NCBI GenBank assembly: GCA_041725955.1
Contig: JBGRQE010000010.1
Coordinates: 2,376 to 66,375 of the forward strand
Direction: 5' to 3'
DNA from: Bacteroidales bacterium
GTDB lineage: Bacteria; Bacteroidota; Bacteroidia; Bacteroidales; JBGRPZ01
DNA length: 64,000 bases
Shown here: piece by piece, positions 1 through 64,000 of the stretch
How the letters are laid out: the number at the start of each line of letters is the position of its first letter
How positions within the stretch are numbered: position 1 is the stretch's first letter
Program-made: the position numbers and the translations under genes
The notes under the pieces: generated by a model
The model's database searches: none
What the model saw: only the letters and a program-made list of their open reading frames with translations
What the model was told of the DNA's origin: nothing

Positions 1-475
1 AACGGATTAGATTTTGGGTTTCTCTGCAAAGAGCTAGAGCCAAATCGGCATGTAGACTTCTTTCATGAAATTCATCGAAGAAAATCAATCCGATATCTTC
101 AAGGGCATTATCAGATTGAAGCATTCTTGTAAGGATCCCTTCAGTAACGACCTCTATTTTTGTTTCAGAACTCACCTTTGTTTCGAAACGAATTCTATAG
201 CCAACTTCCTTACCTAATTCAGAGTTCAATAGGTCGGACATCCTTTTCGCAATGGTTTTGGCAGCCAATCTTCGGGGTTCAAGAACAATAATTTTCTTTC
301 CTTCAAGCCACTGTTCGTCCATAAAAATTAGTGGCAGTATCGTACTTTTTCCTGCTCCCGGAGGAGCGTTTACGATAAGCGTATTTTGTCTTTTTAGGTG
401 TTTTAAACACTCATCTGCTATATCGAGAATAGGAAGATTGGTGTTTTTTATTGCGTTTTTCAATTGGGTATCCAC
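1..475 (-). CDS. hrpB: ATP-dependent helicase HrpB, N-terminal part (runs off the window start; not in the ORF track)
   Basis: Manual minus-strand translation from GTG at 475: VDTQLKNAIKNTNLPILDIADECLKHLKRQNTLIVNAPPGAGKSTILPL...IVLEPRRLAAKTIAKRM...VGYRIRFE...VTEGILTRML...FFDEFHERSLHADL. This contains Walker A (APPGAGKS), EPRRLAA and DEFH motifs of HrpB. Confidence 0.9.
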   Translation of the reverse strand, partial: MDTQLKNAIKNTNLPILDIADECLKHLKRQNTLIVNAPPGAGKSTILPLIFMDEQWLEGKKIIVLEPRRLAAKTIAKRMSDLLNSELGKEVGYRIRFETKVSSETKIEVVTEGILTRMLQSDNALEDIGLIFFDEFHERSLHADLALALCRETQNLIR

Positions 476-727
476 TTAAATTCCATTTTTTTTTCAGAGC
501 TGGCGAAATTAATAAAATGTTTGTAATTCAGTAGGATATGAGGAGTGAAAAAGTGGTTGCTATGGCTAGGTAAACTTAAATCCATTCATTTTCAGTTGCA
601 AGTATAGAATATTATGCACATATTTGTACTGTACTATTTAGGTAGTACACTATAACTCTAACTTAATTAGAGTTGGTTTGATTTTGAAGTGTAAAAATAA
701 GAGTTGTTTTAAAATAGATTATAACAG

Positions 728-1579
728 ATGAACTATCTACAAGTATTTAACCCTAGGCGTTTTGCTCTTCTTGCGAGACGAGAGATACTTTTTAATTGGA
801 AGAAACTTATTCTTGATTATTTGAGTATTATAGTGCTTATCGCATTTTTTTGTTCTACAGCGATTAATTTTTTATATACCTCTCCTGAGGTGTATTATCT
901 GAATCAAGCGGGAGAATCGATGCTTAAGCCTCATGTTTATAAGGATTTTTCAAGAATAGCTATTATATTGTATTTGATATTTATTGTAATACATGTAGGA
1001 TGGGCATTTCCTGATTTTCGATCAAAGGAGAGAACTCAGAACTTTATTTTGTTGCCAAACTCAGTATTTGAGAAATGGGTTTTTGAATTTATATTACGAA
1101 TTGTAGTCTTTAGTATTCTATATGTGTTTCTGCTTACTATTGGAATGAATATTGGGCAGTATGTTTATTCAATTTTTGCTAGCCAAGAAGTAACTTTCCT
1201 GAATTTTTGGTTTCCCTTTGAAGCGCTGTCATATTCATTTAGTATTGATGTATATGGAGAGCCTAATATATATATACTGTCTTTGGTTGCAGGAATTGCT
1301 CTTTCAAGTATTATGTTGACAGGAGCATCTTTCTTTCAAAAATACCCAATAATAAAGAGTGTTGCTTCTATATATATATTTCAAACTGTTTTAGGCCTAG
1401 CTACAGTACTTATCGGATTGTTATTCTATAGTAGATTTGACCACTTAATGCGTAATCTTGGTGCAGATATAACTTGGGAAGCTATAGGAATCAAATGGAT
1501 TGTATATGGTTTTCTCATTTTCACCTTTATTGTATTTCATACAGCTACTTATTTTCAGCTTAAAGAGAAAAGCTGTTAA
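728..1579 (+). CDS. ABC transporter permease-like membrane protein (copy 1)
   Basis: About 6 hydrophobic segments. Motifs FPDFRSK...LLPNSVFEK and C-terminal YFQLKEK are shared with 3148..3966. Lies in an operon with an ABC ATPase and GntR. Confidence 0.7.
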   Translation: MNYLQVFNPRRFALLARREILFNWKKLILDYLSIIVLIAFFCSTAINFLYTSPEVYYLNQAGESMLKPHVYKDFSRIAIILYLIFIVIHVGWAFPDFRSKERTQNFILLPNSVFEKWVFEFILRIVVFSILYVFLLTIGMNIGQYVYSIFASQEVTFLNFWFPFEALSYSFSIDVYGEPNIYILSLVAGIALSSIMLTGASFFQKYPIIKSVASIYIFQTVLGLATVLIGLLFYSRFDHLMRNLGADITWEAIGIKWIVYGFLIFTFIVFHTATYFQLKEKSC

Positions 1580-1621
1580 TCATGCGTAATATTTGATTTT
1601 GACTTAGTAAATTATTGGATT

Positions 1622-2299
1622 ATGAAAAAAGCTTTTTGGATTATTATAGGATATACAGGATTGGTTTTTATCTCGACTATCATACTTGTATTTTCATTTA
1701 TATTTTATGATTTCAACGAACAGGAAGTAGTCAAGACGAAAGTCTTAAAAGAATTATTACAAGATGATTTTCGGGTTGTTTATCTTGAAAATGGTCAGAT
1801 ATTAATTCAACCGGCAAAAGAAAGAATGATTGCTGAGGTAGAGTATAAAAAAGGAGAGGAAATTCCAGAATTAATTAGCAAAAGAAAGGAAGACACTCTA
1901 TTTATTAAGTTGCAAGGTTCTGGAGACGCTTTAAAAACAAAGGTGAAAATTTCTTTGTTATTTAACGATTCTATAAACATCGTTGCCAAGAATAATGTAT
2001 TGAGGCTTAATGATATCAAAGCCGCAAAGTGTCATATAAAAGGAAAAAAAAGTACAATCAATTTCTTTACAAGTTGTAAGTTAAAGCATATTGATGTATT
2101 TGCTCAAGATTCTAGGATAAGATGTCAAATTTATGGATTGGAAAGAGTAAATTCTACATTGGATTCTTCTACTTTAAGGCTTACTTATCCTATTGCCTAT
2201 TTACAAGGGAATATTAAAAATCACAGTTATTTTTCTGGAAGATCGGAACGTTTTAATTTCCAGAAAGATACCAGTTCTCAAATTTTTATTAGAAACTAG
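1622..2299 (+). CDS. Membrane-anchored hypothetical protein, DUF2807/GIN (beta-helix adhesin-like) type
   Basis: N-terminal TM helix followed by repeated short beta-strand-like segments. This type typically accompanies GntR-ABC operons in Bacteroidota. Confidence 0.5.
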   Translation: MKKAFWIIIGYTGLVFISTIILVFSFIFYDFNEQEVVKTKVLKELLQDDFRVVYLENGQILIQPAKERMIAEVEYKKGEEIPELISKRKEDTLFIKLQGSGDALKTKVKISLLFNDSINIVAKNNVLRLNDIKAAKCHIKGKKSTINFFTSCKLKHIDVFAQDSRIRCQIYGLERVNSTLDSSTLRLTYPIAYLQGNIKNHSYFSGRSERFNFQKDTSSQIFIRN

Positions 2300-2316
2300 A
2301 AAAAGAATATAAAGAT

Positions 2317-3144
2317 ATGATAGAAATAAAAAACTTAAGTTTTGGATATAAAAAGCAGAATCCGATTTATTCAGATTTAAATGTAGATTTAAAGAGTGGG
2401 CAGATTGTTGGTCTTTTAGGTAAAAATGGAGCAGGAAAAACTACCTTACTCAAGATAATATTAGGTTTATTGCAATCGAATGTAAAAGGAAGCATCAGTG
2501 TAATGGGGTTTGATCCAGCAAAACGAAACCCTGATATGCTGAAAGAGGTATTTATGATTTCGGAAGAAATTGATTTACCTTCTATAAAGATATCCACATA
2601 TGTAAAATCAATAGCAGGTTACTATGAACGTTTTGACCATCAGAAGTTAAATAATATTTTAGAAGAGTTTAAGCTAGAAAAAGATTTTGTGCTGACCAAA
2701 ATCTCTTATGGGCAGAAGAAAAAGTTTTTGATAGCTTTGGCTTTAGCAAGTGGTTGCAGATTATTAGTGTTAGATGAACCTACCAATGGATTGGATATAC
2801 CTTCAAAATCTTTATTCCGAAAAATAATTTCTGGAGCATTGACCGACGATCAATTGGTAATTATATCCACTCATCAAGTAAAAGATATCGAGAATATTAT
2901 TGATCATATTTTGATCTTAAATGAAGGAAAAGTATGCTTACATCAGTCCTTGCACGAGATTAGTCAAAGATTTTCTTTTTATCAGGTATCGGATCCAAGT
3001 GAAATGGAGTATTTATATAAAGAAACCATTCCAGGAGGTTATAAATTAATTACCAAATGCAATGGAGTTCCTACAGATTGGGATTTGGAGGTATTATTCA
3101 ATGCTAGCATATTCACTGAAGAATTGATGGAGGAGAAAGGCTAA
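2317..3144 (+). CDS. ABC transporter ATP-binding protein
   Basis: Walker A GKNGAGKT, signature SYGQ (variant of SGGQ), Walker B LLVLDEPT, H-loop STH. Confidence 0.95.
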   Translation: MIEIKNLSFGYKKQNPIYSDLNVDLKSGQIVGLLGKNGAGKTTLLKIILGLLQSNVKGSISVMGFDPAKRNPDMLKEVFMISEEIDLPSIKISTYVKSIAGYYERFDHQKLNNILEEFKLEKDFVLTKISYGQKKKFLIALALASGCRLLVLDEPTNGLDIPSKSLFRKIISGALTDDQLVIISTHQVKDIENIIDHILILNEGKVCLHQSLHEISQRFSFYQVSDPSEMEYLYKETIPGGYKLITKCNGVPTDWDLEVLFNASIFTEELMEEKG

Positions 3145-3147
3145 GTT

Positions 3148-3966
3148 ATGGAAATAAAGCATGTTTTTTCAATACCCAGATTCAAGCAGTTGCTGAAATG
3201 GCAATTTATGTTTAGTTGGAAACGAAATTTGATTGAATTTCTTGCAATGTTGATTTTGGTAATGGTTTGTGGGATTACAGTATATGTACCAACTACTAAA
3301 GTTCCAAAATTTCAATTTGGAAGTATGGCTATTCTCTACATTATTCTTTATAATATTATAGGCTTATTTTTTATAGGAAGTTGTTTCCCTATGTTACGAT
3401 CGAAAGTAAACAGTATGCAATTTTTAATGATGCCAGCGTCTATTTTTGAGAAGTATATTGGACAGGTATTAAGTCGTGTAATATTATTTGTATTTCTCTT
3501 CCCATTTGTTTTTTACATTGGATTGAATATGTCAGGTATACTTATCCATACTTTTTTTGGAGATTTAGCAAATTTTAGAGCTTATCCATTTCTTAGTGCT
3601 TACAGAGGATTTGTAATGTCATCAGATTTTATGGGTACAAATATTATGTTTGTAAACACATTAATTCTTCCTGTGTTTTTTGGATCGTTTGCTTTTTTTG
3701 GTAGTGTTTATTTTCAGACAAAAGCGACCATTAAAACTTTAATAAGTTTAGCTGCATTTTTTATTTCAGGAATTTTATTTGTAAAGATTCTTGGATTTAT
3801 TTTAAGTATAGATGAATATCATTTTTATGATCCAAGTCATTTTCCTGGAATTTCTAAAGATACTATTGGAGTTTATTCTGCATTTGGATTGTTCTTCTTC
3901 ATAGTTATAACCATCGGGATATTTTTTACCGCAAGTTATTTTCGCTTAAAAGAAAAGGAGGTATAG
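3148..3966 (+). CDS. ABC transporter permease-like membrane protein (copy 2)
   Basis: About 6 TM segments. FPMLRSK...MMPASIFEK and YFRLKEKEV parallel 728..1579. Confidence 0.7.
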   Translation: MEIKHVFSIPRFKQLLKWQFMFSWKRNLIEFLAMLILVMVCGITVYVPTTKVPKFQFGSMAILYIILYNIIGLFFIGSCFPMLRSKVNSMQFLMMPASIFEKYIGQVLSRVILFVFLFPFVFYIGLNMSGILIHTFFGDLANFRAYPFLSAYRGFVMSSDFMGTNIMFVNTLILPVFFGSFAFFGSVYFQTKATIKTLISLAAFFISGILFVKILGFILSIDEYHFYDPSHFPGISKDTIGVYSAFGLFFFIVITIGIFFTASYFRLKEKEV

Positions 3967-3967
3967 C

Positions 3968-4345
3968 ATGGATTTTAAAGCATCAAAAACTATATATATG
4001 CAAATTGCTGATTCAATTTGCGAAAACATTTTGAAAGGGTATTATGCTGCAGAAACAAAAATCCCTTCCGTTAGAGAGTTAGCAGCAGAAAAAGGAGTTA
4101 ATCCCAACACAATAATGCGCAGTTTTATGGATCTTCAAAGTCGAAATATAATCAAGAATCAAAGAGGAATAGGTTATTTTGTAGAACCCAAGGCTACAGA
4201 TATAATTACCCAAGAAAGGAAAGATCAGTTTTTTACAGAAGAATTCCCTGACTTATTGAATAAGTTGTCATTATTAAGGTTGACAAAAAAAGAGATTCAA
4301 AATATTATTGACCAAATAAAAAATGTAGGAAATGGAAACAAGTAA
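3968..4345 (+). CDS. GntR family transcriptional regulator (YtrA/YhcF type)
   Basis: IYMQIAD...KIPSVRELAAEKGVNPNTIMRSF...RGIGYFV winged HTH with a short C-terminal helix. Confidence 0.92.
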   Translation: MDFKASKTIYMQIADSICENILKGYYAAETKIPSVRELAAEKGVNPNTIMRSFMDLQSRNIIKNQRGIGYFVEPKATDIITQERKDQFFTEEFPDLLNKLSLLRLTKKEIQNIIDQIKNVGNGNK

Positions 4346-4991
4346 AAAATTAGTCCTTTCTTATTTTGGTGGGATCTTCTTTATTCTTTTTCTTATAGTT
4401 ATTTCTATTCGGATTTTTGGGTATTCGAATAAGGAATATAATCGAGATCTTGCAAAATTATCGGTGAAGCATTTTAGTTTAAATGATTTTTCTTATTTGA
4501 AGTGTGAAGGGATTAGTAACATTGAGGTTTACACTTCAGACTCCTCATATCTAAGAGTGAAATCATATAAAATTGGCGATACTCCAGAATTGGATTATAG
4601 CTATTGTAAGGACACATTGTGTTTGCCTTCTTTAAAAAATGTTGCAGGGAAGTCTTATGAAATTAAAGTATATGTAAATCTTAAGACGTTTAAAGGATTT
4701 ATTTCGAATGAATCGCATGTGTCTTGCTATAATATTAAATTATCGTCTTTAGAATATCATGGAACTCGTAGCGAGTTTTATTTTAATGGAGATTCTAAAC
4801 TAGATACTTTAATAGCAAAGGCCTCTAGATGTAAAATGTATTTGGGTGATAAGAATTTGAATATACAATCTTGTCAGCTAGATTTTGATAAAAGTAGATT
4901 GTGGGCCGTGGCACAACTAAAAGATATTCAAGGAATTTTAAAGAATGGTTCAATAATAAATTCTAATTGTAAAATTATAGACCCAAGTTAA
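4332..4991 (+). CDS. Membrane-anchored hypothetical protein, DUF2807/GIN-like (copy 2)
   Basis: N-terminal TM helix, then DFSYLKCEGISNIEV and beta-rich repeats. Overlaps the GntR stop, suggesting translational coupling. Confidence 0.5.
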   Translation: METSKKLVLSYFGGIFFILFLIVISIRIFGYSNKEYNRDLAKLSVKHFSLNDFSYLKCEGISNIEVYTSDSSYLRVKSYKIGDTPELDYSYCKDTLCLPSLKNVAGKSYEIKVYVNLKTFKGFISNESHVSCYNIKLSSLEYHGTRSEFYFNGDSKLDTLIAKASRCKMYLGDKNLNIQSCQLDFDKSRLWAVAQLKDIQGILKNGSIINSNCKIIDPS

Positions 4992-5007
4992 GATAAGAAA
5001 TTTAGAT

Positions 5008-5748
5008 TTACTGATTTGCTATATTAAATGCATAAGATATGTCTTCGTAATCGATATATATCTTATGTATTTTTTTTGCTATGGTTTTCTTGATTCGTAA
5101 GTTACAGCGTTTTCCTTCCTGATCAACGGCATAGTATGTAAGTATTGTTTCTTCGGGGGTGTTTTCTTTGTCGATATCATAGATAAAGTCAAAAACATCC
5201 TGATATTCTTCGTCAAATATTTTCATCTGATTTTCTGATAAATGTATGTCGAATTCAGTCGATTGCCATTCGCTCCAATCGCCCTCTCTTTGCAAAGAAA
5301 CTTGTGTTGCTCGTAATTTTTGAGGATCTTCAATCTCTATAGAATGCGTTGGTTCTACATTAAATACAAAGCTTACGTCGTCGTAGTCTATATAAATTTG
5401 GTAGTAGTTATGTTCTTTTTGGTTTCTAATTCTGATTAAAACATTTTCGCCATCTTCGTCCAGAGCATTTACAACAAGCGTTTTATCTTTATCACGATGT
5501 TTTTCTTCCACTTGTGTTAGGTAGGTATATTTGAATGGCATTATATTACCATAATGTAATAATTGACCATCACCAAAAACGAATAAATTATCAGACGGCA
5601 ACCAATCACCCCATTCTTTATTATTTTTTATTGCGACTTCAGAAGCTCTCATTTTTATAACTTCTTGTGCTGACAATAAAAATGGAAAGAGGAGGAGAAT
5701 TATAATTAAGGGCTTTGATTTCATAATATCAAAAATTGAGAAAACCAA
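5008..5748 (-). CDS. Secreted hypothetical protein with two internal ~100-aa repeats (start probably Met9 at 5724)
   Basis: Signal peptide MKSKPLIIILLLFPFLLSA. The two halves align by eye (see findings). Confidence 0.7.
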   Translation of the reverse strand: MVFSIFDIMKSKPLIIILLLFPFLLSAQEVIKMRASEVAIKNNKEWGDWLPSDNLFVFGDGQLLHYGNIMPFKYTYLTQVEEKHRDKDKTLVVNALDEDGENVLIRIRNQKEHNYYQIYIDYDDVSFVFNVEPTHSIEIEDPQKLRATQVSLQREGDWSEWQSTEFDIHLSENQMKIFDEEYQDVFDFIYDIDKENTPEETILTYYAVDQEGKRCNLRIKKTIAKKIHKIYIDYEDISYAFNIANQ

Positions 5749-5838
5749 TCAATAACGTAAGGGGGGGCTTAAATAAGAAAAACGAGAGGGGGCATATTAG
5801 GAGGTAGCCCCCATCTCGTTAAATATATAGCTATGATG

Positions 5839-7344
5839 TTAAAATCTAATTTGTAATCGAGCACGAAGAGTGTTTACCACATATTTACTGTCATTAATTA
5901 AGGCTTCTGCCATTGCATTAGACACTTTATGACCTGTATATGGATTGTTTATAAAAACTTGATAATTTAGGTCATCTGTAAACATATGGTTTTGATATTC
6001 AACAGAGAATCTTACTTTTCTTGGAATAATTTTAAAATTGATACCGGCTGTATAACTATATCCTTTATCAAAGTTATTATTTTCAAAAGGGGCATTAGAG
6101 TTAGGAAGAACATCTTTGAGATAACCAGAAGAGAAACCGGCTCCACCGCTATTTAGATAAGCGAATCTAAAGTATGGTTCCATCCAAAGGAAAACTCTAA
6201 AGCTAGTCATTGCATTGATTCCAAGACTATTTGCATCTGGAGAATTTTCTGCTCTGGAAGGAGCTCCTTCATCGTAAAAACCTCCATTTATAAACTGACC
6301 ATGTTCAGCATGACCGATAAATATTTCAGTTCCAATGCTTAACCATCCTGCTCTTGCGCTCATATAAGGGTTGAATACATATAACTCGTGGCTTTTTTGA
6401 TCACTTATAGGGAAGAATTGAATTCCTTTTGGCAGATAAGCGAAGTTTACACCAAAATTGAGTCGATAATTTTTTTTCTTATGGAGATATCCAAGTCCAC
6501 CATAGTAGTTAATTCTATTGATATTTTGTCCTTTAGGGCGCATAAAAGGGTTGAATGTTTCGTTTGCTATAGCTAAATAGTAATTCATTTTTGGAATTAG
6601 CCAATCTGCTTTACCTTCCCATTGTACGCCTGTATGTCTATTTCCAACACCAAGAGGAGTACATACATAACCACTTGGTCGACCAGCACCTTCATCCCAT
6701 AATGTAACACCATTGAAATAATTTGTTGCAATAGATCTTTCAACAGTAGTTAAGTAAAATGGATGCGTAGTTTCTTCTAGGCCAAATTTTACTTTTTTAT
6801 AACCCACACTCAATATACCTTTCAGCCAGCCAAAATGTAGCTTTTTCTGGATATAGGCATAATCAAGATAATCTCTTCGGTTTCCATATTCAGTATTGAT
6901 ATTGCTAAGATCTAGGGCAACACCTATATGAGCCGACCATCTTTTTTTGAAATATGCATCTGCACCCAAGCGTGCTCTCCTTATTTGGAAACCTGCATAA
7001 TCTTTAGGGGCAACAGGCGCTCCGAGATAATTATATTCGTTAGTGAGATTTGGATCTTCTTTTGTAATTAAATTTCTATGATCTTTAGCAGTACTAAAAT
7101 CATATTGAGCATCAACCTGACCTCTTACTCTTACTTTAGTTTTTCTATGGTGTTTTTTATGGTTGTCTTCAGTTATAATTAGTACATCTTGTGGTAAATA
7201 GTTTGATGCTGGTTCTTCAGAAACAACAATAAAACCTTCTTGAACAGGAGTTGCTTTTTCATTTATCTCGTTTTCCACTTGCGAATACGAGGTACTTCCT
7301 ATAAATAATAGGAATAGCAGTATTAGTATGTTTTTGTTTTTCAT
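5839..7344 (-). CDS. Outer-membrane porin, phosphate-selective OprO/OprP-like
   Basis: Signal peptide, GFQIRRARLG motif, amphipathic beta strands, C-terminal RARLQIRF ending in Phe (BAM signal). Confidence 0.7.
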   Translation of the reverse strand: MKNKNILILLFLLFIGSTSYSQVENEINEKATPVQEGFIVVSEEPASNYLPQDVLIITEDNHKKHHRKTKVRVRGQVDAQYDFSTAKDHRNLITKEDPNLTNEYNYLGAPVAPKDYAGFQIRRARLGADAYFKKRWSAHIGVALDLSNINTEYGNRRDYLDYAYIQKKLHFGWLKGILSVGYKKVKFGLEETTHPFYLTTVERSIATNYFNGVTLWDEGAGRPSGYVCTPLGVGNRHTGVQWEGKADWLIPKMNYYLAIANETFNPFMRPKGQNINRINYYGGLGYLHKKKNYRLNFGVNFAYLPKGIQFFPISDQKSHELYVFNPYMSARAGWLSIGTEIFIGHAEHGQFINGGFYDEGAPSRAENSPDANSLGINAMTSFRVFLWMEPYFRFAYLNSGGAGFSSGYLKDVLPNSNAPFENNNFDKGYSYTAGINFKIIPRKVRFSVEYQNHMFTDDLNYQVFINNPYTGHKVSNAMAEALINDSKYVVNTLRARLQIRF

Positions 7345-7630
7345 AGGATTTTAGGGTTGAATCATTTTTCCTTTTTGGTGAGAAAAAAAAGGATAAACAA
7401 AAATAGTAGGAAAAACTGTTATTTTAGTTTTTCTAAAGTTAGTATAAATATTTGAATATCTGTAATTATTGAAGGATTGTTCTTTTGTATTGAGAAAATC
7501 TGAAGATAGAATACTACTTTGTTTTATATAAAATAAGGTTGTTCTAGATATATACTAGAGCAACTATGGTACTTCAGTTATTTTTTTCGTTGTAACGCTA
7601 TTTCAGGAAAGGACACATCAGATATAAAAA

Positions 7631-7657
7631 AGAGACTGCCCTTTTTGGACAGTCTCT
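7631..7657. terminator. Hairpin, probable terminator of 7716..8123
   Basis: agagactgcc-ctttt-tggacagtctct with an adjacent A-tract (T-tract on the minus strand). Confidence 0.55.
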
Positions 7658-7715
7658 CGATTCAAACACTTTTAATTTTTTCTATTTCCGCTATCTTACC
7701 ATATTGTCTCTCCCA

Positions 7716-8123
7716 CTATTTAATTAGAATTTTTCTTATATCAAATGTATTATTCAATTTCAGTTTCACAAAATAGATCCCAGGTTTTAAATTTAAATTG
7801 CTGATGCGTATTAAATTTCTTTCTCGCATTATTTTTTTGAAGAACACTCTTTCTCCAACTAAATTCAATATACTCACCTTTGCATACTTTGCTGTGGATT
7901 TATTCGAAGCCGTTAGTTTTATAGTTACTTTTTTCTGTGCAGGATTCGGGTATAAATCTAGAATAAGATTTTCTTGATTTATAAAATAGAATTGGGAATT
8001 CTCCTCTTCATTGGAGGAAATTATTTTGTTTTCCCAAAGTAATTCTGGTTTGCATTCAGTTTTGCCTATATTTGTAATGCAAAAGAATGAAACCATAAAA
8101 AGTAATTGTAAAAGTTTTTTCAT
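7716..8123 (-). CDS. Very small T9SS type A sorting domain protein
   Basis: Signal peptide, about 30-35 aa, then LYPNPAQKKVTI...ILNLVGERV...LKPGIYFVKL...RKILIK (T9SS CTD pattern). Confidence 0.8.
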   Translation of the reverse strand: MKKLLQLLFMVSFFCITNIGKTECKPELLWENKIISSNEEENSQFYFINQENLILDLYPNPAQKKVTIKLTASNKSTAKYAKVSILNLVGERVFFKKIMRERNLIRISNLNLKPGIYFVKLKLNNTFDIRKILIK

Positions 8124-8303
8124 TTCTCTATATCAAATCCTACTTCATAAAAAAATATATTTTCGCTTGCCAGCAAAAACAAACTCAAAAAAAAATGAAA
8201 TGTTATTTGTTTTTACAAAAAAATATTTTCAGAATTTATTTACTTTGTTCCCAGCAAAAAATTGCTGGCAAAAATAGAATAATTCTTCAAAATACCAGAA
8301 AAA

Positions 8304-10202
8304 ATGAGTGATGCCATAAAGCATGAGTGTGGAATAGCAATGATCGCCTTAAGAAAGCCTTTAGATTACTATGTTGAGAAATATGGAACTGCTTTTTATG
8401 GCTTAAATAAGTTGCATTTGTTAATGCAAAAGCAACATAATCGTGGCCAAGATGGAGCAGGTATAGCTGTAATAAAGAAGAATCTTAAGCCGGGAATAGA
8501 GTATATTAATCGTAAAAGATCGGTTGCTACTAATCCAATTGTAGATGTTTTTAACCAGGTTTACGATCATATTGAACGTAAAAGAGGTAGTCATAAAAAA
8601 TCTTTTGAAAATACTCAATGGTTAAAAGACAATGTAAAATATTGCGGAGAGCTTTTTTTGGGGCATTTGCGTTATGGTACTTTTGGAAAAAATGAAATTT
8701 CTTATCAACATCCATTTGTTCGCTCGAATAATTGGAAAACCAGAAATTTAGCTGTTGCAGGTAATTTCAACCTAACTAATGTTGATGAATTGTTTCAACG
8801 TTTGGTTGATTTGGGACAATATCCAACACGTACTTCAGACACAGTTACTATTTTAGAGAAAATTGGTCACTTTCTTGATGAAGAAAATGAGCGACTATAT
8901 AATAAGTATAAAAGAGCTGGATATAGTAAAAAGCAGATAACCCCATTAATTTCTGAGCAATTAGATTTGTTGCAAGTAATTCGCGAGTCGAGCGATAATT
9001 GGGATGGTGGTTATGTAATTGGAGGTATGGTGGGTCATGGCGATTCATTTTTAATGCGTGATCCAGGAGGTATTCGCCCTGCATTTTATTATGTGAACGA
9101 TGAGGTTATTGTAGCTGCATCTGAGCGTCCTGTAATTCAAACGGCATTTAATGTAAAAACTAAAGATATTAAGGAGTTGGATCCAGGGCATGCTTTGATT
9201 ATGCGTAATGATGGATCATACCAATTGTCGCAATTTGCAAAGTCATGTAAAAAAACTCCTTGTTCTTTTGAAAGAATCTATTTTTCAAGAGGTACTGATA
9301 GTAGTATATATAAAGAAAGAAAGGCATTGGGAGCAGCATTGATTCCTCAGTTGTTAGATGCTATTGACAATGACTTGGAAAATACGGTTTTCTCTTATAT
9401 CCCAAATACTGCTTATGGTGCCTACCAAGGAATTGCTGATGGTTTGGGAGTACATTGCGATGCAGTTAGAAAGGAACGCTTATTAGAAGAAAAAAATCTA
9501 ACCAGCGAAAAGATTGATGAAATATTCAAATACAAGCCTCGTCTTGAGAATGTTGCTGTAAAAGATATGAAATTGCGTACTTTTATTACACAGGATAATA
9601 AAAGAGATGACTTAGTTGGTCACGTATATGATGTAACTTATGATTCAATTCGTGAAGGTAAGGACAAGCTTGTTATTGTAGATGATTCTATTGTTCGTGG
9701 AACTACTTTAAAGCAAAGTATTATTCGTATTCTGGATCGATTGAATCCTACAAAGATTATTGTTGTTTCTTCTGCTCCTCAGATTCGATATCCTGATTGC
9801 TATGGTATTGATATGGCAAAACTAGGTGATTTTATCGCTTTCCGTGCTGCTATAGCATTGATCAAGGAAAAAAACATGCATGATCTTTTGAATGAAGTTT
9901 ACTCAAAGTGTAAAGCTCAGGAGATGTTGCCTAAAGATGAGATTGTAAATCATGTTCGTGAAATTTATGCTCCATTTAGCCCTGAAGAAATATCTGGAAA
10001 GATAGCAGAACTAATCAAGTCTGTTGAAATAAAGGCTGATGTTGAAGTTATCTATCAGACCATTGAAAATTTACATGATTGTTTGCAGGAGCATAGTGGT
10101 GATTGGTATTTTACTGGTAATTATCCAACTCCAGGAGGGAATAAAGTTGTAAATAAGGCTTTTATAAACTTTATGGAAGGCAAAGATCAAAGAGCTTATT
10201 AA
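8304..10202 (+). CDS. purF: Amidophosphoribosyltransferase (long Bacteroidota form)
   Basis: MSDAIKHE-CGIA N-terminal nucleophile Cys, QHNRGQDGAG, GHLRYGT, PRPP-binding VDDSIVRGTT, YGIDM. Confidence 0.9.
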   Translation: MSDAIKHECGIAMIALRKPLDYYVEKYGTAFYGLNKLHLLMQKQHNRGQDGAGIAVIKKNLKPGIEYINRKRSVATNPIVDVFNQVYDHIERKRGSHKKSFENTQWLKDNVKYCGELFLGHLRYGTFGKNEISYQHPFVRSNNWKTRNLAVAGNFNLTNVDELFQRLVDLGQYPTRTSDTVTILEKIGHFLDEENERLYNKYKRAGYSKKQITPLISEQLDLLQVIRESSDNWDGGYVIGGMVGHGDSFLMRDPGGIRPAFYYVNDEVIVAASERPVIQTAFNVKTKDIKELDPGHALIMRNDGSYQLSQFAKSCKKTPCSFERIYFSRGTDSSIYKERKALGAALIPQLLDAIDNDLENTVFSYIPNTAYGAYQGIADGLGVHCDAVRKERLLEEKNLTSEKIDEIFKYKPRLENVAVKDMKLRTFITQDNKRDDLVGHVYDVTYDSIREGKDKLVIVDDSIVRGTTLKQSIIRILDRLNPTKIIVVSSAPQIRYPDCYGIDMAKLGDFIAFRAAIALIKEKNMHDLLNEVYSKCKAQEMLPKDEIVNHVREIYAPFSPEEISGKIAELIKSVEIKADVEVIYQTIENLHDCLQEHSGDWYFTGNYPTPGGNKVVNKAFINFMEGKDQRAY

Positions 10203-10231
10203 TAAGATATTCTGTTTTTGTAAGAATTTAT

Positions 10232-10272
10232 TTTAGGGGTATGATTTCTTTTCATGAAATCATACCCCTAAA
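10232..10272. terminator. Bidirectional terminator between convergent purF and spmAB
   Basis: Perfect 17-bp stem tttaggggtatgatttc / gaaatcatacccctaaa with a 7-nt loop. Confidence 0.75.
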
Positions 10273-10277
10273 TATTT

Positions 10278-11513
10278 TTATACCTGAAAGAAAAGATAGG
10301 CTAGAAAAATAGCTGCAATAATTCCTGCGAAATCTGCAATTAATCCGCAAACAACAGCATGTCTGGTTTTTCTTATACTCACACTACCAAAATATACTGC
10401 CAAGATATAGAAAGTAGTATCTGTAGCTCCTTGCATCATTGAGCTTAAGCGTCCAGCGAAACTATCAGCTCCATAAGTTTGCATAGTATCTACCATAAGT
10501 CCTCTTGCCCCACTACCACTTAGAGGTTTCATTATGGCTGTAGGGAGAGCTTTTACCCATTCGGCGTTGAATCCAAGTAATTGTACAAGCCATTCGATGC
10601 TTTGCACCAACCAGTCCATTGCGCCGCTGGCTCTAAAAACACCAATTCCAACCAATATAGCAATCATAAAAGGAATTATTCTAACAGCTATATTGAAGCC
10701 ATCTTTGGCTCCTTCAATAAAAGTGTCGTAGACATTTATTCTTTTGTAAAATCCGAGGCTTATAAAAGTAATAATTACAGCAAAGAGAATTATATTCCCA
10801 ACCAGCGAACTTATTTCTCCGATTTCTTCTTTGGGTAGGTAGGAAAAGACTCCAAATAACACGGCTATTAGACCTCCAAAACCAAGAAGATATGATAATA
10901 TAACAGGATGTAATATATTTATCTTTTGGAATAGAGACACAACAAGAATTCCAACAAATGTCGAGAAAAATGTAGCTATTAATATTGGGAGAAAAACATC
11001 TGCCGGGTTTGCTGCTCCTAATTGAGCACGATAAAGCATAACCGATACAGGAATTAAAGTTAAACCTGAGGTGTTAAGCACCAAAAACATTATCATTGAA
11101 TTTGAAGCCTTGCTTTTTTCCTTATTTATACTTTGAAGTTCGTTCATGGCCTTTAGCCCCATAGGAGTAGCTGCGTTATCTAGGCCAAGCATATTGGCTG
11201 CAATATTCATCATCATTGATCCTCTTGCAGGATGGTTTTGAGGAATATCTGGGAAAAGTCGGTTGAAAAAAGGATTAATGAGTTTTGTCAGAATATTTAT
11301 AGCCCCACCTTTTTCTCCTATACGCATAAGTCCTAGCCATAGAGTCATTACGCCAGTTAACCCTAAGGATAATTTAAAACCTGTTTCCGCATTAGTGAAA
11401 GTACTTTGGATTATTTCGTTAAAGACTTGAGTGTCGCCCAGAAAAATGAGTTTTGCCAAGGCAACAATAAATGCGATTAGGAAAAAGGCAATCCAAATAT
11501 AATTGAGAACCAT
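10278..11513 (-). CDS. Fused SpmA/SpmB (nucleoside recognition Gate domain) membrane protein
   Basis: ANMLGLDNAATPMGLKAM, FLVLNTSGLTLIP, KPLSGSGARG and TDTTFYILAVYFG motifs. Confidence 0.88.
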   Translation of the reverse strand: MVLNYIWIAFFLIAFIVALAKLIFLGDTQVFNEIIQSTFTNAETGFKLSLGLTGVMTLWLGLMRIGEKGGAINILTKLINPFFNRLFPDIPQNHPARGSMMMNIAANMLGLDNAATPMGLKAMNELQSINKEKSKASNSMIMFLVLNTSGLTLIPVSVMLYRAQLGAANPADVFLPILIATFFSTFVGILVVSLFQKINILHPVILSYLLGFGGLIAVLFGVFSYLPKEEIGEISSLVGNIILFAVIITFISLGFYKRINVYDTFIEGAKDGFNIAVRIIPFMIAILVGIGVFRASGAMDWLVQSIEWLVQLLGFNAEWVKALPTAIMKPLSGSGARGLMVDTMQTYGADSFAGRLSSMMQGATDTTFYILAVYFGSVSIRKTRHAVVCGLIADFAGIIAAIFLAYLFFQV

Positions 11514-11719
11514 AACTGTTTTTTTGGGAGTAAAGTAATTGTATTAGAAAGCACAAATATAAAAAACTAAATTTGGGAAATAGAAGCTGGAAATCTAAAA
11601 AAAGGTATTGCCTGATTAATTTTCAAACAGCACCTTTTTCTATTTATCACACAATACGCAATATTATATAATGGAGGTAAAGAGCGATATATATGGAAGA
11701 GGTTTTAAATCCTCTTGTA

Positions 11720-12424
11720 TTACCTAAGACCTTTAACTCTAGGTTTTCCTGCAACAAAGTCCTTAAGGTAATAAGGCTCAAAGTAGGCTATATCCTCAAA
11801 TTCACTAGCTTCGAATTTCTTTTCTGCCAGAGTAATGATTGCTGAAGCAGTAGGAAATCCTTTTTCATAATAGTGTGTGTGTGCTTTATTTTCAAAAGAA
11901 TCTAAACACTTCTGTGCCCCATCACCAAAATAAATAATTTCTTTATCCTGGAGTATATCAGAAAATGATTCTTCGTCAATGATCTTTGCTTCGATAGGAT
12001 TAACTTCTTTGCCTTCTTTATTATATAGTCCACAGTACACCTCCATTCTTCTTGCATCTATCATTGGGCATAAGAGTGTGTTTTCAGAAATAGCTATTTG
12101 GTTTTCTAAAATTACACCCATTGCCATAGATTGAAGAGTGGTGACAGTAATTACAGGACAAGATAGAGCATAGGCCAATCCTTTTGCAGTAGATACTCCA
12201 ATTCTTAAACCTGTGTATGAACCAGGACCTTTACTTACGGCGATAGCATCTAAATCTTCTTTATTTATTTTCGCTTCATCAAGTGCTTCTTGAATAAAAG
12301 AAGTAAGCACTTCTGCATGAGAGTTTTTTCTTGTGCTTTCTTTTAATGCAGCCACTTTTCCATCAATACCAACAGCCACTGAGCAAATGTTAGTGGCTGT
12401 TTCAATACAAAGAATTTTTGCCAT
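11720..12424 (-). CDS. tsaB: tRNA threonylcarbamoyladenosine biosynthesis protein TsaB
   Basis: ILCIETAT..CSVA, AIAVSKGPGSYTGLRIG, PMIDARRMEVY, FEPYYLK. Confidence 0.95.
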   Translation of the reverse strand: MAKILCIETATNICSVAVGIDGKVAALKESTRKNSHAEVLTSFIQEALDEAKINKEDLDAIAVSKGPGSYTGLRIGVSTAKGLAYALSCPVITVTTLQSMAMGVILENQIAISENTLLCPMIDARRMEVYCGLYNKEGKEVNPIEAKIIDEESFSDILQDKEIIYFGDGAQKCLDSFENKAHTHYYEKGFPTASAIITLAEKKFEASEFEDIAYFEPYYLKDFVAGKPRVKGLR

Positions 12425-12527
12425 TGGGTAACTTATATGTTTCTTCTGCTATTAACTTTTTTCTGCTAAAAAAATTACAGTCGTGCAAAGTAAAAAAAAA
12501 ACAAATAGATCTACTTAGGACAAAGAT

Positions 12528-13874
12528 TTATTTCTTTGGGCTATATAGTTCATTTTGAGATACAACTTTTACAGCCATACCATTTTTTAGAGTTTTACTT
12601 ATGGCATTGTATGGTCCTGTAATAACTTTATCGTCAGCAGTTATTCCGCTTATGATTTGAATATATTTACTGTTTTGAACTCCTGTTTTTACGGCTGTAA
12701 GTACCGCTTTTTCATCTTTAAGAATAAATACATATTCGTTTAGCTTTTTGCTCGAATTATCCTGACTTGAATTTGAATTTTGGATAGTATCTCGTCTTGT
12801 AGTGACGGCTTGTATAGGAATAGAAAGTGCATCAGTTACTGATTGGGTAAGTATATCTACATTAGCCGACATTCCGGGACGGAAAGGCGAACCATTGACA
12901 TTGTCATTACTCTTGATTTGCATATAAGAATTGTGTAGCATAAATATCTTAACCGCAAAATTAGTTACCTGATCTATACTACTTGATGATGAAGATGCTG
13001 CTCCTCCAGAAGAGGTTGATGTCATGCTGTTTTCTGAGCTTGTAGCAATTTCGGTTACCACACCTTTGAAGTTATTATTTAGATAAGCATCGACTTCTAT
13101 AATGGCTGTATCTTGAAGAGCAACTCTTACAATATCATTTTCGTTTACATCTACATGTACTTCCAGAGAATCAAGGTCGGCAACAGACATCATTACTGTT
13201 CCTGCAGAGAATTGAGAGTTTCCGGTAACTCTTTCCCCTTCCTGAACAACGAGTTGGGCAACAGTACCATCTGTTGGAGCATAAACATTGGTTCTACTTA
13301 AATTTTCAGATGCTTCATCAAGTTTGGCTTGAGCATCAAGAACTCCAAACTGAGATGCTTTTAAACTTTCTTTTGCCGATTTTAGCTCTGCCTTGGATAC
13401 CTGAAATTTGGCTTTTGCAGAGTCGAATTCAGATTGAGATATTACTTTGTTTTTATATAGCTTTTGATTTCTTGCAAAAGATAGCTTTTCATTTATGAAA
13501 TTTGCATTTGCCTGACTTACTTTTGCTTTGGAGTTAGCTTCGGAGGCTTTCATCTGGTTTAGGTTTGCCTGAGAACTTTTAAAGCTTGTAATATATGTTC
13601 TGGGATCAATCTTAGCCAGTAGATCACCTTTATTAACCTTATCGCCTTCATTTACATGTAGCTCGGTGATTTCTCCAGATATATAAGGAGTAATAGTTAC
13701 ATTGACCTTCGGTTGTATGGTGCCATTTGCAGTAACTGTTTCTGTAAGATTTCGGGTCTGCGGATTTTCGGCAGTTATTTTTACGGTTTTATTTTTATTT
13801 CCTGTAACAATTATTAAAATAATTATAATTAGGATCAGTACCGATATGCTGATAACAGCTCTTTTCTTGTTCAT
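12528..13874 (-). CDS. Efflux RND/ABC periplasmic adaptor subunit (HlyD/MacA-like)
   Basis: N-terminal TM, ISGEITELHVNEGDKVNKGDLLAKID lipoyl half, coiled coil, APTDGTV, RPGMSANVDI. Confidence 0.9.
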   Translation of the reverse strand: MNKKRAVISISVLILIIIILIIVTGNKNKTVKITAENPQTRNLTETVTANGTIQPKVNVTITPYISGEITELHVNEGDKVNKGDLLAKIDPRTYITSFKSSQANLNQMKASEANSKAKVSQANANFINEKLSFARNQKLYKNKVISQSEFDSAKAKFQVSKAELKSAKESLKASQFGVLDAQAKLDEASENLSRTNVYAPTDGTVAQLVVQEGERVTGNSQFSAGTVMMSVADLDSLEVHVDVNENDIVRVALQDTAIIEVDAYLNNNFKGVVTEIATSSENSMTSTSSGGAASSSSSSIDQVTNFAVKIFMLHNSYMQIKSNDNVNGSPFRPGMSANVDILTQSVTDALSIPIQAVTTRRDTIQNSNSSQDNSSKKLNEYVFILKDEKAVLTAVKTGVQNSKYIQIISGITADDKVITGPYNAISKTLKNGMAVKVVSQNELYSPKK

Positions 13875-14049
13875 CGAGTTAGGCGTAGGGTTAGTAATTG
13901 GTTAAGAGTAGTTTGAACGCTATAAAATTATAAATTTTTTTCTACACCTTAAACAAAACCTAGGCCAATTTATAAGAAAAGGGTTATTCAACGTGTGAAT
14001 AACCCTTAAGCTTATAAGAAAATGTTCTTATGGATATTATATAAGGTTG

Positions 14050-15450
14050 TTATAAGGTCAGTGGATTACCAAGATAAAAGTCCAGAACTTTTGTCTTGAA
14101 AATGTAAGTGTATTTTGCTCGAATCAATCCTGATTCTGCCCCTGTTAGGTTGGTTTTAGCAATATTGTAATCATATGAGCTGACTAATCCAACTTGATAT
14201 TTTTGTTCAGTATATTTAAAAGCTTCTTGATAGTAATATAGTGATGCTTCTGCTGATTTATAAGATCTCCAGGCGTTAAGAGCTTCTGTATATGCTGATT
14301 CAATATCTTTACGTAAATTTAATTTTGCTGTCTCTAAGTTATAAGACGATCTTTCTTTTCCGATTTTAGCTTTATTGAGTTGGGTTCGAGCCATATAGTT
14401 ATTAAAGATCGGGATTCTAAGAGCGAAACCTGCAGCTTCAGCAATATTATCTTCCAATTGTTTCCCAAAAGATTGAAGTGGGACATTTGGATTTGATCGA
14501 TCGGAATAATTTGTTGAGATATTAGCTCCAAAGCTTAATGAAGGATATAATGCGCCTTTTGCAATTTGAACTCCTTTTACAGAAGATTTAAAGTTCAATT
14601 CAGCTCCAAGGATTTCAGGCATAATTTTTACAGCTTTTGTATAAACATCCTCTGGGTTTTTTAATACGTTTTCGCTAATTTCTATATTTAGTGCAGGAAT
14701 TTCAATTTCAAACTTTGGATCTATAGGTAAGTCTAGAGCTTGCTGTAAAGCTACCAAATAGGTATAAGTTTGGTTTTTATATGAAATCAATTTAGATTCT
14801 TCCTCTGCCAATTGTGATTTAACATTTAGTAAATCACCTTGAGCAACAGTTCCTGCCTCAACAAGTTTTTCTGTTTTTTCTACCTGTTGTTTGCTTTTTT
14901 CTACTTGAGCTTCTGATGCTTTGCTTAATTCTTGATTATATAATACCTGTAAAAAATTAGATGTTATTTCAAGGGCAAGCATGTTTTTTGCAGCTTCAAC
15001 ACTGAATTTGGCAGCATCGCGATCTAATTTGTTTTGTTTTATCGAATTGATGCGTGTAAAACCACTTATAATAGGAAGACTCGACTGGAAATTTATATTA
15101 TCTGTTTGAGTCATTTGAGTGTTGAACTGATTGGTTGTAGGATCAATAAAACGTCCCCAATTGTAGTTATGACTTGCTGAACCACTTAAGGATGGAAGAA
15201 TATCCATTTTAGATTTGAATAGATCAACTTCTGCAGTTTCAACATCTAGCTGGGCTTTTTTTACACTTATGTTATTTTCGTAAGCAAAGTTTATACAATC
15301 TTGTAAACTCCACTTTTTTTGCCCAAATGAGACCTTGCTTATTCCGAGACATACAAATACTAATAGAAGTATTTTGTAATAATTTCTTCTTTTGTTGAAA
15401 TCAATGTTCATATTCCTTACCATAAAAAAATCCTTCTGAATTAATTGCAA
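14050..15450 (-). CDS. TolC family outer-membrane efflux protein
   Basis: WSLQDCINFAYENNISVK, two OEP-like repeats, YQVGLVSSYDY; directly upstream of the adaptor gene. Confidence 0.9.
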   Translation of the reverse strand: MQLIQKDFFMVRNMNIDFNKRRNYYKILLLVFVCLGISKVSFGQKKWSLQDCINFAYENNISVKKAQLDVETAEVDLFKSKMDILPSLSGSASHNYNWGRFIDPTTNQFNTQMTQTDNINFQSSLPIISGFTRINSIKQNKLDRDAAKFSVEAAKNMLALEITSNFLQVLYNQELSKASEAQVEKSKQQVEKTEKLVEAGTVAQGDLLNVKSQLAEEESKLISYKNQTYTYLVALQQALDLPIDPKFEIEIPALNIEISENVLKNPEDVYTKAVKIMPEILGAELNFKSSVKGVQIAKGALYPSLSFGANISTNYSDRSNPNVPLQSFGKQLEDNIAEAAGFALRIPIFNNYMARTQLNKAKIGKERSSYNLETAKLNLRKDIESAYTEALNAWRSYKSAEASLYYYQEAFKYTEQKYQVGLVSSYDYNIAKTNLTGAESGLIRAKYTYIFKTKVLDFYLGNPLTL

Positions 15451-15768
15451 GAAGTTAAGAACATAAAATGTGCCATCTTGCTAATAGTTTGAAAATTAAT
15501 GTGAAAAAAATAATTCTGCTTAGAGTAAAAAAAACTTGTGTCACATTCTAATACAGTATTGTTCAATTATGAACATCAATTTAAATACAGGATTAAATAT
15601 TGAATTGAAATAGTCATAGCGTTTTCATACTCTAAGAAGAAATTAAATGAAAAGTATTCCGCTAAATTAAGAAGTAATTTAAAAACACATACGAAATGGC
15701 ATAAAAAAACTATTAATCTCATTATGCGCTACTTACCCTAAGCTAATTTTTTTGGTGTAAAAACTATT

Positions 15769-16020
15769 TTAATTTGTGTTTTTTGTTTTCTCTTTCTCTT
15801 TCCAATTAATGTATGATATGATAATAAGATTTATTCCTATAATAAGACTTAAAATTGGAGATGCTATTGCTGGAAGAGAAATCCATCCAAATAAATTTAA
15901 AAAAAACACCCCACTAGCAGTAAAAGCAAAAGTAAAAAATGTCCATTTGATGATTTTAGTAATATTCATTTTATTCATTTTTTTCATTTTTTTATTTACT
16001 GCAAAAATATAGATTTCCAT
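15769..16020 (-). CDS. Small two-TM membrane protein (uncertain)
   Basis: Two hydrophobic helices and a basic tail. The true start is probably an internal ATG. The antisense ORF is less plausible. Confidence 0.45.
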   Translation of the reverse strand: MEIYIFAVNKKMKKMNKMNITKIIKWTFFTFAFTASGVFFLNLFGWISLPAIASPILSLIIGINLIIISYINWKEKEKTKNTN

Positions 16021-16145
16021 TTAGAGGCTTAGTTAATCAATGTTATCATTTAGTATACCTTTAATATTTGTGCTTTTAATTTAATCGATATCTCTCATAT
16101 TTAAATTTATATGAGTTAAACCTTAATTTATTTGTATTTTTCCAT

Positions 16146-18557
16146 TTGAAAATCACAATTTCAAAAAGTGAACAAATGAAAAAAATTTACTCGACATTTA
16201 TTTTTTGTTTGGTTTTTAGTGGGTTCTTTACCACTCTTCAGGGAAACAATCAGGAACAAAAGAAAACAAATTCAAAAAAAACGGAAACAACTCAAACTGT
16301 GTTAAGTGATACATTGGATGTTATTCATTATGATATTCATCTAACACGGATCAATTATGCCGAAAAAAATATTCATGCCTTTGCAAAAATTAAATTGGTG
16401 CCAAAGGTTGCCGATCTTAAAAAAATTGCATTGGAGTTAAAAAACTTAGAAGTAGAAAAGGTAATCTATAAAAGCAAGGAAATTTCAAATTTCTATCAGT
16501 GTAATGAGCGTATTAATATTCCATTGTCTGATATACAGAAAGACAAAGAAATGGAATTGGAAATCCATTATCAAGGCAAACCTTTTTGTGAGAATTGGGG
16601 TGGGTTTCATTTTGAAGCAAATTCTTCTTTTGCTTTTAATCTGGGTGTAGGTTTTGATTCAGATCCTCATAACCTTGGAAAATCATGGTTTCCTTGTGTG
16701 GATGATTTTAAAGATCGTGCTACTTATGATATTTATATTACTGCGCCTGAGGGACAAAAAGCTGTTGCCAGTGGAATACTTGTAGAGGAGCAGAATAATG
16801 ATGATATGACCACTACTTTCCATTGGAAAATGAATCAAAGTCTTCCTACCTATTTGATGGGAGTAGCTATTGGTAATTATGAAGTTTATAAGGATGAGTA
16901 TAATGGACAAAGTAAAATCATTCCAATCGAAATTTATGTACAATCAGGGAAGCTGGATAAGGTAGAGGGGAGTTTTCAGAATTTGAAAAAAATATGTGCC
17001 GAATATGAGGCATGGTTTGGCGATTATCCTTTTGAGAAAATTGGTTATGTAAGTACTAAACTTGGTGCAATGGAACATGCAACAAGTATTGCTATTCCTC
17101 ATTCGACTATTGATGGATCAACTTCTTTTGAATCATTATTTGCTCATGAGCTTTCTCATATGTGGTTTGGAAATAAAGTGACCTGTGCTTCTGCTGAAGA
17201 TATGTGGTTGAATGAGGGTTGGGCTGTGTTTTGTGAAATGTTATATAGACAGCAACTTTATGGGCAAGAAGATTTTATTGAAACTATAAAGGCAAAGCAT
17301 TTTTTCGTCTTAACTCAAGCGCATAAAAAGGATGGTGGTTATTTTTCTTTATATGGTATTCCTACACAAATAACATATGGAAAAACTGTTTATGATAAAG
17401 GATCTATGGTTGTGCAGGCCTTAAGAACTTTTTTAGGCGATGAAGTATTTTTTGATGCAGTAAAAAAGTATTTAGATAAATATGCCTATAATTATGCTGA
17501 CACTTATCAGCTAAGAGATTTTTTAACGGAAACTACAGGTAGGGATATGACTGGTTTCTTTGAGAATTATGTATTTACTCCTGGAACACCTTTCTATTCA
17601 ATAGATAGTTTAGCAACAGAAAAGAATGGAGATAATTATACAGTAAAAGTGTATTCCAGAAAAAGACATAAGGGTGCCGACTTTATTGGAAATGGGCATT
17701 TTTATCCTATAACTTTTATAGGCCAGAATTGGCAGAAGCAAGAAGACTCTATTATGTTTAATGGAAAAAATGGATGTTCTACTAAGCAACTCGATTTTGA
17801 ACCTATATGCGCACTTATTGATTATAAATCAGAAAGTGGAGATGCTACAAAAAATGAATGCCATGTAATTAAACAATCGGGAGAAGAGCGATATAGATTT
17901 ATGGATTTTGTTTTAATTACAGATATAATTGGTGAGAATGACTCTGCCTTAATCCAACTTAATCATAACTATATTGCTCCTGATAAAAAAGGTATTGATG
18001 ATGAGAATTTGAAGATCGCAAAGAATCATTACTGGAAAGTTGATGGAATTTTACCTCAATCATTTAAGGCTAGAGCAAAATTTTATTGTTCCAAAAGTAG
18101 CTCTTTAAATAAAGATTTATTTGCTTCAAAAAATGATTCTATAGTATTATTGTACCGCCCGAATTCTGGTGAAAAATGGGATATAGCTGACCATTATTCC
18201 GAAAAGGGATTTATGGCCTATAGCTTATTTGCTAAAAATTTACAAAGAGGAGAGTATGCTTTGGGTTTACTTGATAAAACTCTATTGTCTTTAGAAGAAA
18301 GGGCCTCAAAGAAACAAGCTCTGCAACTGTCACCAAATCCTGTGAAAACAAAGCTTGAAGTTAAATTTACTAATAAAGAAAGTGGTAAGATTTTTATTAT
18401 TGATCAATCAGGAAAACAACGATTGGTTTTTTATAAGGATCTACACAAAAGTAAGCTTCGTCTTGATCTTAAAGATTTAGAGAGTGGATTGTATATTATT
18501 AGATTTGTGAATGAAACAAATCAAGTGAATCATATAAGTAGATTTGTTGTAGAATAA
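16146..18557 (+). CDS. M1 family zinc aminopeptidase with T9SS C-terminal domain (start probably MKKIYST)
   Basis: GAMEH exopeptidase motif, HELSH(x18)E (AHELSHMWFG...WLNEGWA), YDKG; C-terminal LSPNPV...GLYIIRF. Confidence 0.92.
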   Translation: MKITISKSEQMKKIYSTFIFCLVFSGFFTTLQGNNQEQKKTNSKKTETTQTVLSDTLDVIHYDIHLTRINYAEKNIHAFAKIKLVPKVADLKKIALELKNLEVEKVIYKSKEISNFYQCNERINIPLSDIQKDKEMELEIHYQGKPFCENWGGFHFEANSSFAFNLGVGFDSDPHNLGKSWFPCVDDFKDRATYDIYITAPEGQKAVASGILVEEQNNDDMTTTFHWKMNQSLPTYLMGVAIGNYEVYKDEYNGQSKIIPIEIYVQSGKLDKVEGSFQNLKKICAEYEAWFGDYPFEKIGYVSTKLGAMEHATSIAIPHSTIDGSTSFESLFAHELSHMWFGNKVTCASAEDMWLNEGWAVFCEMLYRQQLYGQEDFIETIKAKHFFVLTQAHKKDGGYFSLYGIPTQITYGKTVYDKGSMVVQALRTFLGDEVFFDAVKKYLDKYAYNYADTYQLRDFLTETTGRDMTGFFENYVFTPGTPFYSIDSLATEKNGDNYTVKVYSRKRHKGADFIGNGHFYPITFIGQNWQKQEDSIMFNGKNGCSTKQLDFEPICALIDYKSESGDATKNECHVIKQSGEERYRFMDFVLITDIIGENDSALIQLNHNYIAPDKKGIDDENLKIAKNHYWKVDGILPQSFKARAKFYCSKSSSLNKDLFASKNDSIVLLYRPNSGEKWDIADHYSEKGFMAYSLFAKNLQRGEYALGLLDKTLLSLEERASKKQALQLSPNPVKTKLEVKFTNKESGKIFIIDQSGKQRLVFYKDLHKSKLRLDLKDLESGLYIIRFVNETNQVNHISRFVVE

Positions 18558-18574
18558 AAAATAGAATTAAAGAG

Positions 18575-18610
18575 AAATAGGCTGTTCAAGATAATATGAA
18601 CAGCCTATTT
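18575..18610. terminator. Bidirectional terminator
   Basis: 14-bp perfect stem aaataggctgttca / tgaacagcctattt between convergent genes. Confidence 0.75.
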
Positions 18611-18685
18611 TACCTTCCCAATAAGGTTGTCTTAATTTGATTAGTGTGTTTCCTTGGTCTTAGTAAAGTAAGAATCCTTTTTCCC

Positions 18686-18985
18686 TTAAATAATTTTACG
18701 AGTAATAGCTACTAATTTTACCTTTTTTCCTGATTTTGCACAGAGATGACAATATTCTTCATTTTCTGTAAATTCAAAGCCACATTCAGGGCAATGATAC
18801 TGAGTTACTATCAAGAAGCTTTTTGAGTTTTCCGGCGAAATCGACACAGCAATACCTCCAATAATTGGAGTACAAAATAACGACATGAAAAATGATTGTA
18901 TCATACCGATCGCTCTCTTTTTTCCAATTAGTGAAATTGCGATGCAAATTAGTATATAGCCTGTAGTTAATGAGCCAATTAGCAT
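18686..18985 (-). CDS. Small membrane protein with a C-terminal zinc ribbon
   Basis: Two TM helices followed by CPECG...CHLC. Confidence 0.65.
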   Translation of the reverse strand: MLIGSLTTGYILICIAISLIGKKRAIGMIQSFFMSLFCTPIIGGIAVSISPENSKSFLIVTQYHCPECGFEFTENEEYCHLCAKSGKKVKLVAITRKII

Positions 18986-19489
18986 ATTTACTTTTGTTTA
19001 GTGTTAAAAAAAAAAGACACTAGTATTATTTAAATATGGTTCTTAATCCTAATACCATGGGCAAATTACTAAAATATCAATCAATTTCAATAGAAATTAA
19101 TAATTTATTACCACTATTATTAAGGTTTTGGTAATATAAAAGGTGTTTAATGCTGTCTGAAGCACTTTTTTTATCAAAAAAATAGTTCAAAAAAGATGAG
19201 AGGAAAATATCTTTTAATTTAGGATATAAATTCTACTCTTTTTACAAGTTGCAGTGGTTATTGTAATTAACATCTGTTTTGCGTTTCTTTCCTTTTTTAT
19301 AAAATAACATCTCTAACTTTAAGTGTTAATTCATTGCATATGTTTTTGTGAATATTTATGTAAATCAAAGACAATCTGTTTTTTATATAAAAAGACGAAT
19401 AGGAATTATCTTTGATTATTAATAATTTTGCTCTCTGGGAAACAGCTTGTTATGAATTCTGTTAACATCATCAAAGATGAGAATTACTT

Positions 19490-20824
19490 TTGAGTAACAA
19501 GAGAAATAGGAATCTAAAAATAATGAAGAAACTTCATATATATATACTTAGTATTAGCTTACTAATTTCAACTGTATTGGTTCTATTTCGTGTTTATATA
19601 GACCAAAAGGTTTGTGCAAAAAATAAAGCTGAAGTCCAAATTCCAGTTTCTAATATTGTACTACCTATAGATAGTTTAATTCACGATATAGATCAAGAGA
19701 GAATAATTAGTAAAGGACATGCTTTAGATAGTCTGTTTAAGCGATTACAAAAGAGAACAGGTTTAAACGGGACAGTGTTATTTGCCGAAAAAGGCCGTGT
19801 CATATTTAAAGGAGCATATGGTAATCGTAATTTTAGACGAGGTGAATCCTTGCAAGTTCAAGATAGTTTTCAACTTGCATCAGTTTCTAAGATGTTTGCT
19901 GCTACTGCAATAATGATTCTTAAGGAAGAGGGTAAGTTGGATTATGATGATGATGTAACCAACTATTTGTATAGCTTCCCTTATGAAGGAGTACATATTC
20001 GTCATTTATTAAACCATCGTAGTGGATTACCTCGATATATGTCTTTAGCTCATGAGTACTGGCAGGATAAAACTTTGCCCTTAGACAATCAATCTATGCT
20101 TTCATTATTTTCTAAATATGTTCCCAAACCATATTTTAAACCTGGACATGGATTTCATTATTGTAATACTAATTATGCCTTATTGGCAAATATTGTAGAA
20201 GAGGTGAGTGGAGTTTCTTTCGATGAATTTGTAAAGGAAAAAATATTCAGAAAGTGTAAAATGACTCATTCATTTGTGTATCAAATGCATCAAGATACTA
20301 CTGTGTCTGCTTATATTCCTTATGGAATTCCTGGATATAATTTGGGCTATAGATATCCACGAAAGGTCCGTAATGATTATTTGAATGGAGTTATGGGGGA
20401 TAAAAACGTATATTCTTCAGTAGAAGATTTATTTATGTTTGACCAAGCTCTAAAGACAGGTCAGTTAGTTAGTCTTGAGAATCAAAAAGAGGCTTATACT
20501 CCTGGGTATAAAAAGGCAAGAAAAAAAGATTATTACGGTTTTGGCTGGAGAATTAAACCTGAAAGGGATAGTACTGTATATCATTTTGGATGGTGGAAAG
20601 GATTTAGAACTTTCTTTATTCGCGATTTGGCACAAGACAAAACAATTATAATGTTAACCAATACCGATAAAGGAGTAAGTTCATCGTGGCTTTGGAAAAT
20701 ATTAGATGATGATTCCTTTGATTTAGCTCCAATTTGTCGATTACCAATGGAAGATAATCAAGACGATAACTATGCAAATTCTTCTTCAGAAAATGATAGT
20801 GAAGCAAATTTAGGGTCGAGTTAA
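19490..20824 (+). CDS. Serine hydrolase, class C beta-lactamase/PBP family (start probably MKKLHIY)
   Basis: FQLASVSK (SxxK), LLNHRSGL, FHYCNTNY (YxN), HFGWWKG; N-terminal anchor. Confidence 0.88.
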   Translation: MSNKRNRNLKIMKKLHIYILSISLLISTVLVLFRVYIDQKVCAKNKAEVQIPVSNIVLPIDSLIHDIDQERIISKGHALDSLFKRLQKRTGLNGTVLFAEKGRVIFKGAYGNRNFRRGESLQVQDSFQLASVSKMFAATAIMILKEEGKLDYDDDVTNYLYSFPYEGVHIRHLLNHRSGLPRYMSLAHEYWQDKTLPLDNQSMLSLFSKYVPKPYFKPGHGFHYCNTNYALLANIVEEVSGVSFDEFVKEKIFRKCKMTHSFVYQMHQDTTVSAYIPYGIPGYNLGYRYPRKVRNDYLNGVMGDKNVYSSVEDLFMFDQALKTGQLVSLENQKEAYTPGYKKARKKDYYGFGWRIKPERDSTVYHFGWWKGFRTFFIRDLAQDKTIIMLTNTDKGVSSSWLWKILDDDSFDLAPICRLPMEDNQDDNYANSSSENDSEANLGSS

Positions 20825-20880
20825 AAAAATACAAGACCTAAGTTTCCATTATTAAAAAGGAGCCTTAAGTCTTGCTATCT

Positions 20881-21576
20881 TTAAGCATCGATCATTAGTT
20901 TGAAACCAACACCATGCACATTTACAAGGCTAACGCCTTCATCCTCTTTTAAGAATTTCCGTAATTTTGTTATATAAACATCCATGCTTCTGGCATTAAA
21001 GTAGTTGTCTTCGTGCCATACATGCTCTAATGCTTTAGATCTTTCAACAGTTTTGTTGGTGTTTTCACACAGAAGTTTTAGTAAATCACCCTCTTTATTG
21101 GTTAATTTTTGTTCCTTACCGCTTCTCTCAAGTATCAATCGGTTGTAGTCGAAAGAATAAGAGTTTATCGTATAAATTTGTCTGCGGGCAAGGTGTTCGC
21201 TTTGCATCCTTCTAAGTATGGCTTTCATTCTTAATAAAAGTTCTTCCATACTAAATGGTTTGGTAAGATAATCATCAGCTCCAAGATCAAAACCTTCGAT
21301 TTTATCTTGTTCCATTGCTTTTGCTGTAAGGAAGATTAAAGGCATAACTTTGTCTTCTTTACGGATTTCACGAGCAACAGTAAAACCATCTTTCTCGGGC
21401 ATCATTACATCTAGGATACAAATGTCGAATTCATCACCTTTAAATGCTATAATTGCTTGTTCACCATCTATGCACAGAGTGGTTTTAAAACCTTTAGCAT
21501 CTAAAAAGGTCTTAAGAATTGTTCCTAAATTTTTATCGTCTTCAGCTAGTAAAACTTTGATTTTTTTATCCATCAC
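20881..21576 (-). CDS. OmpR-family response regulator (RprY-like)
   Basis: LLAEDD, ILDVMMP, FLTAK, GADDYLTKPF and winged helix NARSMDVYITKLRK...VHGVGFKL. Confidence 0.93.
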   Translation of the reverse strand: MMDKKIKVLLAEDDKNLGTILKTFLDAKGFKTTLCIDGEQAIIAFKGDEFDICILDVMMPEKDGFTVAREIRKEDKVMPLIFLTAKAMEQDKIEGFDLGADDYLTKPFSMEELLLRMKAILRRMQSEHLARRQIYTINSYSFDYNRLILERSGKEQKLTNKEGDLLKLLCENTNKTVERSKALEHVWHEDNYFNARSMDVYITKLRKFLKEDEGVSLVNVHGVGFKLMIDA

Positions 21577-21582
21577 AGATAT

Positions 21583-23019
21583 CTATTGTTCGAATTTTTG
21601 TTGATTAAATGGTAAATATATTCTGAAAATACTGCCTTTTTTAGGTTCACTTTCCAGGCTAATACTTCCGTTATGTAGTTCAATAATAGCTTTTACATAG
21701 CTCAGTCCTAGTCCAAAACCTTTAAAGTTGTGAATGTTTCCAGTATGTACTCTGTAGAGTTTTTCGAATATCTTTTTTTGATTTGATTTACTTATACCTA
21801 TGCCATTATCTTTAAATTCAACAACAATACCATTTTGAAAGTCTCTTGTAGTGATAACTATCTCAGGACTATTAATGGTATATTTCATTGCATTATCAAT
21901 AATGTTAAAGAAGCTATTTGTTAGGTGTAAACGGTCTGCATTTCCTTTAATATGGGTTGCTTCAAGTTTTAAGCTTAATGAACCCGATTTTTCTTTTATT
22001 TGAAGAGCAAAGTGTTTTTCAGCTTCTTTTAATATTTCATGGATATCTATTGGTTCAAAATTTAGTTTTAATTGACCTTTCTCAATAATTGCAGTTTGCA
22101 GTACTTTTTCTACCATTTTCTGGAGTCGCTTGTTTTCATCAGAAATCATAGAAATATAAGTGGATGATAACTCGGGCGACATTTGCATGTCATCGTCATT
22201 AAAAGCTTGGCAAGCAAGTGATATTGTACTGATTGGTGTTTTTAGCTCATGGGTCATATTATTTATGAAATCGTTTTTCATGACCTCTATTTTCTTTTGT
22301 CGGAAAATTGTTTTTATACTCGATAAGAATGAGCCAATTATAATGAGTACCAAGACAATCGACACAGATAGCATCCCCCAAACTTTGAGAAAAACATATC
22401 TCTGTTCATTTGGAAAGTACACCAAAAGCTGGTCTGCATAAGGATAGTTAAAATATGCGTAAATAGGTGTTTTAAAGCTGAGTTTTGACAAAAGCTTATT
22501 GGGGTATTGTCCTGTTTTTTGAAACACCATTTTATCTCGCAATGAGCTATAAACTCCAAATTCATAGGGTGTGTGAATTCCTTTGCGATTTAATTCTTCA
22601 GAAATTATTGAATCAAGGACATTTATATTTAAGCGTTGTTCAACAGGAATGTATTGCGAATCAAAAAAAGACGATCCTCTTACAGGTTCTGAAAGTGCAA
22701 GTAATCTGGATAGAGTACCCACTTCATCTAAGGCTTTTATCCCTGAAATTTGCTCCATAAAATCAAGATAAATTGAGTCCATTTCACGCATTAACTTTTG
22801 ATCTTGATTGAGTTGTCTGTAATGACGTAAATAGTTTTTTGAAAGTTCCATCTCGTCCAAGCGTGTGCGTACACGGTTCATCATTTCATGAATGTCGCGT
22901 TTAAAGCCAGTTTGTTTAACAATCAGAGCATCTCTAATCCAATATACTTGAATGATCATTAACCCTATTAAGGCTAAAAACATAAATGCGACCAATAGAA
23001 ATGGAGTCTTTTTCTTCAT
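21583..23019 (-). CDS. Sensor histidine kinase (RprX-like)
   Basis: Two TM helices, H-box NMTHELKTP, N-box NIIDNAMKY, DNGIG, GFGLGL. Confidence 0.93.
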   Translation of the reverse strand: MKKKTPFLLVAFMFLALIGLMIIQVYWIRDALIVKQTGFKRDIHEMMNRVRTRLDEMELSKNYLRHYRQLNQDQKLMREMDSIYLDFMEQISGIKALDEVGTLSRLLALSEPVRGSSFFDSQYIPVEQRLNINVLDSIISEELNRKGIHTPYEFGVYSSLRDKMVFQKTGQYPNKLLSKLSFKTPIYAYFNYPYADQLLVYFPNEQRYVFLKVWGMLSVSIVLVLIIIGSFLSSIKTIFRQKKIEVMKNDFINNMTHELKTPISTISLACQAFNDDDMQMSPELSSTYISMISDENKRLQKMVEKVLQTAIIEKGQLKLNFEPIDIHEILKEAEKHFALQIKEKSGSLSLKLEATHIKGNADRLHLTNSFFNIIDNAMKYTINSPEIVITTRDFQNGIVVEFKDNGIGISKSNQKKIFEKLYRVHTGNIHNFKGFGLGLSYVKAIIELHNGSISLESEPKKGSIFRIYLPFNQQKFEQ

Positions 23020-23023
23020 GAGG

Positions 23024-23031
23024 CAAATTTA
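23024..23031 (-). promoter_or_regulatory. Bacteroidota -7 promoter box TAAATTTG, 4 nt upstream of the kinase ATG
   Basis: Matches the TAnnTTTG consensus on the minus strand. Confidence 0.5.
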
Positions 23032-23257
23032 CGTATAAAGAATATAATTTTATTAAATATAGTATGCTAAGAGTTTGATTTTAATAATTTTTAACATTCC
23101 TTATAGCAAAGGGTAGACTTACTTTTTTTCTGCTTTTATATCAAAGATACTAAAGATTTAGGGCTTTTATCGAACTAAAAGCATGTAAATTATGTTCTTG
23201 TTAATCACTGATTTGAGCGATGGATGCATTATCTTTTTACTTTAAAGTCATAATTTG

Positions 23258-23265
23258 TAAATTTG
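23258..23265 (+). promoter_or_regulatory. -7 promoter box TAAATTTG upstream of pgi
   Basis: Consensus match 38 nt upstream of the ATG. Confidence 0.45.
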
Positions 23266-23302
23266 TATTCCCAATTCTTACCTAATTTGAAATTAAATAG
23301 CA

Positions 23303-24649
23303 ATGAAGAATATACAACTGGATTTCTCTTATATTCATACCTCAGAAGAAGGAGAACAGTATAAACAAAATATAGAAAAAGCAGAAAAATGTTTAAATAT
23401 TCTGGAATCCCGTAAAGGAAAAGGAAACGATTTTCTTGGTTGGTTGGATTTACCAGATATTAAAAACACAAATGAATATAATCAAATTCTCTCCCAAGCA
23501 ACTCGTTTAAAGAATCTTTCTGAAGTTGCTGTTGTTATCGGTATTGGAGGAAGTTATCTTGGTGCAAGAGCAGTTATGGATGCTTTGAGCCATCAGTTTG
23601 CTTCTTTTTTAAATTTAAAAGATAGAAATTTCCCTACCTTATTATATGCTGGAAATAATATAAGTGGTTCCTACCTGAGAGAATTATTAGAGTTATTGGA
23701 TAAAAAGGATTACAGTTTGATTGTAATATCAAAATCTGGAACTACTACGGAGCCAGCAATAGCTTTTCGTATTTTAAAAAGACACTTAGAAGAAAAATAT
23801 GGTTTGGACGAAGCAGCCCTGCGCATTGCAGTGGTCACTGATAAAGCTAAAGGAGCTTTAAAGGAGCTTGCTGTAGAACAAGATTATCCTCAATTCATTG
23901 TTCCTGATGATGTTGGTGGGCGTTATTCTGTTTTAAGTCCTGTAGGACTATTGCCTATAGCCGTTGGAGGAGTAAATATCGATGAACTTATTCGAGGAGC
24001 AGAATCAATGCGGGAATTAATTTTCGGAGAAGACACTCTTGCAAAAGACAATCCTGTATTGCAATATGTAGCATTAAGAAATCTATTTTATCAGAGAGGT
24101 AAAAAGATTGAGATGATGGTTAATTATGAGCCATCTATGGCCATGTTTGCTGAGTGGTGGAAGCAGCTATTTGGTGAGTCAGAAGGAAAAGAAGGTAAAG
24201 GGATATTCCCTGCTTCAGTGAATTTCACGACCGATTTACATTCTTTGGGTCAGTATATCCAAGACGGAGAAAGAATTATGTTTGAAACTGTTTTATCTGT
24301 TGAGGATGATGATGAAGATTTGACTATTCCTAAGGCTTCAAATGATTTAGATCAATTGAATTATTTGGCAGGAAAAACCTTGGGCTTTGTCAATAAAATG
24401 GCCGAGAAAGGAACTTGCATGGCTCATAATAAAGGAGGAGTTGAAAATATATTGATTCGTATTCCAGAAAAATCAGAATACTATTTAGGTCAGTTGATTT
24501 ATTTCTTTGAGGTTGCTTGTGCTGTGAGCGGGTACTTTATAGATGTAAATCCTTTTGACCAGCCTGGAGTCGAAGACTATAAGAGAAATATGTTTGCTTT
24601 GCTGGGTAAAAAAGGTTTTGAAGACCTTGCAAAAGAATTAGAGAAGTAG
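23303..24649 (+). CDS. pgi: Glucose-6-phosphate isomerase
   Basis: IGIGGSYLG, ISKSGTTTEP, DDVGGRYSVL, WWKQLFGESEGK, FDQPGVEDYK. Confidence 0.97.
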   Translation: MKNIQLDFSYIHTSEEGEQYKQNIEKAEKCLNILESRKGKGNDFLGWLDLPDIKNTNEYNQILSQATRLKNLSEVAVVIGIGGSYLGARAVMDALSHQFASFLNLKDRNFPTLLYAGNNISGSYLRELLELLDKKDYSLIVISKSGTTTEPAIAFRILKRHLEEKYGLDEAALRIAVVTDKAKGALKELAVEQDYPQFIVPDDVGGRYSVLSPVGLLPIAVGGVNIDELIRGAESMRELIFGEDTLAKDNPVLQYVALRNLFYQRGKKIEMMVNYEPSMAMFAEWWKQLFGESEGKEGKGIFPASVNFTTDLHSLGQYIQDGERIMFETVLSVEDDDEDLTIPKASNDLDQLNYLAGKTLGFVNKMAEKGTCMAHNKGGVENILIRIPEKSEYYLGQLIYFFEVACAVSGYFIDVNPFDQPGVEDYKRNMFALLGKKGFEDLAKELEK

Positions 24650-24889
24650 GTAGTTTTTTGAGTTGAGTAGCGCCTTATGAATATTTTACTTCTATGCATA
24701 AGGCGTTGCTTTACTCTCAACGAAATTACAATTTGTAGAATGAATCCTATAATATAGGTTTCTGCGGATCTATAAATTTTTGGTTTAGATCTGGAGAATT
24801 ATTTATCGTCTTATTTATCTTGAGGTTTACGTCATAAATATGTAAACCTATCGCACATTGTAATTTCATATGCATAAATTAAAGTCAGG

Positions 24890-25330
24890 CTATTTTAACA
24901 TTTTTAATTTTTCAACAGCCATTGTAAGTATTTCTTCATGATCGAAAGCCAATTTTGGGTGGTTTTCTAATGGGAACCACTGAGCATTAGCTGCATCATC
25001 ACCAGCAGTTAATTTGTAATTCTTATTGTCGGTAGTACCAACATAAGCAGTGGTAATTATTCGATCTCTTGGGTCACGGTCTGGAGCAGAGAAAGTATAC
25101 ATTTGTTGAAGTAGGATGTCTTTTAGGCCTGTTTCTTCTTTCAGCTCTCTTGATGCTGCTTGTTCAAGTGTTTCATTGCTTTCAACAAATCCGCCAGGAA
25201 AAGCCCATTGTCCGCGATATGGAGGTCGTTCTCTTTCTACAAGTAAAAGTTTTATTGAATTTTCTTCTTTTAGAAAAACGATACAGTCGACAGCAACTGC
25301 AGGTCTTGGATAATCATAAGTATAAACCAT
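24890..25330 (-). CDS. NUDIX hydrolase
   Basis: Intact Nudix box GGFVESNETLEQAASRELKEETG, DRDPR, LAFDH. Confidence 0.9.
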   Translation of the reverse strand: MVYTYDYPRPAVAVDCIVFLKEENSIKLLLVERERPPYRGQWAFPGGFVESNETLEQAASRELKEETGLKDILLQQMYTFSAPDRDPRDRIITTAYVGTTDNKNYKLTAGDDAANAQWFPLENHPKLAFDHEEILTMAVEKLKMLK

Positions 25331-25629
25331 TGTAATCCCCTTTTTGAATAATGATTAAGTTGTAGAATTTCTTTTTTTGCTTTGTTAACAAAAAAAGGAA
25401 AGTAATCTTTTACTTAAAGAACTTTTTTGATTTTTAAAACGATATTTCTACAAAAATAATGCATATTTCATTTTAAATAAATAGAAATAGAATTATTTAT
25501 GTTTTCTTTAATCTACACCTTATATTATATTAATATTAGTGAAAATTCAGCATAAAGTATGCATTTACATAGTATATATGCGATGTTTTATAAAAACATA
25601 TGTTGTGCTTTTTTACAGATTGCTTGTTT

Positions 25630-26598
25630 TTATTTATTGTTTAGAAGAGGGTGGTAATCCCCTTGTAAACCAATAGGGTTCATGTTTCTTATTTGATGTA
25701 CCAAATGTATGCTTTTTGCAGCATCTTGAATTCGGAAACCTTTATTGGTAATTATTTTTTGATATGACTGTGTGTGCAAGTCGGTAAAGCCTCCTGAAAA
25801 TTCAATTTCCTTCCCATTTATAGTTATAGATCTATATGTTCTTTGCTGATTATCTCTAGCTATTTTAGGTAAATCGTTAGAGTCGATACTTAATATCCAT
25901 CGGACTCTAGCATTTTTCAACTCAATATATCCTGCAGCTTTATGCTGGCTGGAGTGGTGCATCTGTAAACTCTCTACTGGACCAAAAATATGCATAAGCA
26001 TATCAAAGAAGTGAATACCAATATTTGTTGCAACACCTCCAGATTTAGATTCATTGCCTTTCCAGCTTATATCATACCATTTTCCTCTGCTGGTGATATA
26101 TGAAAGATCTACTTCATACTTTTCCTTTAAGCCTTTATCTGAAGCTTTTTTTACTTCGTCTTTAATTTTGATTATTTCTGGATGTAGTCTTAACTGAAGA
26201 ATTGTAAATATTTCTTTTTCATATTCTTTTTCAATTTCAATTAAGCCATCCAGATTCCATGGGTTTAATACCAATGGTTTTTCGCAAATAGCATTTGCTT
26301 GATTTCTTAAGGCAAGGCGTATATGTGCATCATGCAGATAGTTGGGAGAGCATATGCTTACAAAATCTATTTTTTCTTCAGGTATTCTTGATTTCTTGTA
26401 TAAATGCCTGTCGAATCTCTCTGGTTCAAGAAAAAATGAAGCTTGCGGAAAGAAAGAATCAATAATTCCAACACTATCAAATGGATCTAGAGCTGCTGTT
26501 AGTATATTGTTTGTTTCTTTTATCGCTTTCATGTGGCGTGGGGCAATATAGCCTGCAGCACCTATTAACGCAAAATTGAGAGATTCTTTTGGTTTCAT
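25630..26598 (-). CDS. Gfo/Idh/MocA oxidoreductase, WbpB/WlbA-like (UDP-GlcNAcA 3-dehydrogenase type)
   Basis: FALIGAAGYIAPRH, ICSPNYLHDAH, CEKP, SGGVATNIGIHFFD, FSGGFTDLH. Confidence 0.85.
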   Translation of the reverse strand: MKPKESLNFALIGAAGYIAPRHMKAIKETNNILTAALDPFDSVGIIDSFFPQASFFLEPERFDRHLYKKSRIPEEKIDFVSICSPNYLHDAHIRLALRNQANAICEKPLVLNPWNLDGLIEIEKEYEKEIFTILQLRLHPEIIKIKDEVKKASDKGLKEKYEVDLSYITSRGKWYDISWKGNESKSGGVATNIGIHFFDMLMHIFGPVESLQMHHSSQHKAAGYIELKNARVRWILSIDSNDLPKIARDNQQRTYRSITINGKEIEFSGGFTDLHTQSYQKIITNKGFRIQDAAKSIHLVHQIRNMNPIGLQGDYHPLLNNK

Positions 26599-26685
26599 AC
26601 CTTTTATGATTTGATATGCAAAGATAGAAGAAAATTGATTTGTGGTTTTTAAATCCAGGTATGAGCTATTATAAGGATATTAGAT

Positions 26686-26716
26686 TACCAGGTAGAATTT
26701 TTAATTCTACCTGGTA
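26686..26716 (-). terminator. Terminator after prfB
   Basis: Perfect 14-bp stem taccaggtagaatt / aattctacctggta. Confidence 0.7.
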
Positions 26717-26729
26717 TATGATATTGAGA

Positions 26730-27819
26730 TTAATCTCCTCCAAATTCCATAAGATAAGACTTTATAAAATCATTCAGATCACCATCCATAACAGCTTGTA
26801 CGTTTGATGATTCAAAATTGGTTCTTAAGTCTTTGACCATTTTATAGGGGTGCATTACATAAGATCGTATTTGAGAACCCCATTCAATTTTTTTCTTACC
26901 ACTTTCGATTACTGCAGTAGCTTCATTGCGTTTACGCATTTCTATTTCATAGAGTTGCGACTTTAGCATTTGCATTGCTTTTTCACGATTCTGCAGTTGC
27001 GAACGAGTTTCCTGACATTCGATTACCAAACCAGAGGGAGCATGACGAAGACGAACAGCAGTTTCTACTTTATTTACATTTTGTCCTCCAGGGCCACTCG
27101 AACGGAAAGTATCCCAACTAATTTCAGAAGGGCTAACTATAATTTCAATGTTGTCGTCAACCACTGGATATGTATAGACAGATGCAAATGATGTATGGCG
27201 TCGATTTGCTGAGTCAAAAGGCGATAATCGTACCAATCTGTGTACTCCATTTTCACCCTTTAAGTATCCAAAGGCAAAATCACCATCAAATTCTAAAGAG
27301 CATGATTTAATTCCTGCAACATCACCTTCCTGTACATCGAGTATTTTTGTTTTCAGATTATTACGCTCACCATATCGTATATACATACGCATTAGCATTT
27401 GAGCCCAATCCTGACTTTCAGTACCTCCAGCACCAGAATTTATATTAATGATACATCCAAGGCGATCTTCTTCAGCTCCTAGCATGTTTAAGAATTCAAG
27501 TTCTTCAACATTTTTTGTTACTAATTCGAATTGAGCATCTAAATCTTCTTGAGTTCCTTCGCCCATTTCAAAAAATTCTATCATAACATTTAGGTCGTCA
27601 TAAGAAGCAGTTGCTTTATCGTATAATTCGGTCCATTGTTTTTTGTCTCGAATTTGCTTTAAAACAGATTCTGCATTTTTGGGATCGTCCCAGAAGTTAG
27701 GATCTTGAGTTTTTTCTTCTTCTTCACTTATTTCCATCAACTTTCTGTCGATGTCAAAGATACCTCCTCAAGGCTTCTTGCCTTTTTCCTAGTTCTTTTA
27801 CTTGATCTTGAGTAAACAT
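26730..27819 (-). CDS. prfB: Peptide chain release factor 2, translated via a programmed +1 frameshift (~362 aa)
   Basis: Frame 0 from ATG 27819 gives MFTQDQVKELGKRQEALRRYL then TGA. CTT-TGA-C lies at 27759-27753, and the +1 frame joins the listed ORF. SPF and GGQ motifs are present. Confidence 0.97.
27753..27768 (-). promoter_or_regulatory. prfB recoding site: internal SD AGGAGG plus slippery CTTTGAC
   Basis: Minus strand reads AGGAGG-TAT-CTT-TGA-C. Confidence 0.95.
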
Positions 27820-27849
27820 TTCTAAGTTATTTGTTTGAATATTTATGCG

Positions 27850-27857
27850 CAAAGTTA
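27850..27857 (-). promoter_or_regulatory. -7 promoter box TAACTTTG upstream of prfB
   Basis: Consensus match about 30 nt upstream of ATG 27819. Confidence 0.5.
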
Positions 27858-28310
27858 AACCAAATCTTCCATATCCAATGTTTTCCAAATGATATCCATC
27901 TCAAAGCCTTTAGAATGTAGCCAAGCTGCAACTTTTTGTTTGCGTTGAAATTCATTTTCTGCTTTTACAGTTTTCTTTTGAATCAAATTTAGAACAGTTT
28001 GTAAATAATCTTCTTCATTGATTTCATTCAAGGCTTGTTCGGCAATTTCTTTGTCAATGCCTTTTTGTTTAAGCATTACGAATATCTTCTTCTTGCCCCA
28101 TTTGTTATAAGTAAATTTGCTTCGTACATAAGAATTTGCAAAGCGCTGGTCATCAATAAATTTTTCATCAATCAGTTGATTTATTATTGAATCTATATCG
28201 TTAGGGAAGGCTCCCCAATTTACTAGTTTTTCTTTTATATCATTTGAGCATCTTTCTTGGTAGGCACAGTATTTCATTGCTTTTGCAAGTAGCTTTTTGT
28301 TGTTATCCAT
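27855..28310 (-). CDS. recX: Regulatory protein RecX
   Basis: KYCAYQERC, FIDDQRFANSYVRSK, KWGKKKI, LKQKG, KGFE. Confidence 0.9.
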   Translation of the reverse strand: MDNNKKLLAKAMKYCAYQERCSNDIKEKLVNWGAFPNDIDSIINQLIDEKFIDDQRFANSYVRSKFTYNKWGKKKIFVMLKQKGIDKEIAEQALNEINEEDYLQTVLNLIQKKTVKAENEFQRKQKVAAWLHSKGFEMDIIWKTLDMEDLV

Positions 28311-28313
28311 TTG

Positions 28314-28350
28314 TTTCGTATTTCGTTGATTCGTATTTTGTTGATTCGTG
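28314..28350. repeat. Tandem 15-nt units ATTT(C/T)GTTGATTCGT
   Basis: Units at 28320-28334 and 28335-28349. The same motif recurs at 45881-45924. Confidence 0.6.
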
Positions 28351-28713
28351 TATTGTGTTTTGGATTTTGACCTTCCTTAAATATGGTCGACAGAAAAGTA
28401 CGAATAAATATTTTTCTAAATTTTATTTTTAAGATTACTTATCAACGATAAACAAAAAAGAGACCCTGATGTAAATTCTGTCTCCATTTCATGTTCAATA
28501 TAACAAAGGAAACATTTTGTGTTTTACATATCGAGCTATTTAAATGGCATACTAATTTAACGGAGTTTCACTATATTGAACTTACGTTAAATAATTATTT
28601 TTCTCGATTTATTTTATACCCTATTTGAAAAATGTCAGGTAGAGTATCCTTTCAATTACTTCAATGTAAAAATATTGTAAATTCGGCCTCGATTTAATAA
28701 GAGTTTACGATTT

Positions 28714-29628
28714 ATGAAACGATTAATTTCTCCTTTTTTAAAGGACAAGCCACAGTTTCTACAGTTTTTGGTTTTCTTATTTTTTGCTGTAGGATTTGTG
28801 CTTATTTTTATGGCTTTAGGAGCTGTAGTTACAACTGTTTTAGGTATTGATGCGGGACTAGATGGAGGAACTCCTGGACCCGAGCATAGAGCGGGTTTAA
28901 TTATTTTCCAGTTGGCAAGTCAACTCGGTTTATTTATTGCTCCAGTCCTTTTATTTGCTGTTTTTGTATCAGAATCTCCACGAAAGTATTTAGGTTTAAA
29001 GAAACCTACTCACTTGAGTAAGATTGGTATTGCTGTTATTACAATGATTGTAAGTTTACCATTAATTGGATGGTTAGGTGGAATAAATTCGCAAATGCAT
29101 TTGCCAGAATCGATGTCTGGAATTGAGGAATGGATGCGTAATAGTGAAGAGTCGGCAGCCAAGACCATTAATATGATTTTAAATGTAAAGACCTTTGGTG
29201 CTTTTCTAGTAAATTTATTAATTGTTGCTATTATTCCTGGGATTGGCGAAGAGTTAGTTTTCCGTGGAATTATCCAAAAGATGCTACTTAAGTGGAGTAA
29301 GAACACCCATTTGGCAGTGTGGTTAACCGCTATTGTATTCAGTGCAATTCATATGCAGTTTTTCGGATTTCTTCCCCGATTATTTTTAGGAGCTATTTTG
29401 GGGTATATATTTGTTTACTCAGGTTCTTTATGGGTATCCATGTTATGTCACTTTTTTAATAATGCATTGGTTGTTGTGGTCATTTATTTCTCTAATGTAA
29501 GAGGAGTTGAAGACCCCGCAAAAAGTGCAGAGATTGATTTTAACAATTATGTTGTTGTTATTAGTGTATTTGTAATCATCTTTTTATTAAGATATTTAAA
29601 GAAAGGGAGTGTGCCTGGAAGGAAGTAA
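28714..29628 (+). CDS. CPBP (CAAX/Abi) intramembrane glutamic endopeptidase
   Basis: GIGEELVFRG, FSAIH, HFFNN motifs; multiple TM helices. Confidence 0.9.
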   Translation: MKRLISPFLKDKPQFLQFLVFLFFAVGFVLIFMALGAVVTTVLGIDAGLDGGTPGPEHRAGLIIFQLASQLGLFIAPVLLFAVFVSESPRKYLGLKKPTHLSKIGIAVITMIVSLPLIGWLGGINSQMHLPESMSGIEEWMRNSEESAAKTINMILNVKTFGAFLVNLLIVAIIPGIGEELVFRGIIQKMLLKWSKNTHLAVWLTAIVFSAIHMQFFGFLPRLFLGAILGYIFVYSGSLWVSMLCHFFNNALVVVVIYFSNVRGVEDPAKSAEIDFNNYVVVISVFVIIFLLRYLKKGSVPGRK

Positions 29629-29643
29629 TATTTACACTTACAA

Positions 29644-29675
29644 AAAAAAGGGAGTGATTTTTCACTCCCTTTTTT
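29644..29675. terminator. Bidirectional terminator
   Basis: aaaaaagggagtga-tttt-tcactccctttttt between convergent genes. Confidence 0.8.
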
Positions 29676-29696
29676 GGTTATATATAAAAAGATAAA

Positions 29697-30170
29697 TTAT
29701 TTCTTTTTACTATCCTCCTTTTTACGAGTAGAGTAATTGATTTTCAAAGCATTTACTTTACGTAATTCTTGCTTAATATCAGTTACAACGCCCATTTTTG
29801 TTTCACTATGTACTTTCAATGAAGTGGTTAGAAGTTTACGATCTGCCTCATCGCGAGAAAGTCTTTCTTGCTCAACGAATTCTGGAATATCTTTAACATC
29901 TGCATATACATCATTTAACTGAATACGAGATTCAGTACCATACTGAATTGTGTTGGTTGGAGGTCCAACATATATAAATGATACCAAAGACTTACGCTCT
30001 AGTTTTTGAACTTCAGTAGCTTCAGGTGCTTTGATTTTTACTTTCAAAGTAACCTCACGCATTACGGTAGTAACCATAAAGAAGAATAAGAGCATATAGA
30101 TGATATCAGGCAAAGACGAGGTACTAATTGCTGGTACCGATGTGTCTTTTTTGTCTTTAAACTTACTCAT
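29697..30170 (-). CDS. exbD: Biopolymer transporter ExbD
   Basis: STSSLPDIIYMLLFFFMVTT, MGVVTDIKQELRK. Confidence 0.9.
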   Translation of the reverse strand: MSKFKDKKDTSVPAISTSSLPDIIYMLLFFFMVTTVMREVTLKVKIKAPEATEVQKLERKSLVSFIYVGPPTNTIQYGTESRIQLNDVYADVKDIPEFVEQERLSRDEADRKLLTTSLKVHSETKMGVVTDIKQELRKVNALKINYSTRKKEDSKKK

Positions 30171-30171
30171 C

Positions 30172-30750
30172 TTAGTTTCCTCCTATATTTTCAGGTTCAG
30201 CCTCTGAAATTCTCATTGGATAAGCTTTGTTTATAGCTTTGATCTTGTCCTCTTCGGTAAGTTTTTCATAGCTAACACCAAATCTTTCCTTTGAAAGTTC
30301 GTCTCTAAGTTCATTAACCGCTGCAGCCAATTCGTTCTGAACAGAAATGTACATCTCGTAAGAAGTACCACGGTCATTCTTTAGAGAAACTACGGCATTT
30401 TTAGTAACATATATATCTCCTAACGGTCCAATATTCTCAACCTTAGTTTCAGGATATGCTTCATTTCCTGGATGAGGTGTAAAGAAATCTTTCGCTTCCG
30501 CTCTGAGGTTCGAAATATCGGCAGCTTTTCCTTCAACAGCCAACATATCTGAACTATTCACAAGAACTTTCAGAATGTTTCGCTGGTTTACGTCTGTTTC
30601 TTCCTGATTCTTTTCTACTGGTGGAGGTAGCTTTCTAGAGATACCTGTATCCACATCCATAGTTGTTGTTACCAAGAAGAAGATCAAAAGCAAGAAAGCA
30701 ATGTCGGCATTCGAACTCGCATTAATTTCTGGTGTTGGTCTTCTAGGCAT
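30172..30750 (-). CDS. exbD: Biopolymer transporter ExbD (second paralogue)
   Basis: NASSNADIAFLLLIFFLVTTTM, NDRGTSYEMYI, ISEAEP. Confidence 0.9.
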   Translation of the reverse strand: MPRRPTPEINASSNADIAFLLLIFFLVTTTMDVDTGISRKLPPPVEKNQEETDVNQRNILKVLVNSSDMLAVEGKAADISNLRAEAKDFFTPHPGNEAYPETKVENIGPLGDIYVTKNAVVSLKNDRGTSYEMYISVQNELAAAVNELRDELSKERFGVSYEKLTEEDKIKAINKAYPMRISEAEPENIGGN

Positions 30751-30756
30751 AAGAAG

Positions 30757-31191
30757 TTATTTAAAGATTCTCATTATATTGGTAACGACAATTGAAAGAA
30801 TAGCTATACCTAATGCAAAATAGGTTAAGATAATTCCAGTGCCGACCCATTTACTGTCTCCTGCGGTTAATTTATATTCAGTAACCTGCTTAGCAGTCAA
30901 AGAATCACCAGCCAATGCGTACGCAATAATAACAAGTACAATAAGTCCAGCAATTCCAATTAAAGTGGTCATTGCTCCTTTAGGATTGGAAATAAGGTTT
31001 CCTACTGATCCTAAAATTGCTACAACAGCGGTTACAGCTATCAAGATATAGCCATAGATTAAGATTGTATCGAATATAGAATTGTTGTTGTCATCAAGGT
31101 TGCTGAATAAGTAAACAACTCCGATAACGACAGACACTCCTAGCAAAAGATACAATAGATATTGTGGTATTTTTGATAATTTGTCGTTCAT
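30757..31191 (-). CDS. Three-TM hypothetical protein of the Bacteroidota exbB-exbD cluster
   Basis: Three hydrophobic helices; located between exbB and exbD. Confidence 0.7.
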   Translation of the reverse strand: MNDKLSKIPQYLLYLLLGVSVVIGVVYLFSNLDDNNNSIFDTILIYGYILIAVTAVVAILGSVGNLISNPKGAMTTLIGIAGLIVLVIIAYALAGDSLTAKQVTEYKLTAGDSKWVGTGIILTYFALGIAILSIVVTNIMRIFK

Positions 31192-31199
31192 AATGTCAA

Positions 31200-32039
31200 T
31201 TACTTTTTGTATTCGTTAAGGATATCTATGAAAGTGATAGAGCTATCTTCCATGTCATTTACAATGCTATCAACTTTAGATACGATGTAATTGTAAAAGA
31301 TTTGTAGAATAATAGCAACGATAAGACCGAATACAGTGGTAAGAAGCGCAACTTTAATACCAGAAGCAACAACGGTAGGAGAAATATCACCAGCAGCAGC
31401 AATATCATCAAATGCACCAATCATACCAATTACAGTACCCATGAAACCAAGCATTGGAGCCAAAGCGATAAACAATGAAATCCAGCTTAATCCACTTTCT
31501 AAACGACCAGTAAGAACACCACCGTAAGAAACGATTGATTTTTCTACCTCATTAAGACCCTCTTCATAACGCTCTAACCCCTGAACAAAGATTCCTCCAA
31601 CAGGACCTTTTACGTTACGACATTCTTCTTTAGCCTTTTCAATTCCACCAGACTGAAGAGCAGCCTCAACCTTGTTTAATAACTTCTTAGTGTTGATGGT
31701 AGAAAGATTCAAATAAATAATTCTTTCAATACAAATTGCAAGACCTAAAATCAAGGCAATAAGTACAATACCCATAAATACAGGACCACCATCAATAAAT
31801 TGATCCTTAATTACTTGGTGATAAGATTCTTTTTCTGCAGGAGCATCTACTTTCTTTTCAGTAGCAGCTACATCTTTAGCAATAGCAACTTCTTTTACAG
31901 TGTCAGATGGCTTTGCTTGATCTTGTACAGTTTCGGTCGCCTCAACAGAAGTACCCTCTTGATCCTGAGCAAGAGCAAAATTTGATGCTCCGAAAGTTAG
32001 CATTCCTGCTATCGTTAAAAAAGCAATTAATCTTTTCAT
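31200..32039 (-). CDS. exbB: MotA/TolQ/ExbB proton channel protein
   Basis: GGPVFM, ALAPMLGFMGTVIGMI, GIKVALLTTVFGL. Confidence 0.93.
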   Translation of the reverse strand: MKRLIAFLTIAGMLTFGASNFALAQDQEGTSVEATETVQDQAKPSDTVKEVAIAKDVAATEKKVDAPAEKESYHQVIKDQFIDGGPVFMGIVLIALILGLAICIERIIYLNLSTINTKKLLNKVEAALQSGGIEKAKEECRNVKGPVGGIFVQGLERYEEGLNEVEKSIVSYGGVLTGRLESGLSWISLFIALAPMLGFMGTVIGMIGAFDDIAAAGDISPTVVASGIKVALLTTVFGLIVAIILQIFYNYIVSKVDSIVNDMEDSSITFIDILNEYKK

Positions 32040-32320
32040 AGTTAACCTTTATTGATTTTGAATAAGTAAATGTTTGTTATTTAACTCTTTTTATTGCTTG
32101 TCGTAATTAATATATCAGCCTATTCAATAAGATAGGCAAATATAAATATTTATTGGAAAAATGCCAGTTTCGTCAGTCGTATAATCGTCTCCCAATGATA
32201 AAAACAACTCCCTTTATAACAGAAAACTACACCTCTGTATTGTGTGCGTATTTTACCATTTTTGTCATTACCCCTGGCCTTTTTTACAATCTTACGGCCC
32301 CAAATTTATGAAAAAAATTA

Positions 32321-33355
32321 TCAAATTGTAATTTCTCCTCTAAGGGAGTTTTGAAAATATGATTTAATTTCGTTTTTGTCTAAGTTTAAACCCAATAGAT
32401 ACATGAGTTTTGCAAGTGCTGATTCGGTAGTTATATCATAACCTCCAATAACTCCAACTTTACCCATATCTACACTCGCTTCGTATTTCCCGATTTGTAC
32501 GGTTCCTGCCTTACACTGTGTAACATTGAAAATCATCAAACCTCTGTCTGAAGCTTCTTGTAATAAATCTATAAACCATTTTTCGGTAGGAGCATTTCCT
32601 GAACCAAATGTTTCTAGAATCAACGCTTTCAATCCTGGAGTTTCTAAGACTGATTTAACAAAGTTCTTAGGCATTCCTGGATATAGTTTTAGTAAAGCCA
32701 CATTAGTATCAAGCTTTTTGTGTACTTTCAATCGCTTGAAGTTTGGCTTGCGAATACAAGATTTGCTATACTTTATATAAATACCTGCATTTGCCAATGC
32801 CGGAAAGTTTCCAGAATAAAATGCATTAAAATTCTCTGCATTTAGTTTTGTGGTTCTGTTTCCTCTTAATAATTGGTTTTCAAAATATACTGATACCTCA
32901 GGAACTAATGGTGTTTTATCTTCAGATGCAGCAGCAATTTCTATTGCGGTAAGAAAATTTTCGCGGCCATCAGTACGAATAGCATCGATTGGAAGCTGCG
33001 AACCTGTTAAGATTACAGGTTTGTTTAAATTTTCAAGCATAAAACTTAGTGCCGAGGCTGTGTATGACATAGTGTCTGAGCCATGTAGAATTACAAAACC
33101 ATCATAGTTTTCATATTCATCTTCGATAACTGATGCAAGCTTAACCCAAAAATCAGGGTTCATATCAGATGAGTCAATCAATGGATCAAATGAATGATAA
33201 TCAATCTGGTGATCAAAACGCTTGAGCATAGGAAGCTTTTCATACATCTTTTCGAAATTAAAAGGCTTTAATGCTCCAGAATGTGGGCAAACCATCATTC
33301 CAATGGTTCCACCAGTATAAATTACCAATATGCGGGCTTTTTCTTTCATCACCAC
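32321..33355 (-). CDS. ansA: L-asparaginase type I
   Basis: IYTGGTIGM, DSSDM, HGSDTMSY, ILTGSQLP, LETFGSGN. Confidence 0.93.
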   Translation of the reverse strand: MVMKEKARILVIYTGGTIGMMVCPHSGALKPFNFEKMYEKLPMLKRFDHQIDYHSFDPLIDSSDMNPDFWVKLASVIEDEYENYDGFVILHGSDTMSYTASALSFMLENLNKPVILTGSQLPIDAIRTDGRENFLTAIEIAAASEDKTPLVPEVSVYFENQLLRGNRTTKLNAENFNAFYSGNFPALANAGIYIKYSKSCIRKPNFKRLKVHKKLDTNVALLKLYPGMPKNFVKSVLETPGLKALILETFGSGNAPTEKWFIDLLQEASDRGLMIFNVTQCKAGTVQIGKYEASVDMGKVGVIGGYDITTESALAKLMYLLGLNLDKNEIKSYFQNSLRGEITI

Positions 33356-33379
33356 TGTGTTCTTAAAACTATTATATCC

Positions 33380-34195
33380 TTATATATCTTCAATTTGGAA
33401 TAACTCCAAAGCGTTATTACTTGTTACTTTAGCAACCTCTTCGAGACTACACTCTTTAATTTCTGCCATCTTTTGTGCTATATAAGTTACATATGCACTC
33501 TGGTTTCTTTTGCCCCTAAATGGCATTGGTGTTAAAAATGGTGAATCGGTTTCTAAGACCAAATGTTTAAGATCGATATTTTTTACGATTTCTGGTAAAT
33601 TAGATTTCTTGAAGGTTAACACTCCTCCAATTCCCATTTTGAAACCCCAATCGATAATTCTTTTTGCATCATTTTCGTCACCACTGAAACAGTGAAAAAT
33701 TCCTTTTAACTTGGGATTGTTAAATTCGTCAATGACGTTGAAAATTTCAGGAAATGATTCGCGCGAGTGAATGGCTACGGGCAGGTCGTAGTGCACAGCC
33801 AGTTCTAATTGGTGTCGCAATGCAATCTTTTGTTCCTTTGCATAAGTTTTATCCCAATACAAATCTATCCCAATTTCACCTATACCTATATATATATCTT
33901 TTTTTTCAAGTTCTTGCTCAACACGTTTTAATTCTTCTTTATAATTTTCTTTAACCGATGTAGGGTGTAATCCTGCCATCGGGAAGCAGTTTTTTGGAAA
34001 TTCTTTACAAAGAAGTAATTGTGCCTCAATAGTATCACTGTCTATAGATGGCAGTAACATATATTTTACATGCTTATCAATTGCATTTTTGATAACTTCC
34101 TTTCTATCTTCTTTATATTCTTCGAGATAGAGATGCGTATGTGTATCAATTAACATCATTATGCAAAAATAGAAATATTGTTTTTTTATTTTCAC
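33380..34195 (-). CDS. tatD: TatD family hydrolase (start probably MMLIDTH)
   Basis: IDTHTH, GLHP, IGEIGID, IHSR, FHCF, LETDSPFL. Confidence 0.93.
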   Translation of the reverse strand: MKIKKQYFYFCIMMLIDTHTHLYLEEYKEDRKEVIKNAIDKHVKYMLLPSIDSDTIEAQLLLCKEFPKNCFPMAGLHPTSVKENYKEELKRVEQELEKKDIYIGIGEIGIDLYWDKTYAKEQKIALRHQLELAVHYDLPVAIHSRESFPEIFNVIDEFNNPKLKGIFHCFSGDENDAKRIIDWGFKMGIGGVLTFKKSNLPEIVKNIDLKHLVLETDSPFLTPMPFRGKRNQSAYVTYIAQKMAEIKECSLEEVAKVTSNNALELFQIEDI

Positions 34196-34281
34196 TCATT
34201 ATCACGAAGATTACTATTTAAATATGGTTTAAGTAGTGAATTCATTTCGACTTTTGATATATTTTCGGTTATTGATCGTGG

Positions 34282-34368
34282 CTTCGACTCCGCTCAGCCA
34301 CCGGGTTGGGTTTGTTTAGCCACCGGTTGGGTTTTTTCAGCGGCATAGGTCCCTGAGCGTAGTCGAAG
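34282..34368. repeat. GC-rich REP-like inverted repeat element with an internal direct repeat
   Basis: cttcgactccgctcag (34282-34297) versus ctgagcgtagtcgaag (34353-34368) is 15/16 complementary. Internal agccaccg(g)gttgggttt occurs twice. Confidence 0.75.
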
Positions 34369-34708
34369 GGACAGTATCATGGCCCTTCCACAAAGGTAGC
34401 TTGGGTTTGGTCAAAAAGCTAAGTAACATTGCATATTAAAGCTACCTATATGCAGTGTGCTTATTTAGAGGATGTAGACAGAGCGAATTGCTTAATCGCT
34501 ATATACTTGTTTGAATCATTATTTGATAAGTTTTAAATTAAGGAGTGTAAGAACTGCCATAATATAATTGTCGTGTGCCAAGCGTAATTATATAAAAAAG
34601 AAAGCCGAATTTCTGTATGACGAGAAATTTCGGCTTTTCAATCAATAAAATGTAAATCAATAGTTGATAGTATGAATGAAACTAATAGATCTATTTGGAT
34701 ATGAAAAA

Positions 34709-35422
34709 TTATCTTGGAATAAAGTGATCGTTGGACGGATTCACCTTAATATCAAAATTTATTTTTTTCTTTCTCTTATTTGGAGGCAAAGCGGGTATGC
34801 TTTGTCTTCCCAATTTCTTATTTAGTCGGTTAATAATCTTTCTGTTTCGTTTTAATTTTCTTTGCAAGCGTGCATTAGAATTAAAGACATTATAAAGGTT
34901 CTGAACAATACCAAATCCTCCTTCTGGGTTACCAGAAGTTTTTAAATTCCTTGCTTTTAAAGACCATCGATCCATAGCTTTTTTCATCCATGGGTTAACA
35001 TTTCTGAAAGGGAGTCGTGTAGTGATTACCTTACGTTTAAATGTTTCATATTCCATAAACGGAAATATTTCAATCTGGTCTAGGACTATTGTGTCTTTAG
35101 TCATTCTTAACTCAAGAAAAGCATTTTTGCTTTTATATATGGAATCATTAATTTTAAAGATTTGTGATTTATATCCCACAGAAGAAATAAGTAGAGTGTC
35201 GCTTGGCAAAACATGTATCAGAAAATAACCTTCCTTATCTGTGATACTACCACGATGTCCTTTTTGCGATAAGATATGCGCTCCCTGAATATGTTTATTA
35301 TTCGCTTTCCTAAATACTCTTCCTTTTATTTCTTTAAATACATTCTTTTTATCGTCAATCTCTTGTCCCATTGAAGTTAACGAAATCAAAATAAAGGAAA
35401 ATAGAATGAAAAATCTTTTCAA
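34709..35422 (-). CDS. CarboxypepD_reg-like domain protein
   Basis: Signal peptide, IKGRVF...IQGAHI...SITDKEGYFLI...DTLLISSVGYK, L..IEIFP. Confidence 0.75.
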   Translation of the reverse strand: MKRFFILFSFILISLTSMGQEIDDKKNVFKEIKGRVFRKANNKHIQGAHILSQKGHRGSITDKEGYFLIHVLPSDTLLISSVGYKSQIFKINDSIYKSKNAFLELRMTKDTIVLDQIEIFPFMEYETFKRKVITTRLPFRNVNPWMKKAMDRWSLKARNLKTSGNPEGGFGIVQNLYNVFNSNARLQRKLKRNRKIINRLNKKLGRQSIPALPPNKRKKKINFDIKVNPSNDHFIPR

Positions 35423-35518
35423 ATCACTACACTTTATTATTGTTTATCTTTCTTGTATTGCAATATTAATACAAAAGATCTTTAATGTGAGCTAAGGCAT
35501 TGTTAAAAAATGTTAAGA
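35337..35518. repeat. 182-bp direct repeat, copy 1 (upstream region plus first ~28 codons of 34709..35422)
   Basis: Ungapped alignment with 37395-37576, with long identical blocks. Confidence 0.9.
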
Positions 35519-35615
35519 TCTACACAGAAAGGTAAATATATTGTGTTTTGCTTTAGACCCAAGATAGAATTTCAAATTCCACCTTGGAGACTTGAAAAAT
35601 AATTTGAATTTAGTT

Positions 35616-36092
35616 TTAGCTGAACGGATAGTTCTCAATAGATTTCAGGCCCTGTGCATGACACATAAATATGTCTTTAATATGCCCTTCGGTAATTTTG
35701 AAGATATTAACACTTTGTAGTATTATCTTATAATCACTAATCAAACAATTTTTATCTCTAAAAAAGCTTAAGTGTTCGAAATTAAAATCTTGTGCTAATT
35801 TTATATGGTTCCCAACAAGGAACAAACAATTCTTTTGTTTTTGTGAAACCAACGGAGGAAGTTTTGATAATGCATAATTTCCACATGAGAGGCATGCACT
35901 ACAAGGAATAATTACTATATAATCAATACTATCTAAGTTTTTCTTTGCCCCTAATTCTTCTAAGTAAGCTTGAATTACTTTTTCTTCATGGGCATAAGAT
36001 GTTTTGTTTTTAGGACTATTATTACACCCACAAAAAAGAGTAATGATTAAACAAAATAATGCCAGGTAATTAATTTTAGTTCTCTGACTCAT
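35616..36092 (-). CDS. Hypothetical lipoprotein with a CxxCxxC cluster
   Basis: Lipobox LFCGC, IIPCSACLSC; overlaps the upstream lipoprotein gene. Confidence 0.6.
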   Translation of the reverse strand: MSQRTKINYLALFCLIITLFCGCNNSPKNKTSYAHEEKVIQAYLEELGAKKNLDSIDYIVIIPCSACLSCGNYALSKLPPLVSQKQKNCLFLVGNHIKLAQDFNFEHLSFFRDKNCLISDYKIILQSVNIFKITEGHIKDIFMCHAQGLKSIENYPFS

Positions 36093-37278
36093 CCAATTCT
36101 AAATTATATAGGTTAAAATAAATGCTTTTTTTATCATTAATAGTTTTTGTTCCGTGCATCCAAATTCCATCTTCACTACATACAATAGAATTGTTCATTA
36201 AATTTAAAGTATCTTTATTATCATCAAAATAGATTTCTTCTTTGATGTTAAAGTCTTTATCTGCAATAATTAGTGACCATGGTGTTTTGTTGAAGGTTTT
36301 TTTTACTTCAGTTTCAATATATTTTGCTCGATGCAGAAATATGCGATAATAAAGATTCCTGTATGGGTCGTAGTATATTTCATGGTAGTTTGGTTCTCCT
36401 TTTGAAAATTTCATTTGTTTGTTCATATCCATGGCATATTCATCAGGAATTTCATTGATTTGATATTCATATTTTGTACCAAAAAACTTTTGATCAACAC
36501 ATTTCCCGTTTTTATAAAAGAAAACACTATCGTTATGAGGAAATGAAGCTATTATATTCTGATTATCACTACTATTCATATAGAAATAAGGTAGGACAAA
36601 ATAGTTAGGTCCAAAAGCATAGTTTGACGGATATTTGATACCAATATTGTCTTTTCTTATACTGGTGTCTTTAGTGTGTTTATATTCAAACCCATATGAT
36701 TCTTTATAATATTTTATTCTATTCTCTAACAGAAAAAAAGGATATTTAAATCCGTAGTTAGATGCATAAAAATGATTATAATCACCAATAAACGATGGAA
36801 GGATAGGTAGTATGGCTCTTTGTTCAATTGAGTAAGGATTTAGATTAATCAGATTTTGTAATATTAATGAATCAGAATAAGTAATCATAAATCTATGATT
36901 GAATACTCCATATCCTCCTTTAGGAAACATTGTGAAGTAGAGAATGGAATAAGGTTTTCTTAATACATTTAATATACCTCCTTCGTATGGTTTATATACT
37001 TGCTGACCCGTTTTCAGATCTGTAATAAAAAACTTTAAACTATCGCATTTCTCATCATATCCCCCAAAAATAAGTTTATTATCTTCTATTTTACATTTAA
37101 TCTGAGCGAAGAAAATATTACTACAGTTCTTTATAAACGGATGATCTTTTTCTATGTAAAAAGATTTCTCTGGATCTTGTTTAAGCAGGTGTGAGTTGTT
37201 TTTTGAATTATAATTCTGCTTACAACTACTTGTTACTAGTAATACTAGAAACAAAAGGATTAATTTTTGACTATTCAT
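36076..37278 (-). CDS. Lipoprotein, DUF4221-like beta-propeller
   Basis: Lipobox LVTSSC, IIASFPHNDSVF, IYYDPYRNLYYRI, SLIIADKDFNIKEE. Confidence 0.65.
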   Translation of the reverse strand: MNSQKLILLFLVLLVTSSCKQNYNSKNNSHLLKQDPEKSFYIEKDHPFIKNCSNIFFAQIKCKIEDNKLIFGGYDEKCDSLKFFITDLKTGQQVYKPYEGGILNVLRKPYSILYFTMFPKGGYGVFNHRFMITYSDSLILQNLINLNPYSIEQRAILPILPSFIGDYNHFYASNYGFKYPFFLLENRIKYYKESYGFEYKHTKDTSIRKDNIGIKYPSNYAFGPNYFVLPYFYMNSSDNQNIIASFPHNDSVFFYKNGKCVDQKFFGTKYEYQINEIPDEYAMDMNKQMKFSKGEPNYHEIYYDPYRNLYYRIFLHRAKYIETEVKKTFNKTPWSLIIADKDFNIKEEIYFDDNKDTLNLMNNSIVCSEDGIWMHGTKTINDKKSIYFNLYNLELDESEN

Positions 37279-37394
37279 AAGATAATTTTTGGAGAAATAT
37301 TGAACCTATATGGCCCCAATAAAAATAGGTTTTACTTGCCAGGTGGTTGACTTTCTAATTTATTCAAGAAAAGCTTCCTTACTTTTATTTTTTT

Positions 37395-37576
37395 AATACA
37401 TCCTTTTTCTCGTCAATCTCTTATCCCAGTGAAGTTAACGAAATCAAAATAAAGGAAAATAGAATAAGGAGTTTTTCTAAATCATTACAATCTATTATTG
37501 TTTATCTTTCTTGTATTACAATATTAATACAAAAGATCTTTAATGTGAGCTAAGGCATTGTTAAAAAATGTTAAGA
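37395..37576 (-). pseudogene. 182-bp direct repeat, copy 2: decayed 5' fragment of the CarboxypepD_reg gene
   Basis: ATG GGA CAA of copy 1 has become CTG GGA TAA (premature stop), and the start region has diverged. Confidence 0.8.
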
Positions 37577-37738
37577 ATTATTTGAAAAGAGATGTATTCG
37601 GTTTTCTTAAAGAAAATGCCATTAAGAGAAATATTTCAAAATCTTATGATGATGGTTTTTTATTAAGCGCTTCCACAGGAAAGGATGGGGGCAATGGAGT
37701 TTTCTCTATATTAGATATAAATATCTTTACTATAAAAA

Positions 37739-37781
37739 TTCCAGCTACCTGTTAGGTTAAGAACCTGTCAGGTAGCTGGAA
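37739..37781 (-). terminator. Terminator after the large T9SS protein
   Basis: 13-bp stem ttccagctacctg / caggtagctggaa plus inner pairing. Confidence 0.7.
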
Positions 37782-37815
37782 ATCAGTAGTCCTATTGTTT
37801 TCAACAAAAGTATAT

Positions 37816-40800
37816 CTACTCAATAATTAAAATCTTTTTTTGAAGATGATGATTAGATAGTATACTAACAATATAAATTCCTGGGGTCCAGTTTGAAGTA
37901 GAGATATGTTCCTTACTATCTGGATTTTCCTTTGACCAAATAAGAGTCCCTATGCTATTCCAGATAAAGATTCTTTGAACATCGTTTTGTGTTTGGATAT
38001 TCACATTGTCGTTTGCAGGGTTTGGTATAATTTGTACAGAATTTCCTTTTATTTCGGAAAGCATTGTTGGTTTTGTCTTTTGTGTTAATGTAAAATTATG
38101 AATTTCTTCTCCATTAGGAAAAATGAATTTTACAGGAATAAGACATTGGCGATTTGTAGTTAAGGTGTTTTCTTGATAATCAATATTTACTTTCGTTTTT
38201 GAGTCTGAAGCTTCCTGATTTAAAGTTATCCAACTACAACTATTTTCTATGCTCGGGGCATTGGCTGCATTATGTTCTATAGAGAATTCAGTATTTCCTG
38301 CTTTGTAATCTACTTTTATTTGCTCTGGAACCAATTTAACTTCAAATGCAGCTTCCTTTTGAGTTACATTTAGAATAGCCTTTTTGTTGTCTGAGGTTGC
38401 AAAGACAATACTTGTTTCGCGGATTTTATGGATTTTGTTTTCTTGTACTTCGATAGAAATCTTTTGATTACCATTGCCTGAAGCAGGACTAACTGTCAAC
38501 CAATCTTGGTTGCTCGTTGCTGTCCATGTATCATTTGTGCTTAGATCAGCTTCTTTTTTGCCATCCTTTGCCTCGAAGTTTATCTTTTCTGGATTTATAG
38601 TGATTTCTGTAGTCTTTACTGCTTGCGAAAGCTTAAAGGTTTTAATCACATCTTTTGCTTGAATGGAAATAGTTGCCTCTCGGTCATTTTCGCCAGTATT
38701 TTCTTGATAGCTGACTGTAATTACACCGCTATTAATTCCTGTGTAGTTTACCAGACTTAACCAGTCGGCTCCATCGTCAATAGTTGCTTCAAAGTTAGTG
38801 TTTGAGGTTACTTCAATTTCTGTAGCTCCTGCTTGATAATTAACTTCTTGGTTTTCTGGGTCAATTTCCAGTTCAACAGGATGACTTTCTTGTTTTATAT
38901 TCACAAGAACAATAGTGCCATCATTAGCTTCAATACTGATATAAGATTCTCTTGCTTCAGTTATATTGTTGGCTTGACAAGTTACGGTTACAAGGGCATC
39001 ATTACTTCCTTCTGCAGGTTGAGTAGAGATCCAGTCTTCTGCCGGATTAATGATCCAATCCATATTGGCTGATATATTGAAGGTTTTGCTTTCTTCTTCA
39101 TATCCAAATTGTAATTCAGCGACATCAGCAAGAAGATGAGTTTCTACATGTCCATTAGGTTTTGATTTCCACAAACCTCGACCATAGGTGGCAGCAAAAA
39201 TCCAGTCATTATCTTTGTTATCGCCATAATGCATATCAAGTTCATATACCAATACGTTTGGCAAGCCATTGTTAAACTCTACCCAGTTTTGTTCTCCATC
39301 ACGGTAATAAATTCCAAAATCTGTAGCAGCATAAAGCTGTTGTTGGTTGGGATTGCGATGATATTCAAGCACACAGTTTACTGGAATTTCAGGAAGGCCT
39401 GCAGAGATATTCTTCCATGTAGCTCCTCCGTCAGTGGATTCATACACTCCATGAGCGTCGAATTGAGAAAGAGAAATCCATATGGTATTGGCATCATCAT
39501 TTTTTACAGTGATATACTCTATTTGCCTATAATAGCTTAGGCTCAATGGAATATTTGATGTTAAATCTTCCCAATTTTGACCGTTATCAGTGCTTTTTAA
39601 GATTTTACTCCTATAACCAATATAAATTGTATTGGTATCAGCAGGGCTCATCGCAATATGCTCAAGTTTACTGCTGTTGCCATTATACACGGTCTGATAT
39701 GAATTTCCCTGATCGAAAGATCTGTATAGCTTATTATATCCAATCCATAGTGTTTTAGGATTTACTGGATTGAGAGTGAATGGTGTAATCCACGCACCTT
39801 CTAAGTTTTCATAGGGTTTTATAAGAGTGCTGTTGTTCCATTTATTTTTAGTTCTTTTGATATTTCCATATTGTGACTCACCATATTGGGTATTTGGATC
39901 GGTATAGTCTACAGCACATTCCATACCATCTCCTCCCATTACTGTGTACCATTGCTTTGTTCCGCTGCGAAGAAAGGTGCCATTATCTTGTAATCCTGTT
40001 ACACATTGTTCTTTTTCATTTTGACAAACTCCCAATCGGTAAATTTGGCCAATAACTAGAGTGTTGGATAAATCTGTCCATGAATTTCCATTGTTGGTAC
40101 TTTTGTATATTCCTCCATCATTTCCTTCAAAAAGAGTTGAGGTTCCGGGTCGGAAAATCATTTCATGTTTGTCAGCGTGCACAGCTTCGGCACCACCACC
40201 TCCATACCAGTGATTTAGAAGTTCCCAGTTTTGACCACCATCAGTAGAACCCCAAGTGTTGATTCCTCCAATGTAAACCCGATTAGCATTTAAAGGATCT
40301 GCTGCGATAGTTAAATCGTACCAAGCTTGTCCATTATTAATACCTGTACCATCTGTACTATGATTTAGGAAATAGTTTCCATTGGCAGAACCATTTATAA
40401 TTTGTGAGAAGGTTTCACCTGAATCGGTAGATTTATAAATACCCTTTAGTCCACTACTCGAATTGGCGACAACTGCATAAATGACATCACTATCATCAGC
40501 AGATACAGCGATTTCAGTTCTGTAGCCACCTGAAATATCCATTTTTTTCACCCAACTTTCTCCGGCATTTATACTTTTATATATATCACCCTCTGGTGTT
40601 GAACCATACATAATTTGAGGATTATTAGGGTTGAATTCCATATCCACAAATCGAGAAGAAGTTTTTTTTGTCCATACAGCATCATTACCATCAGATATAT
40701 ATAGCCCTTCTGATGTAGAAGCATATATCTTTGAAGGTGTTCCTGGATATGCAAGTAGTTTATAGGCCCTAACTCCTTGTGAAGTTGCAAAACTTAAACC

Positions 40801-41499
40801 TGTTGTACTCCAATCTTCTCCGCCGCTTGTAGATTTTAGTATTCCACAGGAAGGAGTATCTCCAGCATCTTTATCTCCTGTTGCAATATAAATAGTATTG
40901 TCTGTTGCAAAATCTTCACTTACTAATATACTGCTTACTCCGATTGAAGTCATATTATCGGTGGTGGTGATCCAGTTATTTCCGGCATCTGTTGATTTCC
41001 AAAATCCTCCTGAAGGAGTACCTAGGTAAAGGATGTTTTCATCGCTTGGGTTAAAAGCAATACAGTTTACTCTTCCCAATCCGTTGTAACCTCCAACTGT
41101 GGTTTTTGTACCCACAGATTCCCAAATCACATTGCTTCGAGTTGATGGTCTTTTTTCTCGAATTAAGTACTGATTGATATCAGGATATTTTCCTGTTTTA
41201 GGATCAACTCTAGCTTCCCATTTAAATTCGTAGCGTCTGAACTGTTTAAATCCAGGCATTTTAGCTTTTTCACCATCAATTTTGTAATACCCATCAGTAA
41301 TACCTCTTTGATTGCAATAGCTGTTAAAGGCTTTCTGTTTTTCAGAGAAACTTAAATTGTCAGGATTTTCTAGATAGTTTACTTGGTTTTTCTTTTGGGA
41401 TCTTTCAGGATTATTTTTTTGATATTCGTCAATCCATGCTTGTCCAAAGCTTAAGTTTGAGGCCAGAATTAATATAATGATTGGCCATAGGTTTCGCAT
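37816..41499 (-). CDS. Secreted BNR/VPS10-like beta-propeller protein with four BACON domains and a T9SS CTD
   Basis: Many S-x-D-x-G-x-x-W Asp-box repeats (KSTDAGNNW, KSINAGESW, KSTDNGQNW), four W...DW...N.....R...Q BACON-like repeats, C-terminal IIPNPA...PGIYIVSI. Confidence 0.85.
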   Translation of the reverse strand: MRNLWPIIILILASNLSFGQAWIDEYQKNNPERSQKKNQVNYLENPDNLSFSEKQKAFNSYCNQRGITDGYYKIDGEKAKMPGFKQFRRYEFKWEARVDPKTGKYPDINQYLIREKRPSTRSNVIWESVGTKTTVGGYNGLGRVNCIAFNPSDENILYLGTPSGGFWKSTDAGNNWITTTDNMTSIGVSSILVSEDFATDNTIYIATGDKDAGDTPSCGILKSTSGGEDWSTTGLSFATSQGVRAYKLLAYPGTPSKIYASTSEGLYISDGNDAVWTKKTSSRFVDMEFNPNNPQIMYGSTPEGDIYKSINAGESWVKKMDISGGYRTEIAVSADDSDVIYAVVANSSSGLKGIYKSTDSGETFSQIINGSANGNYFLNHSTDGTGINNGQAWYDLTIAADPLNANRVYIGGINTWGSTDGGQNWELLNHWYGGGGAEAVHADKHEMIFRPGTSTLFEGNDGGIYKSTNNGNSWTDLSNTLVIGQIYRLGVCQNEKEQCVTGLQDNGTFLRSGTKQWYTVMGGDGMECAVDYTDPNTQYGESQYGNIKRTKNKWNNSTLIKPYENLEGAWITPFTLNPVNPKTLWIGYNKLYRSFDQGNSYQTVYNGNSSKLEHIAMSPADTNTIYIGYRSKILKSTDNGQNWEDLTSNIPLSLSYYRQIEYITVKNDDANTIWISLSQFDAHGVYESTDGGATWKNISAGLPEIPVNCVLEYHRNPNQQQLYAATDFGIYYRDGEQNWVEFNNGLPNVLVYELDMHYGDNKDNDWIFAATYGRGLWKSKPNGHVETHLLADVAELQFGYEEESKTFNISANMDWIINPAEDWISTQPAEGSNDALVTVTCQANNITEARESYISIEANDGTIVLVNIKQESHPVELEIDPENQEVNYQAGATEIEVTSNTNFEATIDDGADWLSLVNYTGINSGVITVSYQENTGENDREATISIQAKDVIKTFKLSQAVKTTEITINPEKINFEAKDGKKEADLSTNDTWTATSNQDWLTVSPASGNGNQKISIEVQENKIHKIRETSIVFATSDNKKAILNVTQKEAAFEVKLVPEQIKVDYKAGNTEFSIEHNAANAPSIENSCSWITLNQEASDSKTKVNIDYQENTLTTNRQCLIPVKFIFPNGEEIHNFTLTQKTKPTMLSEIKGNSVQIIPNPANDNVNIQTQNDVQRIFIWNSIGTLIWSKENPDSKEHISTSNWTPGIYIVSILSNHHLQKKILIIE

Positions 41500-41604
41500 A
41501 ATCGTTTTGTTTTTATTATTGGTTACAGAAATTACTTTTATGGTATGTGTAGTCGAATTATCAAAAATATATTTAATTATCGAGAAAATCTACTGTTTTG
41601 GCTT

Positions 41605-41675
41605 TCGGTATTCGAGATTCGGGATTTGTGGTTCGAAATCTGAAAAGCTAAACCCGAATCCCAAACCACAAAATA
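41605..41675. repeat. Inverted heptamer-like array
   Basis: gattcggg/cccgaatc (8 bp) and tttgtggtt/aaccacaaa (9 bp) complementary pairs. Confidence 0.5.
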
Positions 41676-41727
41676 AAACCAAGATGTTATCGTATCTTTA
41701 AATATGCCAAATTAAAAAGGAAGAAAC

Positions 41728-42081
41728 TTGAAGTCGAAGATATTATTATTTATAGGGATTGTGTTACTGATTGCAGGTATATTCATAAAGAGATACACTG
41801 ATTTAGATGTATTTGCAATAATCCTTATTGCTTTGGGAGCAGCAAATAAGCTTGCTTTTATAATAAGAAGAAAGTTTGAGCGTAGATATCGGCCAGGTTA
41901 CGAATTACTTATTTTAGCTTTTGGTTTGGCCATATTCTTTTCCAGCGACTATATTAATCATCCATTTGTTCAGGAACAGAAAACGATTTTCCGATTTATA
42001 GGTATAGTTTTGAAGATTACCTTTATTGGCTTGATTATTTATAAAAACAGAGAGATAAAAAAAACACCTAACAAGCAGTGA
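41728..42081 (+). CDS. Small four-TM membrane protein
   Basis: Four hydrophobic helices with a central YRPGYELL linker. Confidence 0.65.
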   Translation: MKSKILLFIGIVLLIAGIFIKRYTDLDVFAIILIALGAANKLAFIIRRKFERRYRPGYELLILAFGLAIFFSSDYINHPFVQEQKTIFRFIGIVLKITFIGLIIYKNREIKKTPNKQ

Positions 42082-42100
42082 GCTTATTAGGTGTTTTTTT
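42058..42100. terminator. Bidirectional terminator
   Basis: aaaaaaacacctaa / ttaggtgttttttt stem between convergent genes. Confidence 0.7.
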
Positions 42101-42131
42101 ATATGATTCAATTAGGATTGATTACCCAATC

Positions 42132-45100
42132 TTATTTTCCTTGCAACATTTCCCAATAGTTATAAAGACCGTCGTTTAGACGTTTTTCTTTTTCTTCAGG
42201 ACTTAATTTCAACCAGCGTTCACGAGCTTCTTCATGTTTTCTGCGTTCTGCAGCTTCCTTAGCTTCTATTTTCTCATTGAATTCATCTTCAATTTTTCGC
42301 TTAAGGAATCCTTTTGCAACAGCAGGGAACAACTCAAGGAGTAGTTTTTCCTTTTCGTTTTTAGCAAGATGAGCACCACCAAACTCTTCAAAAACAGGAT
42401 TTTCTTGTTCTTTATAGTTTGAGGTATCATACTCACGCTCGTCGCTATGACCGCAGATCAATTCACGGAATTTAGGGTCGATATCTATAGGTGTTTTTCC
42501 ATAGTAACCTTTTACCAAGTTTATAAACTGAGAGGTTTTATTTGAATAGGCTGGTCGGCCATTTTCTAAATCAACTACACAGTTTACCGCTTGTGCACCC
42601 ACTATCTGAGAAGAAGGGGTTACCAATGGAGGGCAACCTGCAGCAACACGAACCTCTGGCACCATTTGAAGTACTCTTCCAAGAAGATGATCGAGTTGTA
42701 ATTGCTTAAGCTGTGCCAACATATTGGTATACATACCACCTGGAATTTCTGCAGCTTTTACTTCTTCATTACCCATAGGGAAATTGAAGTACTTTTCGAT
42801 TTGACTGGTAACATCCAAAAGTTCGTGTTCTTTATCGGCTTTTGCTAATTGAATAGCTCTGTCGAATAGGGCATCAATATCTTTTGGAAGATCTTCCCAT
42901 GTAATATCAAACTCACGAGGGAACATTTTATAACTGTCAAATTCGGCAATATCTTCACGAATTTGGTGAAGCTCTTTGTTGATTTTTACTACTGCATCAA
43001 GATTTACTCCTGTATCCAAACCAAGTTTGTCGGCAAAGATTTGAATAATCTCGAATGAAGGAGCAGCAGCACCACCCGCAAAGTTCATTATATTGGTATC
43101 TACGATATCTACACCATTTATTATAGCCATAATTACAGAGGCTAATCCGTAACCAGGCGTACAGTGAGTGTGGAAATCAATAGGGATACTTAATTCTTTT
43201 TTGAACATGCGTACCAATTTTCCAGACATGCTTGGTGGAATTAATCCTGCCATATCTTTTATGGAAATCATATCTGCACCCAAGGCTTCCATTTGCTTTG
43301 CTTTATCAAGGAAGTATTCTTCGGTGAAGACTTTTTTTGGTAGGCTACGACCTTTAAAGAAAGCCTTAAGTCTTTGTTTGCGTGTAAACTTAGGGTCTAC
43401 AGTATAGCAAACTGCACAGTCTGCAATACCACCAGCTTTCTTTATATATTTGATGGTCGACTTCATATTGTCAACATCGTTCAAGCAATCGAATATTCGC
43501 ATAATGCCAATACCAGACTTTACTGCAAGGGTATTAAACCCTTCAATAACATTTTCTGGATAAGGATTGTATCCGAATAAGTTACGTCCACGAGATAGGG
43601 CAGTTAGCTTAGATACATTTCCGATTTCTTTTTTGATGCTTTCCAATCGATACCATGGATCTTCGTTTAAGTAGCGCATTACTGAGTCAGGAACAGCACC
43701 ACCCCAAACTTCCATAGCATAAAAGTTGGCATCTTTATAAAAAGGAAGTACTTTATCTATATCTTTTTGAGGAACACGGGTAGCAAATAAAGACTGTTGA
43801 CCATCACGAAGGGTAAGGTCACGAATCTTTAGTTTACCATTGAACTTCATCTTTGCTCTGGCTGCTTTTTTCTCTGCTTTTTTCTTTTCGATAAGAATAG
43901 CTTTTTCTTCCTTACGCTTATTATGTAGGAATCCTTTTGCAACAGCAGGGAAAAGCTCGAGCAATAGCTCTTCTTTTTCGTCAGAAGCAAGTTTCTTTCC
44001 GTATTCTTCTAATACCGGATTATCTTGTTTTTTATAATTAGCAGTATCATAATCCTGTGCATCGCGGTGTCCACAAATCTTTTCACGGAAATTTGGATCA
44101 ATATCGATAGGTGTTTTTCCATATTCACCTTTTACCAAATTGTGGAATTGGTTGGAAACATTGGTATACCATGGGCGGTCATTTACTTCATCAACCACAC
44201 AGTTTACTGCTTGCGATCCGACAATCTGAGAAGAAGGAGTTACCAATGGAGGGCAACCAGAATCGAGACGTACTTTGGGTACAGCTTCCAATACACGGCT
44301 AAGTAGATGATCCAGACGTAATTGCTTTAGCTGTGCTAGCATATTGGTGTACATTCCGCCAGGAATTTCAGCTCTTTTTACTTCTTCATTAGGAGCCGCA
44401 AAATTGAAGTACTTCTCAATTTCGTGAACTACAACAAGAAGCTCATCTTCTTCTTTTTGATCTTTTAGCGACTTGGCTAATTCAATAGCACGGTCGAACA
44501 TAGCTTCAACCTTCTTTGGAAGATTTCCTTTTCTAACATCAAATTCAATTGGGAACTGCTTAGATGTATCGAATTCGGATAATTCTTCACGGATGGTTTT
44601 TAGTTCTTGATTGATCTTGTAAACAGCATCAAGGTCGACATCTAAATCGTAACCAAGTTTCTTGGCGAAGATGTAGATTAGTTCGAATGCAGGAGCAGCA
44701 GGGCCGCCAGCAAAGTTCATCATATTGGTATCAACAATGTCGACACCATGAACCAATGCAGTTACATATGCAGCAAGACCATATCCTGGAGTACAGTGGG
44801 TGTGAAAATCAATAGGAACTTTTATTTCCTCTTTTAGGCGTTTGATGATTGCTCCTGCACTTAGCGGAGTAACCAAACCTGCCATATCTTTTAAGGAAAT
44901 CATATCTGCCCCTAAAGCTTCCATTTCCTTGGCTTTGTTCAGGAAGTAGTCTACCGTAAAAATAGGCTCAGGTCCTTCACCTTCAGGAAAAACAGGATCC
45001 ACAGTATAACACACTGCACAATCGGCTAGACCACCAGCTTCTTTGATATATTTGATGGTGGATTTCATATTATCGACGTCGTTCAAACAATCGAAAATAC

Positions 45101-45446
45101 GCATGATTCCTATACCCGATTTTACTGCATTAAAATTAAAACCTTTAATAACGCTCTCTGGATAAGGATTGTAGCCGAAAAGGTTACGCCCTCTTGACAA
45201 AGCAGTTAGATATGATATATCCCCTATTTCTTTCTTTATAGATTCGAGACGATACCAGGGATCTTCACCAAGAAAACGCATTACAGAGTCCGGTACAGCT
45301 CCCCCCCAAACTTCCATTGCGTAAAAATTAGCCTTTTTGTATAGTGGCAAAACGCGTTCAACTTGTTCTTGACGCATTCTTGTTGCAAACATAGACTGTT
45401 GACCATCTCGGAGGCTAAGATCTCTGATTAATAATTTCTTTTTCAT
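42132..45446 (-). CDS. Tandem double carboxyltransferase (OadA/PycB-type HMGL-like + PYC_OADA, two copies) without a biotinyl domain
   Basis: RDGQQS.FATR, MEVWGGA, IS.KDMAG, DFHTHCTPGYG, EIPGGMYTN and PPLVTPSSQIVG each occur twice. No AMKM motif anywhere. Confidence 0.9.
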   Translation of the reverse strand: MKKKLLIRDLSLRDGQQSMFATRMRQEQVERVLPLYKKANFYAMEVWGGAVPDSVMRFLGEDPWYRLESIKKEIGDISYLTALSRGRNLFGYNPYPESVIKGFNFNAVKSGIGIMRIFDCLNDVDNMKSTIKYIKEAGGLADCAVCYTVDPVFPEGEGPEPIFTVDYFLNKAKEMEALGADMISLKDMAGLVTPLSAGAIIKRLKEEIKVPIDFHTHCTPGYGLAAYVTALVHGVDIVDTNMMNFAGGPAAPAFELIYIFAKKLGYDLDVDLDAVYKINQELKTIREELSEFDTSKQFPIEFDVRKGNLPKKVEAMFDRAIELAKSLKDQKEEDELLVVVHEIEKYFNFAAPNEEVKRAEIPGGMYTNMLAQLKQLRLDHLLSRVLEAVPKVRLDSGCPPLVTPSSQIVGSQAVNCVVDEVNDRPWYTNVSNQFHNLVKGEYGKTPIDIDPNFREKICGHRDAQDYDTANYKKQDNPVLEEYGKKLASDEKEELLLELFPAVAKGFLHNKRKEEKAILIEKKKAEKKAARAKMKFNGKLKIRDLTLRDGQQSLFATRVPQKDIDKVLPFYKDANFYAMEVWGGAVPDSVMRYLNEDPWYRLESIKKEIGNVSKLTALSRGRNLFGYNPYPENVIEGFNTLAVKSGIGIMRIFDCLNDVDNMKSTIKYIKKAGGIADCAVCYTVDPKFTRKQRLKAFFKGRSLPKKVFTEEYFLDKAKQMEALGADMISIKDMAGLIPPSMSGKLVRMFKKELSIPIDFHTHCTPGYGLASVIMAIINGVDIVDTNIMNFAGGAAAPSFEIIQIFADKLGLDTGVNLDAVVKINKELHQIREDIAEFDSYKMFPREFDITWEDLPKDIDALFDRAIQLAKADKEHELLDVTSQIEKYFNFPMGNEEVKAAEIPGGMYTNMLAQLKQLQLDHLLGRVLQMVPEVRVAAGCPPLVTPSSQIVGAQAVNCVVDLENGRPAYSNKTSQFINLVKGYYGKTPIDIDPKFRELICGHSDEREYDTSNYKEQENPVFEEFGGAHLAKNEKEKLLLELFPAVAKGFLKRKIEDEFNEKIEAKEAAERRKHEEARERWLKLSPEEKEKRLNDGLYNYWEMLQGK

Positions 45447-45880
45447 GGGTTTGTCGTTATTTTTGGTTCTTCTTGCTACAATAACTGCAATGTTTATTAT
45501 TCATTGTCCTTTACTGTGAAAAATTTAACAATAGAAAACTAACTAACGGAGTTTCAGCTCTTTTTTATTTCTATAAAATATATATCCCACTCTTAATTAT
45601 AATTATAATCCTCTAAATATGTCTTACTATGGCCTCTAAAATATGGATTATTCCAATTATAGAAAGAATTTACTTTGCTAAATTTTAGATGGCACAAAGG
45701 GCAATTATATCTTTCGATCATAAATTGACTTCTTAAAATTTTGTAAAACATCTGATTAATAGGAGTATCGGGTTCTATTAATGGACGTTGAAAACAGTAT
45801 TCTTATTGTTTCTAAATCCATTTTCAATAACTCCGATTTGTTGAAAAAATTATAATTAAGGAAAGGGCTGTTGGTTTGGG

Positions 45881-45924
45881 TTTCGTTGATTTGTGCTTGG
45901 TGTTTCGGATTTCGTTGATTCGTG
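45881..45924. repeat. Two copies of the TTTCGTTGATT(C/T)GTG motif
   Basis: 45881-45895 and 45910-45924; same unit as at 28320-28349. Confidence 0.55.
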
Positions 45925-45961
45925 AATTTCCAAAAATTGTACTTTTACATATATAAACTGA

Positions 45962-46654
45962 ATGCTTATGAAAAATATAGTAGTGCTTAGTGGAGCAGGA
46001 GTGAGTGCAGAAAGTGGGGTAAAAACTTTTCGAGATTCTGGTGGACTATGGGAAAATCATAGAGTAGAAGATGTTGCAACACCCGAAGCTTGGGAACGTA
46101 ATCCGCAATTGGTAAATGAGTTTTATAATCAAAGACGAAAACAGCTCTTTGATGTTGCTCCCAACAAGGGGCATATAGCTTTGGCACGTCTTGAGAATAA
46201 GTATAAGGTTAATGTGGTTACTCAAAATGTTGACGACTTGCATGAACGTGGAGGAAGTAGTGATGTTTTACATCTTCATGGAGAACTCAAGAAGGTTAGA
46301 AGTACTGGAGATGAAAACTTGGTTTATAAGCTTGATGGATGGGAATTGAAATTGGGAGATTTGTGTGAAAAGGGTTTTCAGTTGCGTCCACATATTGTAT
46401 GGTTCGGCGAGGCAGTGCCAAATATTGTTCCTGCTGCTGATATTTGTTCTAATGCCGATATTATGATCGTCGTAGGAACGAGTTTGAATGTTTATCCTGC
46501 TGCAGGATTGGTTGATTACGCTCCAAAACATTGTAAAATATATCTTGTAGACCCAAATACAGATCTAAAACCCAGATATCGTAATTTGGAAATTATTTAT
46601 AAACTTGCCGGAGAGGGATTACCTGATTTGGTGGATCGTTTGATGGAGGAATAA
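45962..46654 (+). CDS. cobB: NAD-dependent protein deacylase (sirtuin)
   Basis: GAGVSAESG.KTFR, TQNVDDLHERGG, HLHG, RPHIVWFGE, GTSLNVYPAA. Confidence 0.93.
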   Translation: MLMKNIVVLSGAGVSAESGVKTFRDSGGLWENHRVEDVATPEAWERNPQLVNEFYNQRRKQLFDVAPNKGHIALARLENKYKVNVVTQNVDDLHERGGSSDVLHLHGELKKVRSTGDENLVYKLDGWELKLGDLCEKGFQLRPHIVWFGEAVPNIVPAADICSNADIMIVVGTSLNVYPAAGLVDYAPKHCKIYLVDPNTDLKPRYRNLEIIYKLAGEGLPDLVDRLMEE

Positions 46655-46685
46655 ATGATGAATTTCATTTTTATTAATCGTAAAT

Positions 46686-46722
46686 AAAAAAGGTGCTGCT
46701 ATGGATTAACAGCACCTTTTTT
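46686..46722. terminator. Bidirectional terminator between cobB and the 39-aa ORF
   Basis: aaaaaaggtgctg / cagcacctttttt stem with T-tracts on both strands. Confidence 0.8.
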
Positions 46723-46738
46723 ACTTAATAGTGTTTAT

Positions 46739-46858
46739 TTAAAATGTACAAGTAAATGAGGTGTTTGAAGATTTTACTGCACTTGTATTTATCGTATTCA
46801 ATTTGGAAACAGTTTCTCTTTTTAAAGAAATTTTGTTCGAAAAAACTTTTAGTTTCAT
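46739..46858 (-). CDS. 39-aa peptide, putative RiPP (lanthipeptide-like) precursor; not in the ORF track
   Basis: Manual translation MKLKVFSNKISLKRETVSKLNTINTSAVKSSNTSFTCTF*. A-rich translation initiation region, downstream terminator and an upstream TATCTTTG box. Confidence 0.6.
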   Translation of the reverse strand: MKLKVFSNKISLKRETVSKLNTINTSAVKSSNTSFTCTF

Positions 46859-47080
46859 AACATTAGTTTTTTTAGGTTTAAGAAAAAAAGTTTGAATATT
46901 ATGAGTGTCTTTAGAGTAGGCTACTCAAATAAAACTCAGTTGGTTGCCACGATTTTTTATTATTATGGAATCAGATTTTGTTGATTTAGTAATAAGATTT
47001 TCTATTCTTAGAGAATAAGATAAAATCATAATCAATATGCTTATAAAACTACTGCTGAAAGAGGCTTATTTTGTTATTTA

Positions 47081-47088
47081 CAAAGATA
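47081..47088 (-). promoter_or_regulatory. -7 promoter box TATCTTTG, candidate promoter for the 39-aa ORF
   Basis: Consensus match on the minus strand, about 220 nt upstream of ATG 46858. Confidence 0.4.
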
Positions 47089-47241
47089 TTTTATGTTAAA
47101 CGACATAAGTTTCAGATTAACTGACTGTTATGTTTTTTATGTAAATCAAAAAAAAGTTCTCTTTTTTGTTAAAAGAGAACTTTTTAAGTACTACACCTAA
47201 CGAATTTTCAATAGGTTAGGTGTAGAGAAATCAATATGCTT

Positions 47242-48618
47242 TTAGATCTTATCCAATTCAACAGTGAAGTGACGTAAGATTGGAGCTTCTTTGGTAATTT
47301 TTAAACCAGTATTGATCTGACCTCTGCGCTCAAATACATTAGCAAGAGTAGCTGCAATATAATCCATATGGTTGTTGGTATATACTCTTCTTGGAATAGC
47401 TAAACGCAATAACTCTAATTCAGGATAACGGTTTTCGCGAGTTACAGGATCACGGTCAGCAAGGATAGATCCAATTTCAACACCACGAATACCTCCTTCT
47501 AGATAAGCTTCTATTGCTAAGGTTTGTGCAATAAAATGCTCTTTTGGTAGCTGAGGTAAGAAACGCTTAGCATCAACAAAGATAGCATGACCTCCAAATG
47601 GATACTGTACAGGTACACCATACTCTTGAAGCTTTTTACCCAAGTACGCAACTTGCTCGATACGAGTTTCAAGATAATCGAACTCAGTACCTTCGTCAAG
47701 ACCTACAGCCAAAGCATTCATGTCACGACCAGACATACCACCATAAGTAATATATCCTTCGAACATAATATTGTAAACAGTAGCTTTTTGATAGGTTTCT
47801 TCATCACGGAAAGCAATGAAACCACCCATATTTACGATAGCATCCTTTTTAGAACTCATGGTCATGCCATCAGCATAAGAATACATTTCTTTCACAATTT
47901 CTTTGATGGTTTTATCTCCATAGCCATGCTCACGTTTTTTGATGAAGTATGCATTTTCAGCAAAACGAGCAGAATCAAAGATAACTCTAACGCCATATTT
48001 CTTAGCAATCTCGCTTACACCGCGGATGTTTTCCATAGATACAGGCTGGCCACCAGAAGTATTACATGTTACAGTAACGATGATACAAGGAACTTTCTCG
48101 ATAGGAGTGTTCTTAAGTGTATCTTCTAGTTTTTCAAGGTTAAGATTACCTTTAAATGGGTGATCGATAGTAGTATCGAAAGCCTCATCGATGGTAACAT
48201 CAACAGCAGAAGCTTTTCTGAACTCGATATGACCTTTGGTAGTGTCAAAGTGAGAGTTACCAGGAACAACATCTCCTTCATTGATCAATACGCTGAAAAG
48301 TACGTTCTCAGCAGCACGACCTTGGTGAGTAGGTAGGAAATAATCAAATCCTAGAATCTCTTTGATCGCATTTTTCATGTTGTAGAAAGACCTTGCTCCA
48401 GCATAGCTTTCGTCACCTGTCATCATAGCAGCCCATTGGCGGTCGCTCATTGCACCAGTACCAGAATCGGTTAAAAGGTCAATAAGAACTTGTTCGCTTT
48501 TTAGGTTGAATAGGTTATACTTAGCTTCTTTAATCCACTGAATACGTTCTTCTTTAGTACTTTTACGAATGGGTTCAACCATCTTGATTTTGTACGCTTC
48601 TACAAAAGGTAATTCCAT
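47242..48618 (-). CDS. tnaA: Tryptophanase
   Basis: DLLTDSGT, THQGR, MSSKKD (PLP Lys). HFDTT, GVEIG and LRHFT are tryptophanase-type residues, versus FTTT, MERG and LRFFT in tyrosine phenol-lyase. Confidence 0.93.
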   Translation of the reverse strand: MELPFVEAYKIKMVEPIRKSTKEERIQWIKEAKYNLFNLKSEQVLIDLLTDSGTGAMSDRQWAAMMTGDESYAGARSFYNMKNAIKEILGFDYFLPTHQGRAAENVLFSVLINEGDVVPGNSHFDTTKGHIEFRKASAVDVTIDEAFDTTIDHPFKGNLNLEKLEDTLKNTPIEKVPCIIVTVTCNTSGGQPVSMENIRGVSEIAKKYGVRVIFDSARFAENAYFIKKREHGYGDKTIKEIVKEMYSYADGMTMSSKKDAIVNMGGFIAFRDEETYQKATVYNIMFEGYITYGGMSGRDMNALAVGLDEGTEFDYLETRIEQVAYLGKKLQEYGVPVQYPFGGHAIFVDAKRFLPQLPKEHFIAQTLAIEAYLEGGIRGVEIGSILADRDPVTRENRYPELELLRLAIPRRVYTNNHMDYIAATLANVFERRGQINTGLKITKEAPILRHFTVELDKI

Positions 48619-48894
48619 GTTAATAAGTCTTTTATGATATTTTATAAATCGTATATGTGCTCCTACTTCTTATTATCGAATGCTGTTTTCTAGTGTATAC
48701 AAAAACAGCCCCCTCTCAAAATAAAGAAGTGTAATATTTCAAAATACAATATTAATTCTGTGAAAATTTGCAGGGAAGGGGGATTCCTATCCTACTATAA
48801 ATAGCAATATGAGTCTCTATCTTTTAGGTTAAGATAGGTAAGCCTTTGTCTAGGGCAAAAAAACAATATGTCTTTTATATTCTCCATCGGGCCT

Positions 48895-48902
48895 CAAATT
48901 TA
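48895..48902 (-). promoter_or_regulatory. -7 promoter box TAAATTTG, candidate tnaA promoter with a ~270-nt leader
   Basis: Consensus match on the minus strand. Confidence 0.45.
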
Positions 48903-49063
48903 TAAAAAAACGCTTTTTCTATACAAGTGATTGTTTTCTTTTTTAAGAAAATTTAAGGAAAAAGGCATATTGTTTGTTTTTTGGGCCCTATTTTGTTTGT
49001 GCGTAATGTGTAATTAGTAGTGCGTAATGCCTTATATATTCATTACGCACTATTAGTATATCA

Positions 49064-50161
49064 TTAAATATATTCTTCTCCTTTTTCCATTTTGATATCT
49101 GTAATAAACTGTCGGATTTGTTCTTCGTCAGATTTTTTACAGACCATCAAAATCTTTCCGTCTTCAACAACGATATAATCATTTAGCCCTTGCAGAACTA
49201 CAAGTTTATCAGAAGGCATATTGATTACACAATTTTTGCTGTTGTAGATCATTACATTTTCTCCGACAATAGCATTATTGTTTTGATCTTTTTCTTGATT
49301 TTCAAACATAGAATCCCATGTTCCTAAGTCGCTCCATCCAAAATCAGATTCAAGGACATATACGTTATCGGCTTTTTCCATAATTCCATAATCAATAGAA
49401 ATACTTTTACATATGGTATAAGCTTGATCTAGGAATTCTTCTTCTTTAGGAGTGTCAAAGGCATTTTTTCCTTCTTTAAATATACCTTCTATTTCGGGAA
49501 GATGTTTCTTGAAGGCTTCTGAAATTGTTTTTAGTGACCAAATAAACATGCCTGAATTCCATAGGAAATCGCCACTTTCAACAAAACTTTTGGCAAGTTC
49601 TATATTTGGCTTTTCAGTAAAAACCTTGACCTTACGAATTTTTGGGTTTTTATTATATCGCTTTTTTAAGTCATACTGAATATATCCATAATTTGTATCA
49701 GGCCGATTGGGACGAATCCCCAAGGTTACTAAAAAGTCGTTTTCGCATGCAGTTTGAATTGCAGATTCTACATTTTCAATAAAGATATCTTCTCTTAGAA
49801 TGATATGGTCTGATGGAGCAACAACAATTACAGCTTCAGGATCACGTGCTTGTATTTTTTGGTTTGCATAAGCAATACAAGGGGCAGTATTTCTTCGGTG
49901 GGGCTCACATAATATTTGTGAAAAATCTAATTCTGGAAGTTGCTCATGACAGAGCGATTTATATATGTCGTTGGTAACGACAAAGATATTTTCTTTAGGG
50001 CAGATTTTTTTTAGTCGCTCAAAAGTTTGTTGAATAAGCGTTGTTCCGGTACCTAGTATATCGATAAATTGTTTAGGATGGTTTAGTTTACTTAGTGGCC
50101 AAAAGCGAGTACCGATACCGCCAGCCATAATAACACAATATAAATGTGATTTCAATTCCAT
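49064..50161 (-). CDS. manC: Mannose-1-phosphate guanylyltransferase
   Basis: IMAGGIGTRFWPLS, EPHRRNTAP, PSDH, FTEKP, WNSGMF, WSDLGTW. Confidence 0.92.
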   Translation of the reverse strand: MELKSHLYCVIMAGGIGTRFWPLSKLNHPKQFIDILGTGTTLIQQTFERLKKICPKENIFVVTNDIYKSLCHEQLPELDFSQILCEPHRRNTAPCIAYANQKIQARDPEAVIVVAPSDHIILREDIFIENVESAIQTACENDFLVTLGIRPNRPDTNYGYIQYDLKKRYNKNPKIRKVKVFTEKPNIELAKSFVESGDFLWNSGMFIWSLKTISEAFKKHLPEIEGIFKEGKNAFDTPKEEEFLDQAYTICKSISIDYGIMEKADNVYVLESDFGWSDLGTWDSMFENQEKDQNNNAIVGENVMIYNSKNCVINMPSDKLVVLQGLNDYIVVEDGKILMVCKKSDEEQIRQFITDIKMEKGEEYI

Positions 50162-50219
50162 GATTTAGAATCTTAAATTTGTTTCAAATATACAAACAAA
50201 ACACTTGAAATTAATGCTT

Positions 50220-50417
50220 CTAGCCTATAGACTTATTTTCGGATTTTAGATAGAAAGTTTTTGACTTGTCTATATTACTCCATTTTGGGCAATCGCATTT
50301 CTTTCTTCTTTTTTTTCTTTTATGGTATGGATATCTTCTTTTATTGCTGACACATGAGTTAACAACAAAAAGCCCCATTAGAGATATACATATTAAAAAT
50401 GAGAGTCTTTTCTTCAT
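50220..50417 (-). CDS. Small basic lipoprotein
   Basis: Signal peptide with lipobox VVNSC, followed by HKRKKRRKKCDCPKW. Confidence 0.65.
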   Translation of the reverse strand: MKKRLSFLICISLMGLFVVNSCVSNKRRYPYHKRKKRRKKCDCPKWSNIDKSKTFYLKSENKSIG

Positions 50418-50662
50418 ATTTCCTCAGTTTAGATATAGGATTGTTTTGGCCTTGCATTTTTCAATTAGGCAAATCTAAGGAAAAACACTGCAAAGTTGTA
50501 AATTGATTTTCAATTAAAATATTTAAAAAATCTTAAGTGCTATTATTTTTGTCCAGGCATAATTTGCTATTGGGTATAGACTCTAATATTTACTCTTCAT
50601 TAAGAACATTGTTGTGGATTTTTCCTCTCAATTGTTAACTTTGTCCATTAAATTTTGACCTC

Positions 50663-51097
50663 ATGAAAGTAAAAATCGTAAATAAATCTCATCATACTTT
50701 ACCCGAGTATGCTACTGTTGCTTCTGCAGGAGTTGATTTAAGAGCAAATTTGGATGAATCTGTATTTGTGAAACCTATGGAGCGCTGTTTAATTTCAACA
50801 GGACTTTTTCTTGAAATTCCTATTGGACATGAAGCTCAAGTGCGTCCAAGGAGTGGCTTAGCTTTAAAAAAAGGGATTACTGTTTTAAATACTCCAGGAA
50901 CTATTGATGCCGATTATCGCGGCGAGGTGAAAGTTATATTGATTAATCTTTCGAACGAGGTTTTTGAAATCAAAGATGGTGAGCGTATAGCACAGATGGT
51001 TTTTGCTGCCCACGAACAAGCTGAATGGATTCAGGTAGAAACATTGAGTGAAACCGATCGTGGAGAAGGTGGTTTTGGCCATACTGGTAAAAAATAA
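50663..51097 (+). CDS. dut: dUTP diphosphatase
   Basis: [40 protein letters not shown] box lies at 50636-50643. Confidence 0.97.
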
Positions 51098-51126
51098 TAT
51101 TCAAACTTAGAATTACATTTAGCATT

Positions 51127-52131
51127 ATGAAAATAATTATCCCAATGGCAGGAATGGGCAAAAGAATGCGTCCTCATACCTTAACTGTTCCTAAACCACT
51201 TATTCCTGTTGCTGGAAAACCTATTGTTCAAAGACTCGTAGAAGATATTGCTGGGGTTATTGGAGAAAAAATTGACGAAATTGCATTTATTATTGGTAAT
51301 TTTGGGGAGGAAGTTGAGAAACAACTTCTAGATATTGCCGATCAAGTTGGTGCAAAAGGCAGAATTTGTTATCAGTTGGAAGCTTTAGGTACTGCCCATG
51401 CTATTCTTTGTGCAAAAGAGTCGTTAGATGGGAAAGTAATTGTTGCTTATGCCGACACCTTGTTTAAAGCAGATTTTGTTCTTGATAACGAAAAAGAAGG
51501 AATCATCTGGACAAAGAGAGTTAATAATCCAGAACAGTTTGGTGTCGTAAAACTTGATGATCAAGGTCAAATTCAAGGATTTGTTGAAAAACCAAAAGAA
51601 TTTGTTTCCGATGAGGCAATTATTGGAATCTATTATTTCCGCGATGGAGCTTATTTAAAGCAAGAACTACAAAAATTGCTAGATCAGAATATAACTACCG
51701 GAGGGGAATATGGAATTACTGATGCCCTTCAAAATATGATGAAGCAAGGAACTCGTTTTTATACTGATACCGTTGATGAGTGGTTGGATTGTGGTAATAA
51801 AGATGCTACTGTTTTAACCAATCAAAGAGTATTGGAGATGAAGAAGACTAAGGAAACGCTAGTTGATAACTCTGCACAACTTACCAATTCTGTAGTTATT
51901 GAACCTTGTTTTATTGGTCCAAATGCAAAAATTGAAAATGCAGTTATTGGACCTCATGCTTCTGTAGGAGCTAGGACAGTAATTAAAAATTCGGTCATAA
52001 AAAATACTATTGTACAATGTGATTCAGTAGTTGAAGAGGAAATTATCTCAAATTCAATGATCGGAAACTTTGCAAGTATGCAAGGAAAGATGAAAGAGGT
52101 TTCTTTAGGCGATTATTCTGAGTCTAAATAA
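51127..52131 (+). CDS. Sugar-phosphate nucleotidyltransferase
   Basis: IPMAGMGKRMRPHT..PKPL, EALGTAHA, FVEKP, WLDCG, C-terminal hexapeptide repeats. Confidence 0.9.
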   Translation: MKIIIPMAGMGKRMRPHTLTVPKPLIPVAGKPIVQRLVEDIAGVIGEKIDEIAFIIGNFGEEVEKQLLDIADQVGAKGRICYQLEALGTAHAILCAKESLDGKVIVAYADTLFKADFVLDNEKEGIIWTKRVNNPEQFGVVKLDDQGQIQGFVEKPKEFVSDEAIIGIYYFRDGAYLKQELQKLLDQNITTGGEYGITDALQNMMKQGTRFYTDTVDEWLDCGNKDATVLTNQRVLEMKKTKETLVDNSAQLTNSVVIEPCFIGPNAKIENAVIGPHASVGARTVIKNSVIKNTIVQCDSVVEEEIISNSMIGNFASMQGKMKEVSLGDYSESK

Positions 52132-52149
52132 TTAATCTCGGCACTTTTC

Positions 52150-53907
52150 TTGCTTTCACATTACAAAATGCGAAAGTTATATATGTTGAAAAGAAAAATT
52201 TATTTGGCAGCTATGGTTTTATCCATAGCTTCCCTTTTATCTTGCGCTTCTCAAAAGAAAGTGAGTACTCTGGGGTATACTCCTATAGAGAAAGAAAAAC
52301 TTGAAGGAACTGGCTTTTTTGTCGATGCAGCAAAAGAAAGATTACAAGGAAATACTACTAAAGCTCTTGAACTTTATAAGAAAGCATTGGAAAAGAATCC
52401 TAATGATGCTGCCTCTATGTATGAGATTTCACGAATATCTCAGGAAAATGGATTAGAGATAGATGCTTTAGATTATGCAAAGAAAGCTGTAAAAATTGAT
52501 CCAAAAAATAAATGGTATCTTTCTCTATTGGGTGAACTTTATCGAAAAACAGGAGAGAATGGTAAACTAATTGAAATATATAAAGAGCTGTTAGACCTCG
52601 ATTCTCATAATCCGGATTCTTATACAAGTCTCGCTGTTGCTTATGTGCTTAATAGTCAGTTTAAGGAGGCTATTGATGTTTATGGGAAACTGGAAAATGA
52701 AGTAGGCCTTAATGAGTTTATTACTACCCGGAAAGCTAAGCTATATGAGTATTTAAATGAACCGAAAAAAGCTTTAAATGAATATGAAAAATTGGCTGAA
52801 GCCTATCCTTTCGAGATAAGAAATTTTCAACTTTTGGCTGAGTTTGCTATTAATCTCAAAGATTATGATGTTGCTCTTAAAGCATACGAAAAAGTGGAGA
52901 AGCTTAATCCGGAAGATCCATATATTCATATTTCTCTTGCCGAATTTTATAAAAAGCAAAATAAAGCCAAGCAAGCTTATGAACAGCTGAAAAAAGGATT
53001 CTCCAATACAAAATTGGATGCCAAAACAAAAATAGGAATACTGGTTGCCTTTTATTCTTTTAAAGAAATGACTGGACCCAATTTAGATCAAGTGATTGTT
53101 CTTTGTAAGAGTATTGTCGATGCTTCTCCTGAAGATGCAGAAGCTTGGAGAATATATTCAGCGCTTTTAGCACAATCCAAAAAATTTCCTGAAGCATTTG
53201 AAGGTTTTACAAAAGCAAGGAAATTTGGTGACCAGTCTTATTCTACCTATGAAAATCTGCTGAACTTGTATCCAAATAAAGAGGATGATGCTTATAAAAG
53301 ACTCGTTGATTCGGCTGTAATGCTTTTCCCTAATCAACCTATTCCTTATTACTTTAAAGGATTGGTAGAATTATGGGGTAAGAAGAAACATGAAGCTTTG
53401 AATTATCTGTTGAAGGGAGCAAAACTAAGTGTGAAAAATCCAAAACTCTCTGAAGAGTTATATGCTGTGATTGGTAATGTTTACCATGAACTTAAGGATA
53501 ATAAAAATGCATTTATTTATTATGATAAAACCCTTAAGCTTAATCCAGATAATGCTTCAATATTAAATAATTATGCTTATTATCTCGCTCTGGAAGATAA
53601 AGATTTAGATAGAGCAAAAAAAATGGCAAAAAGAGCTATTGAGCTTGAACCTGAAAATGCGAATTCTATAGATACTTATGCTTGGGTATTGTTTATGCTT
53701 GATGATTATGAAGAAGCCCTAAAGTATATGCAAAAAGTGATAGATAAGAAAATAAAACGTTCTTCTTATTTCGATCATTATGGCGATATCTTATATAAAC
53801 TGGGAGAGAGAGACAAAGCAATCGAAAATTGGGAGAAAGCATTGAAACTTGATAAAGATTCTAAAAAAATAAAACAAAAAATAGAAGAAGGTCGGTATAT
53901 CGAATAA
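52150..53907 (+). CDS. TPR-repeat lipoprotein
   Basis: Lipobox LLSC, many TPR-like repeats, LNNYAYYL, DTYAWV, DHYGDIL. Confidence 0.85.
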   Translation: MLSHYKMRKLYMLKRKIYLAAMVLSIASLLSCASQKKVSTLGYTPIEKEKLEGTGFFVDAAKERLQGNTTKALELYKKALEKNPNDAASMYEISRISQENGLEIDALDYAKKAVKIDPKNKWYLSLLGELYRKTGENGKLIEIYKELLDLDSHNPDSYTSLAVAYVLNSQFKEAIDVYGKLENEVGLNEFITTRKAKLYEYLNEPKKALNEYEKLAEAYPFEIRNFQLLAEFAINLKDYDVALKAYEKVEKLNPEDPYIHISLAEFYKKQNKAKQAYEQLKKGFSNTKLDAKTKIGILVAFYSFKEMTGPNLDQVIVLCKSIVDASPEDAEAWRIYSALLAQSKKFPEAFEGFTKARKFGDQSYSTYENLLNLYPNKEDDAYKRLVDSAVMLFPNQPIPYYFKGLVELWGKKKHEALNYLLKGAKLSVKNPKLSEELYAVIGNVYHELKDNKNAFIYYDKTLKLNPDNASILNNYAYYLALEDKDLDRAKKMAKRAIELEPENANSIDTYAWVLFMLDDYEEALKYMQKVIDKKIKRSSYFDHYGDILYKLGERDKAIENWEKALKLDKDSKKIKQKIEEGRYIE

Positions 53908-53974
53908 TGAGTGCTACTGATATGCTAGTTTTATTTAATTATATTGTTAAACTGTATTTAATTTTTTTGATCGG

Positions 53975-54835
53975 GTGAAGAAGATAATCTCTAGAAACTT
54001 AAGTTTTTATATTTTTTTGTTTTTCCTATTGACTATAGTTTCATGTAAAACGCGAAAAAGTGGAATTGGAGGGCCTGTAGTATATCGGAATTCCTCTGTT
54101 TTACTTGAAAAGATGGATTCAAGTGAATTAGACTATAAAACATTAAGTTTTAAGTTTAAAGGTAAATTGAAGAGGGAAAAGGATAAGAAAGATTTTTCGG
54201 GACAGGTAAGAATTCAAAAAGATAGTTTGATTTGGATTTCTTTTTCTAAGGCATTTGTTGAGGGGGGAAGAGTATTGATTACCCGTGATTCTGTTTTTTT
54301 TGTTAATCGCCTTGATAGAGAGTATTTTAAGGGGAATTTCAACTTGCTTAGTAGAATATTGAAAACTCGTGTAGATTTTGATATGATGCAGGCTTTATTA
54401 ACTGGTAATGACTTTACTTCTTTTGAGAAAGGAGATTTTAATGCTAGTGTTGAAGGAAGAAGATATCGCTTAACAAATGAAAATAGACGAAAAATTCGTA
54501 AGAGTTTACGTTCTAAGTCCAAGGATTTATTTGCTCTTTTTCATCAAATTTGGTTAAATCCTGAAACTTATAAGATTGAAGAAGTTTTTTTGAAAGAAAT
54601 GGGGAAAGATCATAAAAAATTAAACGTGGTTTATGACGGGTTTAATAGGATTGATGAATCTGCTAGTGATAAGAATCAGTTGTTCCCAGGTGTTATTACA
54701 ATAAAATACTTAAACGCAGATCGCATAACATTGGATCTCTTAATTCAAAAAACTGAGGTGAATAAGGAATTGAAATTTCCATTTCGGATTTCAAGAAAAT
54801 ATGTACCTATGGAAGTTGCTGGTCTAGGAATATAA
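53975..54835 (+). CDS. DUF4292-like lipoprotein
   Basis: Lipobox IVSC, VRIQKDSLIWIS, EGGRVLIT.DSV; usual last member of the dut-NTP transferase-TPR operon. Confidence 0.75.
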   Translation: MKKIISRNLSFYIFLFFLLTIVSCKTRKSGIGGPVVYRNSSVLLEKMDSSELDYKTLSFKFKGKLKREKDKKDFSGQVRIQKDSLIWISFSKAFVEGGRVLITRDSVFFVNRLDREYFKGNFNLLSRILKTRVDFDMMQALLTGNDFTSFEKGDFNASVEGRRYRLTNENRRKIRKSLRSKSKDLFALFHQIWLNPETYKIEEVFLKEMGKDHKKLNVVYDGFNRIDESASDKNQLFPGVITIKYLNADRITLDLLIQKTEVNKELKFPFRISRKYVPMEVAGLGI

Positions 54836-54934
54836 AACTGTTTTAGTGTATTACTTCTATGATGAAATCAGAATATTAGGAGTGACATTTATATATCATT
54901 AGAGCTTGAATTACATATCATTTAAAAAAAAATA

Positions 54935-54967
54935 AGAGACTGTCTATTGATTGGGTGGACAGTCTCT
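54935..54967 (+). terminator. Terminator of the dut operon
   Basis: agagactgtc / gacagtctct stem followed by a T-rich tail. Confidence 0.65.
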
Positions 54968-55295
54968 CTTTTTCTTCAAAAAAACCAATCGTTTCAATCG
55001 GCCATGATTAGGTATCTACACAAATTAGGGTATGTTGGGTTGAGTTTACCAACATAGGGGTAAATTAAAAATCGAGAAAACAAACGATATGTTTTACCAG
55101 TATCAAACCAAAAATGAAATTGTTAATGTTTCAATATAATTGTTTGACTATATTAGTAAAACTATCGTGCCATAGTAGATTTGTGCTGATAAGCAGTTTG
55201 TTATGGATTTGTGTGTTTCTTGAAAATAAAAGGAGTAGTACGTTTTTAATACACACTTGTTCATTTTCGAACATGCAGAAAGGAACTGTTAATAA

Positions 55296-55329
55296 AAAAG
55301 AAGCTGTCCAATAAAGGGCAGCTTCTTTT
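55296..55329 (-). terminator. Terminator after the S46 peptidase
   Basis: aaaagaagctgtcc...ggcagcttctttt. Confidence 0.7.
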
Positions 55330-55358
55330 CTATTATTCTAGATATTTTTTAGGAGCAA

Positions 55359-57599
55359 TTATTCTTCGATTTCAGCAGCTTCGATTTCAGCAGCTTCACC
55401 TTTAGGTTCTCCTTTTATAATTGTCATTTCTTCGATAAGGTTTTTTGCACCAGCATATTTATCGATTATGAAAAGAACATAACGAGCGTCAACACAAATG
55501 GTACGTTGCAATTCTGGTTCAAATGCAATATCACCACTCATTGCTTCCCAGTTGCCATCGAATGCGATACCAATCAATTCACCACGACCATTAATTACAC
55601 CAGAACCAGAGTTACCACCAGTAATATCGTTGGTAGTAAGGAAACAGGTAACTAGTTCACCATTTTCGTCAGCATATTGTCCGTAATCTTTATTGTTAAT
55701 TAAATCAACAAGTTTTCCTGGAACAACAAATTCTGGATTGTCTTTATCTTCTTTTTCAAGTATACCTTGAGTAGTTGTGATAAAGTCATAATGAACGGCA
55801 TCTGCAGGGTAATAATCCTGAACACTACCATAAGTTACACGCATAGTAGAGTTTGCATTAGGGTAGAATTTCTTTGCAGGTTCCATTTTTCTTAAACCAG
55901 CAATAAATAAGCGATTTCCTTTTTCTATCTTAGGACTTGCACTTCTGTAAGGGCCAACCACTGAAATTACTTTGTTGTAGAATGCTTGCATTAATTGGTA
56001 TGCAGGATCTTTCTCAATTTTCTTCAATGATGGTTTTGCCAATAGTTTATCTACTTTTTCTGGAGTAGTAAAGTTAGATTTTTCAAATACATATTCTGTA
56101 TAAGCATTCCAGTCATTTTTAAACTTTTTGGCCATTTCAACCAAATATTCAGGTTGTTTGCTGCTCTTAATGTTTTGTGTATAGACTTTAAGAAGAGCTG
56201 CCATTACATTTTTATCAGCAACAAGACTATATTCCTTAAAGTGCTCATCTTTGTTTTTTGAAATGGCTTCTGCAGTTTTTGCAATCTTTTCTTTATCCTT
56301 CTTTTTCTTCTTAAGAAGTTGTGCTAAACCAGCAAATTCTTGTGCATAAGCAGTTAGTTCAGTTCCGTTTAGTCCACAAAGACTAGCAAAATATAATTCA
56401 GCTAGAGCTTTATCCTGAGTTTTATATCCTTCTTCAATAAGGTTTAATGCCTCACCATACATTTTTTGACGCTCAGGATCTGCAGCAACCCATTTACGAA
56501 ATTTGTTTTCGATACCTAATTTTTTATCATAAATTTTAAGTCTCTTAAGACCTTTAGATTGACCAATTAGATATTTCCAAGAGTTTGCAGTACTTGCATA
56601 TTTTGATGCATATTGAATGCGAACAGCAGGATCTGCGTCCATAGCTTTTTTCCATGCAGCTAATTTAGCGCCGAAAGCGTCGATAACTACTGGATTCTTT
56701 TTGTTTATGTTAGATTCAACACCATATGAGGTTAAATAACGATCAGTAGATCCTGGATATCCCCAAATCATAGCATAATCATCCTTTTCAACTCCGTTAA
56801 GAGAAACAGGAAGATGCCATTTTGGTTGATAAGGTTTATTTTCTTTTGAGTAATTTGCAGGTTCGCCATTAGCATCAGCATATACACGGAAAATAGAGAA
56901 ATCACCAGTATGACGTGGCCACATCCAGTTGTCGGTATCACCACCAAACTTACCAACAGATGAAGGAGGTGCACCTACCAGACGAACATCAGTATAAGTT
57001 TTGTAAACAAACATATAAAACTCGTTACCACCGAAGAAACCTTTAACTACAGGATTTAATTTACCATCTGTAGAAGCGCTTTTTTCTAAACGAGTTTTGA
57101 TTTCGTTAATTTTCTCAGCTCTTTCTTCCTCAGTCATATCAGCATTTAAATGAGGAACGATACTATCTGTAACGTTTTCAATACGCTGAAGGAATGAAGC
57201 ACTTAAGCCTTCGTTAGCAAGTTCTTCATTCATTTTATATGCCCAAAAACCATCTTTTAGGTAATCGTGCTCAACAGTACTATGATTTTGAATTGCATCA
57301 TAACCGCAATGGTGGTTGGTAAACATAAGACCTTTACCAGAAACAATTTCTCCAGAACAGAAAAAGCCACGAGGTTTTGCTCCATGACTAAGTCCAACGA
57401 TAGCATCTTTTAGTGAAGAATTATTTATACTGTAGATTTCTTCTGGGGTAAGCTGAAGCCCCATTTTTTGCATATCAGTATAATTTAAGCGCTCAACAAA
57501 AAGAGGCAACCACATTCCCTCATCTGGAAGAGGATTTGCTTTGGTCATTCCTAAACCAGCAGCAAGGAATAAAATGAAAGATAGAAGTGTTTTTTTCAT
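55359..57599 (-). CDS. S46 family dipeptidyl peptidase, DPP7 type
   Basis: DEGMWLP, FTNHHC, NWMWPRHTGDF, DITGGNSGS. FDGNWE has Gly as in DPP7, versus FDRNWE in DPP11. Confidence 0.93.
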   Translation of the reverse strand: MKKTLLSFILFLAAGLGMTKANPLPDEGMWLPLFVERLNYTDMQKMGLQLTPEEIYSINNSSLKDAIVGLSHGAKPRGFFCSGEIVSGKGLMFTNHHCGYDAIQNHSTVEHDYLKDGFWAYKMNEELANEGLSASFLQRIENVTDSIVPHLNADMTEEERAEKINEIKTRLEKSASTDGKLNPVVKGFFGGNEFYMFVYKTYTDVRLVGAPPSSVGKFGGDTDNWMWPRHTGDFSIFRVYADANGEPANYSKENKPYQPKWHLPVSLNGVEKDDYAMIWGYPGSTDRYLTSYGVESNINKKNPVVIDAFGAKLAAWKKAMDADPAVRIQYASKYASTANSWKYLIGQSKGLKRLKIYDKKLGIENKFRKWVAADPERQKMYGEALNLIEEGYKTQDKALAELYFASLCGLNGTELTAYAQEFAGLAQLLKKKKKDKEKIAKTAEAISKNKDEHFKEYSLVADKNVMAALLKVYTQNIKSSKQPEYLVEMAKKFKNDWNAYTEYVFEKSNFTTPEKVDKLLAKPSLKKIEKDPAYQLMQAFYNKVISVVGPYRSASPKIEKGNRLFIAGLRKMEPAKKFYPNANSTMRVTYGSVQDYYPADAVHYDFITTTQGILEKEDKDNPEFVVPGKLVDLINNKDYGQYADENGELVTCFLTTNDITGGNSGSGVINGRGELIGIAFDGNWEAMSGDIAFEPELQRTICVDARYVLFIIDKYAGAKNLIEEMTIIKGEPKGEAAEIEAAEIEE

Positions 57600-57832
57600 C
57601 TCTATGTTAAATTAATTCAAGGTCAACCTTATGGGCATTATGTAGTGTTTTGTACATGTAAATGACATCATTTGGTTGACTATTAAGTTTATTTTGAATG
57701 TTAAAGTTCTTTTTTATTTTTCCTTATAGCTAAACTAACCGCTTTAAAATTATATGAACAAAAAAGCGGTTAGTTTTCATTATTAGTATGTCAACCTTTT
57801 TATAATATCCAAAAAAACCTTATGCTAATACC

Positions 57833-59506
57833 TTATAGTCCTATTTGAGCAGGTCCTTGTTCAAATACAATATCTTTTGGAATTCCTGCCTTTGCAAGTC
57901 TAGCTAAATCAGCTTCCAATTGAGAGCTTACATTTCCTTCTTCTTTAACCCATTTTGCAGCAGCAGCATAATCACCATCACCTTGAATGCGGATGATGTC
58001 TTGAGTTAATTCTGTTGCAGCAGTTTTCATTTTCTCAAAGTTTACAGCATAAGTTCCATCATCGTTACGAGTAAAAGCACCTTTCTTTAAGAAATAGTTA
58101 AAGCGGATCATATTTGCTTTACCATGAGCACTAGCAGCACCAAATCTTACCGAACGGAAAATACCTGCCATAAATGTTACATAGTTGTCCAATAGGTTTG
58201 CTTCAGGAAACTCTCCCATTTCATTAAGCTTGGTAACTAGGTATAGCCCTAGGATATCAGCTTTTCCTTCTTCGATAGCAGAGTATTGTTCTTTTAATGC
58301 AGTGCGGACAGGGCCTTTTCCTGTAATGGTTTCTTTAATTCCCATTCCGTGTGCTACTTCATGAAACATTGTATTGGCAAAGAATGCATCGAAAGAAATG
58401 TTTTTTCTTTGATCTGGAGTAATTAATACCTCAGAAATAGGAACTAAAATCTTGTCGAATTTAGCTTTCATAGAATTCTTAAGCTGTAAACGGCGAGTAC
58501 CTTTTGCTTTGTGAACACGTTCGTCGTTAGGAAGGTTTATAGCAAGAGTTTTGCCTGCGGCATTACAATCTCCAGCATAATATACAGCATCATAAGCACC
58601 AAGATCGGTTTCAGAACCTACAGGGTCTTTTTTATATTTTTCTGCAACAGGAAGATCCTTTTGAAGCTGAGGAATAAATTTAGCGAAACGCTGTAGTTTA
58701 TTACTCCATTCAACATCTTTTACTAAGATGAAAGCTTCACATGCTGCTCTGTAACCAAATAACTGATCTTCGTAGTTTTCAATAGGACCATATACAAGAT
58801 CAATTAGGTTATCTTTCATATCTAACCAAGCCAAATCAGATTCGTAGTAGTCGTTTGAAAGTAGAGCGTCTGCGCGTAGATTAAGATATTTTTTGAATCC
58901 GTCATTTTCTGCAAGAGTAGCAGCTTTTCGAAGTAATTCAGCAGCTTTTTGGAATTCTTCCTTATAAGCTTCAGAATAAGGGATGTTTTTTAAATTTCCA
59001 TTATTATCACGGCGTACAATTGAATATAAGCTTGTTTTGTTTGGCTCATTCCAATTTTCAAACTCTTCCTTAGTCATATCCAAAGGATAGAAATTGGCTC
59101 CTGCAGGTTTACTACCGCAGTAACAAAGAAATGGAAGATTATCATTTAATCTATCCCAAGGACCATAATTGATCTTTGCAAATTCTTGTGCTGCCGGATC
59201 GTAAGAAAGTGATTTAACAAATGGTTGTTCATTACATAAAGATTGTTTCCAATATACGGCGTTCATAATGTCTGATGCCTGGAACAATACTTTTAACATT
59301 TCTTTTTGGTTGGCAGAAAGATGATCAATGTTTGATGTTAATTGAACTTTTGCATACTGATCTAATTTTTTCTGCATTTCAGGACTTGATTGTGCTTGTG
59401 CTTGTTCTACTTTGTCCTGTTTAGGAGCTTCTGCCTTAGGCTCACAAGAATTCACTCCTGCAAGAATTCCTAGAGCTAGAACTGGAGTAATGAATTTTTT
59501 GTACAT
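57833..59506 (-). CDS. M49 (DPP III-like) zinc peptidase lipoprotein with an HEXXH pentapeptide
   Basis: Lipobox GVNSC, GPIENYED, NLPND, FHEVAHG, EEGKAD. Confidence 0.82.
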   Translation of the reverse strand: MYKKFITPVLALGILAGVNSCEPKAEAPKQDKVEQAQAQSSPEMQKKLDQYAKVQLTSNIDHLSANQKEMLKVLFQASDIMNAVYWKQSLCNEQPFVKSLSYDPAAQEFAKINYGPWDRLNDNLPFLCYCGSKPAGANFYPLDMTKEEFENWNEPNKTSLYSIVRRDNNGNLKNIPYSEAYKEEFQKAAELLRKAATLAENDGFKKYLNLRADALLSNDYYESDLAWLDMKDNLIDLVYGPIENYEDQLFGYRAACEAFILVKDVEWSNKLQRFAKFIPQLQKDLPVAEKYKKDPVGSETDLGAYDAVYYAGDCNAAGKTLAINLPNDERVHKAKGTRRLQLKNSMKAKFDKILVPISEVLITPDQRKNISFDAFFANTMFHEVAHGMGIKETITGKGPVRTALKEQYSAIEEGKADILGLYLVTKLNEMGEFPEANLLDNYVTFMAGIFRSVRFGAASAHGKANMIRFNYFLKKGAFTRNDDGTYAVNFEKMKTAATELTQDIIRIQGDGDYAAAAKWVKEEGNVSSQLEADLARLAKAGIPKDIVFEQGPAQIGL

Positions 59507-59836
59507 AGTTGATTAATAAAATGGTAAACTTTTAAAGGCACGAAAGTACAAGGAAATTGGCAGAAATCCTAAAGTTGGAAATTGGCTGATAAACAATCTG
59601 TTTTATACTTTTAAGGACTTGATTCATGGGTTTTGTAGTTCATGAAATAGGTATCTATTACTAGGAAATTATCTCTTTTGAATCCCTTTTTTCTATAGGG
59701 GTATATGTGTTTAGATTATTCTTTTTTATACTTTAGTGCTCTTGTTTAAATAATCATCTTTCCAAAAGGGATTAAAAACTAATTTGATAGTAGCGACGAA
59801 TAATCATTCTTTTTTCAGGTTTAGTGAAAGTATATT

Positions 59837-59863
59837 ATTTGAGTTGATTTGCTAAACTCAAAT
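59837..59863. promoter_or_regulatory. Inverted repeat upstream of the precursor gene
   Basis: atttgagtt-N9-aactcaaat, a perfect 9-bp inverted repeat ending 38 nt before the ATG. Confidence 0.4.
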
Positions 59864-59901
59864 GTTTTTAAGCAACTTCCCTTTTTTTAAAAGTTTATCA
59901 A

Positions 59902-60084
59902 ATGAAAAAGCAAAACTCTATTACAAGGTCTCAAAACATTTCTGAAAGATTAAAGCAGTTAAAACGAAATTATAAAAAACCAGAGTTGGTGGAATTTAAT
60001 TTGCAGAATGCCCTGCAAGATCAATGTTCTGATATGGCTTCCTGCTGGAAAGAAGAAGAGAAAAAGACTATGATTTGGTTTTAG
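59902..60084 (+). CDS. Putative RiPP precursor peptide (60 aa)
   Basis: Located 3 nt upstream of an rSAM gene. Y24-K-K-P27-E-L29 matches YxxPxL. C-terminal QCSDMASCWKEEEKKTMIWF. Confidence 0.8.
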   Translation: MKKQNSITRSQNISERLKQLKRNYKKPELVEFNLQNALQDQCSDMASCWKEEEKKTMIWF

Positions 60085-60087
60085 ACA

Positions 60088-61539
60088 ATGAAATCAAGGC
60101 AAGCATTTAATTTAGAATTCGATATAGTAGGGCATTGTAATTTACAATGCTCTTACTGTTATTTGAATATGGGAGAGGAACAAGATTTGGATGAATCTAG
60201 TTTCTTGACTGAAGAGCGTTTTGATACTTTTTACAATACCTTTTTTAAAGATGTTGATCAGGAAGTAGATCTGAATGTTTCATTTTGGGGTGGAGAGCCT
60301 TTAATGAATTTCCCAATCATTGAATATATTGTTCATCGGTTAAAGGTCTCTTCAAAGGTAAATCGAACCGTATTTGTTATAATAACTAATGGAACATTAG
60401 TTACTCCCGATATTGCGAAGTTTTGTGCAAGGCATGGAGTGTTTTTGCAAGTAACTCTTGATGGAGACAGAAAAAGTCATGATATTCAGCGGAGAACTAA
60501 AAACGATAAGGGGACCTTTGATGCGATTCTTAAGAATATTGAAATTTTAAAGGAATACAAAGCCCCTTATTCTTTAAAAACTACTTTAACAGCGTTGACT
60601 CCATTACCGTCTAAAATTATTGAAGAATATGAGGCCTTAGGATTGACTCCAATAATTCAAGAAAATATGCGAGGAACATTACATCCCGGTTATGGATTTA
60701 ATTTGGTTACTCCTGTTTCTGATTTTGATAAAAGAATCTTGGAGTCCTTTAATCCAGAACTTCTTGCCGAGGATCTGTTTAATTGTTTTTTAGAGGATTC
60801 ACATTCAGATAAGCTGTATTATCACAGTAATATTTATAGTGTAATACAATTGTTTTTTTCTTCTTATCCACGGTCTTCTTGTGGAATAGGTGACAGATAT
60901 CTCACTATTAAATACGATGGGAGTATTTATCCCTGTCATCGCTTTGTTAGTAAAAAAGAATTTGTTATTGGAGATATAAAACATGGTGTTAAGTATCCTT
61001 TTGAAAAGAAAAAGAATGTTGAATGTGAAAAATGCGATTACTTTTTTTTCTGTGGAGGAACTTGTCAGCATAAAATGGCTCTATTTGGGAATGATTATAT
61101 AGATCATAAAAATTGTAGCTTTAATATTCGATTACTGGAGTTGGTTTTTGATTATTTAATCAAAGAGTTCTTTGAAAATCAAGAGTTGTTTCTTGAAAGA
61201 TATGAGAGCTTAATTCCTAGTGATAAAAAGTTTAATCTATGTCAGATTACCAAATCTACAGAATCAGATTTAGATCCTCTTTGTAAGTTAGAAATAAATA
61301 AATTGGCATCTGTATTGCAATTAGAATCAGGTGGTATTATTTATTTAAAGCAGAAGAAGTGGAATAAACATATTTTGAATCAAACAGCTATATTGATTTG
61401 GGATATGATTCCAGTTTATAAAACCCCTCAGCGAATAGCTCAAGAAATATCTCAATCGTGCGATTTGCTTTATAGTGATGTTTTTAAGGATGTCTCTTGT
61501 CAATTAAATAGTTTTAAGGAATCTGGTTTTCTGAATTAA
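60088..61539 (+). CDS. Radical SAM/SPASM peptide maturase with a C-terminal PqqD/RRE-like domain
   Basis: C17-x3-C21-x2-C24, WGGEPLMN, TLDG. SPASM: SCGIG...GSIYPC...CEKCDYFFFCGGTC...KNC (7 Cys). C-terminal LNQTAILIWDMI...IAQEIS...DV..QLNSFKESGFL. Confidence 0.9.
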   Translation: MKSRQAFNLEFDIVGHCNLQCSYCYLNMGEEQDLDESSFLTEERFDTFYNTFFKDVDQEVDLNVSFWGGEPLMNFPIIEYIVHRLKVSSKVNRTVFVIITNGTLVTPDIAKFCARHGVFLQVTLDGDRKSHDIQRRTKNDKGTFDAILKNIEILKEYKAPYSLKTTLTALTPLPSKIIEEYEALGLTPIIQENMRGTLHPGYGFNLVTPVSDFDKRILESFNPELLAEDLFNCFLEDSHSDKLYYHSNIYSVIQLFFSSYPRSSCGIGDRYLTIKYDGSIYPCHRFVSKKEFVIGDIKHGVKYPFEKKKNVECEKCDYFFFCGGTCQHKMALFGNDYIDHKNCSFNIRLLELVFDYLIKEFFENQELFLERYESLIPSDKKFNLCQITKSTESDLDPLCKLEINKLASVLQLESGGIIYLKQKKWNKHILNQTAILIWDMIPVYKTPQRIAQEISQSCDLLYSDVFKDVSCQLNSFKESGFLN

Positions 61540-61824
61540 GTGTTTATAGAAATGGGAATAGAAAAAGTTAAATTATGTCGTCTATCTTCTGTCAAGATGG
61601 TTGAGTTGGATGATGAAATTATCTTGAGTCATCAGGAAAAGAATTATGTGTTAAACGCATCAGGAGTGGAAATATGGGAAATGCTTAAACAGCCCATAAC
61701 AACAAAGGAGATTATAGAAAGAGTTGCTGAAACTTATAATGTTCAATTATCTTTAATTGAGAGTGATGTCATTGAACTTTTGGAAAGTTTTGTAATTAAA
61801 GGATTAATTGAAAAGCAAGCATGA
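61540..61824 (+). CDS. PqqD family RiPP recognition element (stand-alone)
   Basis: VELDDEIIL...YVLNASGVEIWEML...IIERVAETYNV...DVIELLESFVIKGLI. Confidence 0.9.
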   Translation: MFIEMGIEKVKLCRLSSVKMVELDDEIILSHQEKNYVLNASGVEIWEMLKQPITTKEIIERVAETYNVQLSLIESDVIELLESFVIKGLIEKQA

Positions 61825-62657
61825 CTATATGTAGTTATTATTCAATTTGTGGAACACCAATTAAGTTGCAAAGTCCATTACAAGAAATTAATACTTTTTG
61901 CGATTTTATGCTGTATGCTTTTAAAGAAGAAAATTTATCTGAAAGTGAGTGTACCCTTGTTTCTGTAGAAAGAAATTTATATTACTCAGACTATTATGAC
62001 ATTTATAAAAACGGTCAAATAGCTTTTGATTTTGGAATGAAGATGAAGGGAGTACATTATTCTGTTATGTCAAAAGCATTGGAAAATATAGTGTCAGGAC
62101 ATGCAATTAACCAAATAGATAAAAAGGAATTAATCTCCTTGCATTCTGGTGCAATATCTAAAAATAATAAGGGTATATTAATTCTTGGAGAAAGTGGAGA
62201 TGGAAAATCTACTTTCACTCTTGAAATGGTAGCTCAGCATAACTATGAGTATTTGTCTGATGAGATTGGTTTACTTGACAAGGAGTTATTTTTACATCCT
62301 TTTATAAAAACAGTTTCTTTTAAACCAGGTATTGTAAAGTTGAATGATTCATGGATTTGTAAACGGTTTGCAAATGAGTTTCAGGTAAAAGTACCAGAAA
62401 AATTATACGGACAAAAAGTTCCTTTGAAAGCTATATTTACTGTTAAATATAATCCGGATAATCAGACCTCAATTCAACCAATGCAAAAAAAAGACATGTT
62501 AAAACGCTTGTTTAATGCACAAATAGGACGGGAAAGATATATTGCTGAGGTAGGCCAAATTGCAGATATTGTTAAAAGAGTGCCTGTTTATAGGATTGAA
62601 CATAATTCAGCTTCAGAAGCAGCTAAAGCAGTCGACAATCTTTTGTTTGGAATTTAA
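61821..62657 (+). CDS. HPr kinase-like P-loop kinase
   Basis: LHSGAI...GILILGESGDGKST...YLSDE. 4-nt ATGA overlap with pqqD. Confidence 0.8.
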   Translation: MTICSYYSICGTPIKLQSPLQEINTFCDFMLYAFKEENLSESECTLVSVERNLYYSDYYDIYKNGQIAFDFGMKMKGVHYSVMSKALENIVSGHAINQIDKKELISLHSGAISKNNKGILILGESGDGKSTFTLEMVAQHNYEYLSDEIGLLDKELFLHPFIKTVSFKPGIVKLNDSWICKRFANEFQVKVPEKLYGQKVPLKAIFTVKYNPDNQTSIQPMQKKDMLKRLFNAQIGRERYIAEVGQIADIVKRVPVYRIEHNSASEAAKAVDNLLFGI

Positions 62658-62738
62658 TAATTAAGTGGTTTAAAATTATATTAACTTAATTCCTTGTTGT
62701 TTAGGAATGAAGGATTGCATATTTAAGTAAAATTAAAA

Positions 62739-63683
62739 TTGCTTTATATGCAAGTTGAAGATTTTTTATCCTTTCAATTATTTTATTCTGAATTTTTAAG
62801 ATCTCCTTTAACTTTCTCCAAAATTTTGTTTACCGACGGGAGTATTAAGTATATGCCCTTTGTGAAAAGATTGGATGCTTACATAAGTTTGCCTTTTGTT
62901 TCATATACTGGTGTTTTAGATCGGGTTTCAAATCGTTTTTTACGAGGGCCAGATTTCGTTGAACAAAACGGAAACTTAATTTGTGAAGACCCAAAGATTA
63001 TATGGGAAATTAGAGGGTTTCGCTCTTATTCTAATCATATTTTAGATGCAAAGGTTTTGCAGGTCATTAATCTAAAGAAAAATAAAGAATGTAAAAGTTT
63101 CCAAATTGGGCAACATACAAAACGAAAAATTAAGAAAGCTCAGCAAAAACAGCAATATGTTTATATGTTGAATAATGGGCGATGTGATGTTTTTATTGAT
63201 TTGTATCAGCGGTTTTGTCTAAAAAAGGGAATACCATCTTTTTCAAGAAACTTCTTTCAGTTATTAATTGATTTTTTTCCGTCGAGAGTATCCATTTTTA
63301 TAGTTGAAAAAAATGGAGAGCCTATTGCTTCCGCGTGGCTTTTTAAGGATAAGCGTTATGCTGAGGTTACTTGGATTTGTGGTGTGGACGGATATAAAAC
63401 CCATTATTCTCATTTCTTACTGATTTATGAGATTATGCAATATTGCAAAAATGAATCTATTGATTTTCTTTCTTTAGGTCGGAGTGATTATAATAGTGGA
63501 ATTTATGGGTTTAAGAATTTGTGGAAAACTGTAAATATTCCTTTAATATTTAGTTATTCGAAACCTTGTGTTAACGTATGGAATTTAAAAGAATCTTGTT
63601 CATGGGTTATGAAGAATACAGCAAAAGTTTCGCCAACTTTGACTTTAAAAATGGGAGATTTTATTACAAAAAAAGTTTTCTAA
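62739..63683 (+). CDS. FemAB-like GNAT-fold transferase (resembles the PEP-CTERM/EPS-associated FemAB type)
   Basis: ISLPFVSYTG, EIRG, RNFFQLL, HFLLIYEIMQYC, LSLGRS..NSGIYGFKNLW. Confidence 0.72.
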   Translation: MLYMQVEDFLSFQLFYSEFLRSPLTFSKILFTDGSIKYMPFVKRLDAYISLPFVSYTGVLDRVSNRFLRGPDFVEQNGNLICEDPKIIWEIRGFRSYSNHILDAKVLQVINLKKNKECKSFQIGQHTKRKIKKAQQKQQYVYMLNNGRCDVFIDLYQRFCLKKGIPSFSRNFFQLLIDFFPSRVSIFIVEKNGEPIASAWLFKDKRYAEVTWICGVDGYKTHYSHFLLIYEIMQYCKNESIDFLSLGRSDYNSGIYGFKNLWKTVNIPLIFSYSKPCVNVWNLKESCSWVMKNTAKVSPTLTLKMGDFITKKVF

Positions 63684-63883
63684 ATTCTTATATTCCTATT
63701 TTTTTGGACTTTTAGGGCTTATCTTTGAATCAATTAATAATTTTGGTTTTACAACCAATCCTAAGAAACAGAAATGAGTAAAACGCCACGCCTCATTTTT
63801 GTTTCTTTTTCTTTTTTTTGGATGTAGTTTTTTATTGGAGTAATTTCGCGCACCATTAATTTAATCTATTCCAGCATTTTGTT

Positions 63884-64000
63884 ATGTTACAAAAAACAAA
63901 TTTACTAGAGACTGTTTTTAGGGGTTTTTTCTTATTATCAGTGCTTTTCACAACTATGCCACTGCTTAAAGGATTGGTTCCTCCTATTTTTATTTTTATG
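63884..64000 (+). CDS. Probable N-terminus of a membrane protein truncated by the window end
   Basis: Manual translation MLQKTNLLETVFRGFFLLSVLFTTMPLLKGLVPPIFIFM..., open to base 64000 and hydrophobic. Confidence 0.4.
   Translation, partial: MLQKTNLLETVFRGFFLLSVLFTTMPLLKGLVPPIFIFM

Follow-up and report, generated by a model that had tools for sequence, protein, structure and literature searches.

A single gene of a Bacteroidales bacterium encodes two complete carboxyltransferase (CT) modules joined in tandem and no biotin domain. The fusion is real and no artefact, and the protein is a rare fused derivative of a family of single-module, biotin-less CTs. We lean towards the view that the biotin-less CT, here fused in tandem, acts as a 5S-like transcarboxylase subunit working with a biotin carrier supplied in trans, and a framing in terms of oxaloacetate decarboxylase (OadA) is less likely. 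The gene lies in a 64,000-nt stretch of assembly GCA_041725955.1 (JBGRPZ01; contig JBGRQE010000010.1, positions 2,376-66,375), which is here called the window and to which all feature coordinates refer.

Gene and Module Layout

The gene and its parts are as follows:

42132..45446, minus strand: whole gene of the tandem carboxyltransferase, 1104 aa (ORF list and translation; stop codon at 42132-42134)
43950..45446, minus strand: N-terminal CT module, residues 1-499 (alignments to 5KS8_C and 2NX9, AF2 secondary structure, Foldseek)
43851..43949, minus strand: inter-module linker, residues 500-532, 33 residues (AF2 helix, linker lengths of homologs)
42327..43850, minus strand: C-terminal CT module, residues 533-1040 (half-versus-half BLASTP, tree)
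42135..42326, minus strand: C-terminal tail, residues 1041-1104 (alignments with the single-module and CT+BCCP forms; tails of 20 single-form loci and of the tandem homologs)

An earlier note on this DNA had placed the gene at the correct coordinates, 42132-45446, with the strand omitted; it is the minus strand. Its description of two full CT modules in one chain was borne out, as the single ORF contains two HMGL-like and two PYC_OADA domains, each above the Pfam cut-off, and the order typical of PYC_OADA-type CTs, a TIM barrel (HMGL-like) followed by PYC_OADA, occurs twice. No Biotin_lipoyl match was found in the 1104-aa protein with Pfam, and both AMKM, reported missing before, and the looser xMKM are absent from it. 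The halves align end to end with 69% amino acid identity (BLASTP) and 70.6% nucleotide identity, and they differ in the loop pointed out in that note (VFPEGEGPEP vs. KFTRKQRLKAFFKGRSLPKK). With identities this low the duplication is old and does not represent an assembly repeat, as had been argued, and an origin by gene duplication and fusion is likewise supported. The C-half is the one nearest to the single-module relatives, and in the tree the C-halves cluster with single tail-bearing CTs. Each module also has a family-specific insert of approximately 55 aa (residues ~295-352 in the N-half).

Active Sites

The motifs RDGQQS, KDMAG, HTH and PPLVTP, quoted in the earlier note, were all found in both halves. 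Their catalytic parts are located as follows:

45393..45410, minus strand: RDGQQS of the N-half, residues 13-18 (R13, metal ligand D14, Q17), invariant in 46/46 N-halves
43791..43808, minus strand: RDGQQS of the C-half, residues 547-552 (R547, D548, Q551), invariant in 46/46 C-halves
44877..44891, minus strand: KDMAG of the N-half, residues 186-190 (K186), invariant, aligned with the KDMAG lysine of 2NX9 and 5KS8
43245..43259, minus strand: KDMAG of the C-half, residues 730-734 (K730), invariant
44796..44804, minus strand: HTH metal ligands of the N-half, residues 215-217 (H215, H217), both His invariant
43164..43172, minus strand: HTH metal ligands of the C-half, residues 759-761 (H759, H761), invariant
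44235..44243, minus strand: VTP of the N-half, containing T403, invariant in 46/46
42615..42623, minus strand: VTP of the C-half, containing T943, invariant in 46/46

Both halves have the PYC_OADA-type metal site (Asp, His-x-His and Lys) together with the substrate Arg/Gln and the Thr. D14 is aligned with D17 of Vibrio cholerae OadA, K186 is predicted from the alignments to be the carbamylated metal-bridging lysine, and T403 is what we take to correspond to the threonine that shuttles protons during catalysis in pyruvate carboxylase. R13/D14/Q17, R85, Y92, K186, H215/H217 and T403, as well as their C-half counterparts, are invariant among all 46 N-halves and all 46 C-halves. Complete active sites in both halves, as claimed previously, suggest that both are working. 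With every catalytic residue invariant in both there is little support for the idea that the halves are specialised; their sole clear asymmetry is the distal tail motif, kept by the C-half alone. RDGQQS replaces the RDxHQS of characterised CTs throughout the family. The middle residue of HTH is either T or S across the N-halves.

Linker, Tail and Reality of the Fusion

The linker given earlier as KRKEEKAILIEKKKAEKKAARAK and the following Met533 are both present in the translation. AF2 predicts the linker as a single continuous basic helix (residues 500-531, pLDDT ~91), and the corresponding segment is 37 residues long in 42 of the 44 measurable tandem homologs and 34 residues long in two. The linker goes back to the ancestral C-terminal tail, of which it was the proximal part. 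The tail that remains at the C-terminus of the protein consists of a long charged helix and a conserved distal motif, LSPEEKEKRLNDGLYNYW, with AF2 helices at residues 1041-1079 and 1083-1101. This charged helix with its LSxEEK...GLYNYxW motif stands in place of the biotinyl domain of OadA and sits exactly where the sister proteins described below carry a BCCP domain (EAMKM); judged from these alignments, the tail is a candidate docking element.

That the fusion is no artefact follows from the occurrence of the same architecture, with a constant linker length, in approximately 50 protein clusters (63-86% identity over the full length) and in cultured isolates. Both modules are present at full length in 46 of the 49 matches longer than 1000 aa, and the frame is also uninterrupted in a genome of the same genus (G092, 86% identity). 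Named genome records contain 23 tandem loci, many of them from cultured isolates; the cultured carriers are Labilibaculum, Marinifilum and Ancylomarina strains and the Prolixibacteraceae isolate JC049. It is scarcely credible that an assembly or annotation artefact is involved, or two genes, whether as paralogs joined by a sequencing error or as a second half translated from Met533. Met533 followed by KFNGKLKIRD does look like an N-terminus, as the earlier note had remarked, but the residue is not conserved among the tandem homologs, being missing in most lineages, and so does not represent a conserved internal start. RefSeq also has 644-646-aa 'carboxylase' products within the Ancylomarina tandem genes; the 644-aa calls, however, begin within the N-half and are identical to the C-terminal part of the tandem protein. 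The frame is unbroken in 46 homologs, which come from isolates and from assemblies made independently, and this, the constant linker length and the divergence of the halves at ~30% of nucleotides all argue against such an artefact or two genes.

Distribution and Related Families

Among the 301 genomes of the order surveyed, the tandem form was found in four and a single-module biotin-less CT (~565-580 aa) with the same C-terminal tail in approximately 60. The doubled HMGL-like and PYC_OADA architecture is rare, and the single-module parent family is uncharacterised, being named 'carboxylase' (NCBI) or 'pyruvate/oxaloacetate carboxyltransferase' (JGI). The parent proteins are 64-76% identical to the tandem C-half, share its motifs, insert and C-terminal tail, and are likewise encoded by stand-alone genes. 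With its one module the single form presumably has two tails per dimer, whereas the tandem has one, the other having become the linker. The earlier note was right about the missing biotin domain, but this is not a peculiarity of the protein, since it is the norm in the single-module Bacteroidota family and in the 5S subunit. Indeed, the classical 5S subunit has no carrier of its own, yet it is biotin-dependent.

The sister clade comprises Bacteroidales CT+BCCP proteins of 615-635 aa ('biotin/lipoyl-containing protein' or PycB/OadA-like; 55-68% identical). These are also encoded by stand-alone genes and have the same RDGQQS and the same insert, but they are single modules with a C-terminal EAMKM biotinyl domain in place of the tandem's tail. 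As proteins with identical motifs carry this domain at the tail position, the comparison suggests that the tandem CT is biotin-dependent despite the missing carrier domain.

Predicted Structure and Known Systems

The AF2 model of the tandem protein has a pLDDT of 89.8 and a pTM of 0.70, with the linker helix continuous. Foldseek gave a probability of 1.00 for 5S, PycB, OadA and PC, and 5S, PycB and OadA, the top matches, are matched by each half; 5S was given as the best match with a TM-score of 0.84, and the CT of V. cholerae OadA scored 0.90. At the profile level, the methylmalonyl-CoA carboxytransferase 5S model NF008984 (587.5 against a cut-off of 827) and the oadA equivalog TIGR01108 (731.5 against 756.5) were not reached even with the two modules summed, and NF010644 was reached nominally (734.9 against 734), only through such summing. 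Pyruvate carboxylase subunit B is the top sequence match in both NCBIfam and PDB, and OadA models are among the best NCBIfam matches. The CT domains of 5S, OadA and PycB are dimers. A covalent pseudo-dimer, as had been suggested, is plausible in view of the fixed 37-residue linker and the continuous linker helix in the model.

The 5S subunit of Propionibacterium shermanii transcarboxylase (EC 2.1.3.1; 1RQB/1RQH) has the same fold as the tandem modules, with conserved metal ligands, carbamyl-Lys and catalytic residues. It also has no biotinyl domain, the 1.3S carrier and the 12S CT being encoded separately. However, identity is only ~30%, 5S is a homodimer with RDAHQS instead of a single chain with RDGQQS, it has neither the ~55-aa insert found in each tandem module nor the conserved tail, and the tandem gene, unlike that of 5S, does not lie in a cluster with genes for 12S and 1.3S. 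V. cholerae OadA (2NX9) and Methylobacillus flagellatus PycB (5KS8) share the CT fold and the catalytic residues, but both have their own BCCP and genes beside those of their partner subunits, whereas the tandem has neither; the tandem also lacks the domain through which OadA associates with OadG. In Pelotomaculum thermopropionicum a 5S subunit is encoded in the mmc operon beside the Mmd subunits alpha, epsilon and gamma (PMC8892533). Its 12S-type MmdA, small carrier and 5S-type CT (mmcL), with no beta pump, form the combination proposed here, except that there a single-module 5S is encoded in one operon, whereas here the CT is unlinked and tandem-duplicated.

Carriers and Partner Genes

No homologs of OadB, OadG, 12S CT, biotin carrier or biotin carboxylase were found in the whole 64-kb window, which agrees with the earlier statement that oadB/oadG and biotin carboxylase genes are lacking nearby. 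Nor was OadB or OadG found beside any of the tandem homologs. A carrier acting in trans, as proposed in the earlier note, is supported by the rest of the genome, in which the tandem CT is the only PYC_OADA gene and which encodes three small stand-alone carriers, four 12S-type CTs and one OadB. One 12S-type CT is paired with a 116-aa carrier (contig C8), and MmdA is found with a 143-aa carrier (contig C48). The single OadB/MmdB lies in an mmd cluster with a carrier and an OadG-like gene, on a contig other than that of the tandem CT. As with a 5S subunit, the protein has no biotinyl domain of its own, and a 12S-type CT and a small carrier are encoded elsewhere in the genome. There are also two biotin carboxylases, a 502-aa AccC (contig C59) and a BC-BCCP fusion. 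No conserved neighbours of the tandem gene were seen in any tandem-bearing genome, an observation that speaks against a transcarboxylase. The carrier of the C8 type occurs in 238 of the 301 genomes, far more widely than the CT, and is therefore not dependent on it.

Possible Function

Two genomes, each 98% complete, have kept the biotin-less CT, namely G057 (5 contigs) and G045, and neither OadB nor biotin carboxylase was found in them. They retain the epimerase-MmdA-OadG-like-carrier genes with MmdB cut out, so that the carrier is followed by a gap of 27 bp. In G057 a uridine kinase gene comes next, the one that follows MmdB in the window's genome. They also keep the 12S and carrier pair (81-82% identity). 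With MmdA, carriers and CT present and both OadB and biotin carboxylase missing, only the transcarboxylase cycle is left. The genome of the window itself has MmdB and two biotin carboxylases, so this elimination is not directly applicable to it. Gene linkage has been found in three lineages: the CT is divergent from mmdA in one (spacer 154-281 bp); in a second (L118) it is separated by 2 kb from an mmd operon in which MmdB gave no match; and in a third it lies 5 kb from the orphan 12S and carrier pair.

The architecture and its conservation, the intact catalytic residues, the fold and the gene content of this and related genomes are observations; how the halves pack, which carrier serves them and which reaction they catalyse we infer as follows. 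A single-module, biotin-domain-less enzyme of ~570 aa, normally a homodimer, would have been duplicated and the two copies joined head to tail, and the first copy's helical proximal tail would have become a rigid linker of fixed length. The outcome would be a covalent pseudo-dimer in which both active sites work and one C-terminal docking tail remains. Its exchange of CO2 would be with the biotin of a separate small carrier, either or both of MmdC, from the mmd operon, and the 116-aa protein paired with the orphan 12S-type CT. In the succinate-propionate fermentation pathway it would team up with MmdA or its paralog, a 12S-type CT, as a transcarboxylase and catalyse (S)-methylmalonyl-CoA + pyruvate <-> propionyl-CoA + oxaloacetate. 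In genomes with MmdB, including that of the window, the same carboxybiotin pool could alternatively be decarboxylated by the Na+ pump.

The tandem could instead serve as the alpha-type subunit in a Na+-translocating oxaloacetate decarboxylase whose carrier (MmdC), OadG-like subunit and pump (MmdB) are taken from the methylmalonyl-CoA decarboxylase. Oxaloacetate would then carboxylate the biotin of the shared carrier, and MmdB would decarboxylate it while pumping Na+. The one OadB/MmdB of the genome with its carrier and OadG-like gene, the OadA profile matches and TM-score given above, and the lineage in which the CT and a complete mmdA-oadG-carrier-mmdB operon are transcribed divergently are in its favour. 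OadB co-occurrence (59/64 genomes with the biotin-less CT, 21/21 with CT+BCCP and 153/216 others, counts which ignore phylogeny) also fits a decarboxylase role. Nevertheless, we regard this as unlikely, as five CT-bearing genomes have no OadB, two of them near-complete with mmdB cleanly deleted and the CT kept, and as the tandem protein has neither the OadA association domain nor BCCP and remains below the TIGR01108 cut-off. Speaking against a transcarboxylase, studies of Xylanibacter and B. thetaiotaomicron ascribed propionyl-CoA formation to the decarboxylase instead (PMC11575231, PMC8865466).

It is more doubtful still that the protein is the CT subunit of a multi-subunit pyruvate carboxylase, in which AccC would load a free carrier at the expense of ATP and the CT would pass the carboxyl group to pyruvate. 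The pyruvate carboxylase subunit B matches, the BC, carrier and 12S cluster and the BC-BCCP fusion would agree with it, but G057 and G045 have kept the CT without biotin carboxylase, both BC genes of the window's genome cluster with their own 12S-type CT, and the CT adjoins a biotin carboxylase at none of the ~115 loci examined. PycB proper has CT and BCCP in one chain and a PycA partner, whereas here BCCP is absent and no BC adjoins. Quite improbable, too, is a biotin-independent family, either a metal-dependent oxaloacetate decarboxylase or another HMGL-like lyase/aldolase, whose tail would have an unrelated role. This would account for the absent carrier domain, for the lack of a linked carrier gene in most genomes, for RDGQQS and for the insert. 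RDGQQS and the insert are, however, common to the EAMKM-bearing sister clade, so neither is tied to the loss of biotin use. In PC, a Thr and a Tyr take part in the biotin-dependent transfer of the carboxyl group, and both are invariant here; the linkage to mmd operons and the retention beside orphaned MmdA and carrier suggest a biotin cycle.

Implications

To our knowledge, every pyruvate-type carboxyltransferase with a characterised structure (5S, OadA, the PC CT domain) is a homodimer. In a natural single-chain pseudo-dimer either active site could be mutated without the other, which is impossible in a homodimer, and such mutants would directly test whether the sites are independent, alternating or cooperative with a swinging biotin carrier. 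The parent family is in itself a widespread, uncharacterised group of stand-alone biotin-less CTs with a conserved tail. If the 5S-like reading is true, many Bacteroidales may make propionyl-CoA via a transcarboxylase, alone or beside the Na+-pumping decarboxylase, and this would alter the assumptions on energy yield and CO2 balance that enter models of propionate fermentation for sediments and guts. A bolder and rather unlikely extension is that the Bacteroidales Mmd complex forms a three-way carboxybiotin hub, in which one free carrier would be shared by the 12S-type CT (methylmalonyl-CoA), the 5S-type CT (pyruvate/oxaloacetate), docked by its tail, and the MmdB Na+ pump where present. This would let the cell change over among three reactions, namely transcarboxylation and the decarboxylation of either methylmalonyl-CoA or oxaloacetate, and the tandem fusion, leaving exactly one tail per CT dimer, would make the pseudo-dimer obligatorily asymmetric. 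As cultured Labilibaculum, Marinifilum and Ancylomarina carry the tandem gene, it is experimentally accessible.

Tandem carboxyltransferase gene and its neighbours

A single open reading frame of 1104 codons fills 42132-45446 on the minus strand, according to both the ORF list and the translation. Its product contains two HMGL-like and two PYC_OADA domains and no Biotin_lipoyl domain (Pfam), and the xMKM motif is absent from its 1104 residues. The earlier note, which had described a tandem carboxyltransferase (CT) with no biotin domain, was thus borne out in its architecture and in every motif that it cited; the strand is added here. Residues 1-532 and 533-1104, hereafter the N-half and the C-half, can be aligned end to end with 69% amino-acid and 70.6% nucleotide identity. 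The top NCBIfam models are pyruvate carboxylase subunit B (PycB), OadA and transcarboxylase 5S, the scores being the sum of both modules. Despite this summation the oadA and 5S equivalog cut-offs are not reached, and taken per module the protein fails the PycB equivalog test.

The gene and its surroundings in the window are as follows:

37816-41499, minus strand, secreted protein of 1227 aa with three BACON domains, an F510_1955-like glycosylhydrolase region and a T9SS sorting tail
42132-45446, minus strand, tandem CT
45962-46654, plus strand, Sir2/CobB deacylase
47242-48618, minus strand, tryptophanase, passing the NCBIfam TnaA equivalog (870 bits vs 750)

The BACON/T9SS protein and the tryptophanase are unrelated to biotin enzymes. 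Queries for OadB, OadG, the 12S (CoA-type) CT, the biotin carrier and biotin carboxylase (BC) had no match within the 64-kb window (tblastn), in agreement with the lack of nearby partner genes proposed previously. Counts in a sigma-70 promoter and terminator scan, which does not cover Bacteroidota promoters, did not exceed the shuffled expectation.

Spread of the fusion

The tandem CT is a real, conserved and catalytically intact fusion. A search of 5.8 billion proteins gave approximately 50 clusters with the same four-domain architecture and 63-86% full-length identity, and 23 tandem loci were found in a scan of species-representative genomes. Among the cultured carriers are Labilibaculum manganireducens, L. 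filiforme, L. euxinus, Marinifilum fragile JCM 15579, M. flexuosum DSM 21950, M. breve, Ancylomarina spp. and Prolixibacteraceae JC049; the gene also occurs in a genome of the same genus as the window genome (G092, 86% identity). In the 44 homologs where it could be measured, the linker segment, which runs from the final conserved motif of module 1 up to the opening strand of module 2, has 37 residues in 42 cases and 34 in two, and it is basic without exception. Met533 had been taken to mirror the N-terminus. This residue is not conserved among the homologs, and hence there is no conserved internal start.

Origin of the two modules

Among 301 genomes of the same order, the tandem gene is present in just four (the window genome G000, G092, G289 and G033). 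Approximately 60 genomes carry a single-module form of about 565-600 aa, which aligns to the C-half through its C-terminal tail, and approximately 21 carry a sister form with a C-terminal biotinyl domain (CT+BCCP). The single forms were left out by the length filter of the first protein search; with the C-half alone as query they proved abundant, under the name 'carboxylase' and with lengths of 563-590 aa. Their tail, in which LSxEEKxxRLxxGLYNYxW comes after a long charged helix, is the same as in the tandem protein and sits where the BCCP domain would be. The abundance of tail-bearing single forms without a biotin domain means that the missing domain is the norm of the family and that the fusion is the new feature. 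The tandem linker derives from the proximal tail helix of the first copy; the distal tail motif is kept by the C-half alone. One single form, at locus L118 (CAWHOW010000049.1), is 550 aa long, ends in …EKYEKAFS and apparently lacks the distal motif.

In a tree of the separate halves, a single clade (support 99) unites 42 of the 46 N-halves, and the C-halves fall together with the single forms, which is consistent with one old fusion. In the subgroup of the window protein (P0001, P0002, P0003 and P0005) the N-halves nest among the C-halves, outside the main N-half clade. Such placement could reflect an independent second fusion in this lineage. A sliding-window comparison revealed, however, a mosaic N-half, C-like at residues ~200-300 and N-like at ~350-425, which suggests partial intragenic gene conversion within 43950-45446 and makes a second fusion the less likely explanation. 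A further trait of this lineage is the loss of 10 residues from the N-half loop (VFPEGEGPEP).

Active sites and predicted structure

Active-site residues were assigned by alignment to two reference enzymes, 2NX9 (Vibrio cholerae OadA) and 5KS8 (M. flagellatus PycB). The metal ligands (D14, H215, H217 and D548, H759, H761), the carbamyl-lysine (K186 and K730), the substrate Arg, Gln and Tyr, and T403/T943, which we take to be the equivalent of the catalytic threonine of pyruvate carboxylase, are invariant in 46/46 N-halves and 46/46 C-halves. Judged by these residues, both modules look active. Family-wide, RDGQQS has Gln at the place of His in characterised enzymes, and an insert of ~55 residues lies at the junction of the barrel and the PYC_OADA domain. 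As both features are shared with the sister clade bearing a genuine EAMKM biotinyl domain, they are no sign of lost biotin dependence.

An AF2 model computed from the 46-sequence alignment had a mean pLDDT of 89.8 and a pTM of 0.70. The linker is modelled as one helix (residues 500-531, pLDDT ~91) and the tail as two (1041-1079 and 1083-1101). Foldseek ranked the transcarboxylase 5S subunit of P. shermanii first (TM 0.84), with PycB and OadA next (TM up to 0.90). CTs of the 5S, PycB and OadA type are dimers. Together with the rigid linker of constant length and the moderately high pTM, this leads us to infer that the two halves may pack as a pseudo-dimer.

Partner genes and probable role

The window genome has no PYC_OADA gene besides the tandem one. 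Outside the window, this genome encodes an mmd cluster (epimerase, MmdA, OadG-like protein, 143-aa carrier and the Na+ pump subunit MmdB), a BC + carrier + 12S cluster and an MCC-like cluster. It also has an orphan pair (G000 C8:57337-59248) of a 12S-type CT (515 aa) and a 116-aa carrier (113-116 aa in orthologs) with a conserved N-terminal extension (…YLNRKPY…) and with neither BC nor pump adjacent. The 143-aa carrier, MmdC, is encoded at C48:4388-4819 and the 116-aa carrier at C8:57337-57687. Orthologs of the pair occur at L056, L058 and L114, the 12S being 81-82% identical across distant genomes. Matches resembling the 116-aa carrier are found in 238/301 genomes, at an E-value threshold that lets in other small carriers, and co-occurrence with it is too common to inform on the partner of the CT. 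Synteny comparison gave no conserved neighbours around the tandem homologs, and the neighbourhoods of CT+BCCP forms and of most single forms are equally uninformative.

Nevertheless, physical linkage and gene content tie the CT family to an Mmd-type biotin system. In one lineage the CT gene and mmdA are transcribed divergently across a 154-281-bp spacer (four genomes with CTs 90-95% identical, counted as one independent case). At L118, in another lineage, 2 kb separate it from an epimerase-MmdA-OadG-carrier operon, MmdB not being found within this 19.6-kb locus, and in a third lineage it is 5 kb from the orphan 12S+carrier pair. The evidence from gene content comes from G057 (5 contigs) and G045, each 98% complete, in which OadB and, by PF02785 scan, biotin carboxylase are absent. 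Both keep epimerase-MmdA-OadG-like-carrier (L057, G057:C2:771000-788000; L059, G045:C15:1-14000) with mmdB deleted, so that a gap of 27 bp follows the carrier; the next gene of G057 is the same uridine kinase as the one located after MmdB in the window genome. The biotin-less CT and the orphan pair of 12S and carrier (81-82% identity) are likewise retained in both. Having lost mmdB, the 'decarboxylase' of these operons is unable to pump Na+, and with OadB and BC missing a 5S-type CT is the only route by which carboxybiotin made by the 12S could be turned over, which argues for a transcarboxylase. A published precedent is the Pelotomaculum mmc operon, where Mmd alpha, epsilon and gamma subunits are likewise paired with a 5S subunit (PMC8892533).

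Where a pump exists, as in the window genome, the CT might instead act as an oxaloacetate decarboxylase while sharing the Mmd carrier. OadB is indeed enriched with the biotin-less CT (59/64 genomes vs 153/216 others; p = 2e-4, kinship among genomes ignored), but it is not obligatory, and its co-occurrence cannot separate the decarboxylase from the transcarboxylase model. A biotin-dependent CT pseudo-dimer served by a carrier in trans appears quite probable. The full statement, that this real, conserved and intact protein would be a covalent pseudo-dimeric 5S-like subunit using a free biotin carrier from the Mmd system, is favoured by a narrower measure.

Relation to known systems

The protein belongs to the PYC_OADA carboxyltransferase superfamily together with OadA and PycB, whose equivalog tests it fails (that of PycB when taken per module), and would work most like the 5S subunit, yet the 5S test is failed as well. 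Literature searches found neither a description of a tandem PYC_OADA carboxyltransferase nor a characterisation of the biotin-less Bacteroidota CT family; studies of Xylanibacter and B. thetaiotaomicron treat the 12S, carrier and pump loci only (PMC11575231, PMC8865466). Enzymes of this class were known before, as was the logic of a carrier in trans, and the surprise of a CT without a biotin domain becomes a known pattern; new is the covalent two-module chain with a single, putative docking tail. The putative natural single-chain dimer and its uncharacterised parent family are worthwhile targets, testable in cultured strains.

Annotation of tandem homologs

The clusters are annotated as 'hypothetical protein' or 'pyruvate/oxaloacetate carboxyltransferase'. 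For Ancylomarina salipaludis, A. euxinus and Ancylomarina sp. 16SWW S1-10-2 (P0051-P0053; L071, L120), RefSeq/UniRef list a 'carboxylase' of 644-646 aa. A separate single-module paralog was considered and rejected, as these entries match the tandem protein's C-terminal part residue for residue, starting from a Met in the tail of the first module. They are N-terminally truncated calls of a tandem gene of 1147-1149 aa, on which the pipelines disagree. The closest homolog of the window protein (P0002, 86% identity; L061, JBGRPZ010000037.1) comes from a MAG filed under 'Hyphomicrobiales bacterium'. All other members of the gene family are from Bacteroidota, and T9SS and BACON genes occur in the window; the name given to the MAG probably reflects a mistake in binning or taxonomy.

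Follow-up and report, generated by a model that had tools for sequence, protein, structure and literature searches.

A 39-codon ORF resembling the dispersed class I lanthipeptide precursors of a Bacteroidota genome

In the 64,000-nt stretch of DNA analysed in this study (hereafter the window), a 39-codon ORF between a sirtuin gene and a lyase gene genuinely belongs, on sequence grounds, to the class I lanthipeptide precursor (LanA) family dispersed through its genome, as a paralogue specific to this species. We tentatively favour the view that it is a truncated or decaying copy, a by-product of rapid birth-and-death turnover among these genes (probability about 0.48). A working short-core precursor modified in trans is about equally likely, and the evidence thus leaves both halves of the alternative put forward in the preliminary description of this DNA, namely, an orphan precursor modified in trans or a degenerate relic.

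The small ORF and its surroundings

As claimed in the preliminary description, the minus strand contains an ATG-initiated ORF of 39 codons plus stop, and its peptide, MKLKVFSNKISLKRETVSKLNTINTSAVKSSNTSFTCTF, is identical to the one quoted there (Table 1). The ATG is the first start in an open frame of 61 codons, with none in-frame farther upstream. The reported count of nine Ser/Thr and one Cys in the C-terminal 18 residues was correct. This composition is rare, as only 16 of the 8383 ATG-initiated ORFs of 30–60 aa in the genome carry at least nine Ser/Thr in the last 18 residues (top 0.2 %). The A-rich initiation region described earlier is also present: the stretch CCTAAAAAAAC (46866–46876), located upstream of the ATG, resembles the equivalent region of the paralogues, and the block (C/T)CTAAAAAA(A)C within the initiation region is common to the ORF and the paralogues.

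Two claims on expression signals stood in part. The hairpin reported directly downstream is real, starting 12 nt past the stop codon with A and U tracts on both flanks, but it is shared with the convergent sirtuin gene and is not specific to the ORF. Likewise, the −7 box assigned to the ORF, TATCTTTG, is present at 47088–47081, but the match is no better than chance, with 0.31 matches expected per 400 nt, and such a box is absent within 400 nt in 12 of 15 paralogues. The terminator of the upstream lyase gene argues that the small ORF is not merely readthrough from that gene. An Rfam search of positions 46500–47400 gave nothing over threshold, only sub-threshold terminator look-alikes, and a Pfam search gave noise alone. 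We rejected the presence of a hidden frameshifted core downstream, since the other frames lack a Cys-rich continuation and the terminator follows immediately.

Two other loci in the window were noted. Positions 59902–63683 (plus strand) hold a radical-SAM/SPASM peptide-modification operon with a 60-aa precursor of its own; the leader of this precursor is unrelated, and the small ORF was rejected as a substrate of the operon. At 42132–45446 (minus strand), an ORF of 1104 aa is made up of two homologous halves in tandem, carboxyltransferase-like by eye, each opening with ...(L/K)IRDL(S/T)LRDGQQS..., and looks like an internal duplication fused in one frame.

Table 1. Features of the small ORF, its neighbourhood and the lanthipeptide enzymes (positions in the window unless a contig is named)
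Feature	Position	Strand	Evidence or remark
39-codon ORF, LanA-family paralogue (by sequence)	46739–46858	−	Stop codon 46739–46741; six-frame NF038153 match, 20.5 bits, E = 0.003
Leader, residues 1–31, MKLKVFSNKISLKRETVSKLNTINTSAVKSS	46766–46858	−	Gap-free alignment with G106 and G271 LanAs next to the enzymes; paralogue comparison
8-residue tail, NTSFTCTF	46742–46765	−	Beyond leader end; four Ser/Thr and the sole Cys (Cys37)
A-rich translation-initiation region, CCTAAAAAAACTAATGTT	46859–46876	−	Form common to C6, C8 and C52 paralogues
Two-way intrinsic terminator hairpin	46681–46727		−26.5 kcal/mol, z = −9.7; serves ORF and convergent sirtuin gene
Sir2-family sirtuin gene, convergent with ORF	45962–46654	+	Stop at 46654
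Beta-eliminating lyase gene, upstream, same strand as ORF	47242–48618	−	
Terminator of beta-eliminating lyase gene	47151–47185	−	
Candidate Bacteroidota −7 box	47081–47088	−	230 nt upstream of ATG; weak, not above chance
LanC, 415 aa	contig C97		LANC_like, 132 bits; WCYG and CHG zinc-ligand motifs visible
LanB N-terminal part, 746 aa	contig C97		Lant_dehydr_N, 494 bits
LanB C-terminal part, 305 aa	contig C97		Lant_dehydr_C, 237 bits

Leader match and relatives of the ORF

Based on an NCBIfam search, the peptide matched a single model, NF038153 (lant_leader_L1a, 'class I lanthipeptide'), at 21.6 bits (E = 1.7e-4), missing the curated cut-off (22) by 0.4 bits. Residues 1–22 aligned with model positions 1–23 of 32, and the match began at the first ATG. 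Among the 18 matches given by a six-frame genome search, the ORF ranked third. The score was calibrated on 401 genomes of the same order, in which E-values proved well calibrated: outside the genus, approximately two clear false positives were found at 19.4 bits or above, both within long frames, and small-frame matches at about 20.3–21.5 bits in three genomes (G375, G106 and G240) lay 2–5 kb from LanC/LanB and are therefore real precursors. When the first 21 residues were compared in register with seven paralogues, 11 of 21 were identical and the BLOSUM62 sum was 53, compared with maxima of 37–43 over the N-termini of three random genomes matched in dinucleotide composition. By blastn, homology between the ORF and the paralogue genes on contigs C52, C8 and C6 spanned approximately −44 to +62 relative to the ATG.

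Starting at Met1, the ORF also gave a gap-free alignment with precursors that lie beside the enzymes in G106 (MKKKRFNKKLILKREVISKLDLRKVKGG...) and G271 (MKKVKFNKKLSLNKEAITKLNEANLINIKGG...). In this alignment, VKSS coincides exactly with IKGG/VKGG, the position at which the preliminary description had placed it, and the leader is therefore residues 1–31, with NTSFTCTF alone remaining. The leader motif, I10-S-L12-K-R14-E-T-V-S-K-L20, reads IxLxRx5L as compared with LxLxKx5L; two positions differ, both conservatively. One C52 paralogue likewise has Ile at the start of the motif, and the enzyme-adjacent LanA of G106 reads LILKREVISKL. The earlier proposal of a Bacteroidota class I lanthipeptide-type leader is supported by the model score, at just under the cut-off, and by the in-register alignment, and the searches suggested at that time, with leader models, for paralogues and for lanB and lanC elsewhere in the genome, each returned matches.

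We consider it extremely improbable that the ORF is a chance frame in an AT-rich intergenic region resembling a Lys-rich leader. Such a reading would fit the score just below the curated cut-off and the behaviour of two narrow profiles, one built from the group-B paralogues described below (11.4 bits) and one from peptides of the sister species G001 (<7 bits), neither of which separated the ORF from random sequence. These narrow profiles are overfitted, and the ORF is picked out both by the broad curated model and in the anchored comparison. Against a chance origin stand the genome-wide E-value, given that the calibration holds, the match from model position 1 at the first ATG of the frame, the BLOSUM62 sum above those of all three random genomes, the extension of DNA homology into the upstream region and the register with enzyme-adjacent LanAs held through position 31.

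The ORF itself was then compared more widely, with negative results. No orthologue was found beside the sirtuin gene of G001, in which a universal-stress-type gene follows 73 nt after the sirtuin gene. In the 401 genomes, no full-length homologue was detected, with noise at E ≥ 0.015. An exhaustive search of 1.84 billion representative proteins returned just two low-complexity Ser/Thr proteins, a word-index search with the peptide gave no homologue, and exact-sequence look-ups of the peptide and the sirtuin gave nothing. Comparison of the intergenic DNA with 40 relatives yielded no real match. Metagenome loci fetched by the sirtuin gene were at most 68 % identical, and none contained a leader-type ORF downstream.

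The genome (3.8 Mb, 33 % G+C, 113 contigs, 92.6 % complete; the ORF lies on contig C10) contains at least 20 small ORFs of the same leader type. Contig C46 holds a tandem array with KGG leaders and long Cys-rich cores, the fourth copy being broken by the contig end. Group B comprises seven genes on C6, C8 and C52, encoding peptides of 58–65 aa with K-S/T-G at the leader end and 3–6 conserved Cys in the core; from translations read by eye, we take their neighbours to be the housekeeping genes HtpG, AsnA and Era. Singletons are found on C1, C4, C7, C13, C17, C18, C20, C23, C25 and C43. On C46 (19180–27738), we also recognized by eye genes for a TolC-like protein, a TetR-like regulator, a membrane-fusion protein and an RND pump of 1143 aa. 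Three KGG-leader precursor genes stand in tandem after them, and the assembly breaks within this array; the gene set is a possible export module.

The closest full-length relative of the ORF is the 41-aa peptide MKTLNNKIPLKKEKVRQINKSNAIKELISPKKRSCTVVSGC encoded on C20 (18247–18369, plus strand; locus L158), with 35 % identity over 37 ungapped residues and one Cys aligned. This gene has its own downstream hairpin, and its orthologue in G001 encodes 46 aa (C39:34485–34625, minus strand; locus L159). The core pattern RSCTxxSGC is conserved between the two (RSCTVVSGC and RSCTTGSGC), indicating that very short cores can be maintained by selection in the genus, and the C20-type peptides appear, as judged from this pair, to form a conserved class with very short cores. 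In G001, which belongs to the same genus, the six-frame search gave 97 leader matches, approximately 70 of them over the cut-off, arranged in many tandem arrays (for example, on C41, C55, C71, C107 and C117). All of the well-scoring G001 precursors that we extracted had a core of about 20 aa or longer.

Modification enzymes and dispersed precursors

The genome contains a single intact set of split LanB and LanC, on C97 (Table 1). In agreement with the preliminary description, no LanB, LanC or LanM was detected in the window, and matches in the genome were confined to C97. A second LANC_like match was not found in the genome, which is thus without LanM. Directly upstream of LanC (C97:4811–6244, minus strand) lies a 477-aa ORF, by eye a hybrid sensor kinase/response regulator, which could regulate the lanthipeptide enzymes. 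A search for Peptidase_C39 in the 92.6 %-complete genome gave no match, yet four of its precursors carry KGG leader ends. A C39 gene may be located in the ~7 % that the assembly lacks; otherwise, a different protease would act on these leaders.

Among the 401 genomes, 26 had NF038153 matches over the cut-off, 37 had LanB and 24 had both. LanB was therefore present in 24 of the 26 leader-positive genomes, compared with 13 of the other 375 (odds ratio 334, Fisher p = 4.5e-27). The LanB of these 37 genomes was mostly a split dehydratase, with N-terminal frames of approximately 730–760 aa. This count contrasts with the report that screened Bacteroidales genomes were without LanB (PMC10352776), if the order of the 401 genomes is Bacteroidales. 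A LanB search of contigs from other genomes gave one locus, in Arcicella gelida, with 38 % identity and no precursor within 7 kb.

Outside the genus, genomes contained 1–5 precursors, usually on the LanB contig and a few kb away from LanB. Within the genus, none of the 18 model matches in this genome, and none of the 97 in G001, which has two LanB contigs, was located on a LanB contig. These observations suggest that modification in trans would be the rule in this genus, in keeping with the first of the two alternatives in the preliminary description.

By the mechanism of the family, residues 1–31 of the ORF peptide would dock on the LanB N-terminal protein of C97. LanB would then glutamylate Ser/Thr via Glu-tRNA-Glu, and a separate elimination protein would remove the glutamate. 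LanC would join Cys37 to a dehydro residue close by; from Thr33 or Ser34, the ring would be of nisin A or nisin B size. The leader would then be removed by some protease.

Status of the copy and comparison with known systems

The preferred reading, a decaying copy, is consistent with the length of the ORF, which is the shortest member of the family, with 8 residues after the leader, compared with 20–55 in other members, and a single Cys. It also agrees with the negative searches for an orthologue next to the G001 sirtuin gene and for full-length homologues, with the lack of a significant promoter and with the presence in G001 of clearly truncated relics of the family, such as a 28-aa leader-only ORF. 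A decaying copy may still be translated, probably without yielding a mature ring peptide. Several features argue against decay, however. The leader equals or beats those of the intact paralogues, as seen from its rank among the model matches. The codons at the leader end are TCT-TCA in the ORF and GGN-GGN in the family, and a leader this good is not expected after long neutral decay, because the change from GG to SS needs at least four base changes. The loss of GG is itself not abnormal, as the seven conserved group-B paralogues end in K-S/T-G and no C39 peptidase was found. The Ser/Thr content of the tail is as would be expected of a dehydratase substrate, and a second short member, that on C20, has been kept with a conserved core in the sister species. 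These same features lend substance to a functional short-core orphan precursor, which we regard as a serious possibility. In this case, the peptide would be translated, the split LanB of C97 would dehydrate some of the nine Ser/Thr, LanC would close one small ring on Cys37, for example from Thr33 or Ser34, and a non-C39 protease would remove the leader, yielding a very small, mostly linear dehydrated peptide. The start codon, leader and A-rich initiation region are all intact, the tail is Ser/Thr-rich with one Cys, the enzymes are present in the genome, leader and LanB are strongly associated across the order and every precursor in the genus is encoded apart from LanB. Leaders lacking GG are normal in this genome, and the C20 peptide, with its short core, has been conserved in G001. 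A functional precursor is disfavoured by the same shortness and single Cys, which make the ORF an outlier of the family, and by the lack of a significant promoter and of any orthologue or homologue of its own.

The good conservation of the leader and the near absence of a core would also suit a leader-only peptide that competes for, or titrates, the leader-binding site of LanB or an exporter and modulates the approximately 20 other precursors, given that one enzyme set serves many precursors. We give this reading little credence: nothing in the sequence demands a secondary role, the Ser/Thr-rich tail would be unexplained and, to our knowledge, there is no precedent for such a peptide. Taken alone, the ORF adds a further copy, probably a marginal one and atypically short, to a precursor family already known. 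Its value is as a marker of the genus-wide dispersal and multiplication of precursors away from LanB. Should the short copies be substrates, they would indicate the smallest size that LanB/LanC can process and would point to a leader protease independent of Gly-Gly.

Class I clusters of Bacteroidetes encode an LxLxKx5L leader, frequently with a Gly-Gly end, and an associated C39 protease (Walker et al. 2020, PMC7268733). The ORF resembles the Bacteroidota class I LanA (NF038153; PMC7268733) in leader length, motif and spacing from Met1, in the Lys located three residues before the core (−3) and in the Ser/Thr/Cys of its C-terminus, with LanB and LanC present in the genome. Unlike many NF038153 LanAs, it has Ser-Ser in place of Gly-Gly (or Gly-Ala/Ser), in a genome in which no C39 peptidase was found, and unlike the usual LanA cluster, it is not beside the enzymes and has only 8 residues with one Cys past the leader. 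The Gly-Gly end and enzyme adjacency, both missing here, are common but not universal features of the family.

Pinensin of Chitinophaga pinensis (PinA, split PinB1/PinB2, PinC), likewise from a Bacteroidota class I system, is produced with a two-gene dehydratase, as on C97, and is a small product with a 22-aa core and two methyllanthionine rings (PMC9680876, PMC10112250, PMC10125368). Here the likeness ends: PinA is encoded in the cluster, the cores are dissimilar and the single Cys of the ORF allows one ring at most. Compared with the group-B and C20 paralogues of its own genome, the ORF shares the leader spacing and the orphan placement among housekeeping genes, with 11/21 identity to the C6 and C8 members, but it has neither the conserved 3–6-Cys cores of group B nor the RSCTxxSGC core and G001 orthologue of the C20 type.

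The layout in the genus, with about 20 precursors in this genome and 97 matches in G001, compared with 1–5 beside LanB elsewhere, looks like a class I analogue of the prochlorosins. It is rather unlikely that the ORF is a working member of a class I equivalent of that strategy, based on split LanB/LanC. If it were, one or two enzyme sets would mature from 20 to approximately 100 dispersed precursors, and the ORF would supply an unusually small product, either a core of 8 residues or a heavily dehydrated 18-residue peptide closed by a single ring at the C-terminus; its leader would be removed by a non-C39 protease, because the leader ends in Ser-Ser and no C39 peptidase was seen. Some prochlorosin cores are poor substrates or lack Cys (prochlorosins are mentioned in PMC7268733). 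As in the prochlorosin system (ProcA/ProcM, class II; PMC7268733), a single enzyme set is accompanied by many scattered precursors with a conserved leader and hypervariable cores; unlike that system, which uses a Nif11-type leader and the single-protein LanM, the present one combines a class I split LanB and LanC with an LxLxK-type leader.

Follow-up and report, generated by a model that had tools for sequence, protein, structure and literature searches.

Several described peptide systems come close to the one presented here. PQQ and mycofactocin pathways follow a common logic in which a precursor is combined with a PqqD-type chaperone, a radical SAM (rSAM)/SPASM enzyme, and a peptidase. Similar modules occur in SynChlorMet (ScmC/ScmD/ScmE-F) and the HPr-rel-A system (HprK_rel_A with PqqD_rel_X), bioinformatic cassettes defined by Haft that are themselves uncharacterised to our knowledge. 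A tailoring pair of a kinase and a nucleotidyltransferase has, as far as we know, been characterised so far on lasso peptides only; in pseudomycoidin, PsmN reportedly decorates the phosphate. Acyltransferases that tailor lasso peptides are also described. Lasso peptide kinases require a His-Lys-Asp-Asp motif (PMC9266682), and the ranthipeptide maturase PapB accepts Cys-Xn-Asp motifs with n = 0-6 (PMC9413430).

Here, we investigated a 64,000-nucleotide stretch of DNA (the window) from a coral-associated bacterium. Toward its end lies a genuine RiPP operon of four genes (59902-62657), followed by a FemAB-like gene and a Wzy_C gene (Table 1). The spacing across the first five ORFs is 3, 0, -4, and 81 nt, in order, and a first-pass annotation of the window had described these ORFs, their spacing, and their domains correctly. 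The public gene call starts the FemAB-like ORF at ATG 62748, giving 311 aa and a gap of 90 nt. Genes for M49 and S46 peptidases and the Wzy_C protein flank the operon region, and the contig terminates 1,386 nt beyond the window, after the Wzy_C gene. Our annotation of the locus contains no lasso cyclase, protease, or exporter, in agreement with the earlier reading of the window.

Table 1. Features of the operon region, with positions in the window
Feature	Coordinates	Strand	Size	Remarks
Precursor peptide	59902-60084	+	60 aa	
Radical SAM/SPASM maturase with fused C-terminal RRE	60088-61539	+	483 aa	
Standalone PqqD-family RRE	61540-61824	+	94 aa	GTG start
ScmC-like protein, predicted HprK-PEPCK-superfamily P-loop phosphotransferase	61821-62657	+	278 aa	
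FemAB-like double-GNAT acyl/aminoacyl-transferase	62739-63683	+	314 aa	Size if TTG start
Wzy_C membrane protein (O-antigen ligase/polymerase-like)	63884-64000, continues past window	+	410 aa	Pfam Wzy_C 72.9 bits

Twelve related loci, spread over two or more phyla (Bacteroidota-like genomes, cable bacteria), have the same short peptide directly upstream of a homologous rSAM/SPASM-RRE gene or its remnant, after which comes a ScmC-like P-loop protein (46-59% identical). The gene arrangement is far beyond chance because this order recurs. Over 14 loci, including Ca. Electrothrix, the order is peptide, rSAM-RRE, an optional PqqD, ScmC-like protein, Cys-peptidase, with or without an NTP_transf_5 protein and an ABC exporter. 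Locus L007 is decayed, with a truncated ScmC-like gene beside IS21, the L032 rSAM lacks its N-terminus, and a SynChlorMet-like cassette adjoins the family locus in L012. Neither the locus nor the 14 related loci contain a lasso cyclase or a B2 transglutaminase-like protease. The family is small, with about 25 sequence clusters among 5.8 billion, and a literature search found no published description of the system. No curated family cut-off is reached by the rSAM, the PqqD, or the kinase; therefore, their chemistry is not transferable by orthology. The system is a rare RiPP family matching no characterised pathway, and the RiPP-type combination seen in the first-pass annotation is upheld.

The precursor is the sole copy in the genome. 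Its leader, E15-R-L-K-x-L-K-x-N-Y24-x-x-P27, contains the lasso-type YxxP RRE motif, and its core, C42-S-D44-M-A-S47-C48, is followed by a variable tail, WKEEEKKTMIWF. An alignment of 13 peptides, the window's own and 12 found at 11 other loci, gave the family consensus ERLKxLKxNYxxP for the leader and C-S-D-M-(A/G)-S for the core. R16, L17, L20, P27, D44, and M45 are invariant, and Y24, C42, S43, and S47 each have no more than one exception among the 13, those at C42, S43, and S47 being confined to the decayed L007 locus. The Cys-Xn-Asp motif C42-S-D44 is kept in 12/13 as a single motif with no repeats. The second Cys of the core is not conserved in this alignment, and the C-termini vary (F, Y, A, W, R, S, D, C), with no conserved C-terminal Ser as a phospho-acceptor. 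A conserved upstream peptide, on which the RiPP assignment had been made to depend, is present in all homologous rSAM loci. The invariant Met45 has no place in the chemistry that we propose below.

The rSAM enzyme matches Pfam Radical_SAM, Fer4_12, and SPASM, with a weak C-terminal PqqD match. This fused RRE (about residues 400-483) is diverged, unusually so for the family in a 10-sequence alignment. The CX3CX2C motif (C17/C21/C24) and seven SPASM cysteines (C265/C283/C313/C316/C322/C326/C343) are invariant in 10/10 aligned members, which bears out the earlier description of a 7-Cys SPASM radical SAM enzyme. Full-length homologs number about 12 and show 27-36% identity. The best NCBIfam match is PapB (NF047865; 178.4 bits, below the cut-off of 340), followed by nif11, CcpM, and the SCIFF maturase (TIGR03974; 119.5 bits, below 425), with the anaerobic sulfatase maturase (anSME) much lower (TIGR03942; 93.9 bits, below 349). 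Among PDB entries, CteB (5WGG) ranks nearest, before anSME. The families at the top of this ranking all form thioethers, as does CteB. We rejected a sulfatase maturase, as TIGR03942 is below its cut-off and no sulfatase adjoins; the enzyme scores nearer to PapB, SCIFF, and CteB than to these maturases, a grouping with which would, in the first-pass annotation, have told against the RiPP assignment. A SCIFF system was also rejected, on its score and on a precursor unrelated to the six-Cys-in-45 type.

The standalone RRE scores 50 bits with Pfam PqqD and 43.5 bits with lasso_PqqD_Bac, below the cut-off of 80. It is 25-34% identical to RREs of related loci, and a standalone PqqD occupies the same operon slot in L032, L034, and L035. 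The ScmC-like protein has Hpr_kinase_C/HprK_rel_A-like domains and a P-loop, GESGDGKST (G123 to T131). Its family profile aligns to HprK/P (1JB1) across the His, P-loop, and acidic pair; H108, K129, and D147-E148 correspond to the His, the P-loop Lys, and the DD pair of HprK/P, and close homologs all retain them. Foldseek searches with an AF2 model (pLDDT 79.7) gave ATP-PEPCK as top matches (prob 1.0, TMq 0.53-0.63). The predicted fold and the Walker A arrangement both fit an HprK/PEPCK-like P-loop phosphotransferase, and we place the protein in that superfamily on these grounds. Its homologs form 24 other clusters at 46-59% identity, cable bacteria included, and have precomputed matches to Pfam PF27840, "ScmC." The HPr-rel-A system (TIGR04352/04353) was rejected (HprK_rel_A 50.7 bits vs a cut-off of 200 and PqqD_rel_X 15.2 vs 35). 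SynChlorMet (TIGR04248-04251) was rejected as well (ScmC 14.5 vs 125, ScmD 17.3 vs 100, and ScmE 65.1 vs 400).

Loci of the family normally add a signal-peptidase-like protease, in which the nucleophile Ser is replaced by Cys, together with an NTP_transf_5 nucleotidyltransferase; an ABC exporter is also frequent. In the host genome, the protease is found on contig C31 and the NTP_transf_5 protein on contig C6, neither linked to the operon. The peptidase family (~180 aa) matches TIGR02228 and has a fold resembling LexA/SipA/SpsB/SEC11; in an alignment to SEC11A, its Cys takes the position of Ser, and its His and Asp coincide with those of SEC11A. The orphan peptidase on C31 is 34-46% identical to family peptidases (160 bits) and retains Cys37, His76, and Asp95. 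The earlier remark that no protease is visible is right for the locus, but a Cys-variant signal-peptidase-like gene exists elsewhere in the genome. Close homologs of this peptidase and of the ScmC-like protein were found neither in a same-genus genome (G001) nor in 39 other genomes of the order; G001 also lacks the operon and the FemAB-like gene. We found no dedicated exporter ortholog in the host genome, which is 92.6% complete, and no match to the B2 protease (PF13471) there, while control genomes gave matches. The association of the peptidase and NTP_transf_5 with the operon is based on phyletic co-occurrence in one genus pair.

It is likely that the four genes form a RiPP core operon whose product receives a thioether and a phosphorylated Ser and loses its leader to the C31 protease, with the FemAB-like and Wzy_C genes standing apart. 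The gene family, synteny, peptide conservation, catalytic motifs, and folds are observed, whereas the chemistry throughout, and any part played by the unlinked genes, is inferred. The precursor would probably be bound via its YxxP-type leader by the PqqD-like RREs, both rSAM-fused and standalone. The PapB/CteB-like rSAM/SPASM enzyme would most likely make a thioether from Cys42 and/or Cys48 to Asp44, and the HprK/PEPCK-like enzyme would most likely use ATP to phosphorylate one of the conserved serines of the core (S43 or S47). The leader would probably be cleaved off by the Cys-His-Asp triad of the C31 protease, and the C6 NTP_transf_5 protein may decorate the phosphate, by analogy with PsmN. 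A bolder reading is an undescribed cross-phylum RiPP class that joins rSAM thioether formation, phospho-decoration, a Cys-protease, and a recruited FemAB. A lasso-type YxxP leader would present the invariant C-S-D-M-A-S block to an rSAM with an RRE fused at its C-terminus, a Ser of the core would receive a phospho-(nucleotidyl/glycosyl) decoration from the kinase and NTP_transf_5, the leader protease would be a previously unrecognised Cys-nucleophile signal-peptidase-like type, and a highly divergent FemAB-type transferase would be additionally recruited in the coral-associated host. That these parts hold jointly is a tentative suggestion that we find unlikely.

The FemAB-like gene is probably outside the peptide system. 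Its product scores above the gathering thresholds of Pfam FemAB (33.1 vs 24), Acetyltransf_6 (33.5 vs 22), and FemAB_like (27.5 vs 27), and its best curated match is TIGR03019, the XrtA/PEP-CTERM-associated FemAB (74.4 bits vs a cut-off of 260). Most likely, it and Wzy_C are a pair related to surface polysaccharides or exosortase that happens to border the operon, with the Wzy_C protein its likely surface-glycan partner. A five-gene model would make it a lineage-specific acylating or aminoacylating tailoring enzyme that replaced the peptidase in the post-kinase slot, where other loci have that gene. It lies on the same strand as the operon after 81-90 nt, and no terminator or Bacteroidota-type -7 box (TAnnTTTG) was detected between it and the ScmC-like gene, so that it may be co-transcribed with the operon; two such boxes, at 63720 and 63738, precede Wzy_C, although TAnnTTTG shows no enrichment across the window. 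The protein is also an extreme outlier of its family (best match 33% identity among 1.84 billion representatives searched), G001 lacks this gene along with the operon, and lasso peptides are known to be tailored by acyltransferases. However, the gene is found in 0/14 related loci, its best family match is exosortase-associated, a Wzy_C gene lies downstream, and its two closest in-order homologs (G075, G126) have exosortase, polysaccharide deacetylase, and glycosyltransferase genes as immediate neighbours. We therefore consider the five-gene model quite improbable and do not follow the first-pass annotation in giving this gene a peptide-tailoring role.

The four genes might also carry out chemistry other than that proposed. 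The rSAM could form a C-C or C-O cross-link, epimerise, or react at Met45, which is as invariant as Asp44, and the P-loop enzyme, whose fold is overall nearer to PEPCK than to HprK, could activate a carboxylate or hydroxyl and leave no stable phosphate. Curated thioether-maturase models all score far under their cut-offs, and the second core Cys varies. We nevertheless think this rather doubtful, since the best-ranked families and nearest structure all form thioethers, Cys42 and Asp44 are invariant in every non-decayed locus, and the His/Lys/Asp/acidic set of peptide kinases appears to be kept. It is very unlikely that C-S-D-M-A-S is excised as a cofactor-like or signalling small molecule, by PQQ/mycofactocin logic, instead of yielding an exported antimicrobial: an MsbA/bacteriocin-type ABC exporter adjoins the precursor in most related loci, the variable Cys-rich tails resemble natural-product cores, and the distribution is sporadic and island-like, unlike that of a core cofactor. 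Such a role would accord with a hexapeptide conserved across phyla between variable flanks, a PqqD/rSAM-SPASM/peptidase logic parallel to cofactor pathways, and a host in which no exporter ortholog was found. That missing exporter, the unlinked peptidase and NTP_transf_5, the unusually diverged fused RRE, and the decayed loci elsewhere (L007, L032) could instead mark a decaying remnant that lost these genes from the operon by rearrangement and makes no mature product. The four operon ORFs are intact and tightly coupled with all catalytic residues present, though, and the orphan peptidase keeps its triad, and we regard decay in this host as highly improbable.

If the proposed thioether and phosphorylation chemistry is true, rSAM thioether cross-linking would be joined here to a kinase/nucleotidyltransferase tailoring pair, and the S26B fold with a Cys nucleophile would be a new type of RiPP leader peptidase. 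It would also offer a compact Cys-X-Asp substrate/enzyme pair to enzymologists interested in promiscuity, as in the PapB work. A conserved hexapeptide core in a rare but cross-phylum family may reflect a target or role that is itself conserved. For annotation, the lesson is that a FemAB-like neighbour should not be counted into a cluster without evidence.

Compared with known systems, SynChlorMet and HPr-rel-A have the same modules, an HprK-like protein and a PqqD-like chaperone, with an rSAM/SPASM enzyme also in SynChlorMet. TIGR03019 is the curated model nearest to the window's FemAB-like protein, whose in-order homologs have an exosortase/EPS context and whose gene is followed by Wzy_C; the protein is, however, under the cut-off and at most 33% identical to anything known, and the genome's exosortase-like gene is on a separate contig (C46). 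The family peptidase shares its fold and its nucleophile, His, and Asp positions with the LexA clan and with S26B type I signal peptidases, the SEC11/archaeal kind. However, it has a Cys nucleophile (GHCM[K/R]P) where theirs is Ser, and it appears to be a soluble RiPP-cluster component, unlinked in this host.

Phosphorylated lasso peptide systems (paeninodin PadeK; pseudomycoidin PsmK/PsmN) share with the family the HprK-like P-loop kinase with an apparent His/Lys/Asp/acidic residue set, a PqqD-type RRE, the YxxP leader motif, an NTP_transf_5-type nucleotidyltransferase, and an ABC exporter. Here, in contrast, the ring-forming enzyme is an rSAM, no locus has a lasso cyclase, and the C-terminal Ser that lasso kinases phosphorylate is not conserved; a paeninodin-type lasso peptide was rejected on the lack of a cyclase, a B2 protease, and that Ser. 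PapB (freyrasin) and CteB (SCIFF) have the CX3CX2C motif and full 7-Cys SPASM domain of the window rSAM and likewise act on an RRE-guided, Cys-containing precursor, and the window Cys-X-Asp motif falls inside PapB's accepted range. The window rSAM differs in carrying its RRE at the C-terminus. Furthermore, PapB's substrate has six CX3D repeats, whereas the window core is a single conserved C-S-D-M-A-S block, and the enzyme works in a system that also has a kinase-like protein, a Cys-peptidase, and a nucleotidyltransferase as partners.

The first four genes of the locus, which encode a precursor peptide, a radical SAM (rSAM)/SPASM enzyme with a fused RRE, a standalone PqqD and a ScmC-like protein, represent a real, rare RiPP family of the rSAM/RRE kind. 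The first-pass annotation had described five ORFs, with a FemAB-like gene as the last, and both their coordinates and their gaps (3, 0, -4 and 81 nt) were reproduced exactly. With the ATG at 62748 that the public gene call takes as its start, the FemAB-like ORF is 311 aa long and the gap before it widens to 90 nt. Domain scans also recovered each of the annotated domains: Radical_SAM, Fer4_12 and SPASM in the second ORF, plus a weak PqqD signal at its C-terminus; a clear standalone PqqD in the third; an HprK-like P-loop protein in the fourth, with the P-loop GESGDGKST; and FemAB, Acetyltransf_6 and FemAB_like in the fifth, scoring over the Pfam cut-offs. Housekeeping M49 and S46 peptidase genes lie upstream of the operon on the opposite strand, and a 410-aa Wzy_C membrane protein is encoded downstream of the FemAB-like gene. 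The assembly spans 3.8 Mb in 113 contigs and is 92.6% complete, with the window at C10:2376-66375. The sequencing runs containing the locus were coral-metagenome DNA only, and none of the RNA runs searched contained it.

Coordinates of the ORFs at the locus and of unlinked genes elsewhere in the same genome
Feature	Position	Strand	Length	Remarks
ORF 1, precursor peptide	59902-60084	+	60 aa	
ORF 2, rSAM	60088-61539	+	483 aa	
ORF 3, standalone PqqD	61540-61824	+	94 aa	GTG start
ORF 4, ScmC-like, HprK-like P-loop protein	61821-62657	+	278 aa	
ORF 5, FemAB-like	62739-63683	+	314 aa	length when begun at TTG
Orphan signal-peptidase/LexA-fold protein	C31:29569-30081	-	170 aa	outside window; GHCMRP, KTHRF, KSDRR
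NTP_transf_5 (PF14907) gene	C6:112-1281	+		outside window; 111 nt from contig start

A search of 5.8 billion protein clusters returned about 12 full-length rSAM homologs at 27-36% identity and 24 further ScmC-like clusters at 46-59%, including Ca. Electrothrix communis and Ca. Electronema. The sole return of a genome-contig search with the single rSAM protein was a distant Nitrospirota rSAM. We picked 14 related loci from the rSAM and ScmC-like matches, and all are built alike, with a small peptide, an rSAM/SPASM carrying a C-terminal RRE fusion, an optional standalone PqqD, a ScmC-like protein and a protein of ~175-190 aa. An NTP_transf_5 (PF14907) nucleotidyltransferase is usual, and an MsbA/bacteriocin-type ABC exporter is often present. 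The same-genus genome G001 lacks the locus, and its M49 ortholog (73% identity) has unrelated metabolic neighbors; a close ScmC-like homolog was found in 0 of 40 same-order genomes. The distribution of the operon is therefore sporadic and island-like. The synteny break with G001 coincides exactly with an AT-rich, 395-nt intergenic region (59507-59901) that separates the precursor gene from the divergent M49 peptidase gene. The plus strand of this region has no exact TAnnTTTG -7 box. A separate sigma-70 promoter scan gave no excess of sites (31 vs 30.3 in shuffles).

Several loci carry additional genes. Toxin-antitoxin modules (Gp49/HTH, DUF2281/PIN) lie between the core genes and NTP_transf_5 in L019 (3486-4737) and L020 (1871-2504), consistent with a mobile, island-like context. 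Upstream of the precursor, L010 (495-3913) and L011 also encode an additional 477-aa rSAM/SPASM and a 655-aa protein that matches no family; such members may install additional modifications. In L012, a second, SynChlorMet-like cassette (3961-7087; 61-aa peptide, PqqD, split rSAM and 292-aa ScmC) sits directly downstream of the family locus on one contig.

A conserved peptide does lie upstream of the homologous rSAM genes. We aligned 13 precursor peptides from 12 loci, two of them uncalled ORFs spotted by eye upstream of the L019 and L020 rSAM genes. The leader motif is GIKEERLKALKxNYxxP, in which R16, L17, L20 and P27 (window numbering) are invariant and K18 and Y24 almost so. The YxxP is a lasso-type RRE-recognition motif. 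Y24 and C42 are 18 residues apart in the window peptide, a near-constant spacer that a few loci alter by small indels. The core reads C-S-D-M-(A/G)-S. D44 and M45 are invariant throughout, and C42, S43 and S47 are invariant outside L007, a visibly decayed locus with a truncated ScmC-like gene and an adjoining IS21. The second cysteine, C48, and the tail are variable.

The CX3CX2C motif and all seven SPASM cysteines of the rSAM are invariant in the family. Curated models rank as PapB (178 bits), nif11 maturase, CcpM, SCIFF and, far lower, anSME (94 bits), all under their cut-offs. Of the solved structures, that of the SCIFF thioether maturase CteB comes closest (5WGG, E 1e-20), with anSME ranking behind; an anSME reading is rejected, as its membership tests fail. 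Because PapB, which forms Cys-Asp/Glu thioethers, accepts Cys-Xn-Asp with n = 0-6 (PMC9413430), the invariant C-S-D of the precursor would fit a thioether reading. The fused RRE is strongly conserved across the family but diverged in the window's rSAM. A second, standalone PqqD occupies the equivalent position in L032, L034 and L035, at 44-57% identity to the family's fused RRE; the window's standalone PqqD shows 25-34%. In L032 (Ca. Electrothrix communis CP130629), the rSAM slot holds a 371-aa gene (7544-8659) that lacks the N-terminal CX3CX2C core and retains the SPASM region and fused RRE; the standalone PqqD comes after it. Either this maturase is truncated or its start was mis-called.

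The ScmC-like family profile aligns to HprK/P (1JB1) in the order conserved His, P-loop, acidic pair (H108, K129 and D147-E148). Lasso-peptide kinases of the HprK-like type require a His-Lys-Asp-Asp motif (PMC9266682). Structure comparison of the AF2 model (pLDDT 79.7, pTM 0.72) points to ATP-dependent PEP carboxykinases (prob 1.0, TMq up to 0.63). These enzymes share a P-loop superfamily with the HprK/P catalytic domain, so alignment and predicted fold together make a phosphotransferase role well supported. Its substrate would be a core Ser.

The ~180-aa family gene matches Pfam Peptidase_S24 (E 4.5e-4) and TIGR02228, archaeal-type signal peptidase I (E 9.5e-9). Its AF2 model (pLDDT 80) resembles the LexA C-domain, SipA, SpsB and SEC11A/C, and on profile and model grounds the protein belongs to the signal-peptidase/LexA clan. 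Aligned to SEC11A, the family profile places an invariant Cys on the nucleophile Ser, an invariant His on the catalytic His and an invariant Asp on the GDN Asp; the protein is probably a leader peptidase with a Cys-His-Asp triad. We ruled out the ~182-aa gene that follows ScmC in other loci as a FemAB-like fragment or relative (E 1.4). The first-pass annotation saw no protease or exporter in the window, which holds at the locus; elsewhere in the genome, contig C31 encodes an unlinked peptidase ortholog (34-46% identity, 160 bits). This protein keeps all invariant residues, including the Cys at the nucleophile position otherwise held by Ser. The gene stands there without the operon; judged from their sequences, its neighbors are an M28-like peptidase and what is likely a polysaccharide flippase/capsule locus. 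No match of similar strength was found in G001 and 39 other same-order genomes. Contig C6 encodes an NTP_transf_5 protein with 25-35% identity to the cluster-linked nucleotidyltransferases, followed by a Cys-rich 126-aa ORF (C6:1554-1934). An ortholog of the cluster-linked exporter was not found in the 92.6%-complete assembly. In L033 (4412-7261), NTP_transf_5 and the ABC exporter form a single 949-aa fusion protein, suggesting that decoration and export are functionally linked.

We propose that the RRE(s) would bind the YxxP leader, after which the rSAM would join Cys42 (and/or Cys48) with Asp44 and the P-loop enzyme would phosphorylate S43 or S47. NTP_transf_5 may then extend the phosphate, by analogy with PsmN on pseudomycoidin, before the Cys-peptidase takes off the leader and an ABC exporter like those of other loci secretes the product. 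Alternatively, the rSAM could perform a different chemistry, the product could be cofactor-like, or the locus could be decaying.

The proposed FemAB-like tailoring step was largely removed by the comparison. The gene occurs in 0 of the 14 related loci (an unannotated 311-aa gene of L019 showed no homology to it), and its two closest homologs among 300 same-order genomes directly adjoin exosortase, DUF3473 polysaccharide deacetylase and glycosyl/sugar transferase genes. In a set of 1.84 billion representatives its top match reaches 33% identity, the others 21-30%; a word-based search returned only itself. Among named proteins, those labelled 'FemA/FemB family' in Lentimicrobium come closest, and of the curated models the PEP-CTERM/exosortase-associated FemAB scores highest, at 74 bits (cut-off 260). 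The genome's own exosortase-like gene is on contig C46, after mreBCD and away from the FemAB-like gene, which is followed by Wzy_C. On the other side, neither a terminator nor a Bacteroidota -7 box lies in the ScmC-FemAB gap, so read-through from the operon, or even recruitment to the peptide system, is conceivable, though we consider it unlikely. Two such boxes precede Wzy_C, a hint only, as the window shows no enrichment of the motif (113 vs 100). Synteny with G001 is silent on whether the gene came with the operon or with Wzy_C, as the whole locus is missing there beside the M49 gene. C10 ends 1,386 nt beyond the window, and neither end overlaps nor BLAST joined it to the start of C6 or to other contigs. 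A 123-nt repeat ~1,000-1,120 nt past the window end matches the start of contig C26 in reverse at 92% identity, and is the probable cause of the assembly break just after Wzy_C.

The four-gene operon reached none of the curated cut-offs for PapB, SCIFF, anSME, the SynChlorMet cassette or HPr-rel-A, and we found no literature description of this gene combination, in agreement with the first-pass annotation, which did not recognize it from a characterized pathway. A lasso reading is rejected on membership, lasso cyclase and B2 protease being absent. In its logic the system resembles a cross between ranthipeptide maturation and the tailoring by kinase and nucleotidyltransferase that phosphorylated lasso peptides undergo. 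Its main interest lies in the coupling to a kinase and in the Cys-variant signal-peptidase-like protease.

Follow-up and report, generated by a model that had tools for sequence, protein, structure and literature searches.

What kind of peptide is encoded by a 60-codon open reading frame that precedes a radical SAM (rSAM) gene in a Bacteroidales genome and carries a leader motif of the lasso peptide type, and which of its residues might be modified, is the question raised by a locus in the 64,000-nucleotide stretch of DNA analysed here (in the following, the window). The open reading frame is almost certainly a genuine precursor of an uncharacterised family of modified peptides, called here the CSDMAS family after its conserved hexapeptide. 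The locus joins a lasso-type leader and kinase toolkit to a radical SAM crosslinking enzyme in a hitherto undescribed family; searching the literature for CSDMAS, SynChlorMet and HprK together with radical SAM retrieved no paper describing a CSDMAS precursor family, and for PF14907 the one paper retrieved deals with phosphonate biosynthesis and is unrelated. The explanation as a whole, that the peptide is the precursor of a rSAM-plus-kinase pathway with a Cys-centred crosslink, is the one favoured on balance. The closest described system is that of the linear polyphosphorylated peptides (LPP), encoded by lppAKBSDN of Paenibacillus alginolyticus (Popov et al., Nat Commun 2026; PMC13381572), in which a YxxP leader serves a kinase, a RRE and a SpI-like peptidase and the kinase polyphosphorylates Ser+3, three residues past the cut (PMC13381572).

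Precursor gene and gene cluster

The precursor starts with the ATG at 59902, stops with the TAG at 60082-60084 and translates into MKKQNSITRSQNISERLKQLKRNYKKPELVEFNLQNALQDQCSDMASCWKEEEKKTMIWF, identical to the string of the original prediction. Y24-K-K-P27-E-L29 is encoded at 59971-59988 and C48-W49 at 60043-60048, W59-F60 close the C-terminus, and every Cys and Trp indeed lies C-terminal to the YxxPxL motif, as had been claimed. The genes for the precursor, the rSAM enzyme, a stand-alone PqqD protein and a kinase follow in succession (Table 1) with gaps of 3, 0 and -4 nt, and in all member clusters that were examined the rSAM gene is the neighbour of the precursor. Related clusters consist of one or two small open reading frames, a rSAM with a C-terminal PqqD domain (28-36% full-length identity to the enzyme in the window), a HprK/ScmC-like kinase and a S24/S26 peptidase of approximately 180 aa, and also carry PF14907 and often an ABC transporter; in the window, neither exporter nor peptidase nor nucleotidyltransferase is found. 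A FemAB-like gene lies 81 nt 3' of the kinase on the same strand; it is missing from all related clusters, its product has no close homologue and, within the order, relatives of just 24-26% identity in four genomes, and its participation in the peptide pathway is uncertain. Upstream, a perfect inverted repeat, by its sequence a candidate operator or 5'-UTR hairpin, ends 39 nt ahead of the precursor start, and a scan for sigma-70 promoters gave an uninformative 26 matches versus 21.5 expected.

Table 1. Positions of the features of the CSDMAS locus in the window
Feature	Position	Strand	Remark	Basis
Perfect 9-nt inverted repeat ATTTGAGTT / AACTCAAAT	59837..59863	.	Arms 9 nt apart	Sequence
Precursor peptide gene	59902..60084	+	60 aa plus TAG	Sequence, homologues
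Conserved leader E15-R-L-K-x-L-K-x-N-Y24-x-x-P27-x-L29	59944..59988	+	Predicted RRE-binding element	Alignment, AF2, PMC13381572
Invariant hexapeptide C42-S43-D44-M45-A46-S47	60025..60042	+		Alignment of family members
Hypervariable tail C48-WKEEEKKTMIWF	60043..60081	+		Alignment of family members
Radical SAM/SPASM enzyme	60088..61539	+	483 aa	Profile, alignment, fold
Stand-alone PqqD-family RRE, lasso-B1/LppB type	61540..61824	+	94 aa	Sequence matches
HPr-kinase-like peptide kinase	61821..62657	+	278 aa	Motifs, sequence matches
FemAB/GNAT-like acyltransferase	62739..63683	+	314 aa	Sequence matches

Conservation of the precursor family

A word-index search with the precursor matched only the precursor itself, and its homologues were reached via the neighbours of rSAM genes. 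Other assemblies yielded nine homologous small open reading frames immediately 5' of rSAM orthologues, with leader and CSDMAS common to all, and a profile built from these nine retrieved 54 cluster representatives among 1.84 billion proteins, 32 of them at E<=1e-10. The call as a precursor is more than chance because it derives from conservation across homologues and not from a single sequence, and the claim of a RiPP precursor is thereby borne out. For the uncharacterised rSAM/kinase cassettes, these representatives define a substrate family with a six-residue motif at fixed spacing to the RRE-binding site.

All members share a layout in which a leader of the N-terminal approximately 29 residues, ending as R-L-K-x-L-K-x-N-Y-x-x-P-x-hydrophobic, is followed by CSDMAS and a hypervariable, often Cys/Gly-rich tail. 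Counted over 58 sequences, R16 is found in all, L20 in 57, and Y24 (replaced twice by W and once by F) and P27 in 55 each, and at least 51 have I, L, F, V or M (I 19, L 15, F 8) at the 'L' place, so that the YxxPxL-like motif, noted initially in the one peptide, is kept throughout the family. The spacing from Pro to Cys is always 15-16 residues. Over the 52 canonical members, for which motif and tail positions were counted, M45 is present in 52, C42, S43, D44 and S47 in 51 each and A46 in 45. The tails, 5-40 aa long with 14% Cys and 14% Gly, fall in part into recurrent sub-families such as CAGLTMCYC, CCCVVIKY and CCNNGGD; four canonical tails contain no Cys, nine a single one and 39 of the 52 two or more. 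C42 is the only universal thiol because of the four canonical tails with zero Cys, and a Cys inside the motif or at most two residues after it occurs in 58/58 sequences, which include motif-divergent members with SSSMAS, HSNMAQ and NYNMAC.

Among the residues named in the original prediction, the alignment retains C42, D44 and S47 but not C48 (16/52), W49 (1/52) and W59, which, like T56, falls in the hypervariable tail; Cys-x5-Cys-Trp as a conserved unit has thus to be given up. As far as the aligned sequences tell, the conserved unit of the family is Cys-Ser-Asp-Met-Ala-Ser and not the tryptophans. Conservation singles out Y24, P27, C42, S43, D44, M45 and S47 and excludes Trp.

Probable leader recognition

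The leader probably docks on a PqqD-type RRE. AF2 models were calculated for two natural read-through fusions, with the read-through fusion plus rSAM homologues as input alignment; the leader is predicted as a helix plus a strand, with the five residues following the Pro forming a confident strand (P+2..P+6 for the window and P+3..P+7 for a related cluster, L003; pLDDT above 80). The register of this strand matches the LppB and PbaB1 leader crystal structures 9x8z and 9x90 (PMC13381572), and the CSDMAS hexapeptide and the tail have pLDDT values below 50. From secondary structure and model confidence, a contact of the leader with the RRE is inferred, in which the leader would dock as a beta-strand on the recognition domain. 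The putative docking domain is present twice, at the C-terminus of the rSAM enzyme and as a free protein, and docking would hold CSDMAS at the active sites of the enzymes. The hexapeptide is proposed as the hub at which rSAM reaction, Ser phosphorylation and leader cleavage meet, and the tail as the variable portion of the product. The free PqqD protein matches TbiB1 (5v1u; E 9e-7), PbaB1 (8e-4) and LppB (0.02). The combination by which lasso leaders are recognised, Y/W-x-x-P-x-L together with a B1-type RRE, is found in the CSDMAS precursor and its PqqD protein.

The radical SAM enzyme and the proposed crosslink

The rSAM enzyme starts at the barrel, without N-terminal RRE, and its last approximately 85 residues (about 61285-61536) constitute the PqqD-like RRE. 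The CxxxCxxC cysteines C17/C21/C24 and the SPASM cysteines C265, C283, C313, C316, C322, C326 and C343 do not vary among 12 orthologues. The best NCBIfam match is PapB with 178.4 bits versus a cut-off of 340, followed by QhpD, the SCIFF maturase (119.5 bits, cut-off 425) and the nif11 maturase (130 bits), with CcpM at 120 and anSME at 94 bits, and the enzyme stays below the cut-off of every curated family model. In the PDB, CteB (5wgg) is the best match by sequence and anSME the second-best, and the fold search returned the cyclophane synthase ChlB as top match; the chemistry is not fixed by the fold because the scores of ChlB and anSME are on a par with that of CteB.

PapB is reported to accept Cys-Xn-Asp with n = 0-6 (PMC9413430). 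A distant rSAM that also possesses a C-terminal PqqD domain (L022) adjoins a precursor of Cys-Asp and Cys-Glu repeats. In the proposed reaction, the PapB/CteB-like enzyme would take the invariant C42 as thioether sulfur donor, with the co-invariant D44 as most likely acceptor, giving a Cys-X1-Asp ring, and tail Cys, in members that have them, may take part in additional links. To judge from sequence relationships, the odds lie slightly in favour of a Cys-based thioether, and C42-D44 as the specific pair would be possible, if rather doubtful. The thioether chemistry originally proposed thus looks reasonable as a Cys-to-Asp link, given the conservation of both residues and PapB as best match, with the product chemistry itself being inferred. 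The ring would be absent from the product if cleavage after D44 or S47 discards C42 and D44 with the leader. If it is formed, the Cys-X1-Asp thioether would represent the tightest natural ranthipeptide ring, and the motif a compact leader-guided stapling tag beside freely variable sequence that could serve peptide engineering.

Kinase, peptidase and nucleotidyltransferase

The kinase, which shares 51% identity with its counterpart in the related cluster L002, has the motifs LHSGA, GESGDGKS and LSDE and would phosphorylate the motif serine S47 or S43, for which sequence conservation gives a chance slightly short of even. Of the kinase sites suggested initially, S43 and S47 seem reasonable, but T56 is discounted by its position in the hypervariable tail. 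In one cluster (L004), the precursor motif reads YHDMAG; loss of the kinase from this cluster was considered and rejected, as the 268-aa kinase is intact with GESGDGKS. S43 or S47 cannot be the sole kinase target because this cluster keeps the kinase despite lacking both serines.

A signal-peptidase-like leader peptidase would cut within or just after CSDMAS, and a cut at M-A-S| or C-S-D|M-A-S would mirror F-E-T|x-x-S of LPP. In the genome, in which each hallmark gene occurs exactly once, a single-copy peptidase homologue, 45% identical to the one of L002, is encoded unlinked on another contig (C31), and a single-copy PF14907 nucleotidyltransferase, 35% identical to its L002 counterpart, unlinked at the edge of a further contig (C6). 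Both would act in trans. Since they are unlinked to the cluster and sit near polysaccharide genes, they may serve another process.

Comparison with known systems

For the lasso-type leader without lasso cyclase pointed out in the original prediction, the LPP family (PMC13381572) provides a published precedent; the missing cyclase partner itself is borne out, with neither a lasso cyclase nor a B2 gene in the neighbourhood of the precursor. LPP shares with the CSDMAS family the Y-x-x-P-x-hydrophobic leader, the PqqD-type RRE, the HprK-like kinase, a conserved N-terminal region that ends at a Ser near the cleavage site, a hypervariable C-terminus and adjoining polysaccharide genes, and with the relatives also the archaeal-type (SipW/SEC11-like) signal-peptidase homologue, the PF14907 nucleotidyltransferase and the ABC exporter. 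From this core set, RRE and kinase are located in the operon of the window and peptidase and PF14907 protein on C31 and C6, while the relatives have all components in cis. On the other hand, the LPP product is linear and made without radical SAM enzyme whereas CSDMAS clusters include a rSAM/SPASM enzyme; the LPP motif FETxxS follows 12-15 residues after the Pro and CSDMAS 15-20 residues; the LPP RRE is only discrete whereas one CSDMAS RRE is fused to the rSAM C-terminus; LppS uses Ser29/His68/Asp93 whereas CSDMAS-family peptidases have Cys at the nucleophile position; and LPP has been reported from Bacillota only whereas the host of the CSDMAS locus seems to be a member of the Bacteroidota from coral. 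The toolkit described in 2026 is thus found here coupled with radical SAM chemistry, and widened by the unusual C-terminal position of the RRE and the Cys-nucleophile variant of the signal-peptidase-like leader peptidase.

PapB (freyrasin), CteB (thermocellin) and QhpD resemble the rSAM enzyme of the window in a SPASM domain with seven conserved Cys, and ranthipeptide substrates resemble the CSDMAS precursor in an invariant Cys close to an invariant Asp. However, ranthipeptide maturases have an N-terminal instead of a C-terminal RRE, their precursors a repeated Cys-X3-Asp instead of a single Cys-X1-Asp in a fixed motif, and only the CSDMAS enzyme is accompanied by kinase, nucleotidyltransferase and signal-peptidase-like protease. 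Phosphorylated lasso peptides (paeninodin, PadeK; pseudomycoidin, PsmK/PsmN, PMC6993621) share the YxxPxL-type leader and the B1-type RRE, and their kinases the HprK-like P-loop, the acidic pair and the PF14907 partner, but these kinases act on a C-terminal Ser, in which CSDMAS tails do not end. Lasso peptides further require an ATP-dependent macrolactam synthetase (C) and the transglutaminase-like leader peptidase B2; neither is encoded in the window, and the B2 family PF13471 is absent from the entire 92.6%-complete genome. The SynChlorMet cassette ScmC/ScmD/ScmE/ScmF (NCBIfam TIGR04248-04251), bioinformatically defined only, equally combines rSAM/SPASM, a PqqD relative and a HprK-like protein, and Pfam PF27840 (ScmC) matches the kinases of the relatives; however, the cassette has two rSAMs instead of one and a different precursor family, and scores miss its cut-offs by a wide margin (ScmC 25.7 versus 125 for the L002 kinase, ScmD 17.3 versus 100, ScmE 65.1 versus 400). 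A conserved aromatic-X-X core motif, by which triceptides are defined, is not found in the CSDMAS family.

That the locus represents a new RiPP class, in which the recognition, kinase and nucleotidyltransferase toolkit of LPP and lasso peptides has been re-coupled to a rSAM enzyme, is a speculative and rather unlikely extension. An invariant 'head', consisting of the three-residue Cys42-Asp44 thioether ring and a (poly)phosphorylated, possibly also glycosylated or nucleotidylated serine, would be followed by a hypervariable tail, in many cases Cys-knotted, and the leader would be removed by the signal-peptidase homologue with its nucleophile switched from Ser to Cys. If true, the recurrent neighbourhood of polysaccharide genes would point to a role at the cell surface or in biofilms rather than as an antibiotic.

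Alternative explanations

Conservation ends sharply after S47, and tails with 14% Cys and in 39/52 cases two or more Cys follow, which could also be read as the end of a leader, with CSDMAS serving recognition and cleavage only, C42 and D44 being discarded and the rSAM enzyme linking tail Cys, which would join C48 with T56 or one of E51-E53 in the peptide of the window and engage the many tail Cys elsewhere, much as promiscuous maturases modify hypervariable cores that follow a conserved leader. The recurring tail sub-families suggest the tail as the selected product, the conserved LPP motif straddles the cut made by a peptidase that depends on positions -3 to -1 of the leader, M-A-S is similar to F-E-T in its order of a hydrophobic, an arbitrary and a small hydroxyl residue, and A46 varies more than the other five motif residues, as expected at -2. 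Such a reaction on the tail is nevertheless judged unlikely: the four canonical tails without and the nine with one Cys would lack a thiol or a partner, an invariant Cys plus an invariant Asp is unusual in a leader, and members losing C42 mostly lose D44 and always gain a Cys right after M-A-x, which looks like a relocated reactive Cys and not like a mere recognition residue. Improbable, with the reaction placed on the motif, is also a different rSAM chemistry, be it anSME-like conversion of C42 to formylglycine, a sactionine link from Cys to an alpha-carbon or modification of M45. The second rank of anSME by sequence and fold, the position of M45 as the most conserved motif residue, kept even in divergent members, and scores under the cut-off of every thioether family model speak for it, but the thioether maturases PapB (178), nif11 (130), CcpM (120) and SCIFF (119) outscore anSME (94 bits), C and D are co-conserved, and the relative L022 is paired with its Cys-Asp/Glu repeat precursor.

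The three-residue Trp cyclophane W49-K-E, as in triceptides, which the original prediction had offered besides the thioether, is hardly tenable. ChlB leads the fold matches, weaker profile matches (YhhB 91, GrrM/OscB 63, FxsB 58 bits) belong to cyclophane-forming enzymes and W49-K50-E51 is present in the peptide of the window, but W occupies the place of W49 in a single canonical member, any Trp is found in only 18/52 tails, and tails such as P0131, P0158 and P0159 are devoid of any aromatic residue. As aromatic residues are altogether absent C-terminal to the motif in several members, a Trp cyclophane cannot define the chemistry of the family, and as the enzymes are orthologous, their shared chemistry cannot depend on Trp. 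Finally, the locus might be a horizontally acquired, decaying or silent remnant which has lost peptidase, nucleotidyltransferase and exporter and from which no peptide is made. Indeed, the cluster is missing in 40 relatives, in 400 genomes of the phylum and at the syntenic site of a same-genus genome, exporter, peptidase and nucleotidyltransferase are all missing in cis, and the locus is present in only four coral-metagenome DNA runs and in no RNA run. Yet none of the five open reading frames is disrupted, their junctions are tight or overlap, no catalytic motif is lost, and peptidase and nucleotidyltransferase are each present once elsewhere in the genome and match the cluster versions at 35-45% identity, about as closely as the rSAM enzyme does, which makes decay quite improbable. 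The rSAM-plus-kinase pathway with a Cys-centred crosslink remains the preferred reading.

Distribution of the cluster

Scanning genome contigs with the single rSAM sequence returned only a distant Nitrospirota rSAM, and among 80 loci from a metagenome scan with the rSAM alignment, which used generic rSAM patterns, the precursor pattern matched only spuriously, at L071, and L022 alone was informative. Synteny and 56% RNase G identity suggest that the source of the related cluster L002 is a member of the Bacteroidota.

A conserved precursor family upstream of radical SAM enzymes

The small ORF of the original prediction is present as described and belongs to a conserved family of precursors, because homologues encoded upstream of radical SAM (rSAM) enzymes align with it over leader and core motif. 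When the peptide was searched against a word index, its sole match was itself. In eight of eight rSAM homologue contigs examined, a small ORF, called or uncalled, is located just upstream of the rSAM gene, and these ORFs are clear homologues of the window peptide. A profile built from ten small-ORF sequences and searched against 1.84 billion proteins retrieved 54 representatives of 50%-identity clusters (32 at E<=1e-10), and the anchored alignment comprises 58 sequences, 52 canonical members with a CSDMAS-type motif and six divergent ones.

The leader consensus of the 58 sequences reads ...G-I-K-E-x-R-L-K-x-L-K-x-N-Y-x-K-P-E-hydrophobic, with R16 in 58/58 and L20 in 57/58. The predicted YxxPxL-type motif is upheld, as Y24 (Trp in two, Phe in one) and P27 each occur in 55/58 and the position of L29 is mostly hydrophobic (I 19, L 15, F 8, V 5, M 4, T 5). 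At a fixed spacing of 15-16 residues from the proline follows C-S-D-M-A-S, its residues being found in 51, 51, 51, 52, 45 and 51 of the 52 canonical members, respectively. The conserved set thus consists of Y24, P27, C42, S43, D44, M45 and S47, whereas C48, W49, T56 and W59 are not conserved. The tails (5-40 residues, median 19; 14% Cys and 14% Gly) lack positional conservation; four are without Cys, and Trp occurs anywhere in 18/52. In L002, a contig with a related cluster, tandem precursors (5375-5578 and 5790-5972) possess nearly identical leaders and both carry CSDMAS, while their tails are unrelated (SPMGSCGSGDTYPGA versus CCCVVIKY); one enzyme set therefore handles different tails.

Operon layout

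The precursor is set in a 395-nt gap behind a divergently oriented M49 peptidase gene, and 3 nt separate the precursor end from the next gene. The precursor, rSAM and PqqD ORFs have one reading frame in common (59902-61824), with TAG-ACA and then a single stop codon as separators; the kinase ORF overlaps the PqqD ORF by 4 nt. At 59837-59863 a perfect 9-nt inverted repeat (ATTTGAGTT ... AACTCAAAT) precedes the precursor start codon by 39 nt; it could serve as a binding site for a regulator or form a hairpin in the 5'-UTR. As stated originally, a lasso cyclase partner is missing: neither cyclase nor B2 protease is present around the operon, and a genome-wide profile search for PF13471, the lasso B2 family, gave no match. 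No curated model reached its cut-off on any operon protein.

Features of the peptide operon (window positions) and of related genes on other contigs
Feature	Location	Strand	Remarks
Precursor peptide ORF	59902-60084	+	translation MKKQNSITRSQNISERLKQLKRNYKKPELVEFNLQNALQDQCSDMASCWKEEEKKTMIWF
Radical SAM/SPASM protein	60088-61539	+	Pfam Radical_SAM, Fer4_12, SPASM; top NCBIfam PapB, 178 bits
PqqD-family protein	61540-61824	+	PF05402, 50 bits; top NCBIfam lasso PqqD chaperone
HPr-kinase-like protein	61821-62657	+	TIGR04352, 50.7 bits; motifs LHSGA, GESGDGKS, LSDE
FemAB/GNAT-like protein	62739-63683	+	81-nt gap separates it from kinase
Signal-peptidase-like (SEC11/SipW-type) gene, same genome	C31:29569-30081	-	Cys-type G-x-C-M-x-P
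Signal-peptidase-like genes, relatives	L002:8270-8818, L004:8246-8794, L005:8292-8864, L006:7062-7583		G-x-C-M-x-P
Signal-peptidase-like genes, relatives	L008:3338-3886, L010:2842-3378, L011:5211-5768		G-x-C-M-x-P
PF14907 gene, same genome	C6:1-1281		165.7 bits

Candidate chemistry of the radical SAM enzyme

About twelve full-length rSAM homologues (28-36% identity) have a C-terminal PqqD domain in common, which Pfam records on most orthologues; in the window enzyme, the last ~85 residues form a second PqqD-like domain with 26% identity to the free PqqD and a weak lasso-PqqD match. By NCBIfam profile scores the enzyme is nearest to thioether makers, with PapB (cut-off 340 bits) followed by nif11 maturase (130), CcpM (120), SCIFF maturase (119) and QhpD (110 bits); anSME reaches 94 and cyclophane makers 58-91 bits. 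CteB is the top sequence match in the PDB. The SPASM region contains seven invariant Cys; CteB similarly possesses, on its auxiliary cluster I, an open iron site to which a substrate Cys binds, whereas anSME contains eight Cys. In fold comparison CteB, anSME and ChlB, given as a cyclophane synthase (PMC12912966, reference 52), are equal, and the fold can therefore not decide the chemistry.

Of the two candidate chemistries of the original prediction, Cys thioether or Trp cyclophane, the precursors favour the former. Cys is the sole reactive residue present in all 58; it is always C42 in canonical members, and in four of these no further Cys follows the leader motif. The six divergent members are without C42; four (YHDMAGC, SSSMASC, HSNMAQC, NYNMAC) possess a Cys one or two residues past M-A, and the remaining two, with a poorer motif match, have one within two residues of the motif. 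Because Cys is universal, a Cys-centred reaction would be the only chemistry fitting the whole family. D44, co-invariant with C42 (each 51/52), would be the obvious thioether acceptor, and a Cys/Asp thioether stands as candidate; Asp is missing as well in three of the four divergent members with a Cys past M-A. PapB is described to make Cys-Asp or Cys-Glu thioethers and to tolerate Cys-Xn-Asp with n = 0-6 (PMC9413430). Cys-x5-Cys-Trp dissolves as a unit, with C48 in 16/52 and W49 confined to the window peptide, and with Trp in a minority of tails the cyclophane is likewise not borne out. The original interpretation is thus partly supported, its observation confirmed.

At L022, in line with a Cys reaction, a distant rSAM with C-terminal PqqD (ORF and rSAM pair, 140-655 and 676-2175) adjoins a 171-aa ORF with a twin-arginine-like signal and some twenty repeats of Cys-Asp and Cys-Glu (CDTTCDTTCDITCETACDVCEVCEVCD...), which may be a large multi-thioether substrate. 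Upstream of the precursor, L006:495-3913 encodes a 655-aa protein that belongs to no known family, and an extra rSAM of SCIFF/PapB-like type (282 and 262 bits).

Proposed leader recognition, phosphorylation and cleavage

AlphaFold2 models were obtained for the natural precursor-rSAM read-through translations, i.e. tethered peptides, of the window and of L003, where precursor and rSAM equally share one reading frame, with an alignment of rSAM homologues. In both models the leader has a pLDDT above 80, though covered by two sequences only, and forms a helix across E-R-L-K-x-L-K and then a five-residue strand (P+2 to P+6, residues 29-33, in the window; P+3 to P+7 in L003); CSDMAS and tail stay below 50. 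In the LppB-LppA and PbaB1-PbaA crystals, residues just after the proline extend the sheet of the PqqD-type leader-recognition domain (RRE) by one strand, and pockets are filled by Tyr/Trp, Pro and a hydrophobic residue (PMC13381572); the leader register therefore agrees. Judged by secondary structure and model confidence in these artificial constructs, the leader would contact the fused C-terminal RRE of the rSAM. The best solved relatives of the free PqqD are TbiB1 (9e-7), PbaB1 (8e-4) and LppB (0.02).

In linear polyphosphorylated peptides (LPP), the kinase LppK places several phosphates onto core Ser3, the SpI-like LppS depends on the RRE and on F-3, E-2 and T-1 of the leader and cleaves unphosphorylated precursor poorly, and the conserved motif, YxxPxVLxHQxIxFET|xxS, stops exactly at the phospho-Ser (PMC13381572). 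By analogy, CSDMAS probably spans cleavage and phosphorylation sites. Two cleavage registers are plausible: C-S-D|M-A-S would make S47 the +3 serine, and M-A-S| would offer a hydrophobic residue at -3 and a small hydroxyl residue at -1 as in F-E-T. Among the proposed kinase sites S43 and S47 stand as candidates (each 51/52), whereas T56 drops out with its lack of conservation. L004 has kept the kinase, yet its precursor is without either motif serine.

Related clusters and probable partners in trans

Related clusters comprise one or two precursors, the rSAM-RRE fusion, an HprK/ScmC-like kinase (51% identity to that of the window), a ~180-aa peptidase-like protein, PF14907 (NTP_transf_5; 138 bits in L002) and often an ABC transporter. 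The ~180-aa proteins weakly match S24 and archaeal-type signal peptidase I, and their profile matches human SEC11A. Their alignment has an invariant G-x-C-M-x-P, in which Cys replaces the nucleophile Ser of signal peptidases and LppS, with His (HRF) and Asp retained; these SEC11/SipW-type proteins may have a Cys-His version of this fold and act as leader peptidase. L008 has a second peptide cassette (L008:3961-7087) directly downstream of its CSDMAS cluster, in which a 61-aa ORF is accompanied by a free PqqD, another ScmC-like kinase and an rSAM split into two gene calls.

The window cluster has no nucleotidyltransferase, peptidase or transporter in cis, with a free PqqD and a FemAB-like gene instead. 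A single peptidase of exactly the same Cys-type family (45% identity to that of L002) is encoded on contig C31 beside genes for a Wzx-like flippase and a WecA-like protein, and the only PF14907 gene of the genome (35% identity to that of L002) is located right at a contig edge (C6). Since precursor, kinase and free PqqD are each single-copy, leaving the unlinked genes no other peptide partner, both most likely work in trans; the C6 gene might be physically nearer to the operon than the assembly shows, because its neighbours are lost in the assembly gap.

LPP and phosphorylated lasso peptides share the same toolkit of YxxP leader, B1-type RRE, HprK-like kinase, PF14907 and SpI-like peptidase (PMC13381572; PMC6993621). 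By gene content, the CSDMAS system appears as this toolkit joined to a ranthipeptide-like rSAM, distinct in its own precursor family, the C-terminal RRE on the maturase and the Cys-nucleophile peptidase. An rSAM-modified member is absent from a 2025 list of phosphorylated RiPPs (PMC12639078). The literature search found no paper on CSDMAS, on SynChlorMet or on the combination of a radical SAM enzyme with an HprK-like kinase, and on PF14907 a single one, on phosphonate biosynthesis rather than RiPPs.

Distribution and origin

The rSAM was not found in 40 related genomes, and the precursor profile had no true match in 400 genomes of the phylum. L002 shows an rng-HU-mutY-ssb-gldE-like neighbourhood and an RNase G 56% identical to that of the window genome, which argues that at least part of the precursor family resides in the same phylum, by gene content presumably Bacteroidota. 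The locus DNA was found only in four coral-metagenome runs, and none of the RNA runs contains it.

In the same-genus genome G001 the S46 and M49 peptidase genes are syntenic, and homology breaks off precisely where the peptide operon starts (window 59507-59901 versus L104, G001:C2, about 12425). Together with the FemAB-like and O-antigen-ligase-like genes behind it, the operon forms a variable island; the GC content of 0.30-0.33 is not deviant. The FemAB-like gene is followed by a plus-strand ORF running from window position 63999 to the end of the contig (C10 about 66375-67500); judged by translation, its product is a polytopic membrane protein resembling an O-antigen ligase/Wzy. The FemAB-like gene may belong with this ORF rather than with the peptide pathway.
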